Shown here: positions 1 to 64,000 of the stretch, in pieces
How the letters are laid out: each line of letters begins with the position of its first letter
How positions within the stretch are numbered: position 1 is the first letter of the stretch
Assembly: GCF_018350175.1 (NCBI RefSeq)
Contig: NC_058381.1
Span: 54,064,001 to 54,128,000, forward strand
Reading direction: 5' to 3'
DNA: 64,000 nt
Source of the DNA: Felis catus
Taxonomy: Eukaryota
Program-made: the position numbers and the translations under genes
The notes under the pieces: generated by a model
What the model was told of the DNA's origin: nothing
Seen by the model: only the letters and a program-made list of their open reading frames with translations
Database searches by the model: none

Positions 1-227
1 GACTGACAAACCACCCGCTGGAAGCAGAGAGGCGCAGGATGCTGGCACAGGACGCAGGCCTCCGACGAGGCCAAGGACCCCGACCGAGAAGACACGTTAT
101 TATTATTTTGTCCACCACCTCCTCGGGCGGTTGTGTTCAGCGCCCCCTCCCTCTCCACCCCTCACAGGCTCTCCGGCAGCCTGACTGTCTGCTACCTGCT
201 TTTTGTGTGATCTTGCCGGACCATCTA

Positions 228-325
228 ACCCGGGTCTCGGTTTCCTCATCTGTACAATGGGCTCAAACATTTATAATCTGCCAGCTTCACCGGGCGTTCA
301 GGAGGATAAAGGAGTTCTAAAGGGC
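228..325 (+). mobile_element. MIR relic
   Basis: tctcggtttcctcatctgtacaatggg...ggaggataaa. Confidence 0.6.
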
Positions 326-769
326 TCCGCTGAATACTGGAGACAAATTGAATTCTGTTGTAACACATGACCTCCACGGAGATCTAGAGATAATTTTAAG
401 CAGCGATTTCTGCGTCTTAGCCCGTCGGTCCTCTACTAATTGGCCAAATCAATACCGTAATTCGGGTTGGCCAAAGACCCACTTTGAGGGGGTCTTATGC
501 CGGCATTGGGAGTTGGTGGACTGGGGCGGGGGGTGTTGCCGGGAGAGGATGCAAACCGAAGCAGGGCCCGAAACGTCCTGAATCTGAGCTGGGCCTGCCC
601 CGAGGATGCTGGAGAGCATGCCTGTAATTCTGCATCGGCCGCACACCATTTCAGTGGGTCAGGTGCGAACGGCCAAGAGAGCAGGTGTATACTTGGTGAC
701 CTCTCCCCCCTACCACCCATGGGTCACTCCCACCCCCGAGCTGGCCCTTTGCCCCTCTGGAGCCCGTAC

Positions 770-885
770 CTTGTAACCCTGGATGTCTCCATTCTGGCTC
801 TCCAGTGGCGGTGGCTCCCATGTCACGTCCAGCTGCGTGGCCGTGGCGCCGTGGACAGCCACGTTGCGGGGCGCTGCCGTGGGCA
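770..885 (-). CDS. SDK2: SDK2 exon 36 (116 nt), FN3-11 first half
   Basis: tccag|TG...AAG|gtacgg; [39 protein letters not shown]. Confidence 0.95.
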
Positions 886-3800
886 CTGGAGGGCGTGAGA
901 GGTCGTGAGTGAGTGGCACAAGTGGGCTTCAGAGAGGAGGAGGAGGTGAGTCGGGGTGTTCTGGGGCCCCAGAATCCCGTATCTCCTCTAGCTGGACTCC
1001 TGGGGCTGGAAGGGCAGGTGGGGCTCACCTGCTTCCCCGACAAAGACTTCCTGGGGGGGGCTCGAGGGCCCCTCACCCACGGCATTGTACACACTCATCC
1101 GTATCTCATATCGCCGGTGTTTGTTCAGGTCTGCGGGGTGGGGGAGGGGAGAAACACGGAGAAGTCACCATCCCTGCGGGGGACAGCCTGGAGGCTGGAG
1201 GCTGTGAAGATGTACCTGTGATTCTAGTTCCTGCCTGAGGGTTCGGGAAGGAAAAGGCAAGGGGTGGGGTGGCCGGGGGACGCCGTGCCTCCCCCCCTGG
1301 GAGTCGGGACACAGGTCTATGGTTGGCTTCTCGGCCAACGGTGCACACACCAGATACTTTAGAGACTGAAAGAGACACTATTAATATTCATGCAGGGACA
1401 ACTGGTGTGAACCAAACTGTTCTCCCTGACACACTGGGCCACCCCCTTTCCTGCCTGTCTGTCCTGGGCACACTGGGTCACCCCTTCCCCCTCACGGCAG
1501 ATGCTTGAAGTTCCCAGCTGCCTAGTCCCCATCAAACAGCTCTTCACACAAGGGGCTCAGCCCTCAGGGAAGGGGCTTATCTATCGGATGTGAATTCTGG
1601 GCTAAGAAACACTGTGTTTTTGCTAAGTTTGGGGGTCCTGGGGGGAGATGCCTGGACGGAAGCTGGGAGACAGGGGCAGCTGTGGGAGAGTGGGCCCCGA
1701 CACCCAGGCTGGGATGTGCCACCCCTGCTGGGGGTGAGGCCACAAGTTTCTCGCACTGCTGTCCCTGGGCCCCCTGCTTCGGGTCGGTGGTGGTGGTGGG
1801 GGGAGTTCTGCCTCTTGCCTGGAATGTGGGTGTGGGGGGGTCACCCTAAGTTAACTGGCCATGAAGCCATTGGCTGATGAAGGAAGGGTAAGGACAACAT
1901 AGTCTCACGCTTTGCTTCACATGGAGCACGGGGCTCCCCTGCCCAAGCTCTGGGCCTTGGATGGGAGAACCGTGCACCTCAGAAGGAGAGCGAGAGGGGT
2001 TAGCTCGGTGGGTTGAACGTCCGACTTCGGCTCACCATTCGTTGAGTTTAAGCCTTGCGTCAGACTCTGTGCTGACGGCTCAGAGCCTGGAGCCTGCTTC
2101 GGATTCTCTGCACCCCCCCCCCCTCTCTGCCCCTTCCTCGCTCATGTGCTTCTGCGCGCTCTCTCTCTCTCTCTTAAAAATAAATAAACGCTAACAAAAT
2201 TTTTACTATACGTGCTGCTGAAGCGAGCACATTAAAAGTTTTTGAGAAGGAGAGTAAGGAACGTTCCCAGGTCCCCGGGGGGAAAGGGGGGGTTCTGCTC
2301 GGTCTGGAGGTGGGGGTCAGCCTGAAACACAGAGCTGTGCAGGGAAGTGCCGTCCACGGGCCGAGGCGGGTGGTAGTGACCCACCATCCAAGCAGCAGAC
2401 CGAGAGCTCCCCCCATGGACCTCCTGTCACCCCGCTGTCCCCCCACGGCACACAAGACCAGAGCTGTTCCCTCTGTCCTCCTGCACCCGATGGAGGACGC
2501 CTCCCTGGTAACCCTCTAGCTTTTGTGTGTTTCCGGAAAGTCACACGTGCTCGGGGGGCTCCTATTCTTCAAGGAGCCTGAGGCGGGCACACCATTCAGC
2601 CGGTGGTCAGGTGTCCTCCCCAGAGGCCCCGCTCCCCGTCCCTGTGGGAGGCGTGGGCCCCGTTCTGGAGCCGCCATGCAGGGAGACTTACTGTCCAGCT
2701 CGTACTGTGTGAGGCTGGGCCGGCTCAGGTTCCGCATGGAGTACATGGCTACGGGGTGGGAGGCGGAGGGGGCCAGAGGGAGACAGCAGACAGAGGAGGT
2801 TAGTACACACAGCCCGCTCCACAGAGAGCCCGATTAGAGGGGCGGGATGGGGAGGGGGCCAGGCAGCGCACGTGCACAGAGACCAGGGGTCTCTGGGTTC
2901 CTGACGGTGGGTTAGGGGCCCCAGACAGGTGTGAGAGAGGGTGTGCACGAGGCCAGGGGACACGGGACACCGCGAGCCCCTTGGAGCCCAGCACCCCTCG
3001 GGGCAGCTCTGGGGGACCCTGCGACCCAACTCGCTCCCTTGTCTAAGGCGGGACTGCAGAACCACCGTGAGAGAGCGGTGTTGTTAGTTTCCTCCTATGA
3101 ACCAGAAACCATTTTACGACCAGGAAATATGACTGTATCATCCACGGGCATATAAAAATCACAACCACAAGCACATGTCTGCAAAAACGTTAAGAAAACA
3201 GCGCCAGCCGTTGGATCAGCTACTTCCGAGTTTTTCTAATAATATTCCTTTGCTACACGTTCGATCATTTTGTTGTCTGCTAACACTCGCTAGAAGACAA
3301 GGCACAAAAGGTTTAAGAGAATAATGGGAGAACACCTCACATGCTCCATTCCTCACCCACCTGCCTGGGGACCCAAATCCCGCCCCCCCAACCCCCCACC
3401 CCCCAGACTCGTCTCTCTCCTGCCTGCTCCCCTGCCCCGCCGTGAGCCGGTCACAGAGCTGCCCGTGGCACATTATCTCCCATCCTTGCCCTCAATGCCA
3501 TCCCGAGCCGGCCGCCTCGGCCGCAGACTCCTGCCTTCCCTCTGTGATTACATTAGCCTTTAACCGGCACCCCTGCTTCTGGTCCTCCATGGCCAGCCAT
3601 CGCCCTCCTGCCACCAAAGTCACCTTCCTAACCCAAAGGGCAAGAGTTCCCAGGCTTGTGAGTCTCCCTGGGATTCACACCAGGCTCCTGGCCCTTTCCT
3701 TTCCCGCCGCCAGAGGCAGGCTGGATGCTGAGGACCCCAGGACAGAAGAGTGACCTCCCCGAGGAAACAGAGGGGGCCACACTGCTGCTTCTTGGGGTGA

Positions 3801-6800
3801 GCGCTGGTTCCCCTGGAATACGTGCTCCCAGGCTGTCTTGCCGACCATCTAAGACATTTATTGCCGAGTCTATTTCTTGAGCACCAGCTCTGCAAACTCG
3901 GAGAGGGCAGGGACCTCTGTCTTGTTCACTGATGGGTGCCCCCAGGGTCTGAGGGCATGCAGAAGGTGCTTAATAAATCCCCCGTGAGGAAAGGGACGAG
4001 GGTGGGGTGGGAGGAGAGGCACACACAGGAGAGGGCGGCAGGGTTTGGGTCACAGTTGAGTCCAGGAAGCTGCGAGCTTCAGGGCAGGGAGGGGAGTGTG
4101 CCCGCCCGTGTGTCCCCTGACCCCTGTGGATGCCACTCACAGGTAAGTTCCGCCCACTTGGCCCCTGGGTTGTTGATGCCCCGAAGTGTGAAGCCCCTCA
4201 GCCCCTCGTAGAGCAGCTCCCGGTACCGGATCCGGAAGCCCAGCAGGATGCCGTTGATCTTGTCCTCTGCTGGTGGCTGCAAGGAAAGGGGTGTGGAATG
4301 GGGGGGGTGGGGGCGAGGAACTCCACTCTGCTCCTCCCTCCCTCCCCATCCTGCCCCTTGTGACCACAGAGCAGAGACGGAGTCTCCACCAGGGAAAGGA
4401 TCACAAGGACACCGAGCATTTTTAATTTACAAAGCAATGAGGTGGTTTCATCTCTGCGATACTCCCTGTGACCCAGGCAGGGAAGGACTGGAGTCGCCAA
4501 GCCATTCCCATTCTCGGAGCAGGAAGGCGAGGCTCAGAGAGGGTAAGGAACTCGTCCAAGGTCACACAGCATCGTCGGGTTCTTTCACAGGCTGTTCCTT
4601 GCCTAGGGTCACCCTCACATAGCACCAGCCTGCCTAGCCGGGTGGCCCCTCCACGTGCCACCCAACCAGCGTTTCCTGGGAGTCGTCTCCCTGTTCTTGT
4701 ACGTGAATAAGCGTAAGAGCTCCCGCGTGCGCCCCTGCTCCTCCTTTTATCATTTTTCTCCTTTGCTTTCCGCTCCCATCCACAGCTGAGCTGGAGAACA
4801 GGCTCCAGGAGAAGGTGGAAGCTACTTTTTATGATACCTCTTTTTAAAAGCCTGCTGAAATGGTTCAGCTTTTTATTAGTTCCTTAATTGCCTCCCTGGT
4901 TGCTGCTGGCACCTCCCTGCCCCCTCCACCAGGAAGGCCCGGATCTCTGCCAGCCTTGTCCTGGCTTCCAGCTGCACAAGGTCATTTTTCACTTAAGGGA
5001 GCGTCCTCTTCCAGGGAGGCCTCGGGCTGGGGAGCGGTTGGGGCCCCTTCTGGTTTCTTCAAGGGGCTTCCCATGGCGGGGACTGCAGGTGGACAGAAGT
5101 TGGGGCCTGCCCCGTCGGATCCCCCAAAGCAGAGACGGGGGTTTGCTGCTTTGGGGCCTCTGTGGGTAAGCTGCCGAGTCTAGAGCCTGGACTCTGGAGC
5201 ATACGGGGGATCCTGCGGGCACATACGGCCAGCCTGGTCTCTAAGCTGTATCCTGTGGTCTTCCCCCGGCCATGGCAGGACAACAGTGCCCGCCAGAGAG
5301 CGGGAAACTGGGGGAGGAGTGGAGGAAGAGGGTTCTATGTACCTGGACAATGGGCTCCTGTTCACTGCGACAGGAGAGTGGTCCTGTCCGAGTTCAGGCT
5401 GGGCATGCACACCTGTGTTTGGCTTCTCGCTCGGGAACCCCTACACGGACAGTGACCGCATTTCACGGAGACTCTGGGGGCCCTGAAGCCCCATGCACTT
5501 TTCTATCCCAGGACTGGCAGACCTAAGGGCACTAAACCTGACCCTGCCACTGACTAGCTGTGTGACCGGGGGCCATTGGTGTCGCTTCCCTGAGAACTGG
5601 GTCCTCATCTGCAGAAGGGGATTGAAGGAGCATCCACCCGAGACGATTATCTGGAGAGGTGGGATGAGCGACACATCTGTGCACCTGTGTATGGTGTCCC
5701 GGCCCTGCTGGGGACTGTTGCCCTTCTGGCCCCTCCCTGCCTGCTGGGCCATACCTGCCATCGGATCAGCACGGAGGTGGTGGTGTGGGGTGTCACCGAG
5801 ACAATGGTGGGAGCCTCATCGGGGGCTGGGGAGAGAGACAGACAAGTGAGCTCTGGGGGCTGGAGGTTTAGGTCCCCCGGGAGGCCACAGGGACCAGATT
5901 CTTCTGCGCGTGTGGAGGGAGAGGGGCTGGAGCCCTGACCCCAGTCTGAACCCAAGAGGCCAGAGGCCCCTCCTCTTTGTCCCTGGAGCCACAGGCTCCT
6001 TACACGGCTGTCACTGAGGCTGTCACTGGGTTTCCGGGGTCGGCCATGAGCTTGGGGACATCCGAGAAGGAAAACGTTAGGATGCCTGTTGGCATGGGTG
6101 CCTGAGCCCGTGGCAAAGGTCCCTCTGGCTCAAACCTCCCTGGGACTCTGTCCAGGGAGCCAGACAAAGGGCCTCCCATCTTGGAGGCCCCTCCCCTCGG
6201 AAGGGAACACCAGTGCCCAGGAAGGGCCAGTGTGCCAAGGGAAAGAGATCCGAGTGGGGGACACTGACCGGCCTGCAGAGTGGTCAGCGGCTCCGACTCC
6301 TCGCTGAACTCGCTGTCCCCAATGTCATTGGTCGCCTTCACTCGGAACTTGTAGGATGTGAAGGGCTTGAGTCTATGGGGGCAATCAGGTTCAGTGAACA
6401 GAGGTATCCCCTAATGCCTCACCCCACCACCCCTGCATGGGGAAAGGGGGCCAGAGGGTGCTGATCCGTTACACAGACGGGAACGTCGAGGCTCCAAGAG
6501 AAGGTCTGCTACAGCAGACGAGCAGGGCCCAGGGGTTCCGATCCCAGCCTGGGTGTGGTCTTACCGGCAGCCCCGCTTCTAAGTCATAGGTCCCTGGGGG
6601 GCTCTGTCCTCACATCGCCTACCTCATAGGCATCAAGCCGCCATGAGAGCACTGATAACTCTCCCTCCCAGCAAACTCCTCCCGTGAGAAATGCCATCTC
6701 TTTCTAGCATTTAGTAAATTTAGGAAGGGTCAGGGGTCTCAAGAGTTAATCAGCGCTTCGTCTCAATAAGCCCCGTTCCTCTTCCAGGCAAACGTCTTCC

Positions 6801-9800
6801 TTTTTGATTTACTGGGGGTGGGGAGGGAGGAGGAAAGTCTTGCTCAAAACTCTTGGTCACGTCAACCGGAATATAAAAAATACGACCCGCTGGGAATTAA
6901 ACTGAAGCCGGAAGTTCGGAGCAAGCTCCACTCCCCTATTACAGACGGAGAGGGAAATGCGGTCTGGCGGGTAGGAGTCGCTAATGAAGGCTGGCAAGCG
7001 CCTGGCTAAGGGGGCTTCCAGGCTCCAGAAATAGATAATTAAGAGGCAGCCCTAACAGGGCTCCAGAGAGCAGGGAGGGAGGTTAGGACGGAGCTGGAGG
7101 CGGGATCCTGGGAGGTGCAGGCTGTGGGAGACATCTGGGGGTGGGCAGGCTCCAGGCGTGCTCAGGACCCCCTCCCCCCTGCCCCCCCCCCGCCCAGGAA
7201 CCATCCCGGGGCTGTCTGGGCGGGAAGGGCTGGAGCAGAGACGCTGGAGGACCCGGGCCTCACCTGTCCACCACGAAAGCAGAGGCGTTGTGGCTCACGG
7301 AGGCTGAGTGCAACGCCCACCTGCCACTGGGCAGCTCGCGGGTCTGGACAGTGTAATAGCGCACAGGGGACAGCCCGTCGCTTCCCGGCTCCCAGGACAG
7401 CAGCACGCTGCGGGCCTTCACGTCCTCCTGCTGTACCACCGGCTTACTGGGGGGCTGTGGGCGGTCTGGGAGTCGGCGGAGGAGGGTAGGAGCAGGTGAG
7501 TCAGCAGGAGGGGGTGGGGGGTGAGCTCTCCCAGGGAAGGGAAGGAGGTGCTCTGGGCTCAGGCCTGATGGCCACTGCTCTACCCCTCTCCATATGCACA
7601 CAGGTCCCAACAGCCGGCACCCTGGCTCCTGGCCCATGACCTGTCCTCAGGCCGCGAGAGGCCTGGGTGCCTGGGAATTCACATCCCCGAGGGCAGCCTG
7701 GTAAGCGAGGAGGTGCGAACACCCAGCTCCTGTGCTCCCCGCCCGCCCAGAGCTGAGATGGGGCCTGCGCTGGCCCCGGTTGATGGGACCGAGCTGCCTG
7801 GGTGGGGCTCTGCTGTCGGCCCTGCCCCAGCTCGGCTTTCTTCTCACTGCCCAGGCCCTCCTGCAGCAGTCCTCAGCCTCAGCACTCTGGCATTTGAGGC
7901 CGATGGTTCTGGGGCCTGGAGCCGTCCCATGGACTGTAGATGCCAGTCACAGCTCCCTGTTAGGTGTGACAGTGTCTCCAGACATTGCCAACGTTCCCAG
8001 GGGGGCAAAGCAGTCCCCTGTTGAGACCCACTGTCCTACTGGTTTTTTCTGGGGACACGGTCTAATGAACCACTTTCACAGGAATCTGGGTCCCAGCCTG
8101 CTTCAGGGAAACCCGACCTCAGGCGAGGCACCAGCTCAGGGCCGCAGGCCGATGAGCCCCTCCTCCCCCCAACTGGACACCATCTTTGTTGCGGGGAGGG
8201 GAGAGGGGAAGGAAGCTGGTCTCACCAACCCTCCCTCTGCTGAGGCAGAGCATGAGCCTTGGAAGGGGAACTCCCAGCTCAGCTTCTAGAAGTCCCCTAG
8301 AGCCCTCGCTGACCCGGACATCAGAGATTTGAGCCCACTTTCCACTCCAGGTGAGGGCAATGTGGCTCTTAACTAGCTGATCCCCAGCCGCCCGCTAGGA
8401 CAGGATGGGAACGCCTGGGTTGGCTGGGACCCCCCCTTGGCTGCCCCCAGGCCGCCCGAGCCCCAGTGGGCAGTCACCTCTCTTCTCAGTGGTCACCACC
8501 AAGGCCTCGGCGGCCTCCCCCCAGCCCTTGCGGGTCTGGGCAGTGATGCGGAACAGGTAGACGGACTCTGGCTTGAGGCCGGTGGCCGTGTACTGGCGGG
8601 CGCTGGGCGCGAGCACCTCCACTGTGGCCGTGTTGGCCGTGGTGGCGTTGAGCCGGTGTGTCACCTGGTAAGCTGCAGGAAGAAAGGACATGGGCTGTGT
8701 TGGGAAGCAGGGCAGCCGTCCCCCAGTGCCCCGAGACGCGATTGTTCCTTCCTGGCCACCACGATGTCTGCACCTGGGCTACCTTGGCTGTGGTTCGTCT
8801 GCGTGAAGCCCTCTCGGTCACTCTTGTGTCCTCAGCTCCCACTTGGGGAGTGTGACTGTGGGGGACACTCTATACGGAGAGTCTGACCCCCATAACAGCT
8901 TCAGGTGAGGAAACTGATGCTTGGAGAGGGCCAGACCACCTGCTAGGAAGTGACTGAGGGGAGTTCAGGCTCATGGCTCTCCGGGCACGTGCCCTTCCTG
9001 GTCTCCACTGCCTTCTGAGACGCAGCATTCCTCTGGGACAGGCACCGCGGGACGCCAGGCCTGAGAGCCCCGGAAGCGGCCCGGGTCGTGCAATCCATCA
9101 TCCTATAGGTGCAGGGGCTGAGGCTGTGGAGGGATCCGGCTTGCTCGAGTTCACGCAGCTGCTGACTTCAACCCTGTGAGTCTTCCCCCGCCGAGGGGCT
9201 GCGCGTGTGTGTTAGGGGAGGAATCTTGACTGCGAAATGGTGCTACAGATCTGTAGTCTCCCTCCTCTGGGCCTTAGGTCGGAAATGGCTGTGCTGAGCT
9301 GGCCAGTGCTCCCTCACCTGGCCACACTTACAAATAGCAGCTGAGGTTTACCAGATGGCTGGCGTCGTGGGGTATTTGGGGGCATTTGGGGGGCATAAAG
9401 CTAATGAATGGTATTTAAGGAACCTGAACCTTGACCATGCCCGCCAAATGATATTTCTTTTTTTTTTTCAAAAATTTTTAATGTTTATTTATTAAAAATT
9501 TTTAAATGTTTTTATCTATGTTTGAAAGAGAAAGAGAGAGACAGAGACAGAGAGACAGAGTGTGAACAGGAGACGGTCAAAGAGAGAGGGAAACATAGAA
9601 TCTGAAGCACACTCCAGGCTCTGAGCTGTCAGCACAGAGCCCGACGTGGGGCTCAAACCCACGAACCGTGAGATCATGACCTGAACTTAGGGTTAGTCAG
9701 ACGCTTAACCAACTGAGCCACCCAGGCACCCCTTAACGTTTATTTTTGAGAGACAGAGAGAGATGGAGTACGAATGGGGGGGAGCAGAGAGAGAGAGGGG

Positions 9801-12800
9801 GAGACACAGAATCTGAAGCAGGCTCCAGGCTCTGAGCTGTCAGCACAGAGCCCAACGTGGGGCTCGAACTCACGGACTGTGAGATCATGACCGGAGCCAA
9901 AGTTGGATGCTTAACCGACTGAGCCACCCAGGCGCCCCAAAATATTTCTAATGGGAGAAATAAAACTCAAAATCCTTCTTGAGGAGACGTGGACACTTCC
10001 TGGGCCACTCTTTCTTTGGCCTCCTTTACACCTTCTGCCTCCTCCTTCGACCTGTAGCTGGGACACGGGAGAGGGTATGGGCTTACCAAGAATGATGCCA
10101 TTGGGGGCAGCAGGGGGCTGCCAGATCAGCCGCACGGATGTGGTCCTCACCTCTGGGAACAGGATGCCCATGGGCGGTCCAGGGACTGCAGGGCACAAAG
10201 GAGAAGCAGGTGACGGTGTAGCCGTCCAGCTCCAGTGGAACAGGTGGGCGGGGCCGCGGAAGAAGGGGACACTCAGCCCAATGAGCTTTTTGTGGAGTAT
10301 GTGGCTCGGAGTTCCGTGAAGGGACACAAAGATGCTACCGGTGAGGTTTCTACCCTGAAAACAGGCCTTATTTGGCAGAACTGGAAGGGACCAGGCTCCA
10401 GCTTCCTTTTTAGCTGTGTCCGGGTACGTGTGCACATATATGGACACACAGGATTGCCCTCAAAACAGGGTCAGGGGGCCTGGTCCTGGGTCTGTGCTTC
10501 AGAAGATGCCACTCTGACTTCCGTCCACCCACGGGGAGGCGGCCGTGGGGCCCACCCTGAGCCTGAGCCCTCCTTTTCCAGGGTCCACACGGGCCTGTTC
10601 CCCAGGTCCGCCCTCCAGACTTGCACCTCTGGACTGAGAGGTGGCCAGGGGGCAGCTGTGTGGGGCTCGTGGATGGAGACTGAATGCCATGTGGCAGGGG
10701 AGAGAACGGGAAGGGGGCAGGGCAGGGGGAGGATGGTCGCGGACAGGCAACTCTTCTCGCGCTGCCTCATTCCCACAGAGAATTCCAGAAAGTCTCAGAT
10801 TTCTAAACTTGAACTTGGCCTTCCAGGTCAAGCCAGGAGGATAAGACACACTGAATTTAACAGACCATTAGGTTGATTTATAACTTTGGGCTGTGTGGAC
10901 ATATGGTGCTGAGGCTTCCTTTTGGACTCTTGTCTGGACCCCAGCAATATTTGCGGTGGGCGGTGAGAGTCTGTGTGGGGCAGAGGGGAGGGAGTGAAGG
11001 ACCCGTAGGTCAGCCTTTGATGGAAAGTTCTACTGCAGGGACCAATGCCTGGGGCCCCGGTGGCATCGGTCTTTTGCAAACAGGACCAGGAGTCTTGTGC
11101 CCAGGAAATCAAGCCTATCCCTTGCACAGATCTGTACTCAAAGTGAACCCGCCCCAGGTCAAACACTAATCAAAACGGGCAAAGTCTCTATTCTGCTCAA
11201 GAGACTGAATCAGATCCAAACTGTCCTCGCATCACTTCTTCCTCAGGGATGCACGGTCTGGAATTAGCACCCCCTCGCGGTGAGGTTGGTGGCCCTCAGT
11301 GACCCGCCTCCCACAGGAGAAGCCATGGTTCCCTTTGGGGCCACGTGTGACTCCCCGAGAGGCGGGGCTGGGCAGGCAGGAGGAAGGGGAGCGCCCAGCC
11401 TCTCCCGGCTTGCAGGGATTGAGACTCACCGTCATCCAGCGTCCGCTCCAGGATGGGAGGGTGGCTGGGGCTGCCGTCCCCGATGCGTGTGAAGGCCAGC
11501 ACCTGGACCTCGTACAGCACGTATTTGCCCAGCCCTGTGAGCTGGGCGCTGCGAGACGAGTTCCCTTCCACCAGCCAGAAGCGGGGCTGGGAGTCCGAGT
11601 CCTTCTCCTTATACATCACCTGCCAGAGCACAGGGCAGGGGCTGAGGGCCTTGCGCCTGGGTCCTGCCCACCAGCACCTTCCCCAGGCCTCATCCCCAGG
11701 AGTGAGGCAGGTGGGAGTAGGGCTGGGGGCCTTGCGTTCCTTGGAATGGCTCGGCCCGGGAGGGTCATGGGATACGGTGAAGCTTGGGTTCTGGGAGAGC
11801 GGAGGACACAGAGATGCACTCGGCCATGGAGGTGGAAGAGTCTTTAGAGAACATTCAGGTTGGAAAACAGGCCCAGAGAGGGGCGTGACTGGGCTCCGGG
11901 TCACATAGCCAGCAGTGGCAGAGTGGGAACGTCAAGCCACGTCTCCCAACTTGTGGGCCAGGGCTGAACTGAAGTCTGCAGCTTTGGGAGCAGTTATAGA
12001 AGATAATGGGAACTGGGCCCAAGGGGCTGAGTGCGCCTGGGGCAGCCAGCGTGGCCTCTCGGGGACTCTGGGGGAGGGAGGGAGGGAGCTTCCCAAAGGA
12101 CCTGGGCCTCCCTGGAAGCCTCCCAGTCCTGAGGGAGGAGTCCTTGGTTGCCATGCTGACCGGAGCACAGCCTCCGGGATCCCCCATGTATCCACTGCAG
12201 AAGGCAGAGACCTGGGCCCCAGGGGTCATGAGGACAGGGCACCCTGGACGGGGCATCCTGGGATCCAGGACTCACCTTGTAACCTAGCACGAGCCCATTG
12301 CGGTCGGCCTCGGGGATCTCATTCCAGCGCACCAGCATGCTGCTGGAGGTGGTGGCCAGTGCAGACACATTGGTGGGACCAGAGGATGGGACTGAGGGAG
12401 AGAAAGGGACCAGACAGGAGCTCACGACACAGTCGGCCCTACACGGGAAGGAAGTGTGGCAGGCAGCGCCCGAGTAGCCAATTATCCTGCAGTGATCCCT
12501 GTTGGTTCTGGAACATCACGGATGTTGCTTCTGGTTTCTCATTAGTCTCCCCAACGTTAGCTCAGGCCAGCGTGAGGATGAGACCCCACTTCCAGCCTGT
12601 GCAGCAGTGAAGCGTGAGGAGGGACCGGATGGGGAGGGATGTCCTTTAAAAGGTGTCAACAATCGCCCCCCCCGCCCCAAGGGGCGAACCACATGTGGAT
12701 GAATGAGGGCTGCCTGAAGGCTGGGGGTTCATAATCTGTGGGTGACCCCTTGTCTGTTTCTGGAATGTTCTGTGAGCTAATCCGACCTCCCCATCTCAGG

Positions 12801-15800
12801 TTCTTGCAGGCACTACCGGGTGTCAGGGTTGAAGATGAGGGCGGAGAGATGGGCACTTTGCAGGTGCAGACTGCCTGGCTCACCCAGAGAGGTGGGGATC
12901 CCCCTGATTTCGGGGGCAGTGAGAAGATGCTGGGGGACACGGCAACAACAGAGAGTGTTCTGCCAGGACACGGAGCACAAACAGGAAAGTGAGCCTGGGC
13001 CTATTCTGAACAACAGCTCAGCCTTTGTGCCCTTGGAAGGCCCGGAGGGCAGAGAGACAAAGGTGGGAGTATCTCCGCTGCAGGCTGCTGGGAACAGGGG
13101 TGTGGCTGGTACCTGACTCCCGGGTCCTGCCCATCACCGTCTGGCTCCAGGGCCCGCTCCCGATGGCGTTGAAGGCCTGGACCTGCACGCGGTACTCTGT
13201 CCACTCCTCCAGGTCTTCGATGGTGTACTCGCGCTCCACGCGGTCCTGGACCACGTGGCTCAGCGTCTTGCCGTGGCCGTCTGCCCGGCTGTACTTGATC
13301 TTGTAGCCTACCGACTCGGGGTTCCCGTTGTATTCCATCTCTGGGAGAGGCTGCGGGAAGGCAGGGCGGCAGAGCTGCTGAGGCCAGGTCCACCCGGGAT
13401 GGCACTCTCTGGCTTGTTCACCCTCTTCTGGGGAGCCCTACGGGATTATCGCGCCCACCGTCCAACCTGTCGGTGCCCATGGGAGGCGCTCTCGCTGGGT
13501 GCGGCTTGGATCGCGTGAGTCTGTGTTTCTGGCGGCTCCCCCCATCTCCCCGTCTCTCTGCTCCAAGCTCTAAGGATGCACCAGCAGCCATTCTTGTGCG
13601 CATGGGAAACTTGCTACCCCGCCAAGGGAGTCGGATGGAGAGCAGACCCACACAGGCTGCCTGTCCAACACGCTGATGAGCACAGCACCTCTGGCCTTGG
13701 CTGTCTTTATCACTTAACTCCCTCGCTTAGGCTGCCAACATGCACTTCTTTAATTGCCTATAACATGCCTGGTCTCAGCTCATGCCCGCCCTTGGAGAAG
13801 CCAGCGTGGGGGGACAGCATCTCGAGCGTGGATGGGACACCAGTTTCTGTCAAGTCCTTCCTTTGGCAAACTTCAGTTTCTCCTGCTGCATTTTCAGCCT
13901 CCTCCTTCTGTTTTCAGTTTCAGCCAAGAGAAAAGACGGATTCCTTTCCTAGGCTGTGGGGCTGTGGCTGCTGGCTCAAGGTCATTTGGAGCAACTTGGG
14001 CGGTGTTGAGAAGCTGGGGAGGTGTGTGCAGGTTGGCGGGGGTGCACTGTGGTCTGCGGACTCGGCCTTCAGATTCTCTCTGGAGGTGGCAGAGCTGGGG
14101 CCCGGGTGCCCTCAGGCCCTCACCTCCCTGCCATTCTGCTTCCCCAGGGGCTCCGAAGAGCCCACGGCCCACAGGCTGCCCACATTCTGACCCACTTCCT
14201 CCCGTTCCTCGGCGTCTGCCTCACTCCCTACATTCTCACTGCCTCTTGCCAGGCCCTGCCCCTACAGACACTTAGGGAAGCCGACCAGAGACCATTAAGA
14301 CAGCAATCGATGGGCCTAGAGCTCACGCTTCCTTACCTGCCAGGGAAAGGTAACGGGCCGTGCACCATTAAGAGGGTCTGGAGGTGCCTGGGGCCCCGCA
14401 CGGTACAGCAATTGCCTTTTCATTCCTCCTCCAGACCCCCTGGGCATCAGACTCTATAGTCTTTTAGTGTTTGGAAACCTTAAGAAGAGCTGCAGGAGGG
14501 GGGCAGGGAGCCAGGCCGGAGGGGGGCCCAGGAAGGGAGGGGGTGGGCAAACAGTAATAGGGGCTTCACGTGCTTGGGGGGGGGGGTCTGCCCGTGGCAC
14601 GCGGGGCCACTGAACTGGATGGAAAGATCGCTCTGTTCGGCGCCGGCTCCCTGGGAGGGGAATCATAATTAATAACTAATGTTGGTCCAGGACTGATGGT
14701 GCCATGAGTTCCTTTTATCCGGCGTCCACCTAAGCGAAAGGGAGTAACGGCTTTCTAGTAAATCCCACAGCATGGGGGTTTGCAAAGCTGTGTTTTGCGC
14801 AAGTGGTGAGAGATCTCACGTGGAAATAAGACAGAGTTATGTGGCCAGGCTGGCTGGTGATGCGGGCTCAGGCAGGTTCTTCCCAGTGCTCCCTAAGGAG
14901 AGGAGCCGGGCCGTGTGGGTGCTGTTCCCCACGTTTGCTGGTCTCAGAATTCTTGTATGGTCCTAGAACCTCCTGGTTTGCTGCTCTGTGGGGGCAGCGG
15001 TCGGAAAAACGCTGTCCTGGAGGAAAGGCATCGGGGAGAAATGTCCTCTCCTAATCTCCGGAAGATGGGACGGCCGTGTGTTCAGTGGTGAGGGCTGTGG
15101 ATTCTGGGGGCCAGGCTCCCCGGGTTGGGAATCTGAGCCCTGCTCTTAACTACAGGATGTGGGAGGACGTGTGTGTGGGAGGGTACTTGGGTCAGTTATT
15201 TGACTTCTCTCTGCCTCAGTTTCCTCATCTGTAACGTAGGGGCCAGGATCGCTCTGCTGTCACAAGTCCGTGGAGAGGGTTCTGGGTTTGACTTTGAGTA
15301 AAGCACTCAGAACAGTGCCGGCAGGAGAGAAAGCCCTCAGCATGTTCGGATTATTACCTTGAGTAGGGTCACCTGGGGTAATGACCCTTCACAGGTAACC
15401 CTGACCTGTGGGGATGGTCTCCCTCACCTGCCCCTCGACCTCAGAAGCAACCCTTCACTCTCGAACTCCGTGCAGACGGGACAACTTACATTTGATCCTC
15501 AGACCCACCACTTGGGAGATGTGTGGCCCCGGCGAGTTCCTAACCTCTCTGAGCCTCGGTTTTCTTAGCTGTGAATGTCAATAGTAATGTGTCTTTCACA
15601 GGATTACTGGGAGGATTAAATGGAAGGAAACAGGTAAAATGCTTGTCACCTGGTGACACAGTGTTTTCTAGCTCCTTCTCACATAGGGGATTTGTTCATT
15701 TGGCTAAGACTGATGATTGGGCACCTTACCAGAACTAGGTGCAAAGAAAAGAGAAGGGGACTCTGGGTATTCTGGTGGACACCCCCCGCCCCACCTTTGA

Positions 15801-18800
15801 TGTGACCTAGGGGCAATGACTTTTGCAGGATGACAAGGACCAAGGAGTCATCTCATCCTCACTGCCCTTGGGGGAGCCTCACCATCCAGCGGAGCCACAG
15901 GCTGGTCTCACTGGCTGTGCGCAGGGTCACGTTGGCAGGCGCCATGTCAGGGGGTGCCTGGAGGGTCTGGATCTTTCTAGAAGGCTGGCTGGGTGGGCTA
16001 GTGCCCACGATGTTCACCTGGCGCATTCGGAAGCTGCGGTGGGGGGTGGGGAGTGAGCCAGATGATGAGAGCAGGACCTCAGGGCCAAAGCCCGTCCCGG
16101 TCTGGGCAGTTTCCGCCCCTGCTCCCCTCCCCCAACACCGCGTCCTGCCCTGGTACCTGTAGTAGGTGAAGGGGTTGAGCTCGGGCACCTCCATGGAGCG
16201 GGCGTCGGGCTCGTTGGTGAGCTGGTGAACCAGCAGCCACTCCTCTCCCTCCCCAACCACGCCTACCTGGAAAAGGAAGACACTCTTAGACCTGCCCAGC
16301 CTGTGGGGCTGGGATGTTCGGTGCCCTGCTTTCTAAGAGGTCAAGCCCTGCCTGCAGAAGGTCTGGAGGGGTGCCAAGTGGGGTCACCATCTTTCCAGGC
16401 CCTTAAACATGACTTCAGGTGTGACCCCCCCCCCCCCCCCGCAAGCCATCTTGCATCAGAATACGGTGAAATGCTTACTAGAAACCCCCCACGCCAACAG
16501 CCTGGCCCTGGACCCAGCCCATCAGAATCCCTTGGGCTGTTACCCAGGAATATGTGTGTTTAACGAGCTCACCAGGTGATTCTGCTGTGCACCCTAAAAC
16601 CCCAGCTAACTGAGAATCAGAATTTTCTGGGGGTGCGGTGCAGGTGCTGGAGCTTATAAATGCGGCCCGGGGGCAGCCAGAGCGGAGGCTCAACCACTTA
16701 CGGTTATGTGTGTGTATGGCGGTCAGGGGAAATGGGGGTGGTACGGGGGACTGTGGGTACTTCTGGTGTGTTGGGCCGTCTGACAGTGGCATATGGAGAT
16801 GCACCCGGATGTAAATACGCGTATGAGTGGCACTAAGAGCACGGGCGGGCCCAAGGCCAGGGAGCCGGCTGCCTGGGCTGCAGGTTCCCCCACGGCAGGT
16901 TTTACCTGGGCCTCTACCAGCCAGCGGGAGATGGAGGTTTTGCCATCATAGCCTGGCCTGAACTGCAAGGTCACGGAGCGGGGGCCGATGTTGGAAATGC
17001 CCAGGTTGGTGGGGGCCCCTGGGAGTTCTGGAAAACAGGGAAGGCAAGGAGATCAGGTGAGGAGAAGGTCCTTCCACACGGAACGGGAGGAAGGGGCGGG
17101 GGTGGGAGGGCAGGGGAGGGGCCGTGTGCCACCCTTTCTCTAGAAACCTCCTAGGAAGAGCAGGGCTGAGGCTGCAGCTCTCCAACAGCCTTCTTCCTGC
17201 ATTGCAGGCTCTGTGTCCAGACCAGGGGCCCGACACAGCGTTGGGGGCTGGGAGGGTCTCTCAGGGCCACGGGGCCACGGGGAGGCTGACCGGGCTAGGA
17301 AACGCGAGCTGGGCATGCGAAGGCTTCCAGAAAGAATCCTCCTCTCCGTCCACACACAACCCATTTCAGCCCTCCCAAACCCAACTGAGGCTGAAGAAGA
17401 CAAGAAGGAGGGGTGGGCACAGGAGGCAGGCAGCCCCTATTTTCTGACCAGAAGCCTTGGGATTCAGGACGAACAGAAAGAGTACGGATTCCGGAATCCA
17501 ACTTCACTGCTTCCACGCTGGGTGTCTTTGGGGAAGTCACCTAACCTTTCTGTGCCAGTTTCCTCCTCAGTCAAATGGCGATGATGATGATAATATCATC
17601 TGCCTCAGGGGCGTTGTGAGGACTGAAATGAATTGATGTATATACAGCACTTAGCTCCGGGCATAACTATTTCTCAGGATTATGGTTATTGTCAGTTGGG
17701 GTTGACCGAGTCAGCTCGTTTATCCCAACCATTTCTTGGGGCAGGTTGAGGGACTCTGACCAGGTGTCATAAGCATAACTTACAGATCCAGCCAGGACCA
17801 TGCGGTTCTCCAGTCCATCTCCCATAGATACAGATGGGGAAACTGAGGCACAGAGGGGCCACTTGACTTGCCCAAGGTCGCAGACAGCTTGGCAGGGGCA
17901 GGGCTGAGAGCAGATCTCAGCTTGTTCTGTACAAGCTGCTTAAGATTATTCCCACCTAGGGGCGCCTGGGGGGCTCAGTCGGTTCAGCGGCCGACTTCGG
18001 CTCAGGTCATGATCTCATGGTTTGTGAGTTCGAGCCCCATGTCGGGCTCTGTGCTGACAGCTTGGAACCTGGAGCCTGCTTCCGATTCTGTGTCTCCCTC
18101 TCTCTCTGCCCTTCCCTCTCTCTCTCAAAAATAAATAAATTAAAAAAAACCTTAAAAATTATTCCCACCTGATTCTACCCCTTTCCCAACCAACACTTCC
18201 ACTGGTTGGAATCCCATTTGGACTTTCTGGGGGACAGTGAGACTTCTTCCCCTGAATCAGAGATACCATGGCTTGATTCCACACTGCCCCCCTGGTGTGT
18301 GGGGGGGGCGGCAGATGAGACAGGGATGGGGTCCTCTGGTGGACTATGCCTTTCTGAGAGCTGTGGAAGGAAGCAGTGAGCCCACAGAGCCTCCATCCAG
18401 AGACCTGGAGCCATGAGAAGTAAGCCCGCTCTGGGGGGGAAAGCCAAGGGGCCGTGGACCCAAGGCAGGGAGAGCTCTGTGGGAAGAAAGCCAGTTTTCC
18501 TGAGAAAAAGGGAAGCCTCTTGGTTAGGAGAACCCCAAGAGGCCAGGAGCCCCTGAGAGGGGGCACCCACCTGGAGGCACCCCGGAAGAGATGGTTGACG
18601 CAGACACTTGGCCCTGGCCCTTGGCGGTCATGGCGGCCACCTCGATGGTGTAGGTGGTGAGCGCAGTGAGGCCCGTGACGCGGTACTCCAGGGTCACGTT
18701 GGGTAGATAGTGGGTCACTCGGGTGTTGGTCCGGTTATACTCCTCCCAGGAGATCCGGTACCCTGGGGAGAGCCCCGAGTGGTGGCATGAGCTTGGCTGT

Positions 18801-21800
18801 GACCCCAAGCTGGCTTTGGCCCTCTTCCTCTGCTTCTCCCTTCTTCACTAGTGTGGCAGTTAGACGTGCGTTGATAGCAATGGGGCCGAGGGAGCTGGGG
18901 ACATCGTGCTTGGGGCCCCAGGTGTAACCTCTGTGGAATGCCTCTGTTGGGTGGGGACTGTGGGAGGGGGTGAGCTGGGTTGACCTGGGCGCCGATGGGC
19001 TGAGAGCCTCCTCTGAATACTTTCTAAGAAAGACTGGTCTGCTGGGAGGTTTTGGACGAGCACTGGTCAAAGGCGGGGGGATGGATTAGATGGCCCTGTC
19101 TCACCCCCTGGTTCAGTAACACCGAGATACCTACCTGTGAGGATGCCATTCTTCTCTCCTGGCTCTTGCCAGCTGACCTTCAGCGAGGTGTCTAGGATTT
19201 CACTGAAGCTCAGGTGTCCCACAGGTCCAGGCACTGTACCCCAAAAGGACCCCCACCCCACCCAATGCCAATCAGATCCAGAGAGAGGCCACTGTCTTCA
19301 AGACGGCCAGTGGTGCTCCAGGGGCACCCCAGGATGGGAAACAAGGGCGGGATCCCCCTGTGCCTGGAGCGCTCAGCCTGGCTCTTGGGTAGGGGAGTGG
19401 TAGGGGGCAGGGACCGCAGGGGTTGGGCGGTGCCTACCGTCCTCATGGGTGCGCACCAGCTGCGGGGTGCTCCGAGGCCCATCTCCGGGAGTGGTGAAAC
19501 ACAGCACAGAGGTGAAGTACTCGGTGAACTTCTTCAGGCCAGACACGAAGCCCACGTGGATGCTGTCTTGAAAGTTGGGCCGGGCAGTCACCATGGTAAC
19601 CTCTTCTTCCTGCTCAGGCTCCCAGGCAATCAGCTGGGGAGAGGCCGGCAATTCAGGCAGGGCAGCAAGAACGTTCCAGAAGAGGCCGAGCACTCTCCCA
19701 CAGTCTGGGCCAATGGACAGAGAGAGTCTAGGAGCCCAGCTCCCTAGGGTCCCTCCTCCCAGGGAAGGGGTGGCCATGCAGCCACCCACAGGCCACGAGC
19801 ATCTGTCCCTCTGGGGGTTTGCTTTGGGGCACCGTTCTTTCACTGAGCGAACTTGCTCTCCACGAGCGGTCTCTCACGAGGGAGGTCTTTACCAGATCAG
19901 CTACAGAACTTGCAGGTTCAGCGCAAAGTGAAAAGGGAGGGTCCCCTCGTTGAACAAGTTTTAAGAAATGCAAGGTGAAGGGGGGTCCCTCTGAGCGTGG
20001 AGCCCGCCCTGTGTGTTACGGATGAGCTCAGAGAGGCTCGGTGACTCCCACTATACCACACTGCCAGTGGGGAGCTCAAGGGCTCTGATTCCAATACCGA
20101 GGCTCCTATGGCTTTCTCCCTCTGGGCCGGGCAGGGTCTCCCTTGGGGTCCCCCCGCCACCCAGAGCTGCCTCCTCAGCTACCCCTTTCCTCTAGTTCCA
20201 AGTTGGGATTTCAGTCGGAGGGACTGGAGGTGCCTCAGTCGGAGGGATTGGAGGGACTCCACGACCTGGAGGTGGAGCTTCCGCGAGAAAACCCCGTCTG
20301 GGGTCGTGAACCCACGACCTGGAGGTTCAGCCTGGCTTCCTGTCTGCCCTCCCTCTGCACACCCCGCCTGGAACGGACGTGCCTCCTGCCTCCCCTTCCT
20401 TCTCTTCTTGCTTCTTGAACTGTCCCCTCACACGCCTGGTTTCTGGGCCCTTCATCGGTCTCCAGCAATGACAGCTGGTCTCAGAGAGTTCCTCGGGTAT
20501 TTGAAGTTGATTAACTAGCAATTAATGGTGAAAAGCAATACTTGATGAGTTTTAATAAGCACCGGTATTTATAGATATAAAACAATACCACACTGATGTC
20601 TCCTGATTAACTCGCCCCTATGACAATGCTTCATCTCCTTTCTGTGGCCGCGTGTTTATAAAGGATGTTTTGAAATTTAATTGGTATTGTGAAAAGATAG
20701 CCGATAGCAAGTTAATTAGACACTAATTAGACCCTAAAAATACTAATCAGAAATACTAAGTGGCATTTAATAAGTATGTTAAATATCCTCCTTATTGCGG
20801 TTATCTTGTTTCATAGCGATTAAATTGCCGAACTTCTTTGGAGTAGATTAAGAAACAAGTTTAATGTTTTAATTTAATTTAATTAATGTAAATTTGAATT
20901 AATTACGCCATTAGAATTAATTGTGTGGTGTGTTCCACAGCAAGTGCAAAATCTGGGTAAATATTATTTTATTGGGTTCAGGCCAATTATAGTCACGGCC
21001 GTTATTTCCGGAAGAAAGGACAAAGAATCTCTTTATAGGTGCCTTAAAACAGTATCACTGGGAACCGTCTTCAAAAATGACCCAGAAGCGCCCAGGGTGA
21101 CGGCTGGGTGGTTTTCTGAGCGATTTCACCATCTTATGGTTCCAGGCCCGAAGCCCAAGATGGCGGCAGGACCAAGGCTGCTTCGGAATATTTACTCTGC
21201 GATGCGAGTCGCCAGTCGTTTAGCTGCGTCTGAAGAGGAGGAGGCTGGGGGTCAGGAGCCTTCTCCCTCAGGCCAGCAGGACAACAGCTGCCTTCTGCAC
21301 CTCCTATTCCCTGAAAGGAGGTGGGCTCTGGGCAGCCCCGGGTGGAGCTCTGCTAGGAGTTCCTACTCTGCACCTGGCCTTGGGGTGAGCCCATCCCCCA
21401 CCAGTCCCATTGCATCATCGCAGCAAGGACTGGACGGGAATCACAACCCTGTGCTGTTGCAGAAAGGGAACCGAGGACCATGAAGGTTGGGCCTGGTCGG
21501 TGCGCATGGACCGGCCAGGGGCTGGCTTCAGATTTGTGGGCCTCCCACCCCTAGACCCAGGATGGAGGCCTGTCTCTCAAAGGTCCACACAGCTGTTAGG
21601 TGAGCGTCGGGGTGTCTGCGGGTCTGCTCTCGTTAGCCAGGGTCGGTGTTGATTTACTCTATCAGGCCGTTGGGCTCAGAGTCCGACAGACCGGGCTGTC
21701 CTCAGCATGGGTGGGGGGGTACGGGAGCCTGCGTGCTGGGGGAAAAGCACCTGATCTACGTTCCTGGGACAGGCAGCGCCCCCTTGGAGAGTGGAAGCCC

Positions 21801-24800
21801 TGTCATTGAAGGGTGCTGGTGTCGGAGGCGTGTGTTTACGTGTGGGGAGCAGAAAGTGCATCCAAAGCAGGGAGGAAGAAAAGCAGAACCCAGCGCTGTC
21901 ACTTACTGTGTGACCCTGGGAAAGTCTCGCAACCTCTCCGAGCCTCAGGCTATTACAGGGAGCAGTGATAGCTGCCTTGCCGGCTTCCAGGAGGAGGGAT
22001 GAAGTGAGTCCGTGTGCTACGGGGCTCCGAGAGCAGGATGCTATCACATGGCCTGCTAGCTTCCTGGAGCTAGCGAAAAAGTAGAGAGATTCTCTTTCCC
22101 TCTCCTTTTGTCTTTCCTTCTCTCTCTCTCTCTCTCTCTCTGCATGTGCATGGGTTCGCACAGAACGTTCTGGAAGGATTCGTAGGAAATTAACAACAGC
22201 GTTTGCCAGGAGTGGGGAGAGTTTTGGGGGTGGGACAGAAGCAGGCGTATGAAGAGCCGGAACTGGATGCAGGATTTCTGCTACACATCTATCTTTTTAC
22301 TTTTGAATCACGTAAATATACTTCCTGTTTAAGAAATTAAATTCAAAAATTAAAAAAAATAATGGAAGGATGTGGGCAAGAGGGGCAAAATTATATGTAC
22401 GCTTATCCTTTGGTCCAGCAACCTCCTTTCTATGAATCTATTCCAAAGTTAAACGTGAAAAATATGAAAAGATATATAGGCACAGAGCTATTTCACTGCA
22501 GAAATGTTTATTATAGTAAAAGACCGGAAACAATCCAAATGTCATCCCTGAGGGGCTGGTTGACAAAACTATGGGAAAGCCACTTGATGGAGTCCAATAC
22601 AGATGTCAAAAAGGGAACCAGGAATCTCTCTACTCCTGTGAAGTGATCCCTAGGGTATACTGTAAATGAAGAAGCAGGATGGAATGAAGTGTGTAGAGAA
22701 CACTGCCATTTATCTAGGAAGGAGAGGATACACATTTATATATGTATGCATTTGTTTATGTTAAAGAAACGAGGGGCTCCTGGGTGGCTCAGTCAGTGAA
22801 GCATCCGACTCTTGGCATCAGCTCAGGTCATGATCTCACAGTCGTGGGATCGAGCCCCATGGCAGGCTCTGCGCTGAGCGGAGCCTGCTTGGGAGTCTCT
22901 GTCTCCCTGTCTCTCTGCCTATCCCCCACTCACTCTCTCTCAAAATAAACAAATAAACTTAAAAAAAAAAAAAGAAATGAAAAGAAAAACCGAAACAAGC
23001 AAGCAAAAAGAAATCAAACCTATGGGGAAGGAAAGGACCAGAATTCAGGCTGACTTTCTCTGAATTTACTTTGTAGATTTAACGCCGGAACCATGTAAAT
23101 ATGTTCCATAGTTACAGAACGAAATTAAATTAAAAAATCTATCCCTAAAAATCAAAACCGAAATGAAACAAACGAAGCTAATGATGTATTGAGCTGTAGC
23201 GAAATTACACAGAGAGAAACTATTTCCAGAGATTTTGTAGCACAGCCATGTGAAGTACATCCCTAGCGGGATATACCCTAGGAAGGGAAAGCACTGCAAA
23301 TAATCGGACACTATTTTGGACACTCTTTCGGTAGTCACTGCGGTGGTATTACTGTTCTGAAAGTGTTGTGGGTGTTTCTGGGGTAAAGTAGACAGGTACT
23401 TATGCTGGTGTTGTAGGTACTGGATTTTCAGTGTGGAGCAAAGAGAGACAAAGGCCAATAAGATTACTAAAGATCTTATAGCCCTGAAATTGAGTTGGAA
23501 GTATCAGTATGTGTTTCATCAGGAGAAGGAGGAACAGGGGGGTAAGAAGAAGAGGAAGAAGAAGAAGGAGAGGGAGGGGGGAGGAGGGGGGGGGGAAGAA
23601 AAAGCATTATTTCCAAGCTGTCCATTAACGGAGCCTGAAAATGGCATCCAGTGCTAGAACAAGGAGCACCCCTGATGCCCAGATTTTGGTATCTAACTAT
23701 CATTTCCTCCTGGAAAGGACAAGGTTCTCTGAAGATGTGGCTGATCCCAGGGACAGTGCAGGAATTGGGGACAGCTTGGACCAACCATCCTGTCAGACTG
23801 CAAGGAAGCTATCGGACTGTCGGGGCCCTGTCAAAAGAACTCCCCAACCAAAGAGGCCGACGATGGGTCAATGTGGCATCATCACAAATAATAATGGCAG
23901 TGGGTTGAAACATACCAGATGTGTTAAAAATCCTTAAGTACATAGTGATATACCAAAAACGAGACAAAAAGATGCCCCCCTCCCATCCCATGCCCCCCCC
24001 TTTCTAAAGTGACTCATCTGTCACTTTAGAAAATGCTAAGGAATCACATTCATTTTCCCAAAAACTGGTTAAGTGATGGGAGAGGACTAAACTTTTACCA
24101 TGCTTTCCCTAGATGAACTGAACCTTCGGGTAACCAAAAAGTTGGTAAGGGGAAACTTCTTTTTACTGGAAAGGGTTTCAGCTAATAAATCAAGGAGAAA
24201 TTATGATATTTGACTGTCCCCACTTTGCAACCCTACCGAAATAATAATAGATCACACAGGGTGATCAATGGTCACCACCCAATAGTAAGAGAGACAGCCA
24301 GACTTTATGCCTTCTGATGTAAATGCACAACACCATCTAGAAGGTAATATTTGGAAAAAACAAAACAAAACAAATCATCAAACCTTGAATCTGATCAAGC
24401 CTCTAGTTCTAAGTTCCAATTTACTGCAAATATAGTGTTCAGAGGAATGTGTTAAATGACCCCACAGAGAGGCAATCAGCAAAATCCAGGCTGTGGAAAA
24501 TTCGATAGGGCAAATGATTAAGTTTCTTTACTAAATAAATTACAAGAGAAAGAGAGAGAGAAAGGAGAGACAGAATCTATAGATCAGCTGAGACCTAAAA
24601 AAACCGGACCAATTGCGGTCATGTGGACCTCATTTGGACCCTGAAGCAAATAAACCACCTAGTAAAAGAAATGATGTGGTGATCAGGGAAATGTGAACGC
24701 TGACCGAATATCTGACGATAGCAAGGGGGCTTGATATTTTTAGGCACAATGATGACAGTGTGGTTACTGTGGTTGTGTTTTGAACAGAGGCTTTATGCTA

Positions 24801-27800
24801 CTTCTCTGCAGAAATATTTAGGGAGGGAAGGATACAGTGGCCTGGGATCTGCTTAAAAATATTCCAGGGGAGAGGCAGAGGGTTGGGGAATAGAAGGAGC
24901 ACGTGTGATCACGAGCCGGTAATTGCTGACGTCAGGATACACTGTGGTCTTCTAAAGTCATTACGGTTTTCCCTCTACTATTGTAGATGTTGGAAAAATT
25001 TTAGCAATTAAAAGGCGAGGGTGGGGGGAGTCCATTCTCGTTGGAGGTACACAAGGGAAGGGACAGGCACTGCCGTTAACCTCCCTGTGATACCGAAGGC
25101 CAAAGAAGAAACAAAATGCCTGCTTATATCCATCGGTACTTAGAAAAAAAAAAAATCAAGTTATAGTTACCATTTTACCATGAACGCATATGACACATTT
25201 TCTTTTTAATGCAAGAAAAGGCATAGGCTCCGGAGTTTGAATCTGAGCCTCTGTGGCCTCTTCCCACTCTGTCTGGGCCTGAATTGCCTGAACTCTCCCG
25301 GCCACTTGCACCTGCCTTAGGGGTGGCTCAGTCGGTCGAACGTCTGACTTAGGCTCAGGTCATGATCTCGCAGGTCATGAGTTCGAGCCCCGCGTCGGGC
25401 TTGCTGCTGACAGCCCGTCAGCACAGAGCCCGCTTCAGATCCTCTGTCCCCTCCCCCTGCCCCTCTCTCTGCTTACGCTCTCTCTCTCTCTCAAAACAAA
25501 AAAATAAATAAATCATTTAAAAAACCTTTCAAAAAGAGAAGCAGCCCAGCCCTGTCCTCCCCGCCCCCAATTTGTGTAAGAAAACTCAGAATTGGCAGCA
25601 AGAAGCTAATTGTTCCCAGCTCAGCTCGTCGGCACAGTGCGAGCCTCCCCTTTTCCCTCCGCTGCCTCCCCCCAGAGTCCCAATTAGGAGGCTTTTCCAG
25701 CCAGCCAGGCAGCCCGCGCTGCGAACGTTCAGCTGCAGCTCCCTGCCCCAGGACGGCCCTGCTCGGCCCTGGCGCCCTGCCTTCCTGGGAGCAAGAGGGC
25801 TGTGGCAGGGGGAGCCCCCGGCTCTGGACCATCCCTCCTTTGTTTGCAACCCCAACAGAAATGTCTCTGCGGTTTAATCTCGGTCCCCTTTCTGCCCAGC
25901 CATCCCCAGCTTGCAGCAGTAACAGCCCAGGCTGCCAGTCCTAGGGATCGTCTTGGCTGTTCCACCCGTGCAAACGTGCAACAGAGGGAGTGCGGGAGCC
26001 TTCTGGAAGTGTCCGCGGTCACCAGGAGGTCACCAGGTCTCTGGGCTCAGAGCCTGCAGTGTCTCCCCTTCACGGCCTGCCCCCTGGTGGCCCACCCCTG
26101 ACATGCGCTGCCTCCCCTCCCGCATCTGGAGGGAGCCCACCCCATCCTCCCACCTGCTGTTGGGGGGGTGTGGCGGGGGGGGGCACAGCTGTAAACCATG
26201 GTGTGGACCGCATACTGTGCAATCCAGTTTTCTTAGTGGGGGTTGGCATGGGGTGAGAGCACAGACCCAGGTGTGGGATCAAGGTCTGGGTTCCAGGAAG
26301 GGATCGTTGAGATCCCAACTTTAAAAAAATTTTTTTTAATGCTTATTTATTTATTGCGAAGAATTTTTTTTTAATTTTTTAATGTTTTTTATTTATTTTT
26401 GAGACAGAGAGAGACAGAGCATGAACAGGGGAGGGGCAGAGAGAGAGGGAGACACAGAATCAGAAGCAGGCTCCAGGCTCTGAGCCATCAGCCCAGAGCC
26501 CGACGCGGGGCTCGAACTCACCGACCGCGAGATCGTGACCTGAGCCGAAGTCAGATGCTTAACCGACTGCGCCACCCAGGCGCCCCTATTGCGAAGAATT
26601 TTAAATGTTTCATTATTTTTGAGAGAGAGAGAGAGGCAGAGTGTGAATGGGGGAGGAGCAGAGAGAGAGGGAGACAGAGAATCTGAGGCAGGCTCCAGGC
26701 TCTGAGCTGTCAGCGGGGAGCCCGACGCGGGGCTCGAACCCACAAACCGCGAGATCATGACCTGAGCCGAAGTCGGATGCCTAACCTACCGAGCCGCCCA
26801 GGAGCCCCGAAAAGTCCTGATTTTTAGCACAGTTCCAATGATAGCAACTACAACAGCTGCTGTTGTTAGTTGCCACGGGCTGAACCGTGTCTCCCCTCCC
26901 CCCCCAAATTCACACGTGGATGTCCTAACCCCCAAGACCTCAGGATGTGACTGTATTTGGACAGAGCATCTTTAAAGAGGCAAGAAAGTTCAAATGAGAC
27001 CATTAAGGTGGTTTGTAGTCCAGCAAGGCCGGCGTCCTTCTAGGAAGAGGAAATCTGGACACACAGAGGAAAGACCACGTGTGGACATAGGGAGAAGGTG
27101 GCACCTGCACGCTGCGGACTGAGGCCCCGGAGGGACTCAGCCCCGTCGACACCTTGATCTAAAACGTGCAGCTTCTGGAACTGGAAGGAAATCCATTTTT
27201 GCGGCACTTGGTTAGGGCAGCCTGATCAGACGAATACATTTCCACCACGGCCACTATCATTTTCTGAGCGCTCGTTAATGTGTTTGTCACTGTGCTCAAC
27301 GAATTACAAGTATTATCTCATTTAATCCTCACTCCACCCCAAGGGACGGATGTCATTATCATCGTCCCTCACAAATGAGGAAATGGGAGTTTATTTTGGG
27401 TTTCCAGCAGCTAGAACAGTGCGGACAGGAGGGCTCAGTAAACATTCATCGAAGGAGGGAAGCTCAGACAGCTTACAGGACTTGTCCAGGGAGCCAGCAA
27501 GGGGCACAGCCAGAGCCAGGATCTTAACCACATCTGTCAGGGTCCTAGTCCTGTGCCCTTAACCATACTCTCTGTGGGGTCAGGTACATTATGCCAAGGA
27601 CGTGTGTCCCAGCAGGATGCCTGTTAGAGCCACAGCTTGGCGGGAAGAAGTCGATTCTGGATTTTTCTGAGGCCATGGCTATGCCCAGGTGTTTCTGAGC
27701 CTGAAACGAATCTGGTTTCGTTTATACCCTAGTCTCACCAAGAAAACTCCCAGGCACTGGGTCACAGACTGGGCAGTGTCCAGACCTCCCCCCCCCCCCC

Positions 27801-30800
27801 CCCCCCCCGCCTGGAAGTGGCCTTAGAGAGAGCCCGTGAGCCCTTGGCCTTGACCACGCGTCCTTTGTTTGGCTCGAACCAATGATTTTAAAAGGACGGG
27901 GGGGATCCCTCCCCTTTTCCCCTCCTCCTCAGCCCGTGGCCTCCCTCGGAGAATCCCCGGGCCTCCTCTTGGGGCCAGGAGAGGCCTCACATACCTTGTA
28001 GCCCTGGTTGATGCCGTTGATGAACTGGGGGCTGGGGGCATTCCAGGTGAAGCGGATGGTCGTGGAGTTGGTGGCTTCTGCGTGCACGTTGCCAGGAGGG
28101 ACGGTGGGGACTGGAGGAGAGCAGAGGTGGGGCGGCGGCGGGGGGGGGGGCAGTGCAGGAGAGCACGGTCAGTCTTGCCCGGTTAAGTAGAGCAAACACA
28201 GGGATGGGGTCTGCAGAATCCGCTTCGCCCCACCCCTTCTCCCCGCTTGCTCTGTGGACTTAAGACATCCTCTTTCTCTAGATTAGTGTGGGTTTAATAA
28301 AACTCGCCTGACCCATTTCACAGGCTACCAAGAAACAGAAGCGAGGGCTGTGAAAATACTCGGGGAGGTTTTTATGTACGATACTCCGTGTGAGCAGTCT
28401 CGTGATCCTGTGGTGGACTGCGTAGAAGGTGCCTGTAACCCGGAAGCTTCTGCCATGCTCGTGCTCCCCCCAACTCCTCTTTCCCTCAGGACGCTCCCAC
28501 CCTGCGGGGTAACCGGGGGCAGCGGGCAATAGCTCGGGACTGGATACAACAGGTGACACGGCTGAGGCAGGACGGGACAGGTACCGGACCGACAGGTGCG
28601 AGCCTGGGAGAGAGAGAAGCACCAGTCCTCCGTGGTCACAGTCCCCACCCACCTCCCTGCAGTGTCCACTCGGTGACTTTGCTGCTGTAGACACCCAGCC
28701 CGGCACTGTTGTAGGCGGCCACCTCGATCTCGTAGTTGGTCCAGATGATGAGGTCCTCCAACAGCAGGTTGTTGACATCGGCATCGGTGATGTTCTTGAA
28801 CTGGTACCCGACAGGCAGCCCGGCCAGGCAGTACCTGAGGGGCGGAAGGCAGGATGCGGTGGCTTGGAGTCAGCCTGCTTGGCGCGTGCCCAGGAAACCG
28901 GGTGTGACAGAGTAAATGTTCCATACCCACGCTGTCCAATATGGCAGCCATGAGCATATACGGCTGTTGGGCACTTGAAACGTGGTTGGCACTGGGAACC
29001 TGTACATTTATTTCCTTTATAGTCAAAATCACAGGTGACCAACGGCCGTCTCCCTGGATAGCACAGGCCTAGTGGATGTGTCTGTTCTTTCTGATGGGGG
29101 AGGACACTGGGGAGATGGCTACATGACCACGGACAATAAGAGTTCTGGGTAGATCACACTGGCCTCACCTTGGAGGGCTCATTGATGGAGGGCCAAGTCC
29201 AACCAAAGGTTGGGCTCATTTTCTTATACCCTCCAAAACAGTGGCTCCCTTTTTGACGGTCATTCCCTTAGGTGAAGGGAAAACATCTGAGGCTACCTAC
29301 TTTGCTAATTTCGACCTTCCATTGGAAGAAGAACACACGGTAATAAAGAAGTGGGGTCTGTTCAGGCGAAATTTTGGAGGCTGGATAGCCTCTACCCATT
29401 TTTGGAAAATCAGAGACCTCAAATTATTTTGATGTGTTACGACACCCCATAGCGGTGGTTCTCAGAGGCTTACCCCGCATCAGAACCCCCTGGAAGGCTT
29501 GTTAAAACACAGGTTTGCTGGGCCCACCCCAGAGTTTCCCATTCCGTAGGTCAGGTGTGGGACTTGAGAAGTTGCATTCGAATCGATGCTGCTGCCGGCC
29601 CCAGGACCGCCCTCTGAGAACCACCGCTGATTTGGGGCCACCAAAAGCTCACAACAAAATGAACCGATAAGGGAGCAAACTCAACAATAGCTTCTTCCAG
29701 AGAGCATAAGCCTATAGGAAAAGGGACATACCTTTTGCAGCCAGCCAGAATTCAGAACATTGGTGAATGTTCTGTAACTTCCATTTACGCTAATTTTAAT
29801 TCACAAAACCGAACTAATAGCACTTAATAACTCAGTCTGAGGTTATCAGGGACGTGCCCTCGGTCAAGGGGAGACAGAAAAGTCTATATAACTGGGCTTC
29901 AATTGGCAGTAAGGACCAAAGAAAGGAGGTCTGCTTTTTGACCAGTTCTTGACCCAGTAGTTGGTTTCAGTTGGAATGTTTTTGGTTTCCTGGGTGGTTG
30001 GCCCCTTGAATATTTTACCTGTCTCCCTGGGCCTGTGGAGCCGTGACATGTGGCAGACTTGCCCACCCATACAGCCTTGAGGACTCTACACTGTACCCCT
30101 TCCCTCAAGCATTCCCATTGGTTTCCAAGGCTCTGCCTTCTGGAAGTTCTTCTTTATGTCTAACCCAAGTCTTTCATAACACAGTGAAGTCACTTCTTGT
30201 TGCCGGGCCCTCGTTAGATGGGGAAAGACCCGCCGTGACCTTGCTGTTTCCCAGTCCACGTCCGACCCTCCCCTTGAGTCTGGGCTGCCCTACCTTTCCC
30301 GGGATTGGACGCCTACCTAATGATGTAGCCCTTGAGGAGGCCATTCTGGTGGCTCTCCGGAGGCGGCTGCCACTGGATCATGATGGACTGGTTGGTCCGG
30401 CCGCTGGCGATGACGTTCTGCGGAGGGGCCGTGGGGGGTTCCTCGGGAAGGGAGACCCTGGATATAAAAACGTCAAGAGTGGGTGGGACGGGTTGCTCGG
30501 GTGGCCTAGTTGGTTAAGGTGTCCGCCTCTGTTTTGGCTCAGGTCACGATCTCACGGGTCGTGAGCTGGAGCCCCACGTCGGGCTCTGCGATGACCGTGC
30601 GAAGCCTGCTTGGGATTCTCTTTCTCCCTCCCTCTCTCTGCCCCCTCCCCTGCTCGCATGCCCATGCCTGCGCTCTCTCTCCCCGCCCCTCAAAATCAAT
30701 AAATAAACATTAAAAAAAGAGTGGGTGCAGGGGTGCCTGGGTGGCTCCGTCGGTTAAGCGTCCGACTTTGGCTCAGGTCATGATCTCACGGTTCATGAAT

Positions 30801-33800
30801 TTGAGCCCCACGTTGGGTTCTGTGCTGACAGCTTAGAGCCTGGATCTGGCTTCCAGTTCTGTCTCCTCTCTCTGACCCTCCCCCGCTTAAGCTGTCTCTC
30901 TCTCTCTCTCTCTCAAGAATAAATAAACATAAAAAAAAGAGTGGGTGGGCTTTTCTACTCTTAGTCTTGATGGCAAACACAGGAGTTTAATGGGAAATGA
31001 GGAGGCTGCTTTGTTCCTGGATGACTCTGCACAACTGCTGTGCGCTTTTGGGCAAGTCACTTAACCTCTCTGAGCTTGTTTATCTTTTAAAGGAGTATAA
31101 TAAAGCTCCACCTGTCTGCTTTATAAGACTGGTTGAGGTTCAAATGACACCATGTATATATATGAATATTTTTAAAACGCTATAGGGGCGCCTGGGTGGC
31201 TCAGCCGGTTGAGCGTCCGACTTCGGCTCAGGTCATGGTCTCACAGTTCGTGAGTTCAAGCCCCGCGTTGGGCTCTGTGCTAACAAACAGCTCAGAGCCT
31301 GGAGCCTGCTTCAGATTCTGTACCTCTCTCTCTCCCTCCCCCTCCCCTGCTCATGCTCTGCTTCTCAAAAATAAATAAATGTTAAAAAAAATTTAAAAAA
31401 AAAAACATTATAAAGCCCCAGATGTGTGTATTTTCTGTGCAGGAAAGGGACCTTGGCCTGAGCTTCTCACGTGCCCAAGAAGCTGCTGTTGGAGACGATG
31501 ATGTCATAAGTGACCAGGAATGTCAGAAGCAGGGATGTTTTTCACTTCCCGGTTGCAAGCTGTAACTAGGTTTCCTTTTCCGACCAGCTGGGCCCAGGGC
31601 TGGGGACGGGCAGGCCGGGCGGGGCTGGCGAGGCGCGTGCGCGAGCCCATCGCCCGCTTCCGGAAGCGAGTGCCACTGCATTGCCTCCTCTGGAGCTGCC
31701 AGGGGACACGGCGTTCCACCGGGGTGCCGCAAAACTGACACGCATCCATTAAAAGCAAAAGTTAATTATTTTTGATGGATGTCTCTCCCTTTCAGCTTAT
31801 TTTTATGTTTTTGCTTTCTGACGGAGAGCTTTGCAACGCGTACTGCACACTCCCACGTCTTTGTAAAGCCTGCAGCGAGGGCGATTTCACCTTTTTCTTT
31901 GTGACTCAGGGCTGTTAGCATGAGGATTCATCAGGAAGATGAATCAGGGTTTGAAATGAAGCCTGAAGACGTGGAGAAAGTGTAGGGTAGATGTCCCAGC
32001 ACTTTGAGGCTTTCTACTGTTGGGATTTTGTAGTTCTGAAGGGGTGGGGCCGTGTCCACGTTGTTCCCCGAACCACTGACGGACCACACACAGCCTGGCA
32101 CATAGTAGGTGTTCAATCAGCAGCGAGTGAATACATTCTCCTGTAAGTGCCCTCCTGTTAGCTGCCACCTCTCTCTCCTGTGACGGTGCCACCACCCCTG
32201 TGGCATCCCCCCAGTGAGAACCAGAAAGACTTAAGCTCACTGGAACTGTGGCAAAACCCAACGATTGTTTTAAGCCAGAGGTCTGCATACACACACCTAA
32301 GAGAATCCTTTAAAGAGCCAAGTACGTTCTTGGCTCCCTTGTAAACTGTCAGCTGACCGTATNNNNNNNNNNNNNNNNNNNNNNNNNNNNNNNNNNNNNN
32401 NNNNNNNNNNNNNNNNNNNNNNNNNNNNNNNNNNNNNNNNNNNNNNNNNNNNNNNNNNNNNNNNNNNNNNNNNNNNNNNNNNNNNNNNNNNNNNNNNNNN
32501 NNNNNNNNNNNNNNNNNNNNGGCTACTCAAGGTCTTTTGTGGCTCCAAACACATTTTAGGACTGTTTTTTTCTTTTTCCTCATTCTGTGAAAGACGCCAT
32601 CGGAATTTTGATAGAGGTTGCACCGAATTTACACGTGGACATTTTGGGTAACATGGATATTAATTCTTCTCAGTGGGGAAAGGAAAGTCTCTTTAATACA
32701 CGGTGTTGGGGAAACTGGACAGCCCACATGCAGAGGAATGAAACCGGACCCCTAGCTTACACCAGTCACAAAAATTAACTCAAAAACGGGGTGCCCGGGT
32801 GGCTCGGTTGGTTGAGCGTCCGACTCTTGGTTTGGGCTCCGGTCATGATCTCACGGTTCATGAGTCGGAGCCCCGAACGTCAGCCTCTGCGCTGACATCG
32901 TGGAGCCTGCTTGGGATTCTTGCTTTCTTTCTCCCTCTGCCCCTCCCCGACGTGCGCACGCTCTCTCTCCAAATAAATAAATAAACTTAAAAAATCGAAT
33001 CAGCTGGAGATCTAAAGGAGAACAACGAAAAAAAAAATTAAAGACTTAATCGTAGGACCCTAACTTGTCAAACTCCTGGAAGAAAACATAGGGACAAGCT
33101 CTTTGATGTTGGTCTGGGCAGTGGGTTCCAGGAGACGACACTCAAAGCACAGGCAATAAAAGCAAAGATAAGTAAGTGGGACCACAGGAAATGAACAAGC
33201 TCCTGCACGACAAAAGAAACAACCGACAAAATGAAACGCTAAATCTGCAAACCATATATCTGATAAGGGGCTAATATTCAGAATATATAAAGAACTCATA
33301 CAACCCAATAGCAATAAATAAATAAGTAACCCAAAAAACCAACAACAAAAAACCCCCAACCCGAATTAGAAATAGGCAGATCTGAACAGGCATTTTCCCC
33401 ACGAAGACACACAGATGACCAACAGGTGGGTGAAAAGGAAATGTGAATGAAAACCAGTGAGGTGTCACCCCACACCTCGTAGATCAGCTCTCATGGAAAA
33501 TCGAAAAGACAAGACAGAACAGGCATTGTCAGGGATGTGGAGAGAAGGGAACCCTCGTGCACTGTGGGTGCTTCTAGTGTGGGAAACAAAATGGCGGCCC
33601 CACAAAAGATTAAAAAATCCATCCACAGGATGGGGCGCCTGGGTGGCTCAGTCGGCTGAACGTCCAACTTCAGCTCAGGTCATGATCTCGCGGTCCGTGA
33701 GTTCGAGCCCCGCGACGGGCTCTGTGCTGACAGCTCGGAGCCTGGAGCCTGCTTTGGATTCTGGGACTCTGGCTCTCTCTGCCCCTCCCCCCCCTGCACT

Positions 33801-36800
33801 CTGTCTGTCTCAAAAATAGAACAGACATTAAAAACAAATTTTTAAAACATCCATCCACAGGAGATGAACACAGGATCTCGAAGATCTGTCTGCACGTGGA
33901 AACACCCTACGTATCTGTCAATGGATGGGTCCATCAAGCAGATGTGGTAGATGAATACGATGGAATATTATTCAGCTATGAGAAAGAAGGACCATTTGCA
34001 CCAACAAACACTGTGCGATCTCATACGTGGGGTCTACAAAAGCTGAATCTAAGAGAAACAGAGAGGAGGGTGGTAGTTACCGAGAGCTAGTGAGGGAGGG
34101 ACATGGGAAGATAGTGGTCAAGGCTACAGCCTTCTAGTTAGAAGCTTAACAAATCCTGGGGATCTGAAGTATAGCCTGGGGATGATAGCTGAAAGTTCCG
34201 TATCGTCTACCTGCTCAGAGAGGAGGTCGAAAGTGTCCTCACCACGAAAAAGAAATGGACGTGTCAGCTAATCACATGGGAACATACAATCTATCGAATC
34301 AAAACACTGTGCCTTCAACTCACACCGTGTCACCTGTCAATTAGAATCTCAATACATCTGGAAAAAATGAAGAGAAATATAAGAAAAGGAATGCTTTGGT
34401 GCATGGGATTTGTGTCACCGTCACTCTGCCCTCTTGTTGCATGGCTTCTTTCTCCCCAGAGGGGACCACCTGGTTACAGGACTTAAGCGGCCAGAATCAG
34501 TCGCCTCCTACGGAAGCGGGTATTACCGGGTGATGCTCGAAAATGGACGACCCTCTGTTTTTCCTCAATTTTCATCATCTTTAAAACAGCCTCGCCGAAA
34601 GCTTAACCAGACCTGGCGTCTTGCAAGGCACTGGATACGGACATCTGTCACGTGCACGTAACAGTGACGGCGGCCGACAGGGGAGGCAGAGCAGAGCGAG
34701 GGGAGTCTTTGAACTCGCTCGGCTCCCAGTGAGAGGGACCATTAAATCGGTGCTGATCCTGCCCCGGGCACTGCTCACGGCACCTCCCCCGGGTGACCTT
34801 TCACCTTGGCGGCATCCCTGTGAGCCAGGTGTGAGTGACGCTACCCCTTTCGACAGAGGTAGACACCAAAGCCCCCAGGATCCGCACACAGCGGGCCCCG
34901 CGTGGCCATACTGGTCTCGGCCGTAGGCAGCCCCCCTCAGCCTCGCCGGCCAATGGGGTCACCGAGACCCACCGGGCGAGAGCACCTGCTCCCCTCACCT
35001 CTCCGTGTCCTTGCTGAACTGTCCCTTCCCCACGTCGTTGACGGCACAAAGACGGAACTGGTAGGAGCGCGCGGGCACCAAGCCCTTGACCATCACGGAG
35101 GTAGCCTCGGGGTCCACGCTGGCCAGGAGCACGGTCCAGGGGGCATCTACAAGGACAGAGGGTGGAGGCAGAGGTGGACACCCCGGGGGCCGTGTTCCTT
35201 ACCCCCAGCCCCGTTTGGGCCAGCAGAGGCGCGCCTCCCCCAACTCAATCCGGCAGAGGCTGGTCGCGTCATTTTCCTGGGTCCCCTTAGCCCACGTGTC
35301 CCAGGGGGTCGGAGCGTCCTGGGGAGGGAGCAAGGACTCATGGGAACAGAGATGGCAGGTGTCTTTTCTATCTTTTTTCTCCCCCCCTCGAATCGATGCG
35401 CTCCAGGCAAACTGTATTGAAAATGCCCCTGAAACAAGGCCTGTTAATTCTGCGGGTCCCAGTCTGGAGGCTAAAGAAGAAAAAGAGTCGCCACGGCCTT
35501 GGAGGCTCTAGAGAGGCAGGTCCTGAGTCCCGCACCTCACAGACATGATCTCATTCAACGGCCACAGCGGCCCGAGGAGGCGGATGCCATCGCTCGTTCT
35601 GCAGGGACGCGGAGGCCTCCAGAAGGTCTGCTCAAAGGCAGAGAACTGGGACGTGGGGGAGCTGGATCCCGGCCCCGGGCCGCCTCCCCGAGCCCGTGCC
35701 TCCGGCTGGCTGCGGCGGGAAGCCTTACTGTTCTCCGACATCTCCAGGACGTAGCGAAGCAGGGGGCTGTTGCCGTCGAAGGGCTTGGCCCACGTCAGGT
35801 TGATGGCCCGCCTCTCCGCTGTGCTGAGGGTCGCCACAGGGCGCTCGGGGGCGTGGGGCAGCTGCCTGGGGGAGAGAGGTGTGGCGGGGCCGGCTGTGAG
35901 GTCTGGAGTCAGGTGACACACGGGCACCAGGGCTCAGACTGAACTTCGAGATGCCTCAGCCGCCAAGCTCGGCCTTCGGGCCGGCCACCCGGAGGCTCTG
36001 CTCCCTGGCTTACGGGCCTACCTGTCCTACCTGTCCCCAGACTCCTCTGCTCTTGACAGAAGGCCTCACTGGGCTGCGGTTGGGGGGGGGCCGGGGCAGG
36101 CTGCCCCCTTACCTGACGCGCAGGTGGGCACTTCGAGAGTCATTGCCCCCGGCTGAGAGCACCCGGCAGGTGTAGGTGCCGATGTCCCCCGACCACGTCT
36201 GTGAGATGTGCAGGGAGCCGTTTTTGTCAAGACGGATGCGGGGGTTGCTCTCCATGCCCAGGGTGGCCCCATCCTTCTCCCAGACGTACCTGAGAGTAAG
36301 AAGCACCAGTCAGTAAAGAGAGGTAGGGAACTAGGGGGCACTTCTGGGGCTCAGCCCAGGGCGGATCTGGAGGAGAGTTCCAAAGGCGGCAGAGTCCCCC
36401 CCCCGGCCCCCCCACGCCCCGGGGCTGGTCTGGGGCCGGAGCACGGTGGGCGCCCGATCAGCCCCCAGCCCACCGTCCCCGTGGCAGGTGCTCCGTCCGG
36501 GAGGGTTAGCACACGAAGCCGTCACACCTCTATCTCAGGTCTAGGTCAGAGCCGTGTTGCTTTTGGCCAGAAGCGACTGCCAAGCAGCCAGCACAAAAGA
36601 GCCGGCAAAAGGTAATCTTCCGAAGAGGTTAAAAGATTACAGCTGGAAAAAGAATTAACGTTTCCGCACAGACTGCATTTTGGAATTAGTTTTATGAGGG
36701 GAATCATTAGATCAATGCATCACTGTGACAAATTGACTTCAGTGTCCAAAAAATCACTTTAGCTTCGGTCAGTCAGTACAAAGGGGGACTTGAGAAATTA

Positions 36801-39649
36801 CAACACGCCCGGGCCTGACAATAAGAAATATCCCCTCTGGAACGATTCTTGAGGAAATACAACTATTACTGTCAACATAACGTGGGGTGCCAGCTCCGGG
36901 GAGCACGTCCTGCTGCTGCCCCCCAGCAAGGTTGGCCAGGGTGCTGGGAACAGGATGGGGACTGAGCCGCTCTGTACATGACCCGTCACTCGCTCAGTTG
37001 GGGACAGGGTGGCCTGAGCCACAAGGATGCGAGAGAACTCTCTGTGTTAGAGAATGCAAGTTTGCTAGGGAGAAGGAGCCTGTAATATTTTAAAGCTAGG
37101 TTTAAGGGGCGCCTGGGTGGCTCAGTCGGTTAAGCGTCCGACTTCGGCTCAGGTCACGATCTCGCGGTCCGTGAGTTCGAGCCCCACGTCGGGCTCTGGG
37201 CTGATGGCTCAGAGCCTGGAGCCTGCTTCCGATTCTGTGTGTCTCTCTCTCTCTCTGCCCCTCCCCCGTTCATGCTCTGTCTCTCTCTGTCTCAAAAACA
37301 AATAAAACCTTAAAAAAAAAAAAAAAAGCTAGGTTTAAAAAAAAAAATCAGGGAATTGCAAATACAAATAGGAAAAAAAAAATACAGGAAAACAAAAGCT
37401 TTCCCATAATGGGTAACCATGATTAACAGCTGAGCATATGCCTTCCAGACTTTTCCCTCCTGCCCCAGTGGGCATGGTACCACAGTGTTTCTATGTTCTG
37501 GATTCAGATTCCCTGGTCAAATGTTGCCTCGGCCACTTACCAGGGTTTGTGATCCTGGGTGTGTTTATTTACCCTCCCTGGGCCTCAGTGTCCTCATCTG
37601 TCATACAAGGAAAATAATACCACCCGCTTTATAAGGTTGCTCTAAGGATTGTGTGAGTTAATATAAAACGCTCCAAGAAGTGCCCGGAGCGTGGCAAGGG
37701 ATCAATAGAAGTTAGTCATCATTATGCACTTTGACTCTTGTAGCACATGTACGCAAACGATATCTAGCTATCTGTCCATCCATCCTGACTTTAAAGCTGC
37801 TTTCTCACCCCACAAAATGTCATAAACTCTTTTAAATGGGGTGCTTCCACACCATGGTTTTTATCAGCTGCACGGTGCTTCCCACATGATTGCTCTGCGA
37901 TCGTTCCCATAATGTTGGGTGACCAGCTTGGCTCCTTGTTTGTCGATATTATAGTTAATGCTGCGATGAACATCCTTGCAGTAACGTATTTTCATACGTG
38001 CTAAATCATTTCCTCGAGGATACGTTTTCGGTGGTGAAATTGCGGAGTTAAATTTTAAGGCTTTTTATACATATTTACAAATTGTCAGAAGGAATCACCT
38101 TCAATTCATCTCCATAGCTGGAAAAGCATCATCTGTGCCAGCACTGATGGCGTGAGTAGAATTCCTGCATAAGAAACAGCTTATGCAGGGGCTCCTGAGT
38201 GGCTCAGGAGGTTAAGAGTTTGATTTCAGCTCAGGTCATGATCTCACAGCTTGTGAGTTCGAGCCCCACATCGGGCTCTCTGCTGTTAGCACAGAGCCTG
38301 CGTCAGAGCCTCTGTACCTGCCCCCCTCTCTGCCCCTCCCTGGCTCATGCGCTCGCTCTCTCTCTCTCCCTCTCTCTCAAAAATAACTTAAAAAAAATTA
38401 AGAAAAAAAAAAAACAGCTCATGGCAAGCGGACATCTTTTGCCCTGGGAGGTGGCGTTTTGGGAAGCATAGATTACCAGCCGTGGAGTGTTTATGCCCCA
38501 ACAACTGAACCCGAATCTGATCAGCCAGTTCCTTGAATCTAATTAGAAATACCAGGGATCGAAGTACAAGCGTACCACACCACGAAAAAGCAGCTAGCCA
38601 AACCCCGAAGGTGGGGCCTTCTACAGTGGGTATCGGCCAACAATGGCCCCACCGCCTGTTTGTGTAAATAAAGTTTTATTGGAACACAGACATGCCCGCT
38701 CATTTGCACACTGCCTGTGACTGCTTTTGCACTGCAAAAGGAGACTCGAAGAGCTGTGACAAAAGCTATATAGCCCTCAAAGCGTAAAACACGTACTCTC
38801 TGGCCCTTTACAGAACAAGTTAGCTGGGCCTCTGTCCTGTAGAACCTGGTCTCTCCAACTAATTAACTGCACGTAAACAAAGCAACAATGAAAACAGAAT
38901 AAAAAGGAGGGGGAGGGGACTATGTAGGAAGGAGGCACACCAACCAAAAGCAATGTGTAGACCTTGTGTGGACGCTGAGTTCAACCAACCAACTTTTATT
39001 TATTTATTTAGGTAATGTTTATTTTTGAGAGAGAGAGAGAGACGGAGTGTGAGTGGAGGAGGAGCAGGGGGAGAGAGAGACACAGAATCCGAAGGGGGGT
39101 CCAGGCTCCGAGCTGTCAGCACAGAGCCCGATGTGGGGCTTGAGCCCACGAACCGGGAGATCGTGACCTGGGCCGAAGTCGGACGCTTAACCAACTGAGC
39201 CACCCAGGCGCCCCATCAACCAACCAACTTTTAAAAAGGCACCTCTGAGATAATCAGGGCCATTGTATCAACAGACATCAAGGGATTGATTGCTCATTGT
39301 GTTAGGTGTTACCAGGGACATGGTTGTTGTTATGTTTAAAGAAAAGTCCTTTTAGGTAAGAAATGCACACTGACATATGTAAAGGTGAAATTACACGCTT
39401 AATATTTGCTTTTAAAATATCGCAGTTAGGGGCGACTGGGTGGGTCAGTTGGCTAAACATATGACTTCAGCTCAGGTCGTGATGTCACAGTTCGTGAGTT
39501 CAAGGCCCGCGTTAGGCTCGCTGCGGGCAGTGCAGTCTGCTTTGGATCCTCTGTCTCCCTGCTCTGCCCCTCCCCTACTCACGAGCATGTGCACGCACTC
39601 TCTTTCTCAAAAACAATAAACAAACATTAAAAAAATATTGCAGTAAAGA

Positions 39650-39693
<44 letters not shown>

Positions 39694-42600
39694 TGGGGGA
39701 GGGGGATAGGCAAAATCAGGTGAGCAAAGTGCTGACAATCACTGAGACTGAGAGATGGGTATATGAGACTTAATGACACTGGTCTCTCTACTCTGGCCTA
39801 TCTTGGAAAATTTCCACAATAGAAAGTTAANNNNNNNNNNNNNNNNNNNNNNNNNNNNNNNNNNNNNNNNNNNNNNNNNNNNNNNNNNNNNNNNNNNNNN
39901 NNNNNNNNNNNNNNNNNNNNNNNNNNNNNNNNNNNNNNNNNNNNNNNNNNNNNNNNNNNNNNNNNNNNNNNNNNNNNNNNNNNNNNNNNNNNNNNNNNNN
40001 NNNNNNNNNNNNNNNNNNNNNNNNNNNNNNNNNNNNNNNNNNNNNNNNNNNNNNNNNNNNNNNNNNNNNNNNNNNNNNNNNNNNNNNNNNNNNNNNNNNN
40101 NNNNNNNNNNNNNNNNNNNNNNNNNNNNNNNNNNNNNNNNNNNNNNNNNNNNNNNNNNNNNNNNNNNNNNNNNNNNNNNNNNNNNNNNNNNNNNNNNNNN
40201 NNNNNNNNNNNNNNNNNNNNNNNNNNNNNNNNNNNNNNNNNNNNNNNNNNNNNNNNNNNNNNNNNNNNNNNNNNNNNNNNNNNNNNNNNNNNNNNNNNNN
40301 NNNNNNNNNNNNNNNNNNNNNNNNNNNNNNNNNNNNNNNNNNNNNNNNNNNNNNNNNNNNNNNNNNNNNNNNNNNNNNNNNNNNNNNNTTCATTTAACTC
40401 AGGGTATAAATTTTCCAAAATTATCTGTTATTATATAGCTGGCTATTAAACAATTTTGACGAGTGATTTTAAATGATATTAGATAGGGGGCACCTGGGTG
40501 GCTCAGTCAGTTAAACGTCCAACTTCAGCTCAGGTCATGATCTCACGGTCCGTGAGTTCGAGCCCCGCGTCGGGCTCTGTGCTGACAGCTCAGAGCCTGG
40601 AGCCTGCTTCCGATTCTGCGTCTCCTTCTCTCTCTGCCCCTCTCCTGCTTGTACTCTATCTCTGTCTCTGTCTCTCTCTTTCTCAAAAATAATTAAACAT
40701 TAAAAAAAACTTTTAAAAAAGTATATGTAAAAAAATAATAAATAAAAATAATCCCGTACTAGCGGGTGCACGGGTGGCTCAGTCAGTTAAGCATGTGACT
40801 TCGGCTCAGGTCATGATGTTGCAGTTCATGAGTTCAAGCCCTGCGTCAGGGTCTGTGCTGACAGCTCGGAGCCCGGAGCCTGCTTCCGATTCTGTGTCTC
40901 CCTCTCCCTCTGCCCCTCCCCCACTCATACTCTGTCTCTCTCTCTCTCAAAAATAAGTAAACATTAAACAAATTAAAAAAAAATTAGTCCTCAGGAAATC
41001 AAAGCCGTGCAAAAATAATTACAAGGATGTGGATCGTTATGTTTCTTAATATTAGCAAAAAATTGAAAAACAATCCAAATATCCAGCATTAGGGAATTGG
41101 TAACATAAATTCCATTACAGCCACACAATGGACATGTGAAGAATCATGTAATGGAGTTTATATGAAAATATTCATCGACAGGGAAGGAGAGTCACAATAG
41201 GTTCTTAAGGTTCTTACCAAATAGTAATATTTGGGTGTCATTTGTAAAAACCTGGACACAGACTAAGGAATTGTGTTTCCAGTTTTTCACAAATGACACC
41301 CAAATATTACTATCTCTGAGAGAAACAGGTAAACTTACTTTTTTCCTTCTTTTTTTTTCCCTCTCTCTCTCTCCCTCCCCAGTTTTTGGGGCTTATCTGC
41401 ACTTTCTACGTTTTCCTTCTATACAGGATATCTATTAGCCATGCAGTAAGAAAAAAGGCCAACAGAAATACGGATTAGCAGTCATTGTTGCCCGACTGGA
41501 TTTCTCAGAGTGGGTCTAGATCTGGCCTCGGATACCAAATGGAAGTGTTCTCTCCTGAGACTGTTCTGGAAACTGTTCCGCCACTTTATTTGATTTGGTT
41601 GCTCGGGTCCTTCCTAGCCTGTCTGGTCAGGGAGCCCCATGGTGTGTTCCCTGAAGCTGGGACAGGGTTTTCAAGTCCAAGGAAGGGGTGGGAGATGTGG
41701 GGAGACTTTGGGCACAGGCTGCAAATGCTGAGGGACCAGTTCTGTTCTCTCTCTTCCCATCTAGAAAAAACTGCGCTACATGGAAAATTCCATTCTGAGG
41801 CGAGGACCCCTCCAGTGCATCAGAACACAGTTTTCCATCTGTGGGTCCCTGGAGGTCCTTGGAAGGTGGGCCTGCGGCTATATTGCAAGAGATCCACGAA
41901 TCCCCTTGTCAATGAAGGACTGTCTGGAGAATGGGGGCGCCTGGGTGGCTCAGCCGGTTAAGTGTCCGACTTCGGCTCAGGTCATGATCTCACAGTTCAT
42001 GAGTTCAAGCCCTGCATCGGGCTCTGTGCTGACAGCTCGGAGCCTGGACCCCGCTTCAGATTCTGTGTCTCCCTCTCTCTCTTTGCCTCTTCCCCGCTTG
42101 TGCTCTCTCTCTCTCTCTCTCAAAAATAAACTTAAAAAAAAAAGAATCATCTAGAGAATGAATAAAATATGCAAGTATTTTCCAAATAATAGATGACGTT
42201 TTAATAAATAAAACGCCAACTTATTTTAAAGTGTTACTGAATTAACCATAGTTTTTTTTATTATAAAGTTTTTCAATTAATGGGTGCTAAAATTATAGCT
42301 ACTTATGTATAGAACTGAGACTCACAGCGGTATTCTATGGGGAGGAACGTGTGGGTTCTCTTGGAGAACATTTATGGTTGATATATTTATTTTTTACAAA
42401 AATTGAATAATCCCAGGAATAAGCATATTCTGAATCATGTGTTGACAACATATTAACTACATCTCTGTGATTTCAAGGCTCACTGCTTGCGTTTGTGCCG
42501 GCAGCACACGACAACTGCCCTAAATATCAATGTTTAATGTTCAAGGAGGTGTTTCTCAAACTGGAGGCCTGCAGTGGATTGGCCAAGGACGGATGTGTGT

Positions 42601-45600
42601 CTAAAAGTCTAGGAACCCTGTGGGAGGGCGGGGAGGGTGGGTGATGGGTATTGAGGAGGGCACCTTTTGGGATGAGCACTGGATGTTGTATGGAAACCAA
42701 TTTGACAATAAACTTCATATATTGAAAAAAAAATTAAAAAAAAAAACACGTCTAGGAACCCTTACGGGCAACCTTGGCTTCCGGCGGTGGGGGGGGGGGG
42801 GGGGGGCATTTGGTGTGGCGGTTAGACTGTCATATGCCCAATGGCCACCAGATGGCGCCCCAGGATGCAGCTGCCTCCAGAGCCGTGGGGACCAGGACTC
42901 CCGAGTGGCGTCAGTGGCCGGCCCCTTCCAGCCTCGCTGCCCGCTGCTTTGGCAGGGATATTGGCCACAAGCTGCCCTCCCCTTTTGCCTCCATGGGGTC
43001 ACAGCAGAGGGAGTACCTGACGGTCACTCGGGGGTCATGGGTCACTCCGCACACCATGGAGGCCTGGGTGCCCTTGATGACACTCTGGTCCTGGGGAGGC
43101 TTGGTGATGCGGGTCCGGGCTGAAAGAGGGCAGGGAGACAGGGTGGTGAGAAGGGGGTGTAGAGCCGGAGTAACAGGTGAGACGCGGGTGTGTGGGAAGG
43201 GCGCCTTCGGGTAAACCGAGCCCGAGTGGCTGAGTTCGACGGGTAGGCGGAGGCAGGCCCCGCGCGTGGACAGGTCTACCACGGCCGATGTCCCAGAGCG
43301 TTAAGGGAACAATGTGCCTCCGTGGTACTTGAATTCTTGAAAGCCACGTTCGTGGCGGGGGCTCGTTTAATCCTGCCCCCACGAACCCACGTGAGGGATA
43401 CACAAACGGAAATCTGAGAGTGATCGGGGGCCCATGGTCCCAGCACATCGGTGGTCTAGCCAGCGTGAAAACCGCATCCCCTGCTGCACGGCATTCGAGC
43501 CCATGGGTGTTCAGCCTCCCCAGGTGGCCCACATGCATGTCTGTCTTGGGCGTGGATCCCCAGTGGCGCAATCTGACCGCACAAGGGGCTTGATTCGCTT
43601 CCTTAAAGCAGGGCTCAGAACACTACGGTCGGGGGCCGAGTCCGGCCGGTAGCCTCTTTGGCTACCAAGGCCACTAGCATCGGAACACAGCCGTGCCCTC
43701 TGGCTGCTTCCTTGCTGAAACAGCAAAGGCAGTCGAGGAGTCGGGACAGAGGCCGTCCAGCCCACGCAGCCTAAAAGAGTTACTCTCTGGCCCTTTACGC
43801 AACGGGGGTGCCGACTGCCGCCCTAACGTTGAAGACAGCTGCCCACCGCCTCTCTGTTCTCACTCGGCCACGCGTGGCGAGAGCCCTCGCTCTCGTGGCA
43901 CCATCGGCAGAAGCCCGGCCTTCCCTCTGCAGTCATTCATTCGTCCGAGCCCTTCTCTCGGAAGAAGCGCCCCTGGCGGGACCGACGTGCGGGTGTGGAG
44001 GTGCCGGCAGGGGGACACTGTGCTCGGCACACACCCACGCACGGACGTGTGAAGGCACTGTGCACACTCACCCCACACGACCAGGTCGGCCGAGGCTTCG
44101 TCGACCCCCCGAGAGTTGGTGGCCAAGCAGGTGTAGGTCCCGGCGTCGGAGATGCGCGTGGGGCTGACGAGCAGGCTGCCCGACTCCAGCAGCGTGAATC
44201 GAGGCAGCTGGACGGAGCCGCTGGCCAGGATGCGCTCCCCTGAGGGCGACACGGGGTGGGCTCGGGGTGCGGCCGGCTGTGCGCGTCCACGCAGCCCCCG
44301 GCACTCGGACACGGCACGAGCCCCCTCCCCGGCGGCTCCGGGCAGGTGGTCTCGGGCAGGCCCCCAGCTTTAGAAAGACTGGGAGGGCCGCGGAGGTGGG
44401 GGCAGGGCTGGGGTGGGGGTGGAGGCCCAGGGGGGTTTCTGACGTGGTGACAGGCACGAGGGCGCTCGGTCACAGAGCCCGGGTCTCCTGGCGTCTCTCT
44501 CTCCACCCACCGCGCCGTCTGCCCTTCGCCGGAGGAGGCCAGGGACGGTCTCCTGGAGCAGCCAGGCACAGCTCTCGGAGACAGCTGGCACCCGGGCCGG
44601 GGGGGGGAGGGGGCAGACAGCTCTGACAAGGTGGTGACGGGCATCCTGCGGCAGGATGCTTCTGGAGAGTCACCTTCAGGGGAGAGGAGGGAAGTGATGG
44701 GCGGGGGGGGGGGGGGAGCAGCAAGGAGCGGGGGCGGGGAGGGGTGGACAGGGACAGGGTGGGCCAGGCCTCCCTCTGTGGTGGGACCTGGGGAGGCCTG
44801 GTGCCTGGGGGTGAGGGAGGGAGATGAGCCCGAGACTGAATCTATTTTAAAGACAATCCCACCTGTCTGTGCAGAGGGGTATCTTCATGTGCAAGCCTGT
44901 GGGTGTCTCCCTTTGCACCCACGGGCAGGAATACTGAACCAGTGAGCGTGTCGGGTGAGCGTGTTTATTTGTGTCCATACCCGCGCCTGGCTGTGCCTCC
45001 ACTCACCCCACAAATATTTATTGAGCAGCTACCATGTGTCAGTCTCGGCCTGGGCCCCAGGAAGACAGCGGCGGGCCAAACCGAAGCCTGGGTCTTCGCG
45101 GGGCGGCAGGTGACAAGCTGAACGAAGGGGCAGGTTTTCTTGTATATAAGGAGGTGGAGAAATTGAGCCGCGGGGGCGGCGTGGGGAGGCCCGGGGGAGG
45201 GGGCAGGTGAGTCCTAGGGAGAAGCTTCCTCCACGCAGACTCGGGAGGTGCGAGGGAGTGACTGCAGGTGCACGCACACGTGTGTGCACACGGGGAGAGC
45301 TGGGAAGGCGAGGTGTGGAACTAGAGCCGCGGAGGAGCCACCGAGGGCGGGACTGCCTGAGCTTCGCTGGCTCGGGTGTCGGGAGCCCTCCGCGCTGCCG
45401 TGGGGGCAGGGATGGTCTCCCACTTGCACGGACGGCCACCACCGTGATACGGACCGTCAAACAGCGGCCATTCACTGGGTTTCCCCACCGCCGAGGCACA
45501 GTGCTGGCTCTTGTTTCGTCCTCACGCTGACCCAAGGTATATGGTCCCATTGTCCTCAGTTTACAGACAGGGATCCTGAGGCTCGGAGTGAGTAAATGAT

Positions 45601-48600
45601 TCACCCAAGGTCACAGGTCTCTGGAGCTGCAGAGCCGGGCGTTGAGCCCAGCGGGGCGGCACGTGGTGCATACTGTGGTGTGAAAGACGCCCCGCCCCTG
45701 GGGGTGTGCAGTGCACGACCTTCACAACTGTACATAGGGAACCCGACCCGGCTGTCTCCAGAACTGAGCTCTGAGGACTGCCCTAGGCTGTCACACAGCC
45801 ACACCCTCCAAAGGAGATCAGTCCCATCTACCTTTCTGCCAAGTGATGGCCGGCCGGGGCGCTCCCGAAGTCTCGCAAGCCAGCACGACTGACATGCCAT
45901 CGATCACTGTGCTGTCCAAGGGGCCCCTGGTGATGTTGGGGGCGATGCCTGCAAAAGGAGACAGTGGAGCCTCTCAGCTACACCCCAGAGGAGCCCCCAC
46001 CGCTAGAGGGCCAGGTGCTCATCCTGCCCCTGCCACCAAGAAGGACGCAGGTGTCCCGATGGGACCCCAGCACCGGAGAAAAGCCCGGAAGGCCCTCCGG
46101 GGCTCCCTGCACCACCTGCCCTGTGGCAGGACCCAGGCTACACCAGCCCTTCTGCCTTGATTCTTCGGCCTCCATCTGGAGGAAAAGGGAGGACCCCCGA
46201 GGGCGGCTCACACCCGCCATGATGCCTCCTTCACTGAACAGGACATCGAGGCTGTGGGTTCCTGACAGAAAAAACGGTTATGGCCAATAGGAGAACACTG
46301 TCCACTCTGCACAAGGCCTGGCCCTGGAGAGTCCACAGCCCGGTCGAGCTGTGGTTTTTCAAGATGCAGCACGGCGTTCTTGCTTTGCGCTGGCCTTCCC
46401 TGGCCCGGCCCTCAGGGGCAGACGTGCATGGGAGGAGCAGAGCTTGGATACGGACCAGCGCCGGCTTCGCCCACACTCCTCGGAAGCAAGAAGCGAGATG
46501 GCAGCCCTTCTGCCCCCAGTGCCATTTTGGGGCAAACCCAGCTGGCCCTCTGCCCCACGGCCGCCCTGTTTGGGGGGGCCTCTGTGGGACTGAGGGCCTC
46601 CCCCGAGGGACGCCGGGAGGCCCAAGACCACACATCCTCTTGCTGCTGAGACAAGGAACCCAGCGGCACTTTGCACGTGCACAGAGCTCTGCCATCGACG
46701 GTGTGGCCACTCGTGTGGCATTGGCTGCGAACGCAGCTCCGTGAAGAGGGCGGGAGAGCTATGCTCCCCGCCAAGACACTCCAAGAGGGCAAACGGTATG
46801 AAGGAGGGACTGAGATGAAAGCCCTGGGTCTCTCTGGAGAAGTGAGCGAGTCTTCTCAGTGGGGACGGGGTGGCTTCAGCCCTGTCCAGGAGGCCAGGGG
46901 CAGCTGCGAGGCCAGAGCAAGACGTGGCCTCACAGACGCTTCTCTCTGAGAGCCCGTGAACCCCTCCGCGGCTCAGGGTCCTGGAGCGCCAGACCCGGGC
47001 TGGGAGAGCAGTGGGCGCAACCGGCTAGGGCCGCCCCCGCTGCTGAGTTTTCTGGAATCCTAGCTCTGCAAAATGCAGCATCTCTTCTCGAGAGGCTGCT
47101 GGCTTGGAGGAAGGCTGCATCCTGGGAGCGGAGGGACTCCGGGGCAGGACAGCGGAGGCCCAACTTACTGGTGACAGCCAGGTAGGTAGAGGTCTGCACC
47201 TCGCCGGCCGCGTTGCGGGCAAAGCACTGGAACATGCCGGTGTCGTCGGGCACCAGCCCGCTGATCTGCAGGCCCCCGTCGCCACGCTGCCGGAACCGGT
47301 TCAGCCTCCCCACCTCCACCACGGCCGCGTCCTTGTACCAGATGATGGAGGGCGGTGGCACACCTAGGGGGACACGCAGGCCCACAGTCAGCCCACCTCC
47401 GGGCTCCCTCCCTCCTGCCTCTGAGGGGTGCCTGGAAGTCTGCATGGGGAGGGTGTCCCTGTGTGTCCTGCTCCCCAGAGCCTTCTTAGAGGGGCCGCTA
47501 ATGGTCTTGGAGGAGGTGAAGGATGTTCTCGGGGTGGCATTTCTCAAGTTCTTATAAGAGCAGGGGTTCCGAGAAAATTTAGCTGGGTTAGTTTCGCTTG
47601 GAAATGGTGGATGGGACAAATGAATCAAAAAAAATTTTTTTTTAAGAAAGAGAGCGAGAGCAGGGGAAGGGCAGAGGAAGAGGAAGAGACAGAATCTTAA
47701 GCAGGCTCCATGCACAGCGTGGAGCCCGATGAGGGGCTCGATCCCATGACTCTGGAATCATGACCTGAGCCGAAATTAAGAGCTGGGACGCTCAACCTAC
47801 TGAGCCACCCAGACGCCCCATAAATTAATTTTTAACTGGAATTAATTTTTTTTAATGCTTATTTATTTTTGAGAGAGAGACAGACAGAGCGTGAGCAGGG
47901 GAGGGGCAGAGAGAGAGGGAGACAGAGAATCCGAAGCAGGCTCCGGGCTCTGAGCCATCAGCATAGAGCCAGACGTGGGGCTCAAACCCATGAACTGTGA
48001 GATCGTGACCTGAGCTGAAGCTGGACGCTTACCCGACCGAGCCATCCAGGTGCCCTAACTGCAATTTAATTTAGCAGAGACTTTTATGTATTTTGGGAAC
48101 CTCCAACGGGGGTTCGTTTCCCGAGCCCACATGACCGCAGAGTCCCGTGTCGAGCAGCACACAGAGGAGGCTGGCGCTTCTCGGGAGCCCTCTCCTACCT
48201 GGTCTGCACAGGGAGGTGAACAGGGGCTCCCCGTCTCTCAGCCTTGCCCAAGCCACACACCCCTGGGCCTGGCACGGTCTTCTCGCACGTGTCCCCAGCC
48301 TCCCCTCTCTCCCTCTGGGTCCCAGCTCAAATGTGACTTCCCCAGGTGAGCTCCCACCCTCCATCCGAAGGAGCACTCGTGGCCCCAAGCCCCCTACACC
48401 TGCTTGCTTCTCCTTCCCAGCTCTGTTTCAACCCTGACATTCTACGACGCTGTATTTCATCCTTTCCACGGGGCACACACATTCTTTCACGTGGTAACAT
48501 CTCCGAGACAAAGGCGTCTTCCTATCGAAAGCACATCATCATTTCATTGGTAGTCTTTTTTCTTTCTTAGTGGCACATAAAATAATGGGGCATCTCACAA

Positions 48601-51600
48601 CCCATGACGTTTTCGATGAAATGAAATAAAGTATCTTTATTTGCTCATGGGTTGGTCTGCCTTCCTTTGAAGAACGTTAAGTTTCGTAAGGGCAAGGATT
48701 TGGCTGGCTGTTGGGTTCATTCTGTATCTCCCCAGCCCAAGAGCAGTATTGGCACGTGGAAAACCCTCCGAAAATGTCTGTTGGGTGAACGAATGGATCT
48801 TGGCCTTCCCCTCGCGTGGGCTCAGAAGGGGAGTCCTTCCTCCCTCCCTCCGCTGCGACTCTCCTTGCCTGAGCTACGTTCTGCCTCTTTGTTCAAAATG
48901 ACACCGCGTGCCATGGTGGATGCCCTCTCCTACCATCCGATCACCCCGGATGCCACCCCGGTTTTGGGGCTGCCTTGTAGCTCAGCCGGGCCAGAAAGAG
49001 GGAGGCTGGGGATGGGAAGAGTGGAAATTCTCCAGGAGCTCTGACTAGGGGGGTTAAGTAGAAAAGAGGAGGGGAGAAAATGGAGCAAAATGGACCAGAA
49101 ACCAGGCGGAGCTCATGAGACCCATCTCAGGCGAAACGCACCCACACGTTCTAACAGTTCTGACATTGTCTCCAACTCTGAAATTACGGGCAATTTCGGT
49201 CTGTCACCTATCCTGAAATTACGGTAATTTGGATTCATTTATAACCCTCAAGTTAGGGTAACGTGGGTTGATTTCCAGTCCTGAGATTATGGTAATTTGG
49301 CCTGTTTGTTTCCTGGGGCGTCTGCTCACAGCCAGACTAACTCTCTGCTCAGTGATGATACCTGGAGAAGGAAGTGGAATTTAGAAAAGTTTGCGACAGG
49401 GACAGGAAAGGCTGAGGGTCTGGGTGCGGGGGTCCTTGTTCCCCGCTGACCATGCCGCTGTGTTACCTTTGGCCCGACAGGGAATGTCCATCACTTTCTC
49501 CATCTCTGCTGTGATGTGTCTGTCTGGCTCCTTGACAAACTGGGGAGGTTCTGCAGGAGGAGGGACCAGAGGAGGGGCTCAGAGCCATGCTCCTTTTGAT
49601 ACAGCCCCTGCTCCGGTCACCCAGCCATACTGCCCGTAGGATACAGCCGCTGCTCAGGACGCCCAGCCATGCCCCTAGCCCTGGGCGGGGAGCCCCAGCA
49701 GCCCTGCCCCAGCTCACCCAGCACAGACAAGTAGGCTCCACGGACGACAGAGGGGATGCTGCTGCTGCGCAGGGCGGCCTCGCACTCGTAGTAGCCGGCG
49801 TCACTGCCCGTGGGGCCCGGGATGGTAAGCCGGCGGTTGTAGTCGCTGATGCCCCCCGACAGCGGCACCCCATCTTTCTTCCAGGTGATGTGCAGCTTGA
49901 TCAGGGGCCTGGAGGCGGTGAGGGAGGCAGGTTCTCAGCCACAGGGGCTTCCAGAAACCTGAGGGCCAGGGCAGGGGTGCGCGGGAGTGCCAGCCCGGGG
50001 CCCCAGCCCCTGCCACTTCCTAGAGGTGCAAGCCCTTCAGCGCTCTGGACCTCGGTTTCCTTGTCTGTGAAATGGGGGCACCTGTGCCCCCCGGGGCTGC
50101 GGTCATGGGGACGCTGTAATGCAGGTGGATTAGCTCAGCCCGGCGCCCACCGGGGACACGGGGCTCCCGAGTGCAGGAGCAGCACCCGGCACCCCACGCC
50201 GCGCGTCTTGCTCCTCTGCCCCCCTTGTGCTGCGCCCCGTCCAAACAGAAGCCGGCGGGCAGGAGCAGCCAGAACGCCGGGCAACATGACAAAGAGGAAT
50301 GAGAGAGAATCGCCCAAGGTTTGGAGGGAAAAAGGCAGGCAGACGGACATACCCACCTCCTGAGTTAGAGGGCGAGTCGGGCACCCTCCTCACCGACCCT
50401 GGCCCCCCAAAGCCCCCTGAGATTGGGTGTGGCCTGCTCTCCCGTTTAGCGCCTGGCGGATCCTGGAGGGGTCTGTGCCAACCCCACGGGGTGCGCAGCG
50501 GGGTCCCGCAGAAAAGGGTCCTGTGATGGAGCGGGTCCGGGCAACGCTGGCTCCAGTGACGTTAGGCAGGCTCTTATAGGCGTTCTCCGTGTCCTCAGCG
50601 AGTTCCTCTGCATCCCGCAGCCTTTCCCGCACTTGCGGAAAACCTGGGTCCCCGGGAGCCTATGCTTAGGAACGCGGCTCTCCGGGAATCTTCAACTGGA
50701 TGTGACCTCGGGGTCGCTGGTCTGACTCCCCACCCATCACCTCGGAGCATCTTTCTGGAGCACTTAAGAGGTGTCGGGGCAGGCTGGGTCCAGCACTCTA
50801 CCCACATGCTCCCCCGGGGAGGTGGGTGCTCAAATCCTTCCCATTCTACAGTTGAGGAGACTGAGGCCCCGAGCATGGCCCTGGGCCCCGAGGGGGTGGC
50901 CTGTGGTATGGCAACCTTGCTGTCGGCCAGCTGGGTGGTCTCAGGCAGGTCGCTTGCCCTCTCTGGCCCACGGGGTAGCGACAGCTCTGTCGAGCGGTTG
51001 TTGGAGGAAAGGAAATCGCGTGGGAAGGCACAGCACTGCGGCCACACGTGATGAGGCGCAGTCATTATTTAACTGTTTCCTGTGTGAGAGGAGTGAGGGC
51101 CGTGCACGGCTGGGGGGGCTGCGATTGTGCCCAACACCAGGTCTGCCAAATCCATCATGCGAGCCGTCTCTTAGCCCAGCATGCCTGTCACACGTGCCTG
51201 CGTGGCAGGGAGGTCACCTGTCCCTTCCAGGTCGCTCTCAGGGCCACAGGAGGGGCCTCAGTATTTGGGGCTGCCCCATAACGCTGCCCCGTAACTTCCA
51301 TTCGGGCCTCGGTCTCTCCTTTTGGGCCACGGACAACGAGCCTGCCCGGCTCATACCCAACAACCCTCTGGAAGTAGCCAGCACGTCCACACGTCGCCCC
51401 TCCTCCAGGACAAAGGCCCCATCTCCTTTCATGGGGTCCTCATGTGACACTTCCGGGCCTTCCTGAACTGGTCCCCTTGGAGCCCACAGGTCAGGTGCCC
51501 CGGCTGCAGTTAAGGGCGAAGGGGAGTAGGGGGAATTCGCTACCCACCTGGCGTTGGCCACGCACTCCATGGTCACCTCCGAGGTCCCGGCCACCACGCT

Positions 51601-54600
51601 GGTGTTCTTGGGAGGAATGATGATGGTTGGGGCGATGGGGTCTGCAGGTCCCCCGACATCTGGAGAGAGGTCAGGTGTTAGCCGGAAACACGGGTCGGAA
51701 ATCCTATCTCTGCCCGGCCCCCATTAGAGGCTCATGCCACGGAAGACTTTTGTCCTTATGTAGCAGAGCGGGTGACCACGGGGCAGTGCCACGACCGAAC
51801 CTGCAGACATGCCCCCGGGGACCCTCTTACCCCTCCCCCTCCTCTCTTCAGGGTCCAGGGAGCGCCCACTGGAGACTGCCAAGACCTTCCCCCTTCTCCC
51901 CTTGTCCTGTTTTTGCCTTCAAAATCCTTCCCTCCACCCACATTTATCTTGTTGGCTTACATCGCCACTTGTCACGTCTTCTACCTGAACGCAAACCCCC
52001 TCTACTGGGCTGGATAGTAATCCCCCCACATTCAAGTCCGCGGCAGCTGTGAACGTGACCTTATTGGGAAACAGAGTCTTTGCAGACATAATCAAGTTAA
52101 GATGAGGTCCTTCTGTGTCAGGGTGGGGCTTATGCCCAATAGGACTTGTCCTTAGAAGAGGAGTGAAATTTAGACACAGACACACAGACACACAGAAGAG
52201 AAGGCCAGGTGACCTCGAGGCAGAGCCTGCAGCGAGGTGTCTCCGAGGCGAGGAGTGCAGAGGACTACCACCAGAAGCTGAGAGGCAGGGAAGGATCCTC
52301 CCCTCCAGCCTTCAGAGAGGGCACAGGCCTGCCGACCCTTCTGGCCTCTAAAACCTGTGAGGGGACACTTCTGGTGTTATAACCGCCCCCTCCCCAGTTT
52401 ATGGTACTTTGTTATAGCCTCCCGAGGAAGCGAATACATTCCGTGAGGTGGGAATCTCATGGATCGTTGCTTTGGACCGAATTCTGTCCCCTCCAGATCG
52501 TACGTTGAAGCCCTGACCCCCATGCGACTGTATTTGGAGACGGGGTCTCCAGTAGACGGGGTTCCAGGAGGCCATAAGGGTGGGGCCTTAATGCAACAGG
52601 GCTGGCACCCTGATTGGGAGTGAAAGAGACGTCAGAGCTCTGTCTTGGCCACGTGAGGACACGGCGAGAAGGCGGCTGTGTGCAAGGCCGGAAGAGAGGC
52701 CTCAGCAAAACCCAGCCGTGCTGGTACCTTGATCTTGGACTTCCCAAACTGCCTGTGCTGAAGCCGCAGGTCTGGTAACGGGTTACAGCAGCCCGAGCTA
52801 ACACAGTCTTGCTCATGCTTACTTTCTAGGACAAGAGCGATGTCTGACGCGTAGTAGGGGCCTCACGTGTATTTGACAGGGGAAGGCATGAACGGGTCCA
52901 GAGCTATCCGTGCACAACTTCGGGGACGATGATTGAAATGAAAGAGAACGTGTCACGAGTGGGCTCTACAAACACCAAACGAAACGATACCTCGAACTCG
53001 TCTAACAGCTTTGCCTTTTCTATTTTTTTTTCAACGTTTTATTTTATTTTTGGGACAGAGAGAGACAGAGCATGAACGGGGGAGGGGCAGAGAGAGAGAG
53101 AGAGGGAGACACAGAATCAGAAACAGGCTCCAGGCTCTGAGCCATCAGCCCAGAGCCCGACGCGGGGCTCGAACTCCCGGACCGCGAGATCGTGACCTGG
53201 CTGAAGTCGGACGCTTCACCGACTGCGCCACCCAGGCGCCCCTTGCCTTTTCTATTTTTTGAGTTCTTTAGGCTCTTATCTCTGTGGGCCAGCACTGGCC
53301 CAATGCTGACAGAAACTCAAGTACTGTCTGTGCACCTGTGCCAGGGCTCCTGAAAGTTCAAACACGGAGGGCTTTCTCTCTCACGAAAAATCCATCCAGT
53401 TGGCTCCTTTCCAGGAGACTCTGGAGGTAGCAGACTATAATGACACCCCCAGCCCTGGGGGGGGGGACAGTGACAGGACGGGGAGAACAGGTCACGGCCC
53501 CGCTGTCGCTCTGGGCCACCCTGGTTGGCCCTCGGCCACCCTGATCAGCCCTGGGCAGGTTTTCCTGCCTGGACTCCAGGCTTTGCTGGGAAAGGGAATA
53601 AAATGTAAAAAATAAAGTAAAATGAAGGGGGAAGAAAGGAAGCATNNNNNNNNNNNNNNNNNNNNNNNNNNNNNNNNNNNNNNNNNNNNNNNNNNNNNNN
53701 NNNNNNNNNNNNNNNNNNNNNNNNNNNNNNNNNNNNNNNNNNNNNNNNNNNNNNNNNNNNNNNNNNNNNNNNNNNNNAGGTACCGCGGCGCAGATTAATG
53801 GGGCAAGAGGAGGAGACAGTTAGAGCCCAAGAGGGGTGCCCCACCGCGGAGCCAGGTAAACAGAGCCCTCGGAGTTTAAAAATATGAGGGCCACCCCAGG
53901 GCCTCAGGGCCAACTCGTCGGCTTTGGGAGGGGTGGAGGGGAGACTGACACCTATCCGGGGACCCTGGAGGTCACACCGAGGTCCTGGGGGGTCAGGAAG
54001 GCTTGGTCTGAAACCTTGTTCTGCCCCAGGCATCCTGGCGTGGGGAGGGTCCTCAGCCAGATCTTGATTTTCTTAGTGACACAACGGGGATAAAAACGAC
54101 TGTGTCTCAGGGTTATGTGAGTTCGGCCCCTCACTCAACAGCTCTTTTCTGGGTGAGGGCTCAGTCCACGCCGGACTGTGCCAGGCACCAGGGACTCCCC
54201 ACTGAGCGAGACAGGCAGGGGTCTGTCCTCATGCAGGGCATGGTCTGGAAGGATCTCAGATCGATGCTCAGACATTTATCGGATTAAAGTGCATGGGATG
54301 GATGCTGGGAAGAAGCGCCTCGGTGGGGGTGGCGGGGCGGGGCTGGTCTGGGGCGAGCGCAGAGTACTTGGCACATAGTAGGTCCTTAATAAATGATAGG
54401 CCGTCCTTCTTGGGATTTACCTGCCTGTCCTCAGGGAGAGATTCCTGGTCTCCCGTCTTCCACCCCAACCAAACCACGTGATGGACCCAGAGGCTCCCAG
54501 GAGGTGAAAGTCACAGCGACTGAGGGCAAGAGGCCACGTGCCGTGCCAGGCACCATCCCAGGCACCGTCCTGGCACTCTGCTAACCGACGCTCATCACAA

Positions 54601-56514
54601 CGGCCACCGGAGGTGGGTCATTATCGTCATCCCACAATTTACAGATGAGAAAGCAGAGACAAACGGAGGAGGCCAAAGCAGTGAGGCAGTTTACTTCCCA
54701 ATGGCAGTTGCTAACAAGGGACAAAACCAGGAACGGGGACCGGGTCTCCGAGGCTGTAAACCCAGGCCGTTAGCCACTCCCCAAATCATCTCTCTGGCTC
54801 AGTCGGCTCAGTCCTCACTCGGGCACAGAAGGAAACAACTCTCCCTCTTGGCTGCCGTCAGCTCTGCCAGAAGTTGTCTGAACATACCTCTGAGCACCAC
54901 CAGGTCCTGGCTGCCACCGGCATCCCTGTCCCCTCTCCCCAAGGCCCCTGCATGCACTCCCCTTCCCCTGTCACCGGCGACCCCCTGGTTGCAAATCCCC
55001 TTGTCTCCACTGATTCTCTTCGACTGCTCCGGACATTTGGCTCTGGTGACCTCACCTGCCTCCCACGCGGTGCTCACATGGCTCTCTCCCTGTCTCTGGA
55101 TCCTGAAATGGACAAGCCAATGCCCTCTGCCCCTCCCCGCTCCCCCCTGTTTCCTGGCTCCCCTCCGACCTCACCAGCCTCCTGTTTGGAGAGGGAGGCT
55201 CTTGGGGTGATGTGAAAGCAGAGGACAGCTTGGGGTGGACCAGGGATGTCAAGATGGCCCTGAGTGGCACGGACTTGCCCCAGGCAGGACACATCCTACT
55301 GACAGGTGCTCACGGCTGGGGGGCCTGTCCTGTCAGCTCCTGGCTAAGCAGGTCTTCAGATGACCACCTAGGGTGAGGAGGACGGCTGGCTGTGGCTGGG
55401 GACGGAATGCAGGACATCTGCCTCATTGGACCCATACTCCGGACAGTGGGGTGAACGGAGCCCAAAGGTCAAGCCAGGAAAATCACATGCAAACCAGAGC
55501 AAGGAGGAGGGGTGTCTTCCGCGTGAGTGCCTGATGCGGATTGAACCCGGGGTTGGGGCTGGGTCCTGCTGCCCCTGGCTGATTTGTTTTTTCTTCTAAA
55601 TTTTATTTACTTTTGAGAGAGAGGGAGAGACAGAGTGCAAGCAGGGGAGGGGCAGAGAGAGAGAGAGGGAGACACGGAATCCGCAGCAGGTTCCAGGCTC
55701 CAAGCTGTCAGCACAGAGCCTGACGTGGGGCTGAAACTCACAAACCGTGAAATCATGACCTGAGCTGAAGGTGGACATTTGACCCACGGAGCCACCCAGG
55801 GGCCCTGGCTGATTTTGATAACAGTCACAGTGAGGGACATCACTGTGATGCCTTCTCCCCGAGGCGCCTCAGTTAATCCTCCAATTACACGTTGCCACAG
55901 GCATCACGTTACAGGTGAGGAAAACGGAAGTTCGAGGACCACATGACTCACCTGGGCCACGGGTCAAGTGCGTGGGGGTGGGGGTGGGGGCAGGGAGGTA
56001 AGCCGCTCCCTTCTCCCGGGCAGGTATCCAACGTGGGGGCTAAGAACCACAGGTGGCTGCGAGCTCTTGAAAAGTGACTGGCGCCCCTTTGATTTGATGG
56101 GATTTAATTTTATCTAATTTACATTTAATTAAAAACGGATCCCCAAATCAGTTATTAGAACACTTTTAAGTACGTGTAGAACAACATGGGTATCCGACAC
56201 CACCTTTCCAGCTGTAAATTTGATGAAGTCTAAACACAGATCACGTATTTCGGATGAAAACTGAGCAACCAAATTGAGATGTGCTCCAAGTGTAAAATAC
56301 GCAGAGGTTCTGAAGGCTCAGTATGAAGACGAAGAAACCCGGTGCAGAGTGCCTCGTTAATATTTTCCGTATTGATTGTGTGTTAAAATGGTAATATTTT
56401 GGATATGTTGGGTCACATAAAATACATTAATAAAATTAACTTCCCCTATTTCTTTTTTGTTTTTTTAATGGTTATACATTTATTTTGAGACAGAGAGAGA
56501 GCAAACAGGGGAGG

Positions 56515-56560
<46 letters not shown>

Positions 56561-58941
56561 CCCCAAGCAGGCTCCATGCTGTCAGTGCAGAGCCCGACGT
56601 GGGGCTCCACCCCACGAACCATGAGATCGTGACCTGAGCTAAAATCAGGAGTCGGACACTTCACCGACTGAGCCACCCAGGTGCCCCCGGGTTTGCATTT
56701 TTCAAGAGCTGTGACACTCTGTGGGAGGTCACCAGGGTTACTCCTGGGCAGGGGTCAACTCCCAACTCCCGGGCCACTGGCTTTGCTCTTAACTTTTCCA
56801 TTTCTGAAGAGCATGAGAGCGCCCCCCCCCCACCCCACCGCTCCCTGTGCGCCCCGGGGCCGCTAAGAAGCAGCACTGCCCTGGGCTGAGGAAGGATGGA
56901 GGGACGAGGAGGGAGGAATAGAGGGAGAGGCGAGGCTCCGTGAGATAAGTGAGGGCAGACAGAGCTGGTGGTGGGTAAAGTGGCAATTGCTCCTAGTAAA
57001 TTGGCTGGCAGGCAGGCAGGCTGGGGGATTTGTGTCAGTGACATGAACAGGGTTTTGAAGCTCAATCACTCGTGGGAGGAGAAATTAGCTGAAAACCAGT
57101 ACAAATCGCCGCGTGAGAGCAGGAGGCGAGTGGCGATGGGGTGGGGGAAACGGACAGCCGGGGGAGGCTTGGGCAGATAACGGGGGTCCGGAAGGGTCCT
57201 ACGCTCCTCCCTTGGGCCAGATGGAGGGTTGCGGGGGGCAGAGCTGAGATAGAGAAGAGAGGGAACGATGTTCACAGTGGGCCCCAGGATAGCTGGCTTA
57301 AGTCGGGGGAGGAGGTTGGGTTCTGGGGAGGAGCACCGAGTGGGGGGCTCTAACCTTTGGTGTCAGGGTAACCTGAGTCACTCAGGAAGACGGCCCGGCC
57401 TTGATGCAGACCGTGAACACTGCCTCTTCCACAATGACTGAATTCTATTGGACTCCAGGTATTCTGACCACTAGAGAATATATGGGGGAAAACATCTCCC
57501 TCTGATGATTAAATTCCTTTCTCTGTAGAAACAGCAGAGCCAGGTCATGGCTGGGCCCCAAGGCTACAGGGACCAGACTGAGACCTTGACCCAGGTCAAC
57601 GTCAGAGGTTACATCTGTGACCCTGAGAGGTCAGTATCTGGAATGGAACTCTCCTCCCGGCGTTCGGGTCTCTTTCTAGGCAGACTGGAACTTGGGAAGG
57701 AGAGAATTCTGTGGATACAGGAAGGGATTCTGCTGGTGGTCAGAAAGCCCAGGAAGGCACATGGTATGGCCGAGGAACGTTCTGGGCTGTATAGACACTG
57801 GCAGACAGAGGCCGGGATCAGGGGAAGGACACGGGAAGGCTCCATACGCAGACCAGCACCCTCATTTTTGCTGCTGGTGGCTGCGTCCCCATGCGACCGC
57901 GGGTGATAAATGAGACTTGCTTTTGGAGCAGGAGTGGTGCAGCTGTGGAGAGACGTGAACATCTGGCTCCCGCAGCTTGTGTGGTTGCTGGGCGGCTGCG
58001 ACACGCTCTGGCCCCACGTACTCTGTGCTTCCGGGCCTGCACTGGCTGCCTGAGCCACCCCACCCTCCTTCCCTATTCCAGGGGTGGAGCACAGAGGGAA
58101 GGGGCCTGGCTGGCTTTCGAGAATTAGGCCAGGGAGGGGTCCCCAGCATTTCCAGCAGGGATCAGACACCTGCCTTCAGTCTCAGCTGGACAAATACCTC
58201 TTGGCAAAGGAGATCTAAGGAGCCGACCCTTTTCATCTGCTACCGTCTATTCTCTGCCACTGGGGAGAGCTTTGCCTATCCATTCCAGGGTGCTGGGTGG
58301 TTTCTGGCAGAGACGCATTTTTAGGCAGGAGCCTGGGCAGAGAGCCTATGTTCCGAGAGAAGACGGCCCGCTCTGAGTAGCAGCAGCACTCTGTGTGTAC
58401 CCGCTGAGTAGAGGCTGCTAGTCTATTTCTCTAGGAACGAGTGCCCGGTCCCCTGCACGCTCTCCCTGTCAGCACCTGAATCCCAGAGGTGGCTATAACC
58501 CACACGTGCACACTCTCTCCGGCAGTCCCCGCCCTCCCTGGGCCTCCGGCCCTGCTGACAGCCAGCTAAGTGTCCCCTCCCCGATGCAGGATTTCCGTCT
58601 TGCCATGGGAACGGGATCCAGAACTCAGCTGCCTCCTTGCTCCCTCAGCTGGGTCTCCTCCTCCTATTCCTCAGAGGCCCCTCCCCGGCCCTCCTCCAGC
58701 CTCTCCGCTCCGCCACCATTCCATCTTCCCAACGACCCTCTGGAGCCCCGTTCCCAAGATTTAATGACGCGCTCCTCCATCCGTCCCAGGCCCGGCCGCT
58801 TACTTACTCTCCACGGCAAGAGTGATGGGCTGGCTGGTCTTGTTATCCCCGTTCTTGTCATTAACAGCCTGCACGTAGTAGCGGCCTGCGTCGGGAGCCA
58901 CCGTGGACAGGATGACGAGGGTGTTCTCCAGGGTGATGGCT
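770..58941 (-). CDS. SDK2: Sidekick-2 (SDK2), partial multi-exon gene, 32 coding exons (inferred exons 5-36), end of Ig2 to start of FN3-11
   Basis: Hand-spliced exons give a continuous 4501-nt frame with canonical AG/GT sites and matching phases. Peptides such as [71 protein letters not shown] and [19 protein letters not shown] match my recollection of SDK2 rather than SDK1. Confidence 0.97.
1029..1130 (-). CDS. SDK2: SDK2 exon 35 (102 nt), FN3-10 end
   Basis: cgcag|AC...G|gtgagc; (N)[33 protein letters not shown]. Confidence 0.95.
1996..2200 (+). mobile_element. Can-SINE (felid type), internally deleted
   Basis: Degenerate tRNA-derived head, ctcagagcctggagcctgcttc core, (CT)n and A-rich tail. 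Confidence 0.8.
2675..2680 (-). promoter_or_regulatory. RBFOX element UGCAUG at intron +12 to +17 after exon 34
   Basis: Transcript reads GTAAGTCTCCC-TGCATG. Confidence 0.55.
2692..2748 (-). CDS. SDK2: SDK2 exon 34 (57 nt, phase 1-1), FN3-10; probable cassette exon
   Basis: ccgtag|CC...A|gtaagt; (S)[18 protein letters not shown]. Confidence 0.92.
2799..2805 (-). promoter_or_regulatory. Consensus branch point / QKI-type element TACTAAC upstream of exon 34
   Basis: Plus-strand gttagta, about 50 nt upstream of the TAG acceptor. Confidence 0.55.
3885..3980 (+). mobile_element. L2 3' end relic
   Basis: gagggcagggacctctgtcttgttcactg...ggtgcttaataaat. Confidence 0.65.
4141..4276 (-). CDS. SDK2: SDK2 exon 33 (136 nt), FN3-10
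   Basis: tgcag|CCA...T|gtgagt; [45 protein letters not shown]. Confidence 0.95.
5505..5640 (+). mobile_element. MIR relic
   Basis: ccctgccactgactagctgtgtgacc...cctcatctgcagaagggg. Confidence 0.55.
5755..5825 (-). CDS. SDK2: SDK2 exon 32 (71 nt), FN3-10 start
   Basis: cccag|CC...CAG|gtatgg; (A)[23 protein letters not shown]. Confidence 0.95.
6269..6372 (-). CDS. SDK2: SDK2 exon 31 (104 nt), FN3-9 end
   Basis: catag|A...G|gtcagt; [34 protein letters not shown]. Confidence 0.95.
7264..7465 (-). CDS. SDK2: SDK2 exon 30 (202 nt), FN3-9
   Basis: cccag|AC...AG|gtgagg; (D)[66 protein letters not shown](R). Confidence 0.95.
8478..8672 (-). CDS. SDK2: SDK2 exon 29 (195 nt), FN3-8 second half
   Basis: tgcag|CT...G|gtgact; (A)[64 protein letters not shown]. 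Confidence 0.95.
9457..9732 (-). mobile_element. Can-SINE (felid type)
   Basis: Reverse complement of ggggtgcctgggtggctcagttggttaagcg...(CT)n...A tail. Confidence 0.9.
9733..9938 (-). mobile_element. Can-SINE (felid type), abutting the previous copy
   Basis: Ends gagccacccaggcgcccc; full body. Confidence 0.9.
10087..10185 (-). CDS. SDK2: SDK2 exon 28 (99 nt), FN3-8 first half
   Basis: tgcag|TC...G|gtaagc; [33 protein letters not shown]. Confidence 0.95.
11430..11619 (-). CDS. SDK2: SDK2 exon 27 (190 nt), FN3-7 second half
   Basis: ggcag|GTG...G|gtgagt; [63 protein letters not shown]. Confidence 0.95.
12276..12391 (-). CDS. SDK2: SDK2 exon 26 (116 nt), FN3-7 first half
   Basis: ctcag|TC...AAG|gtgagt; [39 protein letters not shown]. 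Confidence 0.95.
13113..13350 (-). CDS. SDK2: SDK2 exon 25 (238 nt), FN3-6
   Basis: cgcag|CCT...G|gtacca; [79 protein letters not shown]. Confidence 0.95.
15105..15335 (+). mobile_element. MIR relic
   Basis: cttgggtcagttatttgacttctctctgcctcagtttcctcatctgtaa...taaagcactcagaacagtgcc. Confidence 0.65.
15490..15660 (+). mobile_element. MIR relic
   Basis: taacctctctgagcctcggttttct...ggattactgggaggattaaatg. Confidence 0.65.
15883..16033 (-). CDS. SDK2: SDK2 exon 24 (151 nt), FN3-5 end and FN3-6 start
   Basis: cgcag|C...ATG|gtgagg; [50 protein letters not shown]. Confidence 0.95.
16157..16266 (-). CDS. SDK2: SDK2 exon 23 (110 nt), FN3-5 middle
   Basis: tccag|GTA...AG|gtacca; [36 protein letters not shown](S). 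Confidence 0.95.
16440..16615 (+). mobile_element. MER5-family relic
   Basis: gcatcagaat...catcagaatcccttggg...ccaggaatatgtgtgtttaacgagctcaccaggtgattctg. Confidence 0.6.
16906..17027 (-). CDS. SDK2: SDK2 exon 22 (122 nt), FN3-5 start
   Basis: tccag|AA...CAG|gtaaaa; (E)[40 protein letters not shown]. Confidence 0.95.
17455..17690 (+). mobile_element. MIR relic
   Basis: gggaagtcacctaacctttctgtgccagtttcctc...gttgtgaggactgaaatga. Confidence 0.65.
17800..17925 (-). mobile_element. MIR relic
   Basis: acagatggggaaactgaggcacagagg...acttgcccaaggtcgcacag-like. Confidence 0.65.
17959..18157 (+). mobile_element. Can-SINE with 13-bp TSD
   Basis: TSD attattcccacct at 17945-17957 and 18158-18170. Confidence 0.92.
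18571..18762 (-). CDS. SDK2: SDK2 exon 21 (192 nt), FN3-4 second half
   Basis: cccag|GG...G|gtgggt; (G)[63 protein letters not shown]. Confidence 0.95.
19135..19233 (-). CDS. SDK2: SDK2 exon 20 (99 nt), FN3-4 first half
   Basis: tacag|TG...G|gtaggt; [33 protein letters not shown]. Confidence 0.95.
19438..19633 (-). CDS. SDK2: SDK2 exon 19 (196 nt), FN3-3 second half
   Basis: cccag|CTG...G|gtaggc; [65 protein letters not shown]. Confidence 0.95.
20500..21260. promoter_or_regulatory. Candidate intronic enhancer / conserved non-coding element (homeodomain-site rich)
   Basis: Non-repetitive AT-rich island with many TAAT/ATTA cores and a CAAGATGGCGGC (YY1-type) motif. Confidence 0.5.
21890..22030 (+). 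mobile_element. MIR relic
   Basis: acttactgtgtgaccctgggaaagtctcgcaacctctccgagcctcag. Confidence 0.6.
22150..25020 (+). mobile_element. Ancient L1 (L1MC/L1ME-like) fragments
   Basis: A-rich; ccggaaacaatccaaatgtc ORF2-end motif; gaatctgatcaagcctctag...caatcagcaaaatccaggctgtgg 3' UTR motif. Confidence 0.6.
22773..22973 (+). mobile_element. Can-SINE (older subfamily)
   Basis: ggggctcctgggtggctcagtcagtgaagcatccgactcttgg; aaagaaa(c/t)ga flanks. Confidence 0.85.
25320..25525 (+). mobile_element. Can-SINE
   Basis: gggtggctcagtcggtcgaacgtctgact...cagcccgtcagcacagagcc...(CT)n, A tail. Confidence 0.85.
26322..26808 (-). mobile_element. Nested Can-SINEs: young copy 26367-26586 inserted in the tail of a host copy
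   Basis: TSD tattgcgaagaattt at 26352 and 26587; two full SINE bodies. Confidence 0.9.
26871..27238 (+). mobile_element. ERVL-MaLR solo LTR (MLT1B-like)
   Basis: TG...CA ends; tgccacgggctgaaccgtgtctccc...gatgtgactgtatttgga...acaccttgatct...agacgaataca. Confidence 0.85.
27250..27560 (-). mobile_element. MIR relic
   Basis: attatctcatttaatcctcac...acaaatgaggaaat...gacttgtccaggg. Confidence 0.6.
27787..27809. repeat. Poly-C run (poly-G on the transcribed strand)
   Basis: About 22 consecutive C. Confidence 0.9.
27995..28110 (-). CDS. SDK2: SDK2 exon 18 (116 nt), FN3-3 first half
   Basis: tccag|TC...AAG|gtatgt; [39 protein letters not shown]. Confidence 0.95.
28653..28834 (-). CDS. SDK2: SDK2 exon 17 (182 nt), FN3-2 second half
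   Basis: ctcag|G...G|gtgggt; [60 protein letters not shown]. Confidence 0.95.
28900..29066 (+). mobile_element. MER3-like hAT MITE
   Basis: cgctgtccaatatggcagcc...gcacttgaaacgtgg...ctggatagcacag. Confidence 0.7.
29451..29628 (+). mobile_element. MER5A-like hAT-Charlie MITE
   Basis: 16-bp perfect TIRs agcggtggttctcaga / tctgagaaccaccgct; internal gcttgttaaaacacaggtttgctgggcccaccccagagttt. Confidence 0.85.
30317..30457 (-). CDS. SDK2: SDK2 exon 16 (141 nt), FN3-2 first half
   Basis: tccag|G...AG|gtaggc; [46 protein letters not shown](R). Confidence 0.95.
30490..30716 (+). mobile_element. Can-SINE (older type)
   Basis: Degenerate head, (CT)n, aataaataaacattaaaaaaa; flanked by aagagtgggtg. 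Confidence 0.88.
30730..30936 (+). mobile_element. Can-SINE (felid type)
   Basis: ggggtgcctgggtggctccgtcggttaagcg; flanked by aagagtgggtg. Confidence 0.9.
31030..31150 (+). mobile_element. MIR relic
   Basis: ttgggcaagtcacttaacctctctgagctt...ggttgaggttcaaatga. Confidence 0.65.
31185..31405 (+). mobile_element. Can-SINE
   Basis: Full head, body and A tail; imperfect TSD aaaac(gc/at)tata. Confidence 0.9.
31540..31800. promoter_or_regulatory. Candidate internal promoter or enhancer (CpG-rich, GC box, NRF1, ETS)
   Basis: GGGCGGGGC 31617-31625, GCGCGTGCGC 31633-31642, palindrome CGCTTCCGGAAGCG 31655-31668. Confidence 0.4.
32015..32135 (+). mobile_element. L2 3' end relic
   Basis: cagcctggcacatagtaggtgttcaat...gtgaat. 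Confidence 0.65.
32363..32520. other. Assembly gap (N)
   Basis: N run inside L1, intron 15. Confidence 1.
32788..32995 (+). mobile_element. Can-SINE inserted in L1
   Basis: ggggtgcccgggtggctcggttggttgagcgtccgactcttgg; interrupts L1 ORF2. Confidence 0.88.
33632..33847 (+). mobile_element. Can-SINE inserted in L1
   Basis: TSD atccatccacagga on both sides. Confidence 0.92.
34999..35146 (-). CDS. SDK2: SDK2 exon 15 (148 nt), FN3-1 second half
   Basis: tgtag|AT...AG|gtgagg; (N)[48 protein letters not shown](R). Confidence 0.95.
35729..35865 (-). CDS. SDK2: SDK2 exon 14 (137 nt), FN3-1 first half
   Basis: cccag|G...A|gtaagg; [45 protein letters not shown]. Confidence 0.95.
36113..36289 (-). CDS. 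SDK2: SDK2 exon 13 (177 nt), Ig6
   Basis: ctcag|G...AG|gtaagg; [58 protein letters not shown](R). Confidence 0.95.
37106..37324 (+). mobile_element. Young Can-SINE with intact TSD
   Basis: TSD aaagctaggtttaa at 37092-37105 and 37325-37338; long A tail; gggctgatggc variant. Confidence 0.95.
37495..37730 (+). mobile_element. MIR relic
   Basis: gggcctcagtgtcctcatctgtc...ggttgctctaaggattgtgtgagttaat...tcaatagaagttagtc. Confidence 0.6.
37740..38150 (-). mobile_element. Ancient L1 fragment
   Basis: aatgctgcgatgaacatccttg...tttcctcgaggatacg...gaaattgcggagtt resembles the reverse complement of the ORF2 3' end. Confidence 0.55.
38188..38413 (+). mobile_element. Can-SINE
   Basis: ggggctcctgagtggctcagg; imperfect TSD aaacagct(t/c)atg. 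Confidence 0.87.
38624..38835 (+). mobile_element. MER58A-like hAT MITE
   Basis: ccgcctgtttgtgtaaataaagttttattggaacacag...tactctctggccctttacagaacaagtt. Confidence 0.85.
38999..39214 (-). mobile_element. Can-SINE with 18-bp TSD
   Basis: TSD tcaaccaaccaactttta at 38981-38998 and 39216-39233. Confidence 0.92.
39429..39634 (+). mobile_element. Can-SINE
   Basis: Head ggggcgactgggtgggtcag; TSD aaaatat(c/t)gcagt. Confidence 0.87.
39652..39691. repeat. (GT)n microsatellite, about 20 units
   Basis: Pure dinucleotide run. Confidence 0.95.
39831..40388. other. Assembly gap (N)
   Basis: N run, intron 12. Confidence 1.
40487..40720 (+). mobile_element. Can-SINE
   Basis: Full consensus-like body and tail. 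Confidence 0.9.
40764..40984 (+). mobile_element. Can-SINE
   Basis: Full body, tandem with the previous copy. Confidence 0.9.
40990..41460 (+). mobile_element. Ancient L1ME-like 3' end
   Basis: aattgaaaaacaatccaaatatccagcattagggaattgg...gcttatctgcactttctacgtttt. Confidence 0.5.
41934..42141 (+). mobile_element. Can-SINE
   Basis: TSD tct(g/a)gagaatg. Confidence 0.9.
42620..42746 (+). mobile_element. Short 3' stub of a young felid-type L1
   Basis: gggtgatgggtattgaggagggcaccttttgggatgagcactggatgttgtatggaaaccaatttgacaataaa plus poly-A; TSD gtctaggaaccct. Confidence 0.9.
42842..42860 (+). promoter_or_regulatory. Candidate CTCF site
   Basis: tggccaccagatggcgcc closely matches the CTCF core (TGGCCACCAGRKGGCGC). 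Confidence 0.6.
43017..43119 (-). CDS. SDK2: SDK2 exon 12 (103 nt), Ig6 start
   Basis: ttcag|CC...AG|gtactc; (A)[33 protein letters not shown](R). Confidence 0.95.
43609..43822 (+). mobile_element. MER58A-like hAT MITE (diverged)
   Basis: cactacggtcgggggccgagtccggcc...ggaacacagcc...cagcctaaaagagttactctctggccctttac. Confidence 0.7.
44072..44239 (-). CDS. SDK2: SDK2 exon 11 (168 nt), Ig5
   Basis: ctcag|GG...G|gtgagt; (G)[55 protein letters not shown]. Confidence 0.95.
45550..45655 (-). mobile_element. MIR relic
   Basis: tttacagacagggatcctgaggctcggag...tcacccaaggtcacag...gttgagcccag. Confidence 0.6.
45832..45948 (-). CDS. SDK2: SDK2 exon 10 (117 nt), Ig5 start
   Basis: tgcag|GC...G|gtagat; (S)[38 protein letters not shown]. 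Confidence 0.95.
47169..47363 (-). CDS. SDK2: SDK2 exon 9 (195 nt), Ig4
   Basis: cctag|GT...A|gtaagt; (G)[64 protein letters not shown]. Confidence 0.95.
47628..47819 (-). mobile_element. Can-SINE, older carnivore-wide type
   Basis: ...aagcaggctccatgcacagcgtggagcccgatgaggggctcgatcccatgac...gagccacccagacgcccc. Confidence 0.82.
47845..48055 (-). mobile_element. Can-SINE (felid type)
   Basis: Full body; taactg-containing flanks. Confidence 0.9.
48450..48628 (+). mobile_element. MER104-like (TcMar-Tc2) relic
   Basis: gtatttcatc...ttctttcttagtggcacataaaataatgg...cgatgaaat terminal symmetry. Confidence 0.55.
48670..48795 (+). mobile_element. L2 3' end relic
   Basis: gggcaaggattt...ttcattctgtatctccccagc...gtctgttgggtgaacgaatgg. 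Confidence 0.55.
49467..49550 (-). CDS. SDK2: SDK2 exon 8 (84 nt), Ig4 start
   Basis: tgcag|AA...G|gtaaca; (E)[27 protein letters not shown]. Confidence 0.95.
49718..49908 (-). CDS. SDK2: SDK2 exon 7 (191 nt), Ig3
   Basis: tccag|G...G|gtgagc; [63 protein letters not shown]. Confidence 0.95.
51548..51659 (-). CDS. SDK2: SDK2 exon 6 (112 nt), Ig3 start
   Basis: tccag|AT...AG|gtgggt; (N)[36 protein letters not shown](R). Confidence 0.95.
52001..52438 (+). mobile_element. ERVL-MaLR solo LTR (MLT1C-like)
   Basis: gtgaccttattgggaaacagagtctttgcagacataatcaagttaagatgagg...ggtactttgttatagc...gaataca. Confidence 0.85.
52468..52805 (+). mobile_element. ERVL-MaLR solo LTR (MLT1A-like)
   Basis: tgctttggaccgaattctgtccc...tacgttgaagccctgacccc...gtgaggacacggcgagaaggcggc...gcagcccgagctaacaca. 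Confidence 0.82.
53029..53242 (-). mobile_element. Young Can-SINE with 18-bp TSD
   Basis: TSD ttgccttttctatttttt at 53011 and 53243; gtggcgcag and gggctgatggc variants. Confidence 0.95.
53646..53777. other. Assembly gap (N)
   Basis: N run, intron 5. Confidence 1.
54600..54790 (-). mobile_element. MIR relic
   Basis: attatcgtcatcccacaatttacagatgagaaagcagagac. Confidence 0.55.
55587..55803 (-). mobile_element. Can-SINE
   Basis: TSD ccctggctgattt on both sides. Confidence 0.9.
56020..56452 (+). mobile_element. Charlie1/MER33-family DNA transposon fragment
   Basis: tctaaacacagatcacgtatttcggatgaaaa...ttgagatgtgctccaagtgtaaaatac...aatattttggatatgttgggt...aaaattaacttc. Confidence 0.75.
56453..56687 (-). 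mobile_element. Can-SINE with expanded (GA)n, inserted in a Charlie relic
   Basis: Body plus about 40 bp of pure GA repeat. Confidence 0.88.
58808..58941 (-). CDS. SDK2: SDK2 exon 5 (134 nt), Ig2 C-terminal half
   Basis: ctcag|A...GAG A|gtaagt; (I)[44 protein letters not shown]. Confidence 0.95.
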
Positions 58942-59266
58942 CTGAGCAGAGGAAAAAGATTTGTCTGACAGGGGCCCAGGGGCTCTGAGCATCGGAGGAT
59001 GGGAGCGAGGACAAGAAGCTGGTGGCTCCCGGAGCCCCTGCTCCAGCCCATCTCCTGGGACCACTTCCCGCCTAAACTTTAGCACATTTCGTTTGTAGAG
59101 AATCTGAATGTACTGCCAGCGTGGGGCGGGGTCAGACCCAAGTCCAGCACATGCACGGAGGCCCGAGACGGTCCACATGAAGCTTCCCGGCCCCCCCCCC
59201 GACACCTGGCCCAGGATGTCTGAGCCCCCCATGTGTTCTGTCCTTTCCCATGTCATAGCTTTGATG

Positions 59267-59267
<1 letters not shown>

Positions 59268-59310
<43 letters not shown>
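59268..59310. repeat. (TG)n microsatellite, about 21 units
   Basis: Pure dinucleotide run. Confidence 0.95.
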
Positions 59311-59312
<2 letters not shown>

Positions 59313-59828
59313 ATCTCTGCACCAAAGAAATCCATTCACTGGAATGAATGAATGGATGAATGCATGGTGATGATAATGAATTTAGAAATGAGCAGGATCA
59401 TTCCAGAATCAATGCCTTCACCTAGTCCTACATTTGTTCAGATGGATTCCAAAGCCACAGGTTTGCCTATAACACAGATGATGGGGGTTCACCTCTCCCT
59501 CCAGCCCCCTCCCAGGGTATCAGTTTCTACCTCCCTGAAGCTGGTCACCAAGGGTGAGACTGGCTGGGCTGGCTGAAAAGGGAAGAGGAGGCCAGCCGGG
59601 CAGTGGGGTGCAGGCTTTCTCTGCGGGGCTCCCATCATTCAGCCCCTCAGCCCCTGGTCTGCAGGCAGGGAAAGGGGTCCGTCCAGGCAGGAAGCTGGGG
59701 GCCCCATCCGACGTGGGTGAGACAGCACCGGGAGCCTTGCCCACGCCCGCTCTGCCCGGCTCCCCCTCTCACCCATTCTCTTGATGACAAACAAAACCAT
59801 TAGTTTGTCAAGTCTATCTTGGATTTTA

Positions 59829-59977
59829 NNNNNNNNNNNNNNNNNNNNNNNNNNNNNNNNNNNNNNNNNNNNNNNNNNNNNNNNNNNNNNNNNNNNNNNN
59901 NNNNNNNNNNNNNNNNNNNNNNNNNNNNNNNNNNNNNNNNNNNNNNNNNNNNNNNNNNNNNNNNNNNNNNNNNNNNN
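59829..59977. other. Assembly gap (N)
   Basis: N run, intron 4. Confidence 1.
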
Positions 59978-62900
59978 CCAGCCGGGCTGTGCTGGTTTCC
60001 TCTCTCCTGATTTTGGGGGTTCATGGCCTGAGTCACGTCGTCAGCAGAGCTCTGGGGAAATAGGAGAGAAAAGTCGTCCTGCCCCATTTTTCTTTTCCCC
60101 TGGAGGAAAACAACCCTCTAGCTAATGAGCTCATGGGAGGTACAACAAAGCCAGTGGGTCCTTGTCCTTTGGTGTTGTCTGCGGGGCGGGCAGGCGTGCG
60201 GGAGGAAGACTGGGCCGTGTCAAGGGCAGAATGAGTTTGGTCCCAGCCTCTAAGGCAGCACACAACCTCCTCCCTGCTGGGCCTCAGTCTCCACATCTGT
60301 GAAGGGGGTGGGGGAAGAAATGTTTGTGAAGCTCCCTCCCAGCCCTGAGGTTGAGCGATTCTGATTCCTGTCACTGCTTTGGTTCTGGCCCCATCTGGCC
60401 CGAGGCTGTCACCCTCCGTCTCGGGCAGCCCTCGCCTGCCACATGGTCCAACGTCAGGGCTAATCTGGTGAGCAGCGGTGCCCCTGGACCACGTCACTGA
60501 AGCCCCCCACCCTCTCCATCACCACGGCACTGGAGACTCGGGTGGAACAGAGCCCCTGGTGGGTTGGGAGCGCCGGGTGCCCCTGGGTCCCACTCCCCAG
60601 TGCATCTACTGCCCCGAACCCCCCCTTGCCTCCGCAGAGGGTCTCCACCTCCAATGTGCTCTCTCCTGGGCGATGAAGACCCACCCCACCCACCGATCTC
60701 TCCTTTTGATCTCTTTTGCCTATATTATGATGGATCCTCAGTGGTTCTTACCCAGGGGCACAACAGGGACTTATTGGACCCCAAGTGTGGGTTGTGCCGT
60801 CGCTGAGATGCGCTGGCCTGGGTGAGATGGAAGTTCATTTACCTGTTTCAGGCGCCCCTGCCATTGAGGGGAAGGCGGTGGGACAGCGGGGCTGGGCTGG
60901 CGGCTATACGGTGCAAGGTGTGTGCACTACCTCCAGGCTCAGACCCTAAGAACCCCCCCCCCCCGTGCGAGTCCTAGGTTCTCCCCTCTGTCAGAGCAGG
61001 GCAGCTCTGAAGCCCAGTGTCGAGGATGGCAGAGGCCCCAAATGACACTGGAGAAGCGACCCTCCCATCTCTTGCCTGTGCCAGGACTTTAGATGAGTGT
61101 GAAATCCACTTCCCTGGTGCTAAGTCCCTGGGATTTGGGAGGGGGGGGTGTCTGTAAGTGCAGTTGGCATCGCCTTGACCAGCACTCGAGGCAAGGAAAG
61201 CATTCTGCGCTGGGGCCCCCCGGGCCGGGGGCGGCGCTCTGAATGTGGACTGGAACGTGGCGGGCAGACGGGCTGGGAAGCACTGATGACTTTGGCCTGC
61301 CCTCCCTCCACCCTCAGCAGGGGGCTGAGGTCCGTGGACTTCAAGCCTTCTGCGGGATGACCACCCCCTTGATAGATGGTTCTGGAATGGGCCTGTACCT
61401 CACTTCCAGAGTCCACAGAGCTACCTCTGGTACTCAAAAGGACTTCTGGCCTGCTGCATCCCAGATACGCCCACTCCCGAAGAAGCTGGAGGTCAGGGTT
61501 CAACTCTCGGGCAGGGGCTGGGCTGCATTCTTCAGCCACACTCCTCTGGTTCCAATTTACTAGGTCTTTCCCTCTTCCCTGATTGGCCCAGCTCCCAACC
61601 CCACCTCCCATCCACTACCCCTATTAAGCCAGCCCTTTTTTCCCTCAGGTCCACGGGGGCCCAATTGATAATTTCATTAAGAATAAAAGAAATCATCCCA
61701 GAACCTGACCAAAGCCCCCAGCATGTGTCTTTGTTGGGAATCTTGTCTCCTTTTCAGCAACGGGCACCAGGGCACAGGCGGAGTGTGGCTCATCGCCGTC
61801 TCTGTCCCAGCAGGGAGAGCAGCCTTCTGGAGATAGCACCCGCCTCCAGCACCCCTGCACGCCCCTCTGGCTGATCGCGCCCATCAGATGTGTATCTCTG
61901 GCAAACAGACGCCAGAGAATTTGCTTCCAGGGACCTTTCCTCTCAGCTATGAATATTAATCTGCTGTAATTGCGGAGATAAAATCTCCAGTGTTCTCTCC
62001 TGCGTTTGGCTGGAGTGCTGGTGGGGGTGGGAAGGTGGTGGGTGTGACCACGAGGGCGGGCACGTGTGTGTAAGCCAGGATCATTCTGTCCTGGTGCCAG
62101 AGGCCGCTGGGAACGAAAAGGGGGTGAGGACAGAGGGCAGGAGTGAGAAAAGGGGGTGGCAAGGTGTTAGGCAAGGGGTGATGGGAGTGAGGCTTTCATC
62201 CGCCACGGCAAACACGGTAGAGGGGTGCCTACGAGCCCTCCCCGCAGCCACGGCACACGCCATCGAACCGTCACGGCACTGCCCTTGCCACGGAGTCTGG
62301 ATGGGGCCCCAGTATCCTTCTCAACACCGTCTTCCAGGCAGCCTCTGCCAACGGACTGGCCTGCAGGATGCCATCACTGATACGCCTGGAGCTGTGTGAG
62401 AACCTCAGAGAAGGCAGGACTCATTCACCCGTCTCCGCACCCGTGTGGCAAAGCATCCCCTTGCTGAGACGCAGCCCAGCATCTGTGTCAATGGTAACCC
62501 CTGATCTGCTGGCCTCACTGACCCTTAGGCCTGAGGAAGCATGAGCCCCCTCGCAGCATGAGTCAGGCCGTCCCTGTGTTAACCCCGGGGTCAACTCCAA
62601 AGTTTCACCTGCCCCGTATCCACACCCTTTGGCGTGTGACTTCATGGGTCTTCCCACTCAAGACGCAGAGTTAATCCCCCCTCTTCTTGAGGTTGACTTT
62701 TACCACGTGACCCTCTTCTACCATCAGGATGTTAGCAGAGGCTGGGTAAGTAGGTCTCCGTTCCCGCTTCCTCCCTGGTCCTCTGTCATTGCCAGAAGAA
62801 GCCGGGGCTAGCCGACTGGGGGACGGTACATATGGAGCAGAGTGGCCTGGTTGTTTTAATTCATCAAGAGCCAGGCGACCCCAGGCAAGTGAGAGAGTCC

Positions 62901-63011
62901 AGCCAAGGGCCCCATCGGCAGATTCACATGACAAGTGAATGCTTACTGCTTCGGGTCCCTGGGACCTTTTGTTACGCAGCAGTATTATATCTGTAGCTAA
63001 TGGATCTAACC

Positions 63012-63446
63012 TAGGAGAGTGGTTCTCAATTGTGGCTCCCCGGCAGAGTCACTGGGGAATTTTAAGAGACCCCCCAGTGGCCAGAGTGTGCCCCCATTTC
63101 AGCGAAATGAGAATGTGTAGGGGGGTAGGACCTAAAGATCAAACATATTTTTAAAAAGTTTTTTTAAATTAAAAAAAATTTTGATGTTTATTTTTGAGAG
63201 AGAGAGAGAGAGCGAGCACGAGTGGGGGAGGGGCAGAGAGAGAGGGAGACACAGAGTCGGAAGCAGGCTCCAGGCGCTGAGCTGTCAGCACAGAGCCTGA
63301 CTCGGGGCTTGAGCTCAGGAGCTGTGAGATCATGACCTGAGCTGAAGTCAGACGCTTCACTGACTCAGCCACCCAGGCTCCTCACGATCCAACATATTTT
63401 AAATCGTCCAAGCCCATTTCAACAGGTAGCCACGTTGAGAACCACC
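63012..63446 (+). mobile_element. MER5-family element split by a SINE
   Basis: TIRs gtggttctcaa (about 63019) and ttgagaaccac (about 63435). Confidence 0.65.
63152..63382 (-). mobile_element. Can-SINE inserted in a MER5-like element
   Basis: TSD gatc(a/c)aacatatttt on both sides. Confidence 0.9.
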
Positions 63447-64000
63447 CTACCAGGACCTATTCTCTACAAGCGCAATCACTGTATCCTTCTTCTCTCCTGG
63501 TCTCCGTCCCTGCTGTCACCTAATTTCCACTTAAGACAGAATTAAGGACCTTGATTCTGGGGTCGGCAAGCCGGGAACCAGCTGTGTGAGATGTGGCCGG
63601 GTCGTTACACTTTTGGGGGGACTTTACCGCCCGTAAAACGGGGACAAAGCCAGCCACCTCATACGGCTGTTGTGATGGTCGTTCGCGCGGCGGATGTCTT
63701 TTGAGCGCGCACTCTGGGGATCAGGCGGGGACGGAGATAGGGTGTCTCCTGCTTGGAGGTGCACCCCGATGCTAAAGGACAGGGCCACGCGGGCAGTGTG
63801 GTTATGAGCCCAGGTGCGAGGACACAGCAGGCACCCGATAAATGACAGCCGCTGTTACTGCCAGGATGTTCCCATGTTATTCTCGTTACGCTTCGCTCAC
63901 TTGGCTTTATGTTCCCCAAAGGCAAGGACCGTCCGTCTGGGCTCCTGAGACCAGGGGGGGCTCCACCCATCATTGACCTGTGGCCCGAGGAGACCGGGAC

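What the first reader, a model, noticed from the sequence alone, without database searches (positions are those of the whole stretch)
2660..2840. 57-nt SDK2 exon 34 carries the signature of a regulated neuronal cassette exon
Seen in sequence: this is the shortest exon in the window, symmetric (phase 1-1) and frame-preserving. It has a C-rich, U-poor tract with a TAG acceptor, a perfect TACTAAC (2799-2805) about 50 nt upstream, and TGCATG 12 nt into the downstream intron (2675-2680). Established: downstream UGCAUG bound by RBFOX proteins promotes inclusion in neurons and muscle, and ACUAAC is both the U2 branch consensus and a QKI site, which can compete with SF1/U2. Inference: an RBFOX-on / QKI-off switch could yield neuron versus glia/non-neural Sidekick-2 isoforms.
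Basis: partly seen in the sequence, partly recalled or inferred. Interest (0 to 1): 0.7.

Follow-up and report, generated by a model that had tools for sequence, protein, structure and literature searches.

The report
Sidekick-2 optional exon with built-in spare
This short piece of the nerve-cell adhesion gene SDK2 is left out of some transcripts in fish, frogs, birds and mammals; the end of the preceding exon resembles it and likely stands in for it so that both protein versions would fold, but the proposed neuron-versus-glia switch remains untested.

Summary
A 57-nt, phase 1-1 SDK2 exon lies at 2748-2692 (- strand). It is the shortest of 32 exons in the window, has the U-poorest tract, and is the only one with an ACTAAY branch motif (A at -52) and a TGCATG in the first 100 intron bases. 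It is a real cassette: 51 skipped against 117 included SDK2 proteins from fish to mammals, with transcript contigs of both. The likely mouse orthologue is a catalogued cassette with PSI 0.72-0.95 in neurons. Regulation is only partly supported. A mouse Rbfox network does not call it a target; SDK2 is listed, by gene only, among splicing changes after QKI knockdown in human motor neurons; no glial or non-neural PSI was found. The new point is structural. The exon encodes the C'-E strands of FN3 domain 10, and the last 17 codons of exon 33 resemble it. Skipping restores the length of other FN3 domains and of invertebrate Sidekick and keeps a full profile match, while removing a conserved N-glycan sequon. 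AlphaFold did not confirm the skipped fold. Verdict: a database-known cassette with an apparently undescribed spare-hairpin design; moderate interest.

The parts
2692..2748 (-). SDK2 cassette exon (exon 34 by human numbering), 57 nt, phase 1-1; encodes the C'-E segment of FN3 domain 10 with an N-x-S sequon
   Evidence: strand E in the long-form model; sequon in 98 of 104 long forms
2749..2751 (-). TAG splice acceptor
2752..2798 (-). C-rich, U-poor pyrimidine tract without AG
   Evidence: U 0.10, C 0.75 in the last 20 nt; AG-free zone 66 nt
2799..2805 (-). TACTAAC, predicted branch site (A at -52) and QKI core motif
   Evidence: use as branch site or QKI site is inferred
2833..2837 (-). CTAAT, possible QKI half-site, 27 nt from the core (recalled QRE spacing is 1-20 nt)
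2911..2915 (-). second CTAAC at -167
2686..2691 (-). GTAAGT splice donor (2 of 32 donors have this hexamer)
2675..2680 (-). TGCATG, RBFOX motif at intron +12
   Evidence: binding untested
4141..4276 (-). upstream exon 33 (136 nt), strands of FN3-10 up to the C-C' region
4142..4192 (-). last 17 codons of exon 33: look-alike of the exon-34 peptide, the proposed spare C'-E hairpin
1029..1130 (-). downstream exon 35 (102 nt), EF loop and strands F-G of FN3-10

Best explanation
This 57-nt SDK2 exon is skipped in some transcripts from fish to mammals, and the look-alike end of exon 33 likely replaces its C'-E strands so that both forms of FN3 domain 10 would fold, with inclusion likely tuned by QKI competing at the perfect branch site. 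Shown: the exon, its motifs, both isoforms, partial inclusion in mouse neurons, the resemblance of the two segments and the full-length profile fit of the skipped form. Inferred: that the exon-33 tail arose by duplication in early vertebrates; that the skipped domain folds (about 0.6); that QKI acts on this exon (about 0.45); that RBFOX helps inclusion (about 0.3). The long form would carry a loop of about 19 residues and one more N-glycan site on a domain far from the Ig1-4 adhesion interface, so any effect is likely on clustering or membrane apposition rather than on homophilic specificity.
For: Both isoforms: of 245 proteins examined, 51 skip exactly this exon, 117 include it, 58 end or read into intron there, 19 lack the region. 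Same-species pairs in mallard, rock ptarmigan, chicken, turkey, ruddy duck, wall lizard and pig; a jaguarundi RefSeq X2 skip form matches the window's flanks. Of 15 proteins from Logan assembled contigs that span the junction, 12 skip and 3 include. Mouse row CA-237979-243937-245524-245581-247274 is a 57-nt cassette with 3 inclusion and 2 skipping transcripts; PSI 0.94 vs 0.72 in ESC-MGE vs ESC-CGE cells (coverage 26.5, FDR 0.003), 0.91/0.90 adult MGE/CGE, 0.86/0.90 glutamatergic/GABAergic. C-to-F strand spacing is 36-41 residues in the 8 other SDK2 domains where the pattern could measure it, 40 in the skip form and 59 in the long form; invertebrate Sidekicks lack the insert. The exon-33 tail scores 20.6 (mean BLOSUM62) against exon 34; 0 of 3000 column shuffles reach the tested value; against the tail, exon 34 scores 25.2 and the best of 11 other domains 9.9. 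On an FN3 profile built without vertebrate domain 10, six natural skip forms score 94-102 bits against 83-91 for six long forms; shuffling the tail reaches the natural score in 0 of 300 trials in each of five SDK2 orthologues and in the own-genome SDK2 and SDK1. SDK2 is among genes with changed splicing after QKI knockdown in human iPSC motor neurons (PMC11406248 Table S6). QKI-SF1 competition at ACUAA branch sites is established (PMC13004596).
Against: AlphaFold2 gave pLDDT under 50 for residues 243-267 of the skip form and no strand E there, while the long form had strand E from exon 34; both alignments were shallow (30 and 38 close orthologues). In the long model the tail's last four residues form a strand, so its conservation could serve the long form alone. 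The junction residue in skip forms is H or Y in 46 of 51, where the profile consensus has G. The matching segment of FN3-2 scores 23.1 against exon 34, above the tail's 20.6, so the resemblance may be generic FN3 pattern rather than duplication. With only exons 33-35 scored, own SDK2 skip is 60.6 bits against 61.4 long. Tail shuffles are weaker in fish SDK1 (21 and 3 of 300) and hagfish (6 of 300). Strong QKI repression of RAI14 needed two ACUAAC elements; here there is one plus distant half-sites. The QKI listing names no exon or direction, and mouse Sdk2 has a second cassette. Rbfox flag is 0. Some skip models may be gene-prediction omissions, and the query was a skip form, so the counts are not frequencies.
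Confidence: 0.5

Rival explanations
1. One reading: RBFOX turns the exon on in neurons and QKI turns it off in glia and non-neural cells, giving largely separate isoforms.
For: Both motifs sit in the textbook positions and on no other exon of 32. Neurons mostly include it (0.86-0.95). Full-length skip-form contigs from chicken-like transcript assemblies suggest samples where skipping dominates (tissue unknown). Upstream ACTAAC marks exons that rise during brain development (PMC8187152).
Against: Not an Rbfox target at FDR 0.01 and in no cortical developmental module. No SDK2 row in ASCOT's cell-type- and tissue-specific exon tables (6 files). The SDK1 counterpart lacks both full motifs at these places. 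TGCATG at +12 abuts the donor.
Confidence: 0.25
2. Tolerated leakage: a short exon with a poor tract is skipped at a modest, largely unregulated rate; the perfect branch site and donor merely compensate, and the skipped protein is unstable or neutral.
For: U-poorest tract of 32. Adult neuron classes sit at 0.86-0.95 with small differences. AlphaFold does not build strand E in the skip form. No regulator flag.
Against: Skipping recurs from teleosts to mammals; a 0.22 PSI difference between interneuron classes; the tail fits strand E in exact register in both SDK1 and SDK2.
Confidence: 0.22
3. Annotation artefact: the exon is constitutive and skip forms come from gene predictors missing a short exon.
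For: Short exons are often missed, and several models here read into the intron at this place.
Against: Skip junctions in proteins from assembled transcript contigs of 3-7 kb, mouse cDNA/EST support and measured PSI under 1.
Confidence: 0.03

Closest known systems
QKI-repressed, SF1-activated cassette exons with an ACUAA branch site (RAI14 exon 11; PMC13004596, abstract and passages seen)
   Same: Short cassette with ACUAAC in the branch zone upstream of the acceptor.
   Different: One ACUAAC at -52 instead of tandem elements at -34 and -43; no CLIP, branch mapping or exon-level knockdown result seen for SDK2.
RBFOX-activated neuronal cassette exons (downstream UGCAUG; network in PMC5989265, passages and Dataset S9 rows seen)
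   Same: UGCAUG in the proximal downstream intron; mostly included in neurons.
   Different: The mouse exon is not among the 732 predicted direct Rbfox targets and not in a developmental module.
Tandem-duplication-derived homologous exon swaps such as mutually exclusive Dscam1 Ig exons (recalled)
   Same: Two similar peptide segments, either of which can complete one domain of an IgSF adhesion protein.
   Different: Not mutually exclusive: one copy is the constitutive end of exon 33, so inclusion adds a second copy instead of swapping.
Fibronectin EDA/EDB and tenascin FN3 cassette exons (recalled)
   Same: Splicing changes the FN3 array of an extracellular protein in frame.
   Different: Those add or drop whole domains; here 19 residues inside one domain change.
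Known Sidekick variants (Sdk1 form lacking Ig domains; review PMC7479261, passages seen)
   Same: Splice variants of Sidekick ectodomains whose role the review calls unexplained.
   Different: The passages seen name no FN3-10 exon; this one lies outside the Ig1-4 interface (PMC5045292, passages seen).

Membership tests
Conserved cassette exon | Both inclusion and skipping products exist | tested here: met
   51 skip and 117 long proteins of 245; mouse PSI 0.72-0.95. Not shown by reads in this species (uninformative).
Conserved cassette exon | Frame-preserving, symmetric phase | tested here: met
   57 nt, phase 1-1; both joins are stop-free.
Conserved cassette exon | Skipping seen in distant species | tested here: met
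   Mammals, birds, a lizard, frogs and teleosts.
RBFOX-activated exon | UGCAUG in the proximal downstream intron | tested here: met
   +12.
RBFOX-activated exon | Called a direct target from CLIP, motif and depletion data | tested here: not met
   Rbfox flag 0 in Dataset S9 of PMC5989265; low read coverage could cause a false negative.
RBFOX-activated exon | Motif conserved in orthologous introns | not testable with these tools
   No vertebrate relatives or intron DNA; absent at this place in own-genome SDK1.
QKI/SF1 branch-competition exon | ACUAA in the branch zone | tested here: met
   TACTAAC, A at -52, inside the AG-free zone.
QKI/SF1 branch-competition exon | Dual ACUAAC or core plus close half-site | tested here: not met
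   Nearest (C)TAAY is 27 nt from the core.
QKI/SF1 branch-competition exon | Inclusion rises on QKI loss | tested here: inconclusive
   SDK2 named by gene only in PMC11406248 Table S6; absent from the searched files of PMC5693031 (11 of 13) and PMC13004596 (11 of 20).
Neuron-specific exon | High PSI in neurons, low in glia and non-neural cells | tested here: inconclusive
   High in neurons; no non-neuronal values reachable; not in ASCOT's specific-exon tables.
Microexon (3-27 nt in PMC8187152) | Length at most 27 nt | tested here: not met
   57 nt.
Mutually exclusive homologous exon pair | Two similar segments | tested here: met
   Tail against exon 34; duplication versus generic FN3 pattern is not resolved.
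Mutually exclusive homologous exon pair | Exactly one copy per transcript | tested here: not met
   All 117 long forms carry both segments.

The most novel reading that the evidence does not exclude
Vertebrate Sidekicks carry a spare-hairpin splice switch: an early duplication left two interchangeable C'-E segments in FN3-10, so one exon toggles between the ancestral compact domain and a domain with an extra loop and N-glycan. QKI and RBFOX set the ratio by cell type, giving Sidekick-2 a hidden isoform code that tunes clustering or membrane spacing at synapses.
Probability: 0.2. Interest if true: 0.7.

Novelty: new variant of a known kind. Interest (0 to 1): 0.4.

Why it matters
Vertebrate Sidekicks are held to have little splicing diversity (PMC6054835, passage), and the role of their 13 FN3 domains is poorly understood (PMC7479261, passage). 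A cassette kept from fish to mammals that leaves a complete domain either way gives a natural pair of reagents for testing what the FN3 stalk does. It would also show how splicing inside a folded domain can become safe through a local duplicate. If QKI controls it, it adds a synaptic adhesion target to the branch-site competition model.

Tried and rejected
Junction counts in this species: not obtained. Orthologous intron DNA: no relatives held; a short-protein search gave 1 irrelevant partial protein; the metagenome scan gave one locus at 44% identity that reads as an unrelated prokaryotic gene, rejected. No solved structure of FN3-10: the only Sidekick FN3 hit at E 1e-20 or better was 1WFO, another domain. 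Fold search with the skip model returned generic FN3 arrays. Literature: (search listings only) showed no paper on this exon; one search returned 0 papers; most subscription papers are not searched. Four papers recalled by id were not held, and one recalled DOI led to another paper with no mention of SDK. Supplements that may decide the tissue question could not be read: PMC8187152 Data 9, PMC9122611, the cut regulon table of PMC12358039, three files of PMC5989265. Earlier scan notes: nothing. Rejected: constitutive exon; microexon; my first idea that exon 34 is the newer copy, since 12 of 16 invertebrate segments score closer to exon 34 than to the tail.

Full report
Setting. The window holds 32 exons of SDK2 on the - strand, from residue 161 to 1660 of a 2172-residue seal orthologue. 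It lies at G000:C37:54064001-54128000. The exon-33 peptide is identical to carnivore SDK2.

Observation. The exon is at 2748-2692, 57 nt, phase 1-1, between introns of 1392 and 1561 nt. Among the 32 exons it is the shortest, has the lowest U and highest C content in the last 20 tract bases, is the only one with ACTAAY upstream, and the only one with TGCATG in the first 100 downstream bases. Background chances are about 0.002 and 0.013, before allowing for post-hoc choice.

Is it skipped? Yes. Of 245 proteins lack exactly this exon, 117 contain it, 58 stop or read into intron there and 19 lack the region. Skip forms occur in mammals (including a jaguarundi RefSeq isoform X2), birds, a lizard, frogs and teleosts, with same-species pairs in seven species. 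Twelve of 15 proteins from Logan contigs that span the junction are skip forms; an open frame of 2158 residues on a 7-kb contig must come from spliced RNA. These are not frequencies, because the query was a skip form. A mouse catalogue lists a 57-nt Sdk2 cassette with flanking introns of 1587 and 1693 nt (PMC5989265 Dataset S9); I take it as the orthologue from length and intron sizes, not from sequence. Reads from this species gave nothing.

Is it regulated as proposed? Partly. In PMC12358039 (passages and table rows seen) PSI is 0.94 in ESC-derived MGE-type and 0.72 in CGE-type interneurons (FDR 0.003, coverage 26.5), 0.91 and 0.90 in adult MGE and CGE cells, and 0.86 and 0.90 in glutamatergic and GABAergic neurons; the column order of the last table is inferred from the first. 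So neurons mostly include it and it can vary between neuron classes. Against RBFOX control, Dataset S9 flags it 0 for Rbfox, Nova, Mbnl and Ptbp and in no developmental module; low coverage may explain this. ASCOT's specific-exon tables have no SDK2 row. For QKI, Table S6 of PMC11406248 lists SDK2 among genes whose splicing changed on QKI knockdown in human iPSC motor neurons (388 exons); I saw one passage, with no exon or direction. The model case RAI14 needs two ACUAAC elements; here there is one, with CTAAT 27 nt away. No glial or non-neural PSI was reachable, and motif conservation could not be tested. The own-genome SDK1 counterpart (60 nt, phase 1-1, TAG, GTAAGT) has CTAAC at -34 and GCACG at +7 but neither full motif, and Dataset S9 has no Sdk1 row.

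What it does to the protein. The exon lies inside FN3 domain 10, where a deletion would normally be destructive. Instead the C-to-F strand spacing goes from 59 residues (long) to 40 (skip), against 36-41 in the 8 other domains where it could be measured, and invertebrate Sidekicks have no insert. The last 17 residues of exon 33 align without gaps to the last 17 of exon 34, both ending in E-L-x at the same phase. Their mean BLOSUM62 score over 16 orthologues is 20.6; 0 of 3000 column shuffles on a subset reached the subset's 21.3. Twelve of 16 invertebrate segments are closer to exon 34 than to the tail, and hagfish and fish SDK1 already have the insert, so exon 34 is likely the ancestral segment and the tail an early vertebrate addition. 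On a profile of 12 other SDK2 domains and 16 invertebrate domains, natural skip forms score 94-102 bits over the whole model and long forms 83-91, with the tail read as an insertion. Sliding a 19-residue deletion gives a plateau up to the exon-34 end and a fall beyond it; shuffling the tail never reached the natural score in five SDK2 orthologues (0 of 300 each) or in own SDK1 and SDK2, but did in fish SDK1 (21 and 3 of 300) and hagfish (6 of 300). Skipping also removes an N-x-S/T sequon found in 98 of 104 long forms.

Results against this reading. AlphaFold2 placed strand E in exon 34 in the long form (residues 278-282) but left residues 243-267 of the skip form under pLDDT 50 with no strand E. 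The alignments were shallow, so this neither confirms nor excludes the fold. The tail's end forms a short strand in the long model, which alone could explain its conservation. FN3-2 resembles exon 34 as much as the tail does (23.1), so duplication is not proven. The junction residue in skip forms is mostly H or Y (46 of 51), where the profile has G. A shuffle is a lenient null.

Mechanism. The most likely picture is a weak tract offset by a perfect but distal branch site and a strong donor, giving mostly-included splicing that QKI can lower by competing with SF1 (inferred, about 0.45) and RBFOX may raise (inferred, about 0.3). The output is two forms of FN3-10, compact or with an extra loop and glycan site (fold inferred, about 0.6). 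Homophilic binding rests on Ig1-4 (PMC5045292, passages), so effects would be on the stalk.

Known and new. The exon's alternative status is in databases. I found no paper on it in six searches (listings only). The spare-hairpin design works like a homologous exon swap but fails that family's test of mutual exclusion. Verdict: new variant of a known kind, interest 0.4.

Noticed in passing
L003:154-3849 (G000:C41, SDK1): The paralogue has the same three-exon layout with a 60-nt phase 1-1 middle exon; its skip form fits the FN3 profile better than the long form (76.0 vs 71.0 bits). No transcript evidence of skipping was seen.
   Followed up: partly
window 3956-3961 (-) and L003:368-383: Both paralogues carry TGCATG early in the intron after exon 33: one at +180 in SDK2, two at about +79 and +89 in SDK1.
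   Followed up: no
window 2546-2550 (-): GCACG at +142 of the downstream intron, recalled as a secondary RBFOX motif.
   Followed up: no
beyond the window's 3' end of SDK2: Mouse Sdk2 has a second, 165-nt cassette (CA-237979-268809-273864-274029-275088, PSI about 0.9 in adult neurons); it could be the QKI-sensitive event instead.
   Followed up: no
bird SDK2 proteins, e.g. P0148, P0149, P0200, P0210: Lengths of 2158/2180 and 2177/2199 with the same position of FN3-10 imply another optional 22-residue segment further downstream.
   Followed up: no
window about 1990-2190: A SINE of carnivore type (identity recalled) in the intron downstream of the exon.
   Followed up: no
echinoderm Sidekick clusters P0254 and P0258: RefSeq isoforms X1-X4 differ by 2-11 residues, suggesting very short optional exons.
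   Followed up: no
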